From Bacteroidaceae bacterium (GTDB lineage Bacteria > Bacteroidota > Bacteroidia > Bacteroidales > Bacteroidaceae), in the NCBI GenBank assembly GCA_017524545.1, contig JAFXVN010000040.1, positions 50,985-74,984 on the forward strand: DNA of 24,000 nt, in the 5' to 3' direction. Each line of letters opens with the position of its first letter. Within the stretch, counting starts at the first letter, position 1. Below, in pieces: positions 1-24,000 of the stretch. The notes beneath the pieces were generated by a model, which was given only the letters and a program-made list of their open reading frames with translations, was not told the DNA's origin and made no database searches. The translations under genes were made by a program, and so were the position numbers.

Positions 1-100
1 GATAGCCTACCGGCTCGGTTTCGAATATCCACAGCACTTCTCGCGCCTATTCAAGTCCCGCACGGGCATGACACCGAATGAGTACAGATTAACAGCATAA
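1..100 (+). CDS. 3' end of an AraC/XylS-family HTH regulator, possibly the C-terminus of a hybrid two-component regulator; 5' part lies outside the window
   Basis: Frame 2 reads IAYRLGFEYPQHFSRLFKSRTGMTPNEYRLTA*, the canonical second HTH of AraC-family proteins. Stop TAA at 98-100. Confidence 0.75.
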   Translation, partial: IAYRLGFEYPQHFSRLFKSRTGMTPNEYRLTA

Positions 101-115
101 TACACAAATAATCAT

Positions 116-157
116 AAATCCCAAGGCAAAACATTCATGCCTTGGGATTTTTTTTGT
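116..157 (+). terminator. Rho-independent terminator-like hairpin after the AraC-type gene
   Basis: Perfect 13-bp stem AAATCCCAAGGCA (116-128) / TGCCTTGGGATTT (138-150) with a 9-nt loop, followed by a T-run to 156. Confidence 0.6.
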
Positions 158-164
158 ATATTTG
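157..164 (+). promoter_or_regulatory. Bacteroidota -7 promoter box (TAnnTTTG)
   Basis: TATATTTG matches the TAnnTTTG consensus and lies 25 nt upstream of the ATG at 189. No well-spaced -33 TTTG was seen. Confidence 0.45.
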
Positions 165-188
165 CCGAACAAAACTAACGAGGATGAT

Positions 189-926
189 ATGAAAATAAGA
201 AAAAGGATGCTTATTGCAGCAGTAGTAACTGCGGCTTTGACGGGTTGCGACACTAAAGGAAGTAAGGTAGAGGCAACCGAATTTTTGGATGACGTGAAGG
301 TGGCACTTGTTGGCAGCGGCAACATTGACCTGGGCAGCCTGCAATGGACTCGTGAGCCTGCTGGCTACGAAGTGAAAGGCGACACCATCGCCATCACGAC
401 GGCTCCGCATACCGACCTTTGGCAGCGCACTTACTATCACTTCCAAAACGACAATGCTCCTGTCCTTCAAATGAAGACGAAAGAGAAGTTCTTCAGCTTT
501 GTTGTGAAAACTGACTTTACGCAGAGTCACCAACGCTTCGACCAGTGCGGCATTGTGATGTACCTCGATAGCGAGAATTGGCTGAAAGGCTCTGTGGAAT
601 ACGAGAACGACGAATTTCAGCATCTTGGCAGCGTAGCCACGAACAACGGCTATTCCGATTGGGCAACGACAGCCATTCCAGCTGATGTCAAGACAATGTG
701 GTATCGTTTCTCACGAAGGGAGGACGATTACTGTATAGAGTGTTCCAAGGATGGCGTGAACTTCAGTCAGATGCGCATTTGCCACATGTATGCAGGAGCC
801 GATGAAATTAGTTTCGGCATCTATGCCTGTTCACCTGAGGAGTCATCCTTCACAGCAGTCTTCACAGACTTGAAGATTACCGAGTGCGCATGGAAGGCAC
901 ACAACGGCCAGCAGCCGGACGAATAA
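189..926 (+). CDS. DUF1349-like (concanavalin/glucanase-fold) lipoprotein
   Basis: ORF 162..926. The start was chosen at MKIRKRMLIAAVVTAALTGC, a lipoprotein signal with a lipobox Cys, downstream of the predicted promoter. The body (WTREPAGYEVKGDTIAITTAPHTDLWQRTYY...QCGIVMYLDSENWLKGSVEYE) resembles the DUF1349 family from memory. Confidence 0.7.
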   Translation: MKIRKRMLIAAVVTAALTGCDTKGSKVEATEFLDDVKVALVGSGNIDLGSLQWTREPAGYEVKGDTIAITTAPHTDLWQRTYYHFQNDNAPVLQMKTKEKFFSFVVKTDFTQSHQRFDQCGIVMYLDSENWLKGSVEYENDEFQHLGSVATNNGYSDWATTAIPADVKTMWYRFSRREDDYCIECSKDGVNFSQMRICHMYAGADEISFGIYACSPEESSFTAVFTDLKITECAWKAHNGQQPDE

Positions 927-990
927 TAGCTTAATAGATATTATCAAGACAATCGACCACATAGCATTATTTTGTAAGGACTTGGAGCAG

Positions 991-1383
991 ATGCGCAAGT
1001 TCTTCCTCGTGATTGCAACTCTTGCCTTATCATCGTGCGGCATGAGCGAAAAAGCTTCCGTCGATGAGGAAAAGGAGTACCCCGAGTCATTGTTCACCCT
1101 TGGTGAGATGGCAACAGTAGAACTGGAAATACCCGATGACACTTGGCAGAAGATTCTCTCCAAAGCACCTGACAGGCTATCTGGAAAGCTATCGAGGCGC
1201 TCCATCCAGAGGTGGAGGTGTGGGAGGCCTGCACGCCGTACTTCGACCGTCGCAACATCCACTTCTACATCAACCGCTTGGGATTCCATGCCGTCGAGTT
1301 CTTCAACGAGTATCATCCAGACCCCAGTATGCCTGAGCAGTTCAATCAAGACGACGGGCTTTTTAAGTTTGAAAAGAGAATGA
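991..1383 (+). CDS. Hypothetical lipoprotein ORF, probably chimeric
   Basis: MRKFFLVIATLALSSCG is a lipoprotein signal. After about 60 aa the frame becomes low-complexity (RRTSTVATSTSTSTAW...SSSSTS) because it reads the GNAT remnant out of frame. Confidence 0.3.
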   Translation: MRKFFLVIATLALSSCGMSEKASVDEEKEYPESLFTLGEMATVELEIPDDTWQKILSKAPDRLSGKLSRRSIQRWRCGRPARRTSTVATSTSTSTAWDSMPSSSSTSIIQTPVCLSSSIKTTGFLSLKRE

Positions 1384-1388
1384 AATAG
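1173..1388 (+). pseudogene. 5'-truncated GNAT-family N-acetyltransferase remnant (C-terminal ~71 aa)
   Basis: The frame opened after the TGA at 1170-1172 reads QAIWKAIEALHPEVEVWEACTPYFDRRNIHFYINRLGFHAVEFFNEYHPDP...GLFKFEKRMK*. This is a typical GNAT C-terminal motif (N-x-x-FY-x-x-GF). No N-terminal half is present. Confidence 0.5.
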
Positions 1389-1394
1389 TAGAAT

Positions 1395-3719
1395 ATGAAG
1401 AAGATCATGATTACAATGATGCTGGTTATCGCAGTGGTGACGGCATCTGCACAGACAAAAAGGCAACTGTTTGACTTCGGCTGGCAGTTTACACATAATC
1501 GAACGACGCAGACCGTTGATTTGCCGCATGACTGGGACATCTTCGAAGGCCCCAATTCGGGCAAAGGAGCCGCGGGCACTGGCGGCGGATGGTTCGAGGC
1601 AGGTAAGGGCGAGTACCGCAAGACATTCGGCTCGCCCAATGGCGAAATCGTCAAGCTCCACTTCGAGGGCGTGTATCAGAAAGCTGAGGTCTATGTGAAT
1701 GGCCAAAAGGCTGGGCAGCATCACTATGGTTATACGCCGTTCACGGTTAACATCACGCCCTATCTGAAACCTCGGAACTTCAAAGCCTCGAAGCCTGAAA
1801 GCCTCAATGAAGTGGTGGTAAAGGTGGACAATAGCGAGCAGCCCAACTGTCGCTGGTATAGCGGTTCCGGCATCTACCGCCACGTGTGGTTGGAGACTAT
1901 GCCCGCGTTGCACATTGCCGAGAACGGCGTCTTCATCACCACGCCGGAGGTGAGCGCCGACAAGGCTCGGGTGCAGGTGGAGGTGACTGTGCAGAATGAG
2001 TCGCAGGCCGACCGCAATGCCACCGTCGTGGTGGGCGGCGCACAATTGATGGTGGCTGTGGAGGCTGGCGAGACCAAGACCGTGAAGACGACTCTCTTCG
2101 TCAATAATCCATGCTTGTGGTCGCCAGAGAGCCCGACACTCTACGAGGCAAAGGTGGAATTGAAGGAGAATGGCACGGCCATAGACAATGCAATGGCGAA
2201 ATATGGCATCCGCTCGTTCTCGTTCGAAGCTGAGAATGGTTTCGTGCTCAATGGCAAGAAGGTACTCATCAACGGTGCTTGCATTCACCATGATGACGGT
2301 GTACTGGGTGCCCGTGCTTTCGATGATGCCGAAATCCGCAAGGTGCGTCAGATGAAGCAGGCCGGCTTCAACCTCATCCGCACCTCGCACAATCCCACGA
2401 CCCGCGCTTTCCTCGATGCCTGCGACTCAATAGGTATGCTTGTCATTGACGAGGCCTTCGACGGCTGGCGCACGCAGAAGAATCCTTACGACTACTCCAC
2501 CGTCATCGACTCCTGCTACCGTCAGGACATCCATGCGATGGTGCTGCGCGACCGCAACCACCCCTGTGTTATCTCGTGGAGCATTGGCAACGAGGTCATT
2601 GAGCGCAAGGACATCCGTGTGGTCTATACCGCCCGTCAGATGAAAAAGGCCATCCACGAACTGGACGCGACACGCCCTGTCACCGAGGCTCTCTGTGCCT
2701 GGGACCGCGACTGGGAAATCTACGACCCACACGCTGAGGTGCTCGACGTGGTAGGCTACAACTATATGATATTCAAGCACGCCTCTGACCATGAGCGCGA
2801 CCCCAAGCGCATCATCTGGCAGACGGAGAGCTATCCGCGCGATGCTTTCCGCAATTGGAGCATTTCAAACGACTTCCCCTACGTCGTGGGCGACATCGTG
2901 TGGACAGGACTTGATTATCTGGGCGAGAGTGGCATAGGTCGTAACTACTATAAAGGTGAGCGCGAGGGTGAGTCGTGGATTGAGGGCGGACAGCCCGATT
3001 GGCACGGCGCTCCCTGTGGCGATGTCGATATCACCGGCTGGAGGAAACCGATAAGTCATTATAGGGAGATGCTGTGGAATAAAGACACACCACTCTACAT
3101 GGCTGTTCGCGAACCCAACGGCTACCACGGCGAGATTCACACCACGATGTGGAGCGTGTGGCCCACATGGGAATCGTGGACATGGCCCGGTTGGGAGGGA
3201 AAGCCTGTCGAAGTGGAGGTCTATACCCGTCAGCCAGAAGTAAAGCTGTATCTCGACGGCCAACTTATCGGCACGAAGCAGGTAAGCCGCGAGACTGAGT
3301 TCAAGGCCGTCTTCTCATTGCCCTATAAGGTCGGCACACTCCGTGCAGAAGCCGGTGGCGAGAGCGTGACACTGAAGACTGCCGGTGAACCTGCCCGTTT
3401 GCGCCTAACCCCAGACCGTACTGTAATGTCTGCCGACGGACAGTCACTTACTTTTGTTACTGTCGAAGTCCTTGACAAGCAAGGCACACTCGTCCCGGAA
3501 GCCGCTATCGACTGCGAGGCTTTCATCAAGGGACAAGGACAACTGTTAGCCTTTGCTTCTGCCGACCTGAAGGATACGGAACCCTACACCTCACCGCGAG
3601 TAAAAACTTGGAAAGGCCGCGCCCTCCTCGTCGTACGTAGCACGCAAAAGGGAGGTTCAGTCAGCGTGAGCATCAAGAGCCCATTGCCTACAGCCAACCT
3701 GTTGCTGAAGAGCAAATAA
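1395..3719 (+). CDS. Glycoside hydrolase family 2 (beta-galactosidase-like), secreted
   Basis: 774-aa ORF with signal peptide MKKIMITMMLVIAVVTASAQ. GH2 hallmarks are present: NLIRTSHNPTTRAFLDACDSIGMLVIDEAF, ISWSIGNEV (acid/base NE) and IIWQTESYP (nucleophile E). Confidence 0.9.
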   Translation: MKKIMITMMLVIAVVTASAQTKRQLFDFGWQFTHNRTTQTVDLPHDWDIFEGPNSGKGAAGTGGGWFEAGKGEYRKTFGSPNGEIVKLHFEGVYQKAEVYVNGQKAGQHHYGYTPFTVNITPYLKPRNFKASKPESLNEVVVKVDNSEQPNCRWYSGSGIYRHVWLETMPALHIAENGVFITTPEVSADKARVQVEVTVQNESQADRNATVVVGGAQLMVAVEAGETKTVKTTLFVNNPCLWSPESPTLYEAKVELKENGTAIDNAMAKYGIRSFSFEAENGFVLNGKKVLINGACIHHDDGVLGARAFDDAEIRKVRQMKQAGFNLIRTSHNPTTRAFLDACDSIGMLVIDEAFDGWRTQKNPYDYSTVIDSCYRQDIHAMVLRDRNHPCVISWSIGNEVIERKDIRVVYTARQMKKAIHELDATRPVTEALCAWDRDWEIYDPHAEVLDVVGYNYMIFKHASDHERDPKRIIWQTESYPRDAFRNWSISNDFPYVVGDIVWTGLDYLGESGIGRNYYKGEREGESWIEGGQPDWHGAPCGDVDITGWRKPISHYREMLWNKDTPLYMAVREPNGYHGEIHTTMWSVWPTWESWTWPGWEGKPVEVEVYTRQPEVKLYLDGQLIGTKQVSRETEFKAVFSLPYKVGTLRAEAGGESVTLKTAGEPARLRLTPDRTVMSADGQSLTFVTVEVLDKQGTLVPEAAIDCEAFIKGQGQLLAFASADLKDTEPYTSPRVKTWKGRALLVVRSTQKGGSVSVSIKSPLPTANLLLKSK

Positions 3720-3786
3720 CAATTATCGAAATCTCAGTTATGGTTTTATCTGAATATTATGGCAAGAAAAGAACCCAATAAATCAT

Positions 3787-3827
3787 AAATCCCAAGGCAA
3801 AACATTCATGCTTTGGGATTTATTTTG
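3787..3827 (+). terminator. Terminator-like hairpin after the GH2 gene; second copy of the 116-157 hairpin
   Basis: Stem 3787-3799 / 3809-3821 is the same sequence as at 116-150. One C>T change converts a G:C pair to G:U. It is followed by ATTTTG. Confidence 0.55.
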
Positions 3828-3835
3828 TATCTTTG
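3828..3835 (+). promoter_or_regulatory. Bacteroidota -7 promoter box (TAnnTTTG) for the GH51 gene
   Basis: TATCTTTG lies 33 nt upstream of the ATG at 3869, in the same position relative to the hairpin as at 157-164. Confidence 0.45.
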
Positions 3836-3868
3836 CAAACCAGATAATCATCACAAAAAGTATAAGAT

Positions 3869-5461
3869 ATGAGAAAGACCATTTTATCTGCCTTTATTGC
3901 GCTGGCCTGTGCTGCAACGGCGATGGCTGCCGACAACGTGAAGGCAACAGTCCATGCTGACAAGGCAGGGGCAAAGATCAACCGCGAAATCTACGGACAG
4001 TTCTCCGAACACCTCGGCACCTGCATCTACGGCGGCCTTTGGGTGGGCGAAGGCTCTCAGATTCCCAACATCAACGGCTACCGCAAGGATGTGTTCGAAG
4101 CTTTGAAGGTGCTAAAGGTTCCCGTGCTGCGCTGGCCGGGCGGCTGTTTTGCCGACGACTACCACTGGATGGACGGCATCGGTCCTAAGAACCAGCGTCC
4201 ATCGCTGCGTAACAACAACTGGGGTGGCACCATCGAGGACAACTCGTTTGGTACCCATGAGTTTCTGAACCTCTGCGAGATGCTCGGCTGTGAACCCTAC
4301 ATCAGCGGCAACGTGGGTTCTGGCACGGTGAAGGAGATGGCGCAATGGGTGGAATATATGACCAGCGACGGTGATACGCCGATGGCACGGCTGCGTCGTC
4401 AGAATGGACGTGAAAAAGCATGGCACGTCAAATACTTCGGCATTGGCAACGAGGCCTGGGGCTGCGGTGGCAATATGACGCCCGAATACTACTCGGACGA
4501 GTTCCGCAAGTTTAACACCTATCTGCGCGACTATACTGGCAACAAGCTCTACCGCATCGGAAGCGGTGCCTCGGACTACGACTACAAGTGGACGGAGGTG
4601 CTGATGGACAGAATCGGCAATCGTATGCAGGGCGTGTCGTTACATTATTATACTTGCACGGGATGGGGCGGTCCGAAAGGCTCCGCCACGAAGTTCGACA
4701 ACGACCAGTACTACTGGGCTCTAGGCAAGTGTCTGGAGATTGAGGAGGTCATCAAGAAGCACAAGGCCATCATGGACAAGAAAGACCCCGAAGGCAGAGT
4801 GGGACTGCTCGTTGACGAATGGGGAACCTGGTGGGACGAAGAGCCAGGCACCATCAGCGGCCACCTCTACCAACAGAACGCCTTGCGTGACGCCTTCGTG
4901 GCAGCGCTGTCGCTGAACGTGTTCCATAAATATACCGAACGTGTGAAGATGGCGAATATCGCACAGGTTGTGAACGTGCTGCAGTCGATGATTCTGACCG
5001 ACCAAGAGGGCACGGGCCACATGGTGCTCACCCCGACCTACCACGTGTTTGAAATGTACACCCCTTTCCAGGAAGCCACCTATCTCCCGCTTGACCTTGA
5101 GAGCGAAATCATACAGGTGAGCAAGGCCTACTTCAAGGAGAAAGAAGGTGCGAGGGATGCCGGCTATCGTCCTTGCCCCATGCTCTCGGCCTCGGCTGCT
5201 AAGACTACCGACGGCAGCATCGTGCTGGCCGTTACCAACGTTTCGCTGGACAAGGCTCAGACCATCGACTTCGCCCTGGAAGGCTTTGCTGCAAAGACTT
5301 TCAGCGGTCGCATCCTCACCTCCGAGAATGTGGCTGACTTCAACGACTTCCAGCATCCCAACGTGGTGGCTCCCGCCGAGTTTAAGGATGCCAAGCTGAA
5401 AAAAGACGTGCTCACGGTGAAGATACCGGCAAAGTCCATCGTCGTGCTCAACATCAAGTAG
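3869..5461 (+). CDS. Glycoside hydrolase family 51 alpha-L-arabinofuranosidase, secreted
   Basis: 530-aa ORF with a signal peptide. It has [46 protein letters not shown] and [13 protein letters not shown], the characteristic GH51 blocks. Confidence 0.9.
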
Positions 5462-6319
5462 ATGCAGGAAATGAAATCAGTTATTCTCCTCGTATTGGTG
5501 GCGTTGTCCGCAATCTTTCCCACCAATGCTTTTGCTCAGAACGACGGCTGGCATCTTGTCTGGCAAGACGAGTTTGATGCCGACGGGCGACCAGATTCAA
5601 CGAAGTGGACTTACGAGCGCGGTTTCGAGCGCAACGAGGAATTGCAATGGTACGCCCCGGAGAACGTGTTCCAGCGCGACGGCCACCTTGTGATAGAAGC
5701 TCGTCCTGCCGATTTCCCCTGCCCATCCTACAAGGAGGGAAGCACCTATTGGCGCAACAACCGCCCTCGCATCCTGTGGACAAGCGGCTGCGTGAAGACA
5801 ATCGGCCTTTTCTCTTTCCTGTACGGACGTGTCGAAGTTCGCGCGCGCATCCCGGTCTGTTTGGGCGTCTGGCCTGCTATATGGCTTTTAGGCGATAGGG
5901 GAGGGTGGCCAGCCTGTGGCGAGATAGACATGATGGAGTACTTTCAATACAATGGACGTCCAACCGTTCTTGCCAATGCCTGCTGGGCTGGCGATAAGGA
6001 CACACAATGGGACTCTTCCTATACACCTCTCAATCACTTCACAGACCGCGACCCTGCTTGGGCAGAGCGTTTTCATGTCTGGCGTATGGATTGGGACGAG
6101 AATGCCATCCGCCTCTATCTCGATGACGAACTGCTTAACGAAATCGACCTAACCACCACCATCAACGGCAAGCTGCGAGACACAGGCATCAACCCCTTCC
6201 ATCATCCCCAATACCTTCTGCTTAACCTCGCCTTGGACACGCGAGTGAGGCAGTACAACCCCGCCGACTTCCCCATGCGCTACGAAATAGACTATGTGCG
6301 CGTGTTCCAAAAAGAGTGA
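5462..6319 (+). CDS. Glycoside hydrolase family 16 beta-glucanase (laminarinase-like)
   Basis: 285-aa ORF whose ATG directly abuts the GH51 stop (TAGATG); an alternative start is at 5471. It has a signal peptide, WQDEFD, and the catalytic GEIDMMEY (ExDxxE) motif. Confidence 0.85.
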   Translation: MQEMKSVILLVLVALSAIFPTNAFAQNDGWHLVWQDEFDADGRPDSTKWTYERGFERNEELQWYAPENVFQRDGHLVIEARPADFPCPSYKEGSTYWRNNRPRILWTSGCVKTIGLFSFLYGRVEVRARIPVCLGVWPAIWLLGDRGGWPACGEIDMMEYFQYNGRPTVLANACWAGDKDTQWDSSYTPLNHFTDRDPAWAERFHVWRMDWDENAIRLYLDDELLNEIDLTTTINGKLRDTGINPFHHPQYLLLNLALDTRVRQYNPADFPMRYEIDYVRVFQKE

Positions 6320-6376
6320 TTGTGAACTAACGCATCAGATTAGTCACAAACGGAATCTATAGAAAGACAGGCAATT

Positions 6377-7021
6377 ATGACAGAACTGACGAACGAAGCA
6401 AGTGCAGAGAGCAAGTCTGCCTGCACTATGCCTTGCAAGGAGGAAGAGCACTTAAGCGAACTTGAGAAATGCAATGCCGGATTGGAATACTCTTATGCCA
6501 ATCCGGAAATGATAGCCCGCAAGACTCGGGCTATCGTGCAGTGCGAGGCTTTCAACGCTATCGACGGCACCGACTACGAAGCGCAGTACCGACACCTGCA
6601 GCAAATGCTTGGTGCTGTGGGCGAGCGCGTCTGGATAGCAAAGACCTTCAATTGCGACTGCGGCAAGAACATCTTCATCGGCAACGACTTCACAGGCAAC
6701 CACAACCTCACAATCCTTGACATCCGCGAAGTTTATATAGGAAACCATGTGATGATTGGGCCAAATACACTGATTACCACTGTCGGGCATCCTCTTTCTC
6801 CGATGGGCCGCAGGCAGTATCACGCCTCTGCCCAACCTGTGCGGATAGGCAACGACGTATGGATAGGCGGCAACGTCACCATCCTACCCGGTGTGACGAT
6901 TGGCAACAACGTGGTAGTGGCAGCGGGTGCAGTTGTCACTAAAGACATTCCTGACAACACCCTTGTTGGTGGCGTTCCTGCCAAACAGATTAAGGAAATA
7001 GAGAATGATGTTCCTTTTTAA
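6377..7021 (+). CDS. maa: Maltose/galactoside O-acetyltransferase (hexapeptide-repeat, Maa/LacA family)
   Basis: The N-terminal Mac domain (LEKCNAGLEYSYANPEM) is followed by left-handed beta-helix hexapeptide repeats (IGNDVWIGGNVTILPGVTIGNNVVVAAGAVVTKDIP). A start at an internal Met is possible. Confidence 0.85.
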   Translation: MTELTNEASAESKSACTMPCKEEEHLSELEKCNAGLEYSYANPEMIARKTRAIVQCEAFNAIDGTDYEAQYRHLQQMLGAVGERVWIAKTFNCDCGKNIFIGNDFTGNHNLTILDIREVYIGNHVMIGPNTLITTVGHPLSPMGRRQYHASAQPVRIGNDVWIGGNVTILPGVTIGNNVVVAAGAVVTKDIPDNTLVGGVPAKQIKEIENDVPF

Positions 7022-7171
7022 CCCAAATCGGTCATTAGGCACTGCGCGTCTCAAGTTTCATACAACACAAACCAAAGCGGGACGCTTACCAACGGGGAAC
7101 AAACTCCCGGGAAACACGATATAAAGCTTCCCATAACACGGTATAAAAGTCTTTTAGGCTCGTTATATAAT

Positions 7172-7255
7172 TATTTTCAAGGCGTGAAAATATATTATCA
7201 AGCTTTGAAAATATATTATCAAGCCTTGAAAATAGATTTTCAAAGCTTGAAAATA
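7172..7255. repeat. Four tandem 21-bp dyad-symmetric units (iteron or operator-like array)
   Basis: Units are TATTTTCAAGGCGTGAAAATA / TATTATCAAGCTTTGAAAATA / TATTATCAAGCCTTGAAAATA / GATTTTCAAAGCTTGAAAATA. Each has a TTTTCAAG..CTTGAAAA-type dyad, and the period is exactly 21 bp. Confidence 0.9.
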
Positions 7256-7263
7256 GTTTGTAA

Positions 7264-7307
7264 GCACGTTATGTGAGGTTTTATGGCACGCTCTGTGAGG
7301 TTTTATA
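7264..7307. repeat. Two tandem 22-bp direct repeats
   Basis: GCACGTTATGTGAGGTTTTATG / GCACGCTCTGTGAGGTTTTATA, followed by a partial GCAC. Confidence 0.85.
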
Positions 7308-7402
7308 GCACATTGTCCTCGGTTATTCTGCTGTATTGGCTTCCAGCCACAGAACATCTAATGACCGATTTGGAGTAATCAGAAAGATTTTTTTGCTTTC
7401 CC

Positions 7403-7433
7403 TTTGTTGGGTGGGAAAAAACTTGTACCTTTG
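7403..7433 (+). promoter_or_regulatory. Bacteroidota promoter (-33 TTTG, 19 nt spacer, -7 TACCTTTG) for the ATPase gene
   Basis: TTTG at 7403-7406 and TACCTTTG at 7426-7433, with the ATG at 7480. Confidence 0.6.
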
Positions 7434-7479
7434 CACCATGTTATATAAACCGTCATGTATATAAACGGCAATTTACATT

Positions 7480-8793
7480 ATGAAGTTTTATGACCGAACA
7501 AACGAACTGCAAATACTGGCAGACATTGAGAAACAGTCGATGAAGTCGTCCACCTTTACTGTCCTGACAGGGAGGCGGCGTGTTGGCAAGACATCACTCA
7601 TCACTCATGCGATGGATGGCAAGACATACGCCTATCTTTTTGTGACAAAGGACAGGGAAGCTATGCTTTGTCAGAAGTTCCAGACGGCATTGGAGGAACA
7701 GATAGGATTGAAGGTCTATGGTACACTGAGCCGTTTCCGTGATGTCTTCAATGTCATCATGGAGGAGGCAAAAAGGCGGCATTTGACTGTGGTATTCGAC
7801 GAGTTCCAGACACTCTACAGCATCAATCCCGCCATCTTCAGCGAGATACAGGATGTGTGGGACCGTCATCACAATGAGGCACGCATCAACCTTATTGTAT
7901 CAGGCAGCATACAGTCGCTGATGAGACGTATCTTTGAGGAGAAGAATGAGCCGCTGTATGGCCGTCCAACGTCCAAGTTCGTCTTGCGTCCCTTCACCGT
8001 CAACGTGCTTAAACAGATTCTCGCTGATGCCTGTCCTACCTATTCGCCGGAGGACTTACTTTGTCTATATATGTTAACAGGCGGTGTGGCAAAGTATGTG
8101 GAGCTCCTTATAGATGCTGGCTGTACCACAAAGGAGAAGATGCTGAACTATGTCTGTCGTCAGGATTCCTACTTCCTCAGCGAAGGTCGCGACCTGCTTG
8201 GGAATGAGTTTTCTGGCGACTTTGGCACATATTTCTCCATTCTTCAGTTGATTGCCAGCGGGCAGACGAGACGAAGTGACATTGACGGAGCGCTTCAAAA
8301 GGACATGGGAACTTATCTCCAGAACCTTGAGAAGAATTATGAGATGATTTGCCGGCAAAAGCCTTTGCTTGCAAAAGACAATAGCAAGGTTTCGTCCTAC
8401 GAGATACGCGACAACTTCCTGCGTTTCTGGTTCCGCTTCGTTTATCCTTACCAGTCTGTCATAGAGCGTGGCATGTCACCGATGCTTAAAAAGAACATTC
8501 TGGAGAAGTATGAGCAGTTTACAGGTCGCACCCTGGAGCGATACTTCCAAGACAAGCTTATGGAGACGCAGCAATATACGCAGATAGGGAACTGGTGGGA
8601 TCGTAAAGGGGAGAACGAAATAAACCTGGTCGCTATCAATGAGTTTGACCATACAGGCATTGTTGCCGAAGTGAAACGTAATCCCCGCAAAATCAGTATG
8701 CAGGCATTAGAAGAGAAAATAGCTCACCTCCCTGCTTCAGACTTTGGCAGATACGACCTGCAACTGAAAGCGTTCTCGATGGAGGATATGTAA
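7480..8793 (+). CDS. AAA+ ATPase of the archaeal-ATPase/DUF234 type (COG1672-like)
   Basis: 437 aa with Walker A GRRRVGKTS and Walker B VVFDEFQ. It also has the DUF234-like IRDNFLRFWFRFVYPY block and a C-terminal WWDRKGENEINLVAI....AEVKRN segment. Confidence 0.85.
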   Translation: MKFYDRTNELQILADIEKQSMKSSTFTVLTGRRRVGKTSLITHAMDGKTYAYLFVTKDREAMLCQKFQTALEEQIGLKVYGTLSRFRDVFNVIMEEAKRRHLTVVFDEFQTLYSINPAIFSEIQDVWDRHHNEARINLIVSGSIQSLMRRIFEEKNEPLYGRPTSKFVLRPFTVNVLKQILADACPTYSPEDLLCLYMLTGGVAKYVELLIDAGCTTKEKMLNYVCRQDSYFLSEGRDLLGNEFSGDFGTYFSILQLIASGQTRRSDIDGALQKDMGTYLQNLEKNYEMICRQKPLLAKDNSKVSSYEIRDNFLRFWFRFVYPYQSVIERGMSPMLKKNILEKYEQFTGRTLERYFQDKLMETQQYTQIGNWWDRKGENEINLVAINEFDHTGIVAEVKRNPRKISMQALEEKIAHLPASDFGRYDLQLKAFSMEDM

Positions 8794-8808
8794 GTAAAAG
8801 CCTTTGTA

Positions 8809-9456
8809 TCAGGAATCAAGTATGATTCTTAGAACCAAACTTTGAGATACTTGCATCCATGTAAGGGTATTGTGCAGGTGAGTTCGCCTTCGGAGAGATT
8901 CTTCTGGCGCAAGAACTTCTGCATGGCCAATCATGTCTGCACCCACCTTCGGCGTGAACTCCTGCGAAGCCTTTCCCTTTGCATTCTCGGCCACTACGGT
9001 AAAGGTAAGGATAGCAGGCTTGTCAATCTTTCCACTCAGCACGCCGCTTTCCGTGAGCTGGAGGCCTTCGGGAAGATTGTTGCAGGTGAACTTCATCGGC
9101 TTCTCGCCCGATACGGGGAAACGATAGATGACGGGAGAGCCAGGACGCACGCCATAGACGGGGGCACCGTCACGCGCACAGGCTTGTTCCGCTTGAGTGA
9201 GAGTTTTTTGCTTAGGGACTTCACCGTGGCTCCCGTCTCGCGGTCGGTAATCGTGACATTCAGCGTGCCGTTGGTCGCGTTCATGTATGCATTGTTGACC
9301 TCAATGTCGTAATGATATTGCCCGACATTCGTCCATTTCGGGCTTGGCCCAACTGATGTCGTCGCCTTGCTAGAGAAGCGCCTTACTGATACTTACGTTT
9401 TGAGCATTTGTGCCTGCTGCCATGACAGCCATTAGCGCCACTACGAGAATCTTCAT
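8809..9456 (-). pseudogene. Decayed secreted protein with a putative-Ig (He_PIG-like) domain, probably the N-terminal part of a glycosidase
   Basis: The minus strand reads MKILVVALMAVMAAGTNAQNVSISKALL and then an in-frame TAG (9372-9370). The reading continues in two other frames (WTNVGQYHYDIEVNNAYMNATNGTLNVTITDRETG..., then VYGVRPGSPVIYRFPVSGEKPMKFTCNNLPEGLQLTESGVLSGKI). No catalytic domain follows. Confidence 0.55.
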
Positions 9457-9530
9457 AATGTTTTCATGATAGATTATTCTGGCACAAAGTAACAACAAAA
9501 TTATGTGATAAGATAGTTTAGGGCATATAT

Positions 9531-9561
9531 TTTGAGTATTTCAGAAAAAGATGTACCTTTG
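9531..9561 (+). promoter_or_regulatory. Bacteroidota promoter (-33 TTTG, 19 nt spacer, -7 TACCTTTG)
   Basis: TTTG at 9531-9534 and TACCTTTG at 9554-9561. This supports the ATG at 9622 as the true start rather than 9532. Confidence 0.55.
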
Positions 9562-9621
9562 CATGGGAAAACAAACAGCGAAAAGGAAGAACAACATATA
9601 AAAAACCAATCAGACAAGAAA

Positions 9622-10245
9622 ATGAAAGTCCTATTGATTAACGGTAGCCCCCGAAAGGAAGGTAACACCCACCTGGCTCTTAAAGAAGCCGCCAAGCAGT
9701 TAGAAAAGAACGGCATAGAAACAGAGATGCTTGAAATAGGAGCCACGCCTGTGCGCGGATGCATCGCCTGCAACCAATGCAAGATTAAGCCCTTCAGACG
9801 CTGTGTCTTCGACAGCGACCTCTGCAACCGAGCCATCGAACTCATGGAAGGGTGTGATGGTCTTATCGTCGGCTCTCCCACCTACTACGGCCAGCCCAAC
9901 GGAACGGTGCTCAGCCTGATTCAGCGCATGAGCTATGCCGGCTCACATGCGATGCAGAACAAGCCCGCCGCAGCTGTGGCCGTATGTCGTAGAGGCGGCG
10001 CTTCGGCAGTTTATCAGACGCTGCTCATGCCCTTCCAGATGCAGAACATGCCGATTGTCACCTCGCAATACTGGAACATTGTCTATGGCGCGATGCAAGG
10101 TCAGGCAGAGCTTGACGCGGAAGGAATGCAGACCATGCGGACGATGGCGGACAACATGGCTTGGCTGTTGAAGAAAATCCATACAGACGGCGCTCAGGAC
10201 ACTCCGCAGAGAGAACCCAAACAGGTGACGAGCTTTATCAGATAA
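9622..10245 (+). CDS. Flavodoxin-like fold NADPH-dependent FMN reductase / iron-sulfur flavoprotein family
   Basis: MKVLLINGSPRKEGNTHLAL...GCIACNQCK...GLIVGSPTYYGQPNG is the typical FMN_red/ISF signature. Confidence 0.8.
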   Translation: MKVLLINGSPRKEGNTHLALKEAAKQLEKNGIETEMLEIGATPVRGCIACNQCKIKPFRRCVFDSDLCNRAIELMEGCDGLIVGSPTYYGQPNGTVLSLIQRMSYAGSHAMQNKPAAAVAVCRRGGASAVYQTLLMPFQMQNMPIVTSQYWNIVYGAMQGQAELDAEGMQTMRTMADNMAWLLKKIHTDGAQDTPQREPKQVTSFIR

Positions 10246-10509
10246 ATCATCGGCGTCTGCGAGGCGTAGGCAATCACTTTTCTGGTTTGAGTAGCGTCAG
10301 CGTAATGACGAGCTGCCCGTGGCAGCCTGCCTCGTTGGTGTAAGTGCCGATGTACTTGCCTGCCATCTTCTCGTTGAAATCGAAGATTTGGTTGTGACGC
10401 TAACGTGACAGCAAAGGTACTAAGAAAAAAATGAGAAAATGGCAGCAAGTGCAGGGATATTTTTCGCAAGGAGCTATTTCTCGATTATAATCTGGACAAA
10501 GGCAGGCTT

Positions 10510-12309
10510 TTATCTGTTCACTACCTTCTCGAAGTAGTTGACAAAGGCTTGGTTGACGAGGCGGTTGCCGCCCGGGGTGGGGTACTTGCCGGTGAAGTAC
10601 CAGTCGCCTTGGTGGTCGGGACAGGCAGCATGAAGGCCTTCGATGGTCTGGAAGACGAACTCCACAGGCGCTTGCATCCCAGCAGGCCGCAGCATCTCTG
10701 CCATCTTGCGGTTGATGTCCTCGACGCTGAAAAGCTTGTATAAAGCAGAGACACAATTCTGCTGCTCATCCTTGGGCTTGCGGAGCTCGGCGAGACAAGC
10801 CTCGTAAGTGTCGTTCGTGAGCTGCCATAGACCACGCTCTTCGATGAGGGCAATGGTGGCGCGGAAAGCACAAAACTCCTCCAGCCGCGCCATGTCGATG
10901 CCGTAGTAGTCGGGGTAACGGATTTGTGGCGAACTGCTGACCATCACAATCTTCTTGGGATGCAAGCGGTCGAGAATCTTGAAAATGCTCTCCTTCAAGG
11001 TGGTGCCGCGAACGATAGAGTCGTCGATGATGACCAGATTGTCTTCGTAAGGTCGCAGCGAGCCATAGGTGATGTCATAGACGTGGGATGCGAGGTCGTT
11101 GCGAGAGCCAGCCTCGGTGATGAAGGTGCGCAGCTTGATGTCCTTCCAAGCCACCTTCTCGCTCCGCACGTTTAAGCCTTGGCTTCGCAGACCCTCCATC
11201 ATGCCATAGAAGGCGACCTCTGCCGTGTTAGGGATGAAGGAGAAAACGGTGTGGTCGGTATCGCCGTTGATGGCTTTAAGAATGGGAGCTGTGAGTTGTT
11301 GGCCGAGCTGCTTGCGCTCGTGATAGATGTCGCGGTCGGAGCCTCGGCTGAAGTAGATACGCTCAAACGAGCAGCGTGCCTGTGCCTTCTTCTCCAAGAT
11401 GGTCTCCAGAGAGGAACTGCCGTCCTTGTGTACGATGAGTGCCTGTCCTGCCGGCAACTCCTGCACATCCTCTACTTGCAGGTCGAAGGTGGTTTGCAGC
11501 ACAGCGCGTTCGCTGGCGACGGCAATCACCTCGTTGTCCTTGTGAAAGAAGGCCGGACGGATGCCCCAAGGGTCGCGCATGGCAAACATCTCGCCGCTGC
11601 CAGTCAGTCCGCACATCACATAGCCGCCGTCGTAGTCCTGCATCGTGGTTCGCAGCACATTGGCCATCTGCACGTGTCCCTCGATATAGTTGGTGATGTC
11701 TGTGTCCTGCAAGCCCAGCTCCTTTGCCTCCACGAAGCAACGCTCCACTTCCCTGTCGAGCCGATGCCCCATCCACTCCAGCGTGATGTACGAGTCGCTG
11801 TAGATGCGCGGCGACTGTCCTTGCCTGACCATCTTTGCGAAAATCTCGTCGATGTTGGTCATGTTGAAGTTCCCGCAAAGACACAGGTTCTTGGCTCGCC
11901 AGTTGTTGCGCCGCAGGAAAGGATGCACATATTGCAGCCCGCTCTTGCCCGTCGTGGAGTAACGGAGGTGGCCCATGTATAATTGACAATTGAAAATGGA
12001 TAATTGATAATTGGGACCTGCAGTGTCATTATCCATTGTCCATTGTCCATTATCCATTCTCTGAAATATTTCAGAAATAGCATCTTTGCCCTGCGCCCTT
12101 TCGCGGAACATGTACTCCATCCCGACGGGGGCATCCATGTTGACACAAGCGATGCCAGCACCCTCCTGCCCGCGATTGTGCTGCTTCTCCATCATAAGAT
12201 AGAGCTTGTTCAGGGCGTAAGACTTGGTGCCGTACTTCTGTTCGTAGTAGCTGATGGGCTTCAGAAGCCTCACCAAAGCCACACCGCATTCGTGCTTCAA
12301 CTCTTCCAC
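10510..12309 (-). CDS. purF: Amidophosphoribosyltransferase (long Bacteroidales type; class-II glutamine amidotransferase + PRTase)
   Basis: 599 aa with a GTG start and a short propeptide ending in the catalytic Cys (EELKHEC|GVALV). It has GHLRYSTTG and the PRPP motif LVIIDDSIVRGTT. It carries an in-frame AT-rich module at 11980-12057. Confidence 0.9.
   Translation of the reverse strand: MEELKHECGVALVRLLKPISYYEQKYGTKSYALNKLYLMMEKQHNRGQEGAGIACVNMDAPVGMEYMFRERAQGKDAISEIFQRMDNGQWTMDNDTAGPNYQLSIFNCQLYMGHLRYSTTGKSGLQYVHPFLRRNNWRAKNLCLCGNFNMTNIDEIFAKMVRQGQSPRIYSDSYITLEWMGHRLDREVERCFVEAKELGLQDTDITNYIEGHVQMANVLRTTMQDYDGGYVMCGLTGSGEMFAMRDPWGIRPAFFHKDNEVIAVASERAVLQTTFDLQVEDVQELPAGQALIVHKDGSSSLETILEKKAQARCSFERIYFSRGSDRDIYHERKQLGQQLTAPILKAINGDTDHTVFSFIPNTAEVAFYGMMEGLRSQGLNVRSEKVAWKDIKLRTFITEAGSRNDLASHVYDITYGSLRPYEDNLVIIDDSIVRGTTLKESIFKILDRLHPKKIVMVSSSPQIRYPDYYGIDMARLEEFCAFRATIALIEERGLWQLTNDTYEACLAELRKPKDEQQNCVSALYKLFSVEDINRKMAEMLRPAGMQAPVEFVFQTIEGLHAACPDHQGDWYFTGKYPTPGGNRLVNQAFVNYFEKVVNR
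11980..12057. repeat. AT-rich heptamer-periodic imperfect palindrome embedded in frame in purF (78 nt, 26 codons)
   Basis: The coding strand reads AATGGAT AATGGAC AATGGAC AATGGAT AATGAC, spacer actgcaggtc, then CCAATTAT CAATTAT CCATTTT CAATTGT CAATTA. It encodes MDNGQWTMDNDTAGPNYQLSIFNCQL immediately before the conserved YMGHLRYSTTG. Confidence 0.8.
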
Positions 12310-12367
12310 CTCTGCAATTTACAATTTGACGATTTACAATTTACGATTTATTTGTCGATTGGGCTAT
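12310..12367. repeat. Intercistronic AT-rich heptamer array (pyrG stop to purF GTG)
   Basis: The minus strand reads ...AATCGTA AATTGTA AATCGTC AAATTGTA AATTGcagagGTG. It is preceded by the CTATTTA G CTATTTA duplication that spans the pyrG stop. Confidence 0.85.
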
Positions 12368-14739
<2,372 letters not shown>

Positions 14740-14745
14740 GTGGAA

Positions 14746-14785
14746 GTGAATTATGAATTGTGAATTATGAATTATGAATTGTAAC
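14746..14785. repeat. Intercistronic AT-rich heptamer array (amtB end to porin ATG)
   Basis: The minus strand reads ACAATTCAT AATTCAT AATTCAC AATTCAT AATTCAC ttccacATG. The amtB stop (14772-14774) and its last codons lie inside the array. Confidence 0.85.
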
Positions 14786-16031
14786 AGAGTTCCCCATGCT
14801 CGTAAACATCCAGGCCCTCGTCCTCGATGCGGGCTGGCACTCGGAGACCGTGAAGCTTCTTGATGCCAAAGAAGAGAAGGAAGCCACAGGCGGCTGCCCA
14901 GAGGTCGATGATGAGAATGCCGAAGCACTCTGCTCCGAAGAAACCCCAGCCGTAGCCGTAGAGAGCGCCGTTGCTCGTGGAGAGCAGACCCGTCATTACA
15001 GTGCCGAGGATGCCGCAGACGCCGTGGACACTTGAGGCACCGACAGGGTCGTCGATGTGAAGCCTGTGGTCGATGAACTCGATGGAGAAGACCAAGACGG
15101 TTCCACAAACGAGGCCAATAACGACGGCACCGACGGGCGAAACGAGGTCGCAGCCTGCCGTGACACCCACAAGGCCAGCCAGCACGCCGTTCAACGTCAG
15201 GGAGAATGAGGGCTTCTTGTACCTCAGCCATGTAAGGAACATGGTGGCTACACCGCCTGCAGCTGCTGCGAGGTTGGTTGTCAGGAAGACGTGGCTGATG
15301 GCCATGCGATTGACCTCCCCACTGGCTGCCAGTTGTGAGCCTGGGTTGAAGCCGAACCATCCCATCCAGAGGATAAAGACACCGAGGGCTGCGAGGGTCA
15401 GCGAGTGGCCGGGAATGGCTCGGCTCTTGCCGTCCTTGCCGTATTTGCCTCGGCGAGCACCCAGTGCCAACGCTCCTATCAAAGCCAGCACACCGCCCAC
15501 ACTATGCACGATGGCCGAGCCTGCAAAGTCGTGGAAGACGTCGCCGAAGGTCTGCATCATGAAGCTATCTGCCGCATCATTGCAGAGCCAGCCGCCGCCC
15601 CAAGTCCAGTGGCCTTCGATGGGATAGATGAGCAGCGAAATGATGGCGCTATAGATGACGTACATTGAGAACTTAGTCCTCTCTGCCATCGCACCGCTGA
15701 CAATCGTGGCACTCGTGGCACAGAAGACCGTCTCGAAGATAAGGAAGCCCTCGACGGGCAATTCGCCCTTGTAGAAAGAGAGGTCGCCCCAATTGGGCAT
15801 CCCAATGAAGCCGCCAAGCGCGTCGGTACCGAACATCAGTCCAAAGCCCACGAACCAGAACAGCAACGAGCCGAACATGAAATCCACGAAATTCTTGAAG
15901 AGGATGTTGGCCGTGTTCTTGCTGCGTGTGAAGCCTGCCTCGCACAGCGCAAAACCCGGCTGCATGAAGAACACAAGCATAGCCGCCAACAACATCCATA
16001 CTGTATCTAATGAAAGTGCAATTTCGTTCAT
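14772..16031 (-). CDS. amtB: Ammonium transporter
   Basis: 419 aa with MQPGFALCEAGF, DFAGSAIVHSVGG, FGFNPGS, DDPVGASSVHGVCGILG and a C-terminal EGLDVYEHGE. Confidence 0.93.
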   Translation of the reverse strand: MNEIALSLDTVWMLLAAMLVFFMQPGFALCEAGFTRSKNTANILFKNFVDFMFGSLLFWFVGFGLMFGTDALGGFIGMPNWGDLSFYKGELPVEGFLIFETVFCATSATIVSGAMAERTKFSMYVIYSAIISLLIYPIEGHWTWGGGWLCNDAADSFMMQTFGDVFHDFAGSAIVHSVGGVLALIGALALGARRGKYGKDGKSRAIPGHSLTLAALGVFILWMGWFGFNPGSQLAASGEVNRMAISHVFLTTNLAAAAGGVATMFLTWLRYKKPSFSLTLNGVLAGLVGVTAGCDLVSPVGAVVIGLVCGTVLVFSIEFIDHRLHIDDPVGASSVHGVCGILGTVMTGLLSTSNGALYGYGWGFFGAECFGILIIDLWAAACGFLLFFGIKKLHGLRVPARIEDEGLDVYEHGELCYNS

Positions 16032-16073
16032 AATCCTTTTAATCTTTTTAACCTTTTATCTTTTTACTTTTTA
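16032..16073. repeat. Intercistronic purine-rich 7-9 nt array (glnK end to amtB ATG)
   Basis: The minus strand reads AAAAAGT AAAAAGAT AAAAGGTT AAAAAGATT AAAAGGATT ATG. The glnK stop (16064-16066) lies inside the array. Confidence 0.85.
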
Positions 16074-16411
16074 TCACGTAGTACCGTGTCACCATGTTCG
16101 CCTGTGCGGATGCTCCAGGTGTCAATTATGTCGCTCACAAAGATGCGACCGTCGCCTACTTCGCCCGTATGAGCTGTGTCGATGATGACCTTCACGGTCG
16201 GTTCTACAAACTGGTCGCGACACACGATGGTCAACGCCACACGCTCTATGACATCCGTCGAGTACTGGACGCCACGATAGATGCGCTCCTGTCGGCTCTG
16301 GCCGATGCCGTGCACGTCGTGATACTCAAACCAGTCAATGTCCGACGAGAGCAATGCCTCCTTGACATCCTCGAACTTGGTCTTCCTGATGATTGCTTCA
16401 ATCTTCTTCAT
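16064..16411 (-). CDS. glnK: Nitrogen regulatory protein P-II
   Basis: 115 aa: MKKIEAIIRKTKFEDVKEAL...GQSRQERIYRGVQY (T-loop)...TGEVGDGRIFV. It lies directly upstream of amtB. Confidence 0.93.
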   Translation of the reverse strand: MKKIEAIIRKTKFEDVKEALLSSDIDWFEYHDVHGIGQSRQERIYRGVQYSTDVIERVALTIVCRDQFVEPTVKVIIDTAHTGEVGDGRIFVSDIIDTWSIRTGEHGDTVLRDKK

Positions 16412-16467
16412 ACCTTTAATAGTTAATTAATGAGCGTCCTGTCTATCACATTGCAATGAAATCGCTG

Positions 16468-16500
16468 CAAAGGTATGGCAAATTGTCAATATCAACCAAA
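16468..16500 (-). promoter_or_regulatory. Bacteroidota promoter for the glnK operon (-33 TTTG, 21 nt spacer, -7 TACCTTTG, minus strand)
   Basis: The reverse complement of 16468-16475 is TACCTTTG and of 16497-16500 is TTTG. The glnK ATG is at 16411. Confidence 0.55.
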
Positions 16501-16537
16501 TAAATCAACCAAAAAGACAGTTTTTGTGGTATAACTA

Positions 16538-16551
16538 TTGACCTATGTCAA
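16538..16551. promoter_or_regulatory. Candidate regulator dyad TTGAC-N4-GTCAA in the divergent glnK/dapF control region
   Basis: TTGACCTATGTCAA is a perfect 5-4-5 palindrome with Crp/Fnr-like geometry, between the two predicted promoters. Confidence 0.25.
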
Positions 16552-16613
16552 CAAATCACTGCATTGTTGTGTGTTTTTGATGCATTATTGATGATTGTTC
16601 GCGCAAAACGATA

Positions 16614-16621
16614 TATCTTTG
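16614..16621 (+). promoter_or_regulatory. Bacteroidota -7 box (TATCTTTG) for the dapF operon
   Basis: It matches TAnnTTTG and lies 49 nt upstream of the dapF ATG. No well-spaced -33 TTTG was seen. Confidence 0.45.
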
Positions 16622-16670
16622 CAGCAGAATTAGACAGAATGACAGCGAAATACAATAAAATGGACGCAAA

Positions 16671-17492
16671 ATGAAACAAAAGATACACTTCACGAAGATG
16701 CACGGCTGCGGCAACGACTATATCTATGTTGATACATTATTATATAATATAGAAGAGCCGTCGAAGTTAGCCTGCCTGTGGAGCGACCGTCATAAGGGCA
16801 TCGGTTCGGACGGGCTGGTGCTGATAGGGCGCAGCCCCATCCCTGAAGCGGATTTCACGATGCGCATCTTCAATGCCGACGGTTCGGAAGCGAAAATGTG
16901 CGGCAATGCCAGCCGCTGCATCGGAAAGTATCTTTATGAAAAGGGACTGACCTTGCAAACCCAAATCAGGCTGCTCACGCTCTCTGGCGTAAAAGTACTC
17001 AGCCTGCATTTGAATGACGGCTTCGTAGAAAGCGTGACGGTCGATATGGGCGAGCCGATGTTTGAGAACCCTAAGCAGTTTATGCCTTGCAGCGAGATAC
17101 TGCCACGAGGGTGCTTCGTAAGCATGGGCAACCCTCATTATGTCGTCTTCGTGGGCGATGTGGAACATACTGATGTCGCAGGCAGAGGCTTGCGACTGGA
17201 AAACCACCCTGCGTTTCCTGAACGCGCTAACATCGAATTTGCCGAAATGCGTCCTGACGGCATTCGAGTGCGCGTTTGGGAGCGCGGCAGTGGCATCACG
17301 ATGGCCTGCGGCACAGGAGCCTGCGCTACGGCTGTGGCTGCCTGCAAGACTGGACGCGCCGGACGCAAGAACCGTATCATCATGGACGGCGGCACCCTCG
17401 ACGTCGAATGGCGCGAAGCAGACAACCACGTCTATCTGTCAGGGCCAGCAGAGTTTGTATTCGAAGGAGAAATCGAGTTATTTACTATTTGA
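16671..17492 (+). CDS. dapF: Diaminopimelate epimerase
   Basis: 273 aa with [15 protein letters not shown], the catalytic Cys motifs MCGNASRC and MACGTGACA, and SMGNPHYV. Confidence 0.93.
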
Positions 17493-17587
17493 CGATTTAC
17501 TATTTACAATTTATTTTGTCATTTAGATATTTATTCATTCCGCAGTTAAAGTGAAATCGCCAAATAGTAAAGTCGTAAATAAATAGG
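17481..17587. repeat. AT-rich inverted repeat / long hairpin spanning the dapF stop
   Basis: TTTACTATTTGACGATTT (17481-17498) is complementary to AAATCGCCAAATAGTAAA (17554-17571) at 17 of 18 positions. The arms themselves contain TTTACTATTT direct repeats. Confidence 0.75.
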
Positions 17588-17627
17588 ACTCCGCGACTAC
17601 AATCGCGCCTTTGTCTTAAAGGATCAA

Positions 17628-17662
17628 AGAAATCGTAAATTTGTAAATCGTAAATAAAAGAG
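17628..17662 (+). repeat. AT-rich heptamer array immediately 5' of the dapL ATG
   Basis: GAAATCGTA AATTTGTA AATCGTA AATAAAAGAG ATG. Confidence 0.8.
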
Positions 17663-18829
17663 ATGATAAACCAGAACTACCTGAAACTCTCCGAGTCCTA
17701 TCTCTTCTCTGAGATTGCCCGGAAAGTGAAAGCATACAAGCAGGAAAATCCAGAAGCCGACATCATCAGTCTTGGCATAGGTGATGTGACTCAGCCGCTC
17801 GCCCCAGCAGTCATAGAGGCTCTGCATAAAGCGACGGACGAGATGGCCCAGAGCGCGACTTTTCGCGGCTATGGCCCAGAGCGCGGCTACGACTTCCTGC
17901 GTGAAGCCATCGTGCAGAACGATTTCCGCGCTTGTGGCATAGACATTGAGGCGGACGAAGTATTTGTGAGCGACGGAGCCAAGAGCGACACCGGAAACTT
18001 TCAGGAGCTTCTTTCGGCAGATTGTGTTGTGGCCGTCACTGACCCTGTTTATCCCGTGTATATCGACGCAAACACAATGGCAGGAAGGCGTATCATCAAG
18101 CTACCCTGCACACCCGAGAACGGCTTTGTGCCCGAATTGCCCACAGAGCATGTGGATGTTATTTACCTCTGTTATCCCAACAACCCGACAGGCACGACGC
18201 TGACTCGTGAGCAGCTGAAGAAGTGGGTGGATTATGCTCTGGCGAATGATGCGCTCATCTTCTACGATGCGGCATACGAAGCATATATCGCGAGCGAGGA
18301 CGTGCCGCACAGCATCTACGAGATTCCTGGCGCGAAGCAATGTGCTGTGGAGTTCCACTCATACTCCAAGACGGCAGGTTTCACAGGCATCCGTTGCGGA
18401 TATACGGTGGTGCCAAAAGCCTTGAAGGTCAATCTCAACCCGCTTTGGAACCGCCGACAATCCACGAAGTTCAACGGCACAAGCTACCTCAGTCAGCGTG
18501 CTGCCGAAGCTATCTATACCCCCGAAGGCAAGGCTCAGATTAAGGCGACTATCGCTTACTATATGGAGAATGCCCGACTGATGCGCGAGGCACTCACAAA
18601 CATGGGCTTCAAGGTCTATGGTGGCAAAGATGCACCTTACCTTTGGGTCAGCACGCCAAACGACATGAGTTCATGGGAGTTCTTCGACTGGATGCTCCAC
18701 TCGGCACATGTTGTCTGCACGCCTGGCGCAGGCTTTGGCCCAAGTGGCGAGGGCTTTGTTCGCCTCACAGCCTTTGGCACACACGTGAACACAGAGAAGG
18801 CACTTTGCCGCATCGCAAATAAATTGTAA
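17663..18829 (+). CDS. dapL: LL-diaminopimelate aminotransferase
   Basis: 388 aa with [30 protein letters not shown], and the PLP lysine region [15 protein letters not shown]. Confidence 0.9.
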
Positions 18830-18854
18830 AATTGTCAGATTGTAAAATTGTCAG
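18823..18854 (+). repeat. Perfect 16-bp tandem duplication bridging the dapL stop and the gltB ATG
   Basis: ATTGTAAAATTGTCAG occurs twice (18823-18838 and 18839-18854). The first copy contains the dapL TAA, and the second ends at the gltB ATG (18855). Confidence 0.9.
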
Positions 18855-21800
18855 ATGAATAAAGGACTTTATAGTGAAGCATACGAGCACGATGCCTGCG
18901 GCGTGGGCATGGTAGTGAACATTCACGGCGGCAAGAGTCACGAGTTGGTGGATAATGCGCTGAAGGTGCTGGAAAACATGGAGCATCGGGGTGCCGAGAC
19001 CAGGGACAAGACGGGCGACGGAGCCGGTATCATGGTGCAGATTCCGCACGAGTTCATCCTCTTGCAAGGCATTCCTGTTCCCGAGAAAGGTCGGTACGGC
19101 ACGGGGCTTGTGTTCCTTCCAAAGGATGAAAAGGCTCAGCAAACGATTCTTAGCGTGATGATAGAAGAGATTGAGCGCGAGGGACTGGAACTGATGCATG
19201 TGAGGGCAGTGCCGACGTGTCCCGAGGCTTTGGGTGCTGGGGCAAAGGAAGTGGAGCCGGAAATAAAGCAGATATTCGTGACGGGTGTGACGGAGGAACA
19301 GGCTCCGACGCTCGACCGCATATTATATAAGGTAAGGAAACGCATCGAGAACCGCATTACTGATGAGGACTTCTACATCTGTTCGCTTTCGTCAAAGAAT
19401 CTTATCTACAAGGGTATGCTGACCAGCGGGCAGTTGAGACGATATTTCCCCGACTTGTCAAGCCCTTACTTTACGAGCGGTCTTGCGCTGGTTCACTCGC
19501 GCTTCTCGACCAACACCTTCCCGAAGTGGAAACTGGCGCAGCCTTTCCGCTTGCTGGCTCATAATGGCGAAATCAACACCATTCGCGGCAATCGCGGTTG
19601 GATGAAGGCGAGGGAGAGTGTGCTTTCGAGCGAGGCTTTGGGCGACATCAAGGACTTGCGGCCTATCGTGCAGGAAGGCATGAGCGACTCGGCTTCGCTC
19701 GACAATGTCTTTGAGTTCCTCACTATGAGCGGCCTCTCTCTGCCGCAGGCGATGGCGATACTCGTGCCTGAGAGCTTCAACGACAAGAATCCTATCAGCG
19801 AGGATTTGAAGGCCTTCTATGAATATCACTCCATCCTGATGGAGCCTTGGGACGGGCCTGCGGCTTTGCTGTTTAGCGATGGACGCTTTGCAGGCGGTAT
19901 GCTCGACAGGAATGGTTTGCGCCCAAGCCGTTACACGATAACGAAGCAAGGCATGATGGTCGTGGCGAGCGAGGTCGGCGTGATGGACTTCGAACCGAGC
20001 GACGTGGTGAGCAAAGGGCGTTTGCAGCCGGGAAAGATTCTGCTCATCGACACGCAGGAAGGCAAGATATACTACGACGGCGAGATTAAGGAGCAGTTGG
20101 CGAAGGCGCATCCTTACAGGGAATGGCTCTCGACGAACCGCATCCAGCTGGAGAAACTCAAGAGCGGTCGGCATGTGGAGAACTCGGTGGAGAACTACGA
20201 GCGCAAGCTCATCACCTTCGGCTTCGGTCAGGAAGACATCGACAGAGCCATCATTCCGATGGCAACAGCAGGACAGGAGCCTGTTGCAGCGATGGGCAAC
20301 GACACGCCGCTGGCAGTCATCAGCGACCGTCCGCAGATTCTCTTCAACTACTTCCGCCAGCAGTTTGCGCAGGTAACGAACCCCGCTATTGACCCTATTC
20401 GTGAGGAACTGGTGATGAGCCTTACAGAATACATCGGAGCCGTCGGCACAAACATCCTCACGCCCGATGCCTCGAACTGCAAGATGGTTCGCCTGCCGCA
20501 GCCCGTGCTCACGAACACGCAACTCGACATCCTATGTAATATAAGGTATAAGGGATTTAAGACAATCAAGTTGCCAATGACCAGCCCCCTCCCAACCTTC
20601 CCCAAGGGGGAGGAGCCAGATTGGGATAAGGCCGGCGAGGCATTGAGAAATGCACTTGACAAGCTTTGTAAAGATGCAGAAGAAGCAGTAGATAACGGGT
20701 ATAACTATATCATACTGACTGACAAGATAGATCTCCTCCCCCTTGGGGGAGGTCGGGAGGGGGCTTTCTACATACCCTCATTGTTGGCTGTGAGTGCCGT
20801 TCATCACTATCTGATTAGTGTCGGCAAGCGCGTACAGACGGCTCTTATTGTGGAGAGCGGCGAGATTCGCGAAGTGATGCACGCGGCTTTGTTGTTAGGC
20901 TATGGGGCAAGTGCCATTTGTCCCTATATGACTTTTGCTGTGCTGGACGACCTCGTGAAGCGACACAAGATACAAGAAGAGTATGCCACAGCAGAAGCGA
21001 ACTACATCAAGGCGGTCGATAAGGGCTTGAAGAAAGTGATGTCGAAGATGGACATCTCAACCATCCGCAGCTATCGTGGCGCAAAGATATTCGAGAGCAT
21101 CGGACTGAGCGAAGATTTGCTGAGAAGGTACTTCGGAACAGAAGTCAGCACTATTGGCGGCATAGGGCTGAAGGAAATTGCGAGGGATGCGATTCGCTTG
21201 CACGAGGAGGCCTTTGGTTGGGTATGTCGCGTTGGCAACGCGACATACGGGACGCCAGCCCTCCAAAATAACGGTCAGTTCTCTTGGCGCAAGGACGGCA
21301 TCCTTCATGCTTGGAATCCCGACACGATTGCCAACCTGCAGATTGCCACAAGGCTTGGTTCTTACAAGAAGTTCAAGGAGTGGGCAAAGCTTGTCGATGA
21401 GAAGGAGAAGCCCATCTTCATTCGCGACTTCTTTGGCTTCAAGAAGGCTGCAAAGCCAACGCCTCTCGAGGAGGTGGAGCCAGTGGAAAGCATCGTGCGG
21501 CACTTCGTGACGGGAGCGATGAGTTTTGGTGCTTTGAGCATCGAGGCACACGAGGCACTTGCTTTGGCTATGAACAAGCTGGGCACGCGAAGCAACACAG
21601 GCGAAGGCGGCGAGGACAATGCCCGCTACCATTCGGAGGTCGATGGTGTTTCGCTCTCCAGCAAGACCAAGCAGATTGCCAGTGGTCGATTTGGCGTGAC
21701 GGCGGAATACCTTGTCAATGCCGAAGAGATACAGATTAAGGTTGCCCAGGGCGCGAAGCCTGGCGAAGGCGGACAGCTGCCTGGCTTCAAGGTGAACGAG

Positions 21801-23411
21801 ATTATCGCCAAGACACGAAATGCCATTCCTGGGATTAGCTTGATAAGTCCACCACCGCATCACGACATCTATTCTATCGAAGACCTTGCGCAGCTTATCT
21901 TCGACTTGAAGAATATCAATCCGACGGCTGCCGTGAGCGTCAAACTTGTTGCCGAGAGTGGCGTAGGAACCATTGCCGCTGGTGTGGCAAAGGCAAAGGC
22001 CGACCTGATAGTCATCAGCGGCAGTGAGGGCGGTACCGGTGCTTCGCCTGCTTCGAGTATGCGCTTTGCAGGCATCAGTCCTGAGATTGGACTTGCCGAG
22101 ACGCAGCAGACGCTCGTTATCAATGGGCTTCGTAACCAAGTTCGCCTCCAAACGGACGGGCAGTTGAAGACAGCAAAGGATGTCATCATCATGGCGATGC
22201 TTGGTGCGGACGAGTTCTCGTTTGGCACTCTGCCACTGATTGTTCTTGGTTGCGTGATGATGCGCAAGTGCAACACGAACACTTGTCCCGTTGGTGTGGC
22301 GACACAAGATGAAAGGCTGAGGGCGCGTTTCATGGGCAAGGCAGAGTATGTGGTGAACTTCTTCACCTTCCTTGCCGAGCAGGTTCGCGAGTACCTTAGC
22401 GAGATGGGAGTGCATAAACTAAAGGACATCATCGGCCATACAGAATTGATAGAGATAAAGACCGCAACTGCAACTGACAAGCAGAAGACCATCGACTTCA
22501 GCCGTTTGCTGCACAAGCCAGAGACGGATAAACCGCTCCATTGGGACAGAGGCGAGTTCACGAAGGTCAGTGGCGTGAAGGATGAGGAGATTATCAAGGC
22601 TGCACAGAAGAGCATTGACGATCAGGAAGAGATAACGCTTGACTTTGCCATCAAGAATACCGACCGCGCAGTTGGCACGATGCTATCAGGCATGATTGCC
22701 AAGAAATATGGTGAGGCTGGTTTGCCCGACGGCACGATTAACATCAAGTTCAAGGGTTCGGCTGGCCAAAGCTTTGGTGCTTTTGCAGTTCGAGGTCTGA
22801 ACCTCAGGCTCGAAGGCGAGACGAACGACTACTTCGGCAAGGGGTTGAGTGGCGGACGCATCAGCATCCTGCCTCCTGCGAGGAGTAATGCGGAGTTCCA
22901 TGCAGAGGACAATATCATCGCAGGCAACACAGGCCTCTATGGCGCGACGAGCGGCGAGCTGTATGTCAACGGTCGCGTGGGCGAACGCTTTGGCGTGCGC
23001 AACTCTGGAGCTATTGCCGTCATAGAAGGCGCAGGCGACCATTGTTGCGAGTACATGACTGGCGGTCGGGTGGTTGTTCTTGGCAAGACGGGGCGCAACT
23101 TCGCAGCCGGTATGAGTGGCGGCGTCGCTTACGTCTATGACCCAGACCACACCTTCGACTACTTCTGCAACATGGACATGGTGGAGATAAACCTTGTGGA
23201 GGACACCGTCTCGCGCAAGGAACTGCTCGAACTTATCCGTCAGCATTACCTCCACACAGGTTCTGCTCTTGCAGGACGGATGCTCGATGACTGGCAGCGC
23301 TACGTCGAGGACTTCATACAAGTCGTGCCAATCGAGTACAAGCGCGTCCTCGAAGAAGAAAAGATGAAAGAACTGCAACGGAAAATTGCAGAGGTACAAC
23401 GCGACTACTGA
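18855..23411 (+). CDS. gltB: Glutamate synthase large subunit
   Basis: 1518 aa with the N-terminal amidotransferase Cys (EHDAC|GVGMV), the FMN and 3Fe-4S region (CVMMRKCNTNTCPVGVATQD), and the GXGXG C-terminal domain. It carries three in-phase palindromic modules. Confidence 0.95.
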   Translation: MNKGLYSEAYEHDACGVGMVVNIHGGKSHELVDNALKVLENMEHRGAETRDKTGDGAGIMVQIPHEFILLQGIPVPEKGRYGTGLVFLPKDEKAQQTILSVMIEEIEREGLELMHVRAVPTCPEALGAGAKEVEPEIKQIFVTGVTEEQAPTLDRILYKVRKRIENRITDEDFYICSLSSKNLIYKGMLTSGQLRRYFPDLSSPYFTSGLALVHSRFSTNTFPKWKLAQPFRLLAHNGEINTIRGNRGWMKARESVLSSEALGDIKDLRPIVQEGMSDSASLDNVFEFLTMSGLSLPQAMAILVPESFNDKNPISEDLKAFYEYHSILMEPWDGPAALLFSDGRFAGGMLDRNGLRPSRYTITKQGMMVVASEVGVMDFEPSDVVSKGRLQPGKILLIDTQEGKIYYDGEIKEQLAKAHPYREWLSTNRIQLEKLKSGRHVENSVENYERKLITFGFGQEDIDRAIIPMATAGQEPVAAMGNDTPLAVISDRPQILFNYFRQQFAQVTNPAIDPIREELVMSLTEYIGAVGTNILTPDASNCKMVRLPQPVLTNTQLDILCNIRYKGFKTIKLPMTSPLPTFPKGEEPDWDKAGEALRNALDKLCKDAEEAVDNGYNYIILTDKIDLLPLGGGREGAFYIPSLLAVSAVHHYLISVGKRVQTALIVESGEIREVMHAALLLGYGASAICPYMTFAVLDDLVKRHKIQEEYATAEANYIKAVDKGLKKVMSKMDISTIRSYRGAKIFESIGLSEDLLRRYFGTEVSTIGGIGLKEIARDAIRLHEEAFGWVCRVGNATYGTPALQNNGQFSWRKDGILHAWNPDTIANLQIATRLGSYKKFKEWAKLVDEKEKPIFIRDFFGFKKAAKPTPLEEVEPVESIVRHFVTGAMSFGALSIEAHEALALAMNKLGTRSNTGEGGEDNARYHSEVDGVSLSSKTKQIASGRFGVTAEYLVNAEEIQIKVAQGAKPGEGGQLPGFKVNEIIAKTRNAIPGISLISPPPHHDIYSIEDLAQLIFDLKNINPTAAVSVKLVAESGVGTIAAGVAKAKADLIVISGSEGGTGASPASSMRFAGISPEIGLAETQQTLVINGLRNQVRLQTDGQLKTAKDVIIMAMLGADEFSFGTLPLIVLGCVMMRKCNTNTCPVGVATQDERLRARFMGKAEYVVNFFTFLAEQVREYLSEMGVHKLKDIIGHTELIEIKTATATDKQKTIDFSRLLHKPETDKPLHWDRGEFTKVSGVKDEEIIKAAQKSIDDQEEITLDFAIKNTDRAVGTMLSGMIAKKYGEAGLPDGTINIKFKGSAGQSFGAFAVRGLNLRLEGETNDYFGKGLSGGRISILPPARSNAEFHAEDNIIAGNTGLYGATSGELYVNGRVGERFGVRNSGAIAVIEGAGDHCCEYMTGGRVVVLGKTGRNFAAGMSGGVAYVYDPDHTFDYFCNMDMVEINLVEDTVSRKELLELIRQHYLHTGSALAGRMLDDWQRYVEDFIQVVPIEYKRVLEEEKMKELQRKIAEVQRDY
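20583..20615. repeat. 33-nt GC-rich palindromic unit, reverse orientation, in phase in gltB
   Basis: AGCCCCCTCCCAACCTTCCCCAAGGGGGAGGAG is 11 codons, SPLPTFPKGEE. It differs at 1 nt from the reverse complement of the pyrG unit at 13631-13663. Confidence 0.9.
20733..20765. repeat. 33-nt GC-rich palindromic unit, forward orientation, in phase in gltB
   Basis: CTCCTCCCCCTTGGGGGAGGTCGGGAGGGGGCT is 11 codons, LLPLGGGREGA. It differs at 1 nt from the pyrG unit and matches 31 of 33 positions as an inverted repeat of 20583-20615. Confidence 0.9.
21222..21248. repeat. 27-nt perfect palindrome in phase in gltB
   Basis: GTATGTCGCGTTG-G-CAACGCGACATAC has 13-bp perfect arms and a 1-nt centre. It is exactly 9 codons (VCRVGNATY) and starts on a codon boundary. 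Confidence 0.85.
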
Positions 23412-23418
23412 TAAATTT

Positions 23419-23492
23419 GACAATTGGACAATTTACAATTGGACAATTGCCACAAAGAAATTGTAAAATTGTGAAATCGTAAAATTGTAAAA
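23419..23492. repeat. Segmented AT-rich hairpin plus octamer array between gltB and gltD
   Basis: The left arm has ACAATT four times (23420-23448) and the right arm AATTGT/AATCGT four times (23459-23488), with a 10-nt loop. The right arm runs into AAAATATCAAG ATG (gltD). Confidence 0.85.
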
Positions 23493-23499
23493 TATCAAG

Positions 23500-24000
23500 A
23501 TGGGAAATCCTAAAGCATTTCTGACTGTGCCTCGCAAAGAGGCTGGATACAGACCGATTCACGACCGCATACATGACTTTGGCGAAGTGGAACAGACGCT
23601 CAACACGCGCGACAGGCAGGAACAGGCCAGCCGTTGCATGGATTGCGGCGTGCCTTTCTGCCATTGGGCTTGTCCGTTGGGCAACAAGGACCCCGAATGG
23701 AATGACGCGCTTTACAAAGGAGAGTGGGAAACGGCCTACAAGCTCTTGAAGAAGACCAATCCCTTCCCTGAGTTCACAGGCCGCATCTGCCCTGCGCTTT
23801 GCGAGAAGGCTTGCGTGCTCTATCATACCACGGGCGAGGCTGTCACCAATCGCGAGAATGAATGTGCCATTGCCGAGCGAGCCTTCCTGGAAGGATATGT
23901 GACCATTGAGCACCCCAAGCGCAACGGACTTCGCGTGGCTGTCGTCGGTAGTGGTCCTGCAGGTCTTGCAGCAGCCAATGCCCTCAACCTTATGGGTTAT
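23500..24000 (+). CDS. gltD: Glutamate synthase small subunit (NADPH), 5' part; continues beyond the window
   Basis: MGNPKAFLTVPRKEAGYRPIHDRIHDFGEV...ASRCMDCGVPFCH...CPLGN...FPEFTGRICPALCEKAC...VAVVGSGPAGLAAA. The frame is open to position 24000. It is absent from the ORF track because no stop lies in the window. Confidence 0.9.
   Translation, partial: MGNPKAFLTVPRKEAGYRPIHDRIHDFGEVEQTLNTRDRQEQASRCMDCGVPFCHWACPLGNKDPEWNDALYKGEWETAYKLLKKTNPFPEFTGRICPALCEKACVLYHTTGEAVTNRENECAIAERAFLEGYVTIEHPKRNGLRVAVVGSGPAGLAAANALNLMGY

Follow-up and report, generated by a model that had tools for sequence, protein, structure and literature searches.

Several families of short bacterial repeats share one property or another with the sequence described here. 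REP/BIME repeats, associated with RAYT transposases, are extragenic, 20-40 nt long and carry conserved GTAG or CGTC heads, and REP hairpins stabilise upstream messages. The STRR arrays of cyanobacteria consist of tandem 7-nt units, are lineage-specific and often occur as inverted arrays. Heptanucleotide LSSRs are, in the summary given by a later paper, intergenic or located in RNA genes, coding repeats being mainly multiples of three (Mrazek et al. 2007 via PMC4679880). TAACTGA leader repeats are known from Beggiatoaceae, Cyanobacteria and some Bacteroidetes (PMC4679880), and DNA uptake sequences are found in genes of Pasteurellaceae and Neisseriaceae (PMC2817400). Rickettsia palindromic elements (RPEs) are, as far as the account in a review goes, small palindromic repeats lying in frame in unrelated housekeeping genes (Ogata et al. 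2000, reviewed in PMC10969869). The same account gives them as elements of about 100-150 bp with unique sequence, from an obligate intracellular alphaproteobacterium (PMC10969869).

The DNA analysed here, called the window, is a stretch of 24,000 nucleotides from a rumen Bacteroidaceae/Prevotella-like MAG; relatives were covered by flanks of about 10 kb. A preliminary description of it had noticed a heptamer hairpin inside purF, in frame and upstream of the conserved YMGHLRYSTTG motif, which is borne out by Tandem Repeats Finder, by the inverted arms and by the open reading frame. The segment is best explained as a resident copy of a lineage-specific foldback class, in which two inverted runs of about five heptamers surround a short spacer. 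On balance, and with only slightly better than even confidence, we lean towards regarding it as a translated, tolerated and self-propagating foldback repeat, similar to an RPE but built from heptamer arrays.

The hairpin within purF

The purF gene occupies positions 10510-12309 of the minus strand, is intact and encodes a long-type amidophosphoribosyltransferase of 599 aa from a GTG start. Its product is a 100% match to a protein named amidophosphoribosyltransferase by NCBI, matches PurF structures in the PDB with an E value of about 1e-22, and contains the Cys nucleophile (CGV), GHLRYSTTG and the PRTase motif VIIDDSIVRGTT.

The hairpin comprises 78 AT-rich bases, in which a 10-nt spacer separates two inverted series of some five heptamers, just as first described. 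Its 5′ arm (12024-12057, minus strand) is made of four and a half ATGGAYA heptamers, reading ATGGATA ATGGACA ATGGACA ATGGATA ATGACA on the sense strand (12057-12024) and encoding (R)MDNGQWTMDND. The spacer forming the tip (12014-12023, minus strand), CTGCAGGTCC, encodes DTAGP together with adjoining bases. The 3′ arm (11977-12013, minus strand) consists of five CAATTRT/CCATTTT heptamers, CAATTAT CAATTAT CCATTTT CAATTGT CAATTATAC on the sense strand (12013-11977), and encodes NYQLSIFNCQLY. The arms merge into native codons: QWT is close to native EWT, while QLY is itself native, the last units of the 3′ arm being the native Q-L-Y codons in an AT-rich form.

Tandem Repeats Finder called period 7 with 5.0 copies at 11979-12013 and 4.6 copies at 12027-12058, both above the three tandem 7-nt copies from which LSSRs are counted. 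Autocorrelation over the hairpin reached 0.67 at lag 7 and 0.54 at lag 14, against 0.19-0.35 at other lags. The inverted repeat has 30-nt arms that are 87% complementary, and the predicted RNA fold amounts to -22 kcal/mol (z = -2.4), a value reached by 4 of 200 shuffles. All six matches to the degenerate arm pattern in the window lie in this hairpin, against 0.01 expected. Unit variants free of stops, also part of the preliminary description, are positioned exactly: ATGGATA changes to ATGGACA precisely where the phase would give TAA. In the sister allele of locus L007, CATTGAC changes to CATTCAC or CATTGTT precisely where the phase would give TGA. Directly 5′ of the hairpin lies a perfect 16-nt palindrome, TCTGAAATATTTCAGA (12060-12075, minus strand; codons S-E-I-F-Q-R), of which an identical or related copy is present in most other genomes with the window's cassette allele, and a 5′ flank of ~20 nt is common to the window and L001.

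Across this region the gene reads ...AISEIFQR-MDNGQWTMDNDTAGPNYQLSIFNCQL-YMGHLRYSTTG. The frame is open through the hairpin, which encodes MDNGQWTMDNDTAGPNYQLSIFNCQL and is, as judged from this reading, presumably translated as part of PurF. An intron, an intein and translational bypass were rejected, as the segment is free of stops and the frame is invariably conserved. The site is best explained as a permissive surface loop in the glutaminase domain of PurF, which would lead from the helix ending in ...SEIF to the strand toward GHLRYST. An AlphaFold2 model of the window's PurF from a 42-sequence alignment was too poor for loop placement or a fold search (mean pLDDT 48), so the loop was placed instead by sequence alignment to solved PurF structures. 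These have a short loop at the position of the hairpin, and the segment falls on a gap in the alignment with Arabidopsis ATase2 (6lbp).

Alleles of the purF loop

In the closest relatives, the place of the hairpin segment is taken by a 13-residue loop, DLVTPEWTSAQLF. The length of the PurF loop is 60 residues in the window, compared with 44 in these relatives and 41-44 in most other rumen relatives. The alignments thereby indicate that the segment is not ancestral and that it replaces the native 13-residue loop, with a net gain of 16 residues. An indel relative to homologues had been anticipated in the preliminary description; far from being universal among homologues, the segment is absent from the nearest ones. 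In the Segatella copri group the loop holds a different 20-residue segment, without any called tandem array.

Across rumen Prevotellaceae, at least 12 alternative alleles of the loop were found. They represent three states, namely none, AT-rich heptamer hairpins and GC-rich palindromic elements, with about 29 distinct long loop sequences falling into the AT and GC classes. The state of the loop differs in 42 of 276 PurF pairs (15%) with at least 99% backbone identity outside the loop, and in 258 of 973 pairs with at least 97%. Allele families are also common to divergent backbones, the same allele occurring on backbones only 71-88% identical. The window and L001, for example, have 95-98% nucleotide identity in the cassette and 73-88% in the backbone. 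The window and L168 have unrelated loops, that of L168 being a GC cassette, although their sequences agree to 94-100% immediately 3′ of the loop and to 86-96% on its 5′ side; L161 and L162 share 96-100% identity 3′ of the loop and 83-89% 5′. Furthermore, the flanks of the window's allele, QRMD...QLY, resemble the 43-type background and not the TPEW loop of its own clade. Comparison of these genes points clearly to a cassette history decoupled from that of purF, with the window's hairpin as one of many alternative alleles; the single colonisation envisaged in the preliminary description has to be replaced by one allele of a hypervariable cassette site.

In all five orthologues with the window's cassette the frame is open through the hairpin and the unit number is identical, so the variation in unit number between strains that had been suggested was not seen among them. 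The spacer DTAGP is invariant in its amino acids, while four of its five third codon positions vary. The examples of cassettes all come from metagenome or MAG assemblies, and two of the fetched loci (L009 and L020) are from genomes of rumen isolates, whose purF loops lack any long insert. An assembly artefact was rejected, because several projects with independent assemblies recovered the cassette, always in frame.

Equal unit numbers also bear on a contingency switch, in which gain or loss of one heptamer would displace the frame and thereby toggle purF, or an internal start at M112, in which the A-rich 3′ arm followed by ATG would yield a truncated product. A unit of 7 nt is no multiple of three, and the consequences of such changes can be seen in other genes: asnB has three more GAAGAAT units in L161 than in L163, the expansion making a premature stop in L161, and carA of L082 is broken at its array. 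The 3′ arm followed by ATG likewise resembles leader arrays followed by ATG. However, purF is a housekeeping gene and none of 279 purF sequences is frameshifted at the loop, besides the five orthologues with exactly equal unit number and open frame. A product starting at M112 would be devoid of the catalytic N-terminal cysteine (Cys1, the nucleophile) and of the first 110 residues of the Ntn fold, and real leader arrays are unpaired, whereas the purF array is sequestered in a stem. Internal initiation, raised in the preliminary description, thus finds no support, and we regard this explanation, in both its forms, as highly improbable.

Arrays and cassettes beyond purF

Other arrays are present in the window. 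A single heptamer array (AAATCGT/AAATTGT; 12315-12350, minus strand), predicted to be unstructured, is situated in the 5′ leader of purF and ends only a few bases short of the start codon, and a further single leader array is found at 18821-18856. The pyrG gene, a second multi-allelic hot spot, contains an in-frame single heptamer array (12605-12640, minus strand; 12 residues) and a 78-nt GC-rich palindromic insert (13586-13663, minus strand; 26 residues, -44 kcal/mol), which belongs to the other cassette class of the hot spots. This class has the conserved termini AGACCC...GGGTCT; both AT and GC classes form hairpins, but their sequences are unrelated. An intergenic hairpin of two inverted 7/8-nt arrays lies between gltB and the next gene (23414-23493, plus strand; -20.6 kcal/mol, z = -3.6) and has the same build as the purF hairpin, so the architecture shared with intergenic hairpins of the window, claimed in the preliminary description, does exist. 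Its further proposal that an intergenic-type repeat had colonised a coding sequence holds for the insertion but not for the type: the 20 hairpin pairs of arrays in 1.24 Mb of related DNA include 17 that are intragenic, while intergenic arrays are mostly single leader arrays without structure, with units containing stops.

Hot spots equivalent to the purF loop were found in pyrG, asnB, carA and carB. The sampled hot spots are all in glutamine amidotransferase genes of one nitrogen-metabolism cluster, which is a sampling effect of centring on purF; a pathway-specific role of the cassettes in this cluster could nevertheless be envisaged. The left arm of the sister family, type B (CCATTGACCATTCACCATTGACCATTGACCATT), occurs with its irregular unit in purF, asnB (twice in tandem), carA and carB, whereas type A, to which the window's hairpin belongs, was found only in purF within the available DNA. 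Dispersal is therefore demonstrated for the sister family and not for type A. The irregular unit, CATTCAC, is the stop-avoiding one. Its presence in four genes suggests that the repeat was already frame-compatible when copied, and makes it doubtful that stops were purged only after insertion, as had been assumed.

Tandem repeats of this lineage are predominantly of period 7, with 146 arrays out of about 240, and roughly every second array, of whatever period, is located within a long ORF. Per 10 kb there are 5.3 arrays in the seven extra loci from close purF relatives, compared with 2.3 in loci of the rumen type and 0.64 in those of the S. copri type. No single motif prevails, as 236 arrays yielded 103 different canonical units. 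A scan of viral contigs with the type-B arm gave no match. The type-A unit matched 37 contigs, about ten of these because a conserved phage gene happens to encode KWTMDNGQ; several others are hairpins of the same build on unrelated contigs of 46-62% G+C, which is a lead and not evidence. No description of heptamer or hairpin repeats in coding genes of Prevotella was found in the literature.

Origin and maintenance of the cassettes

If the purF segment is a tolerated, self-propagating foldback repeat, several processes could act together. Arrays would arise and be resized through 7-nt replication slippage, with only 21-nt steps and stop-free units surviving inside genes. Templated copying would supply the inverted arm and preserve its complementarity, through template switching within a strand or ectopic conversion of short patches, with microhomology to native codons (for example ATTGAC...GTCAAT or AATGGACA) as its guide. 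By short-patch recombination, alleles of the cassette could subsequently pass between co-resident strains. Selection would for the most part only remove variants that disturb the frame, bring in stops or spoil the turn at the tip of the loop, the cassette peptide being a tolerated excursion with no catalytic part.

Slippage might also suffice on its own, a native short inverted repeat being expanded independently at each site and in each lineage without any copying. Native seeds are present in loops of the 43-type (GTTGAC...GTCAAC) and of the 44-type (AATGGACAAATG) as well as in asnB (GTGAAGA), the asnB arrays do change in unit number, and a heptamer slippage bias has been proposed for bacteria generally, at least as summarised secondhand (Mrazek 2007 via PMC4679880). 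Such growth in place is nonetheless unlikely, given identical arms including the irregular unit in four genes, the same allele on backbones of 71-88% identity with cassettes more similar than flanks, and window flanks resembling the 43-type loop rather than that of its own clade.

Another way of dispersal would be that of a classical foldback MITE, moved by a transposase encoded elsewhere and surviving in purF because it happened to be in frame. The purF element has 30-nt inverted arms and is small, its sister family is scattered over several genes, the termini of the GC-rich class are conserved, and in-frame MITE insertions are known elsewhere (PMC10969869). On the other hand, filled and empty sites compared at purF, asnB and carB show no target-site duplication; they show microhomology, and native residues are replaced and not merely interrupted. 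Arm units, their number and spacers differ between copies, and in carA the arms are separated by conserved native coding sequence. With 103 different units, a sequence-specific transposase is also unlikely, and we consider a MITE origin as improbable as growth in place alone.

The arms themselves show signs of constraint. Of their third positions, 7 out of 23 vary, compared with 400 out of 564 in the remainder of purF (p = 1e-4), and conserved two-fold codons vary in 1 of 8 cases, against 111 of 184 (p = 0.01). This conservation is significant relative to the whole gene but modest relative to neighbouring 20-codon windows, so selection is not claimed from it, even though it could reflect nucleotide-level selection for a function rather than homogenisation or youth. 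Covariation in the five orthologues, which vary little, amounts to one compensatory pair and a few pair breaks.

Such observations could be expected if the hairpin were a functional cis-element selected as nucleic acid, with the peptide as a by-product. It would serve mRNA protection or processing or ribosome pacing within a long nitrogen-metabolism transcript, in the manner of REP hairpins, or would act as a DNA structure or protein-binding array. In line with this, synonymous positions of the arms are conserved and the consensus hairpin, with its compensatory pair, is kept in five orthologues. Left and right arms match within allele families, and carA recreates complementarity across a conserved coding segment, with complementary arrays on both sides of 22 residues (permutation p = 0.009). 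Both cassette classes form hairpins despite being unrelated, and intergenic hairpins of the same build stand at gene junctions. Nevertheless, close relatives with 97-99% identical proteins lack any hairpin at the purF site, which makes it dispensable. The units are extremely diverse (103 in 236 arrays), the fold z-score is modest (-2.4), several substitutions disrupt pairs, and templated mutation can produce complementarity without selection. Rfam gave no match in the window at the gathering threshold, nor did a permissive search of 11800-12500 (E <= 1) give any. An intrinsic terminator was rejected, as a search for a G+C-rich stem followed by a T run found no terminator-like site in 11700-12500. 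We therefore hold a cis-element to be rather doubtful.

Promoter-like matches of the sigma-70 type inside the hairpin were set aside, as they result from periodic TTGACA/GATAAT-like units and the consensus is not that of Bacteroidota, whose promoter consensus differs from the sigma-70-like one.

It is also conceivable, though rather improbable, that the cassettes are actively driven or selected, either by a homing-like or uptake-biased "molecular drive" that exchanges short stretches of loops in housekeeping genes between species, or as intragenic mRNA or DNA structures, the complementarity of their arms being kept even over conserved coding sequence in carA.

Comparison with described repeats

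Like RPEs, the purF cassette is palindromic and in frame, is placed where the fold tolerates it and has no transposase of its own. The insert is read through in five orthologues and absent from the closest homologues. Dispersal with conserved frame is seen for type B in its four genes, type A having been found only in purF within the available DNA. Unlike RPEs, the purF arms consist of tandemly arrayed heptamers, with many unit types and no unique-sequence core, the host is a free-living rumen member of Bacteroidota, and sites of the purF type carry an allelic series (empty, AT, GC) decoupled from the gene. The cassette and the RPE families are not related in sequence.

With LSSR and STRR arrays the cassettes share 7-nt units in ~3-10 copies, lineage-specific abundance, many variants, frequent inversion and a proposed origin through slippage, but the non-triplet arrays of the cassettes are read through as part of proteins, in loops that recur as sites. 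Single arrays of the window (12315-12350 and 18821-18856) resemble TAACTGA repeats, being heptamer direct repeats a few nucleotides upstream of start codons, whereas the purF element is an intragenic inverted pair with other units and not one heptamer. Uptake sequences are also short intragenic repeats in the least constrained positions and frames, spread via recombination and often occurring as inverted pairs. They have, however, a single consensus per lineage, as opposed to the more than 100 unit types of the cassettes, and competence of the host is putative. REP/BIME and the purF element are both hairpin-forming repeats without target duplications, yet the latter is intragenic, with periodic arms of 34-37 nt and no GTAG or CGTC head.

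Implications

If the reading proposed here is true, core enzymes of dominant rumen bacteria would carry interchangeable translated hairpin cassettes in surface loops, and the cassettes would be a ready source of new surface peptides. Peptides across MDNGQWTMDNDTAGPNYQLSIFNCQLYMGHLR in rumen metaproteomes would prove the read-through. Annotation and phylogenetics would call for caution, since loops would be non-homologous between near-identical genes, repeat expansion would lead to apparent pseudogenes, and read-through of leader arrays would inflate N-termini. The cassettes would also provide many natural strain markers, as well as a natural system for 7-nt slippage, templated inverted repeats and short-patch exchange between co-resident species. 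Were they instead driven or selected, they would constitute a previously undescribed, hypervariable and structure-forming layer in core metabolic genes of rumen Prevotellaceae. Finally, the concept of selfish palindromes inside genes would be extended from reduced intracellular genomes to free-living gut anaerobes.

Anatomy of the purF hairpin

The purF gene is a reverse-strand ORF at 10510-12309 (599 aa, GTG start), whose product is identical to a rumen-MAG protein named amidophosphoribosyltransferase by NCBI. This long-type PurF gave no Pfam match at E ≤ 1e-5 despite matching solved PurF structures (E about 1e-22), and its relatives gave only faint GATase_6/7 matches. Several database homologues have an N-terminus that is 35-70 residues longer, where gene calling may have run on through the leader region, which is poor in stops.

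Upstream of the YMGHLRYSTTG motif, the protein reads ...DAISEIFQR MDNGQWTMDNDTAGPNYQLSIFNCQL. The hairpin, on the reverse strand, consists of a 5′ arm (12057-12024; sense ATGGATA ATGGACA ATGGACA ATGGATA ATGACA), a spacer (12023-12014; sense CTGCAGGTCC) and a 3′ arm (12013-11977; sense CAATTAT CAATTAT CCATTTT CAATTGT CAATTATAC). Tandem Repeats Finder assigned period 7 to the arms (5.0 and 4.6 copies), autocorrelation reached 0.67 at lag 7 and 0.54 at lag 14 against 0.19-0.35 at all other lags, the 30-nt arms are 87% complementary, and the RNA is predicted to fold with -22 kcal/mol (z = -2.4). Within the window, the degenerate arm pattern occurs in this hairpin only, with 6 matches against 0.01 expected. 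Periodicity and arm pairing are well supported, and these analyses confirm the structure where the preliminary description had placed it (11980-12057). The intergenic hairpin at 23414-23493 is alike in construction (-20.6 kcal/mol, z = -3.6).

No Rfam family matches the purF hairpin, and no terminator was found there. A sigma-70-like TTGACA-17-GATAAT sequence (11/12 match; 11983-12011, forward strand, antisense to purF) is a product of the heptamer periodicity, and its relevance is doubtful because the Bacteroidota promoter consensus differs.

An inserted and exchangeable segment

Loop length was taken as the distance from NRGQEGAG to GHLRYST in 279 PurF sequences, comprising 120 proteins and 159 related loci (160 were fetched, the remaining one being the window). 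The loop holds 60 residues in the window compared with 44 in its closest relatives (...EIFDLVTPEWTSAQLFMGH) and 41-44 in most other rumen Prevotella, while in the Segatella copri group the loop is conserved at 63 residues and tandem-array calling gave no array. The extra residues align to a gap in Arabidopsis ATase2 (6lbp), which follows the helix that ends in ...VSEVF and precedes the strand IAIGHVRYST, and the alignment with E. coli PurF begins only past the insert. The segment is therefore not universal among homologous PurF proteins, so the objection foreseen in the preliminary description does not apply. It is an insertion or replacement rather than an ancestral feature.

The loop is a hypervariable hot spot for interchangeable cassettes, with many unrelated long alleles. 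AT-rich heptamer hairpins include type A, the allele of the window (also in the related locus L001, proteins P0003-5 and P0051, and locus L095), type B with NAI[DE]HSPLTIDHC...NNGQCSMLNGQL (L007, P0012, L097), type C with DRLGNGKMKEDND...NSQFSILNSQL (L002 and many proteins), and further alleles in L099 and L128. GC-rich palindromic alleles give lengths of 46, 50, 61, 62, 70, 76, 85 and 88 residues. Outside the loop, type-B P0012 is 98.7% identical to P0029 (GC, 46 residues), 98.2% to P0046 (no insert) and 97.3% to P0045 (GC, 76 residues). Loop state differs in 42 of 276 PurF pairs with at least 99% identity outside the loop and in 258 of 973 pairs with at least 97%; loop state changes even where backbones have barely diverged. 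No frameshift was found at the loop among the 279 purF sequences, so nothing points to phase variation of this gene.

In regard to the history of the cassettes, the window and L168 (P0006, with a GC cassette) are 94-100% identical in 90-nt windows directly 3′ of the loop and 86-96% in those 5′ of it, and their loops are unrelated. Compared with L001, cassette windows are 95-98% identical and the backbone only 73-88%; about 20 nt of 5′ flank, within which lies a perfect 16-nt palindrome (TCTGAAATATTTCAGA; 12060-12075, reverse strand), travel with the cassette, and identity peaks likewise (96%) at the pyrG array 1.1 kb away. Between L161 (type B) and L162 (no insert), identity is 96-100% over more than 1 kb 3′ of the loop and 83-89% on its 5′ side. 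For L007 and L161, it peaks around the loop at 87-92%, compared with 62-82% elsewhere. Types A and B are each found on backbones 13-29% apart. In the window, the flanks (QRMD...QLY) look like the RID...GQLY loop of a different clade and not like the TPEW loop of their own. Cassettes and gene have decoupled histories.

Translation and constraint

The five type-A orthologues (window, L001, L165, L166, L167) are all equally long and open in frame. None of the spacer residues DTAGP changes, while four of their five third positions vary, the signature of a translated, selected turn. In the arms, amino-acid changes affect 6 of 23 positions, in a proportion as in the rest of the enzyme. Third positions vary at 7 of 23 arm codons versus 400 of 564 elsewhere (p = 1e-4), and conserved two-fold codons at 1 of 8 versus 111 of 184 (p = 0.01); the contrast is weaker against neighbouring 20-codon windows (7 variable sites in the arms, 10-14 in the neighbours). 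Synonymous positions of the arms are therefore unusually conserved, and RNAalifold retained a consensus stem of 29 pairs, in which one change is compensatory and a few break pairing. The pattern can mean that the allele is young, that it is homogenised against other copies, or that selection acts at the nucleotide level; the choice among the three is the main uncertainty. A functional structural element is a serious rival to the reading preferred below, though a rather improbable one.

Formation of the cassettes

The type-B left arm (CCATTGACCATTCACCATTGACCATTGACCATT) is common to purF, asnB, carA and carB, with differing spacers, a clue that cassettes are copied from one locus to another. Its second unit, CATTCAC, removes the TGA which CATTGAC would give in that phase. 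The preliminary description proposed that the repeat was purged of stops after entering purF; since the arm with CATTCAC is alike in four genes, stop avoidance is a family property and not only local purging.

Changes of unit number in asnB are a clue to slippage. No target-site duplication was found at cassettes, native residues being replaced instead. Outer units run into native codons (GAA-TGG-ACA-AAT in 44-residue loops corresponds to the AATGGAC units), and potential native seeds are present (GTTGAC...GTCAAC in 43-residue loops, AGTGAAGAG in asnB). The best-pairing partners of left arms are right arms from the same family, which, like the carA arrays described below, is a clue that complementarity is actively generated. 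Templated copying fits these features better than cut-and-paste transposition. It could proceed by intra-strand template switching or by ectopic short-patch conversion with microhomology as the guide.

Other genes and leader arrays

The phenomenon is lineage-wide and extends beyond purF. Among tandem repeats of at least 3.5 copies in 1.17 Mb of related DNA, the commonest period by far is 7 (146 of about 240 arrays, with 49 of period 8 and 16 of period 9). About half of the arrays lie within long ORFs at recurrent positions, 17 of 20 array hairpin pairs are intragenic, and 236 arrays reduce to 103 canonical forms. Per 10 kb, S. copri-type loci contain 0.64 arrays and rumen-type loci 2.3, and the figure reaches 5.3 in seven additional loci taken from close relatives in purF.

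Two hot spots in pyrG show allelic variety like that of purF. In the window, one holds a GC-rich palindromic insert of 78 nt (13586-13663, reverse strand; 26 residues in frame, -44 kcal/mol), the other a single in-frame heptamer array (GAAAGTG AAAAGTT AAAAGTG...; 12605-12640, reverse strand) of 12 residues directly before ERHRHRYE, a site ranging from 23 to 60 residues among relatives. In GC elements related to the insert, AGACCC...GGGTCT forms the outer inverted repeat and CCCCTCCC-N5-GGGAGGGG the two inner hairpins; these elements share the AT-hairpin hot spots in purF, pyrG, asnB and carA of relatives.

The first asnB site is empty in L164 (WSEEPGIKRYY), holds an in-frame hairpin in L163 (9400-9525; GTGAAGA ATTAAGA ... 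CACTCTT CATTCTT), and in L161 (6190-6330) bears that same hairpin plus three GAAGAAT units. The additional units introduce an in-frame TGA, and gene calling splits asnB in two (192 + 410 aa); either the repeat has really produced a pseudogene or a switch, or the assembly is wrong. The second site (RTNPEAKMC|PGSTIEKK) is empty in most genomes, with two tandem type-B copies in L163 and GC-type elements in L161 and L164. In carB of L109, a type-B hairpin replaces native EIKIADIATSLH. In carA (L030, L122, L006, L103, L096; e.g., L122 4236-4373), complementary heptamer arrays occupy two separate loops on either side of a conserved coding segment of 22 residues (DYGSVNWVEKVSCKEVITY), with folds of -46 (L030), -40 (L122) and -29 kcal/mol (L006). 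Complementarity is greater in the native loop pairs than after shuffling (p = 0.009).

The window is a nitrogen-assimilation locus, with glnB(P-II)-amt-porin-like-pyrG-purF on the reverse strand (12368-16411) and dapF-aminotransferase-gltB, then the next gene, on the forward strand (16671-24000). Since asnB, carAB and glmS come after purF in relatives, every cassette hot spot that was sampled belongs to a glutamine amidotransferase, which may be a sampling effect.

Single A-rich arrays of 7/8-nt units were also observed in the sense strand, ending 0-12 nt upstream of start codons (12315-12350, 14747-14780 and 16031-16075, reverse; 17630-17655, 18821-18856 and 23458-23493, forward). The three that were folded (purF, porin-like and gltB leaders) are predicted to lack secondary structure. 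In Bacteroidota, such arrays may serve as leaders in initiation that is independent of a Shine-Dalgarno sequence. Internal initiation within purF, earlier considered conceivable but speculative, is unsupported, as genuine leader arrays in the window are single and predicted unstructured (z > 0) while the purF 3′ arm is paired. The N-terminal cysteine is the PurF nucleophile, and a start at M112 would yield a product without it.

Intergenic inverted-array hairpins lie at 23414-23493 and 17479-17590 (forward). The former starts 3 nt past the stop codon of gltB, and the next gene has the 3′ arm of this hairpin as its leader. The hairpin could therefore be opened by a ribosome as it terminates, which suggests a possible device for translational coupling. 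A different repeat class occupies 7172-7311 (a 21-nt unit, TATTATCAAGCCTTGAAAATA, four times, then a 22-nt unit 2.2 times), upstream of an ATPase_2/DUF234 gene (7480-8793).

IMG/VR viral contigs of 46-62% G+C (L189 6976-7080; L171, L182, L186, L191, L204, L205) carry intergenic hairpins with arms of AATGGAC... / ...ATTGTCA or AATTATC units, often enclosing a GC-rich inner stem. The units are the same as in purF; such foldbacks therefore exist outside Prevotella.

Relation to known repeats

Rickettsia palindromic elements, known as in-frame insertions in metabolic genes that are unrelated to one another (PMC10969869), are the closest working analogue, yet the purF cassette is not a member, as sequence, host and anatomy all differ. 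The building blocks resemble heptanucleotide simple-sequence repeats. According to the summary of Mrazek (2007) in PMC4679880, no other class of long SSR was reported to be as abundant in bacteria, slippage of the polymerase was proposed to cause them, and intragenic repeats were mostly multiples of three. The leader arrays of the window behave like TAACTGA repeats (PMC4679880). Uptake sequences inside genes, spread by recombination into the least constrained protein parts (PMC2817400), offer a precedent for such spread, yet they consist of a single motif. In the literature, no in-frame heptamer foldbacks or allelic hairpin cassettes were found described for Prevotella or other Bacteroidota.

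The purF finding is real and broader in reach than the preliminary description held. On balance, we lean towards the segment being a translated, tolerated, self-propagating foldback repeat residing in a cassette hot spot.

Follow-up and report, generated by a model that had tools for sequence, protein, structure and literature searches.

Palindromic repeats that reside in frame within protein-coding genes have been described before. Rickettsia palindromic elements (RPEs), which Ogata et al. are said to have reported in 2000, are in-frame palindromic repeats in functional protein genes. They are about 100-150 bp long and restricted to Rickettsia, and we know of no enzyme associated with them; to our knowledge, no enzyme partner has been identified before for in-frame palindromic repeats in essential genes. 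RPEs were summarized by Di Nocera et al. 2013 (PMC3733652). REPs are imperfect palindromes of 20-40 nt that commonly form inverted doublets, termed REPINs (PMC3733652; Bertels & Rainey 2011, PMC3116915), with some copies lying within tRNA synthetase and DNA repair genes (PMC3733652). A third group, the MITEs, are short elements without coding capacity that carry terminal inverted repeats and share their ends and some subterminal sequence with longer, gene-carrying elements. Lastly, the clade of Vsr and DUF559 nucleases, to which the solved structure 3r3p belongs, includes a group I intron homing endonuclease (PMC3239194; PMC3424549).

The 33-nt, approximately 76% GC units described here share features with each of these systems. 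Like RPEs, they are short palindromic repeats found in frame within functional genes for many unrelated proteins, appear to be tolerated as extra loop residues, and show no obvious target-site duplication; the copies in the window (the whole 24,000-nt stretch of DNA analyzed) are all in phase 0, have no counterpart in most orthologs, and in PyrG fall in a low-confidence coil of the AF2 model. The first-pass annotation compared the unit to RPEs and to REP-type hairpins; functionally, the analogy holds for RPEs and for intragenic REPs. Unlike RPEs, the units are arms of inverted pairs physically linked to a DUF559 endonuclease gene, and they occur in Bacteroidota and in metagenome-assembled genomes (MAGs) labeled as other phyla. 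They resemble REPs and REPINs in size, in their inverted doublets of fixed polarity and in being held near a master sequence, but the bracketed gene encodes a PD-(D/E)XK nuclease rather than a Y1 HUH transposase. As in MITEs, the terminal inverted repeats (33 to about 50 nt) delimit short derivatives that retain the ends and some subterminal sequence of a longer, gene-carrying element. In contrast to MITEs, that partner encodes a small nuclease and not a DDE or other known transposase, no target-site duplication was found, and the ends are stop-free and read as protein.

Palindromic units in gltB and pyrG

The window contains gltB, encoding the glutamate synthase large subunit (18855-23411, + strand; homologs with PF04898, PF01645, and PF00310, and PDB matches), and pyrG, encoding CTP synthase (12368-14098, - strand; homologs with PF06418 and PF00117), whose true start is probably at 14050. 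Three near-identical 33-mers had been claimed in these genes, and we located all of them, at 13631-13663 (+, 0 mismatches), 20583-20615 (-, 1 mismatch), and 20733-20765 (+, 0 mismatches); the number expected by chance, from 100 shuffles of the window, was 0. A fourth copy, diverged and inverted, had been overlooked and lies in pyrG at 13583-13615, 15 nt from the first pyrG copy.

Both gltB copies start on a codon boundary and are 11 codons long, as had been proposed (offsets 1728 and 1878, both phase 0), and their predicted peptides were likewise correctly called. The first, at site 1 (20583-20615), is a left-type arm that reads AGCCCCCTCCCAACCTTCCCCAAGGGGGAGGAG on the gltB (+) strand, with the translation SPLPTFPKGEE; the second, at site 2 (20733-20765, + strand), is a right-type arm, CTCCTCCCCCTTGGGGGAGGTCGGGAGGGGGCT, with the translation LLPLGGGREGA. 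Between the two arms lie 117 nt of native gltB (20616-20732, + strand; PDWDKAGEALRNALDKLCKDAEEAVDNGYNYIILTDKID), for which homologous sequence is found at the same position in arm-free orthologs and in solved GltB structures. We considered the whole 183-nt region as a single MITE and rejected this because the inner 117 nt are native. The junction-spanning peptides predicted from the gltB translation are LPMTSPLPTFPK and IDLLPLGGGR.

The pyrG copy is read, as claimed, in the frame of its orientation-mate (offset 435, phase 0). Together with the fourth copy, it forms an 81-nt, 27-codon doublet on the - strand, composed of a left arm (13631-13663; AGCCCCCTCCCAACCTCCCCCAAGGGGGAGGAG on the gene strand, with an 11-residue translation), a 15-nt spacer (13616-13630; ACCTACTCACCTAAT, translated TYSPN), and a right arm (13583-13615; CATCCCCCCTTGGGGGGACAAGAGGGGGGCCTT on the gene strand, likewise with an 11-residue translation) whose type recurs on the right side of DUF559 cassettes. 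AF2 models this insert as a low-confidence (pLDDT below 50) coil that connects a helix to a strand of PyrG, which suggests that it is tolerated.

Most Prevotellaceae GltB and PyrG orthologs lack these segments, which bears out the earlier view that they are insertions and not ancestral loops. Compared to the empty allele L106, gltB site 1 carries exactly 33 additional nucleotides, and site 2 shows a net gain of 7 codons, the balance of 11 new codons and the loss of about 4 host codons. At site 2, arm-free orthologs read DRDxD-ExHAA-IPSLL, L071 carries a different GC-rich hairpin repeat at the same place, and L107 carries a copy that is read in another frame. When filled and empty alleles of gltB and LeuRS were compared, small host deletions and fuzzy junctions were seen and no target-site duplication was found, at an identity of only 74-94% that could obscure short duplications. 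The arms were more similar than their flanks (97.9% versus 89.1% identity; higher in 35 of 39 pairs), a comparison that is biased by the selection of loci through exact matches to the unit. Given this ascertainment and the decayed copies in the protein-based samples (P0001 and P0242), we no longer regard the difference as clean evidence of constraint.

The absence of stop codons from all six frames, pointed out in the first-pass annotation, is real but follows from a base composition nearly free of A and T, and we rejected it as a signal because 46% of composition-matched shuffles were equally stop-free. The core also forms a hairpin, with a 7-bp stem, a 4-nt loop, and a free energy of -7.3 kcal/mol, but it folds no better than shuffled sequences (z = -0.16), so that single-arm stability was discarded as well. 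In the gltB mRNA, the two arms can pair around the native 117-nt stretch (minimum free energy of -101 kcal/mol, z = -7.6). Composition and purifying selection, rather than design, best explain both the multiple-of-three length and the missing stops.

Dispersal and reading frame of the copies

The suspicion that the unit is dispersed beyond the window proved correct: its exact 27-nt core was present in 105 stretches of species-representative genomes, and 154 copies of the arms with no more than five mismatches were found in the fetched DNA. Carriers of the core are mostly rumen Prevotellaceae, together with some other Bacteroidota and MAGs labeled as other phyla, with host GC contents of 40-62%, and many independent assemblies, produced in many studies, contain the units. 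The core had no match in viral contigs, and the pyrG doublet had none in plasmids.

Copies lie both between genes and inside genes for dozens of unrelated proteins. Within genes, the expected frame bias was evident, with 21, 8, 3, 1, 0, and 0 copies across the six frames (chi-square P = 9e-12), in our own tally of about 33 distinct sites in Pfam-supported genes; the two dominant frames thus account for 29 of these sites, here taken as copies without the ORF. Pairing was also ordered. Among 33 pairs of neighboring copies separated by less than 400 nt, 23 were inverted with the AGCCCCC end outermost, one had the opposite polarity, and nine were direct. Doublets and composites other than that of pyrG measured 80-180 nt.

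DUF559 endonuclease genes between inverted arms

DUF559 proteins are Vsr-like endonucleases of the PD-(D/E)XK type. Rather than being an autonomous hairpin, the unit is half of an inverted pair of arms with a DUF559 gene between them. The full cassette is approximately 0.5 kb long and consists of a left arm (the outer AGCCCCC, 3-6 nt, and then a hairpin of C-run, loop, and G-run), the DUF559 gene, and a right arm that mirrors the left one and ends in GGGGGCT. The domain was recognized as PF04480 (E = 6e-34) and matched PDB entry 3hrl (E = 1.5e-20) and, weakly, 3r3p (E = 2e-3), which was deposited as 'Mobile intron protein'.

Nine DUF559 genes were identified by tblastn in loci selected by the arm pattern, and for seven of them the left arm is a 33-mer copy with 0-2 mismatches, located 47-154 nt upstream of where the DUF559 match begins. 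Two of the loci, L050 and L080, have extra arm copies between the left arm and the gene. The linkage was also seen from the side of the protein. At 80 DUF559 loci fetched by protein homology alone, independently of the arm pattern, flanking inverted repeats exceeding the 95th percentile of displaced control windows were present in 71%, and nearly all of these were GC-rich and of the same design. Arm similarity increased with DUF559 identity (Spearman r = 0.20), a correlation reached in 1 of 2000 permutations.

The pyrG insert is a deletion derivative of such a cassette. Its 81 nt are identical at 72 positions to the 484-nt cassette of L014 without its interior, and its 15-nt spacer can be partly aligned to the inner ends of that cassette. 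No DUF559 gene was detected in the window by tblastn, and its units are probably gene-less derivatives only, namely a doublet (pyrG, 81 nt) and two solo arms (gltB). The arrangement of two arms around native sequence, seen in gltB (117 nt) and also in gltD of L026, where 48 nt separate the arms, is not predicted if the units derive from cassettes.

Full cassettes reside in frame within essential genes. In L096, arm, DUF559, and arm run in frame through the IleRS ORF; at 55 of the 80 DUF559 loci, the frame stays open over 60 codons or more on either side, and all 17 open loci tested lie inside IleRS, MetH, PurL, RecG, or LeuRS. In these 17, the left arm is translated as xPxPxSPKGGE and the right arm as LPLGEGWGGA, in the same two frames that dominate among the ORF-less copies, and the nuclease domain is presumably part of the mature host protein, joined to it by the arm-encoded linkers. 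These cassettes occupy fixed, conserved sites of the five genes across habitats, a niche typical of inteins and homing genes, and DUF559 has the nuclease fold of Vsr-like (EDxHD) homing endonucleases such as I-Bth0305I (PMC3239194; PMC3424549). Unlike homing endonucleases housed in introns or inteins or standing free, the 17 tested copies all sit directly in the host ORF: no intein domain was reported in these 17 ORFs, and an Rfam scan at gathering thresholds of the window and five pattern-selected loci, a set separate from the 17 ORFs, returned no family and no intron.

Free-standing DUF559 copies also occur, in operons. Among free-standing cassettes, the phase between arm and ORF varies (1, 1, 2, 1, 2, 2), and we therefore rejected the possibility that the frame bias is inherited from a fixed phase; the bias of the arms is confined to intragenic cassettes. 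Copies of an identical DUF559 protein were seen repeatedly in one genomic context, so movement is slow on the sampled timescale.

Origin and spread of the units

On these sequence comparisons, the 33-nt units are probably the terminal arms of a family of small selfish cassettes that carry a DUF559 gene. In two frames the arms encode linkers rich in Pro, Gly, and Ser, and no stop codon interrupts them, so that a copy falling in a permissive surface loop, or in a linker between domains, of an essential enzyme would survive selection and be translated as extra loop residues. The DUF559 protein, if active as a nuclease, would cut at or between arms, and the arms could then serve as short portable homology through which break repair or gene conversion copies the cassette from one arm-bearing site to another. 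Such conversion would hold many arms near consensus, and loss of the ORF would leave doublets and solo arms. A PD-(D/E)XK nuclease alone cannot account for insertion at new, non-homologous sites.

More tentatively, DUF559 cassettes may represent an undescribed class of selfish element that combines a Vsr-like endonuclease gene with stop-free, GC-rich hairpin arms. The arms would double as a portable homing site with homology arms and as flexible peptide linkers, the element living in frame and unspliced at conserved sites of essential genes (IleRS, LeuRS, MetH, PurL, and RecG, with remnants in GltB and PyrG) and leaving 11-residue loop scars across many bacterial phyla. No earlier description of the element was found in the openly accessible literature on the repeat, its peptides, DUF559/COG2852/PF04480, Vsr-like homing, and REPs or MITEs in Prevotella.

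Among the alternatives, one that we consider unlikely is that the arms are independent REP- or RPE-like repeats that spread by other means, with DUF559 as a secondary homing invader of doublet centers and the window copies never having been part of a DUF559 cassette. This would account for the large excess of arms over DUF559 genes (154 versus 9 in the same loci), for solo arms such as those of gltB, for the palindromic center of short doublets, CCATCCGGATGG, as a candidate cleavage site, and for the position of the DUF559 gene, which always lies between arms, in the way that a homing gene interrupts its target site. However, the pyrG doublet retains the heterologous pair of left and right arms and some inner-end sequence of the DUF559 cassette and is therefore better explained by internal deletion than by secondary invasion; moreover, the arms co-diverge with the DUF559 gene, and no other candidate mobilizing enzyme was found. 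The two explanations overlap, and sequence alone does not separate them.

It is far less probable that the units are REPs or REPINs mobilized by a RAYT, as in Pseudomonas and enterobacteria. Like REPs, the units are imperfect palindromes and frequently form inverted doublets; REPs have been documented within genes, tRNA synthetase and repair genes among them (PMC3733652), and L044 carries one RAYT-like Y1 gene at a distance of about 5.4 kb from a copy. Yet neither the GTAG or CGTC tag, a criterion given in PMC3733652, nor its complement is present in the 33-mer when read directly, and the gene bracketed by arms is DUF559. About 40% of copies, by rough extrapolation, lie in real genes, so that the family is not mainly extragenic and has a much larger intragenic share than REPs. 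A tblastn search for a RAYT or IS200 mobilizer over about 0.8 Mb around the copies, in itself a weak test, returned only the RAYT-like ORF of L044 (5496-6401), which no arms adjoin.

Equally improbable, in our view, is that the segments are host-selected modules, either flexible linkers or regulatory mRNA or DNA structures, that are kept for their function. Several orthologous copies are at or near consensus even at synonymous positions while their flanks are 74-90% identical, the gltB arms can form a 32-bp stem in the mRNA, and the PyrG and GltB loops have been occupied repeatedly by such units in different lineages. Repeated use of the same loops is, however, expected from survivorship in essential genes; most orthologs do without the segments, other copies have decayed or been partially deleted (P0001, P0242, and L034), and the same unit is found across dozens of proteins with no relation to one another, and also in intergenic regions. 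Finally, ancestral low-complexity loops or an assembly or sequencing artifact, suggested only by the GC-rich, low-complexity appearance of the segments, can be dismissed given identical nucleotide sequences at unrelated loci with no matches in 100 window shuffles, presence/absence polymorphism among orthologs, recovery from independent assemblies, and units that are always in frame in essential genes.

The physical tie of in-frame palindromic repeats, of the kind seen as RPEs and intragenic REPs, to a specific nuclease gene makes the origin of the inserts testable. If the units are indeed arms of DUF559 cassettes, these would offer a third way into essential genes besides introns and inteins, in frame and behind self-encoded linkers. 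This would change how extended or fused ORFs, and the DUF559 'domains' of tRNA synthetases and MetH, are annotated, and the cassettes would be a recurrent source of new protein-loop residues. The insertion polymorphisms could also serve as strain-typing markers in rumen Prevotellaceae.

The 33-nt units as paired insertions in gltB and pyrG

The 33-mer, CTCCTCCCCCTTGGGGGAGGTYGGGAGGGGGCT, occurs in the window at 13631-13663 (+), 20583-20615 (-), and 20733-20765 (+), and no match arose in 100 dinucleotide shuffles of the window. The first copy lies in pyrG (ORF 12368..14098, - strand) and the other two in gltB (18855..23411, + strand, 1518 codons). As the first-pass annotation had claimed, all three start on a codon boundary (offsets 435 in pyrG, 1728 and 1878 in gltB); they encode SPLPTFPKGEE (gltB site 1), LLPLGGGREGA (gltB site 2), and 11 residues in PyrG. 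That count of three had overlooked a diverged, inverted fourth copy at pyrG 13583-13615. Because this copy sits 15 nt from the first pyrG copy, the pyrG insert is an 81-nt, 27-codon doublet, that is, an inverted pair of arms with no gene between them. Two other reported properties are real but carry little weight: the unit is stop-free in six frames, as are 46% of composition-matched shuffles, and its core folds into a hairpin (7-bp stem, 4-nt loop, -7.3 kcal/mol) no better than shuffles do.

The units had been proposed to be insertions rather than ancestral sequence, and alignment bore this out, as most GltB and PyrG orthologues lack them. Many Prevotellaceae orthologues retrieved with the GltB segment have neither unit and read KLPMLFEx-xKGExGL and DRDxD-ExHAA-IPSLL. 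In DNA comparisons, gltB site 1 is exactly 33 nt longer than the empty allele of locus L106, and site 2 shows a net gain of seven codons over the empty allele. Among gltB relatives, L108 holds a decayed version, L107 a copy in another frame, and L071, at site 2, another kind of GC-rich hairpin repeat; both sites are loops of variable length in solved GltB structures. Most of 120 PyrG orthologues have 14-18 residues in the loop before DFVIT; in others, varied GC-rich doublets built on a similar plan bring it to as many as 59. When the PyrG N-domain is modeled with AlphaFold2 (mean pLDDT 80.9), insert residues 133-153 come out as coil with pLDDT < 50, between helix 115-128 and strand 158-163. 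In one PyrG orthologue, P0354, a nested 17-residue insert splits the left arm in its hairpin loop (SPLPTF-CPPSLTLPNCSASNRQL-PRGEE); insertions may target this part of the arm.

The 33-nt unit represents one of two arms that form an inverted pair. Of the pairs made up of neighboring copies <400 nt apart, 23 place AGCCCCC on the outer side and GGAGGAG on the inner side, one shows the reverse polarity, and nine are direct, with spacers of 12 to 272 nt. The centre of short doublets is palindromic (CCATCCGGATGG), and a recurrent composite of ~180 nt carries the inverted repeat further inward (…CCATNCGGGNTGTT…). In a separate layout, a left and a right arm enclose native coding sequence, both in gltB (window 20583-20765; 117 nt enclosed) and in the gltD of a related MAG (L026:6298-6411; 48 nt, ~16 native residues). 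None of the models considered here predicts this arrangement. The arms in the gltB mRNA are able to pair as a 32-bp stem (MFE -101 kcal/mol, z = -7.6).

Association of the arms with DUF559 endonuclease genes

Nine DUF559 (Vsr-like endonuclease) genes were found by tblastn in the loci fetched through the 27-nt core of the unit. Seven of them have a 33-mer copy with 0-2 mismatches upstream as a left arm, 47-154 nt ahead of the start of the DUF559 match, with extra arm copies in between in L050 and L080. Five of these seven have CTTCCCCCCTTGGGGGGACACGAGGGGGGCTT or CATCCCCCCTTGGGGGGATAAGAGGGGGGCTT as their right arm, the same type as the second pyrG copy of the window; L018 and L096 carry other variants of unchanged design. 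In L096 (738-1109), a complete DUF559 domain (PF04480, E = 6e-34) lies in frame inside an IleRS ORF, between HHYPF and FPADFIAEGVDQTRGWF, bordered by a left arm read as a 12-residue peptide and a right arm read as SLPLGEGWGGA. When the 484-nt L014 cassette (arm, gene, arm) is stripped of its interior, it is identical to the pyrG doublet at 72/81 positions, part of the spacer included.

An independent sample comprised 80 DUF559 loci from metagenomes, selected by protein homology alone. Flanking inverted repeats exceeded the 95th percentile of displaced control windows in 71% of them, and these repeats were almost all GC-rich "AGCCCCC + hairpin" arms, those of L158, L178, and L131 being nearly equal to the window's 33-mer. 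Arm similarity was 0.45, 0.76, and 0.96 at DUF559 identities of <60%, 70-85%, and >85%, respectively (Spearman r 0.20; 1/2000 permutations as high). That DUF559 is a secondary invader of the arms rather than their driver is, in our judgment, unlikely.

In 55/80 loci, the reading frame continues without a stop for ≥60 codons to each side of DUF559, and the loci with in-frame DUF559 come from diverse metagenomes, among them soil, marine, rumen, and gut samples (L119-L198). All 17 of those scanned lie inside IleRS, MetH, PurL, RecG, or LeuRS, and the Pfam families reported for these 17 host ORFs include no intein domain. DUF559 sits between the two B12-binding domains of MetH and just before the editing domain of LeuRS; the LeuRS position is site 2 of rumen Prevotellaceae LeuRS, where doublets without an ORF occur. 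Arms in these 17 read xPxPxSPKGGE (left) and LPLGEGWGGA (right), which are also the two frames used most by copies without an ORF. Free-standing cassettes of the same arm design are packed between operon genes (e.g., GluRS-DUF559-KdtA) and in capsule loci; since their arm-to-ORF phase is not conserved, it is the host gene in which a cassette resides that sets the frame.

Our results show that the units in the window arose by insertion and are arms of a DUF559 cassette family, whose members, complete or lacking the ORF, sit in frame in permissive loops and linkers. The earlier reading of an in-frame mobile or expanding palindromic unit is supported, and calling the units remnants of a DUF559 endonuclease cassette describes them better.

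Arms also overlap stop or start codons of adjoining genes (L110:2440-2900 and L018:5850-6330; e.g., TAG within gTAGCCCCC), and gene callers run GluRS and KdtA on through them, so annotated gene ends are altered. At two capsule-type loci (L109:4147-4491 and L115:4278-4661), the free-standing DUF559 lies near other small genes wedged among biosynthetic genes; these belong to the PDDEXK_3 and 23S_rRNA_IVP/bAvd families and may be further selfish inserts.

Host genes, dispersal, and proposed mechanism

Fifty ORFs spanning copies were scanned with Pfam, which confirmed many as real hosts: tRNA synthetases (LeuRS at three sites, AlaRS, ArgRS, IleRS, and Glu/GlnRS), DNA repair proteins (UvrA and RecG), metabolic enzymes (ArgC-type semialdehyde dehydrogenase, GltD, glycogen synthase, FGGY kinase, a MiaB-like enzyme, and ketoacyl synthase), and hydrolases (S9 peptidases, sulfatase, GH2, and GH30). 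Over ~33 distinct, hand-counted sites in Pfam-supported genes, the two 11-residue readings were used 21 and 8 times, the two 10-residue readings 3 and 1 times, and the remaining two frames never (chi-square against equal use of six frames, P = 9e-12), a strong frame bias of copies within genes. ORFs in those remaining frames mostly lack Pfam support and are unlikely to be genuine genes. A rough extrapolation puts ~40% of copies inside real genes, below the random-insertion expectation and far above classical extragenic repeats. At each of the three LeuRS sites, the genes of related MAGs (flanks 85-94% identical in nucleotides) differ in whether a copy is there, and some copies are partly decayed; no target-site duplication was seen, and a few host codons are missing.

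The family is dispersed well beyond the window. The 27-nt core was found in 105 stretches of species-representative genomes, a collection that excludes the window's own genome and whose closest match to the window is ~90% identical, and 154 copies with ≤5 mismatches were counted in the fetched DNA. The carriers are mostly rumen Prevotellaceae/Bacteroidaceae MAGs, joined by Mangrovibacterium, Draconibacterium, Prolixibacteraceae, Cytophagales, Ferruginibacter, and some MAGs labeled Opitutae or Tepidisphaerales, and host GC spans 40% to 62%. The viral contigs and plasmids searched held zero copies.

We propose that the nuclease would cut at or between arms, and that break repair or gene conversion, with the arms as short shared homology, would copy cassettes between arm-bearing sites and reset the arms to consensus. 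Internal deletion could leave doublets and solo arms, and selection would purge frameshifting or stop-containing insertions. The resetting step is supported by one gltB junction shared by four lineages, where the near-perfect arm is identical at 29-32/33 positions between pairs and the flanks are only 74-93% identical. Overall arm identity is 97.9% against 89.1% for flanks, a contrast inflated by choosing loci through exact matches, as decayed copies exist.

Known systems and other repeats in the window

The arms work much as Rickettsia palindromic elements and intragenic REPs do (PMC3733652), and they resemble a MITE with an autonomous partner, although they have no transposase and no target-site duplication was seen. 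The cassettes share their niche with inteins and homing endonuclease genes. DUF559 matches PDB 3hrl (E = 1.5e-20) and, weakly, 3r3p (E = 2e-3), deposited as "Mobile intron protein"; a PD-(D/E)XK survey grouped 3r3p with the Vsr/DUF559 clade, which contains a group I intron homing endonuclease. Rfam detected no introns in the window and five pattern-selected loci. The literature searched, from which most subscription journals are missing, describes neither the arms nor their peptides nor a DUF559 cassette. A distinct, undescribed class of selfish element, in frame and unspliced, is a possibility that we put forward tentatively.

REP/RAYT identity is disfavored, as the 33-mer lacks both the GTAG and the CGTC tag and the one RAYT-like gene found in the ~0.8 Mb searched around copies is not arm-flanked. 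This gene (L044:5496-6401, - strand), in a carrier MAG, encodes a 301-residue Y1 (HUH) protein with a C-terminal extension.

The window holds other repeats. A second in-frame insert in pyrG (12605-12640, - strand), 12 residues long and unrelated, is encoded by A-rich direct repeats (AGTGAAAAGTTAAAAGTGAAAAGTGAAAAATTG), and the other PyrG loop of orthologues bears similar peptides (SEELRVKSEEF or SEKGTVKSEKF); from sequence, this suggests a second, AT-rich family of in-frame repeats. An AT-rich intergenic family (TTTACAATTTGACGATTTACAATT, AAATTGTAAAATTGTCAGATTG) occurs at 12317-12370, 17480-17533, 18816-18856, and 23417-23517, where it directly adjoins both ends of the pyrG-gltB host genes from outside and also lies at further gene boundaries. 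Four tandem palindromic units of 21 nt (TATTTTCAAGGCGTGAAAATA) occupy the intergenic stretch 7169-7258. Finally, a 64-nt repeat, 91% identical between 102-165 and 3773-3836, contains a hairpin followed by a T-run, lies at two gene ends, and looks like a terminator.
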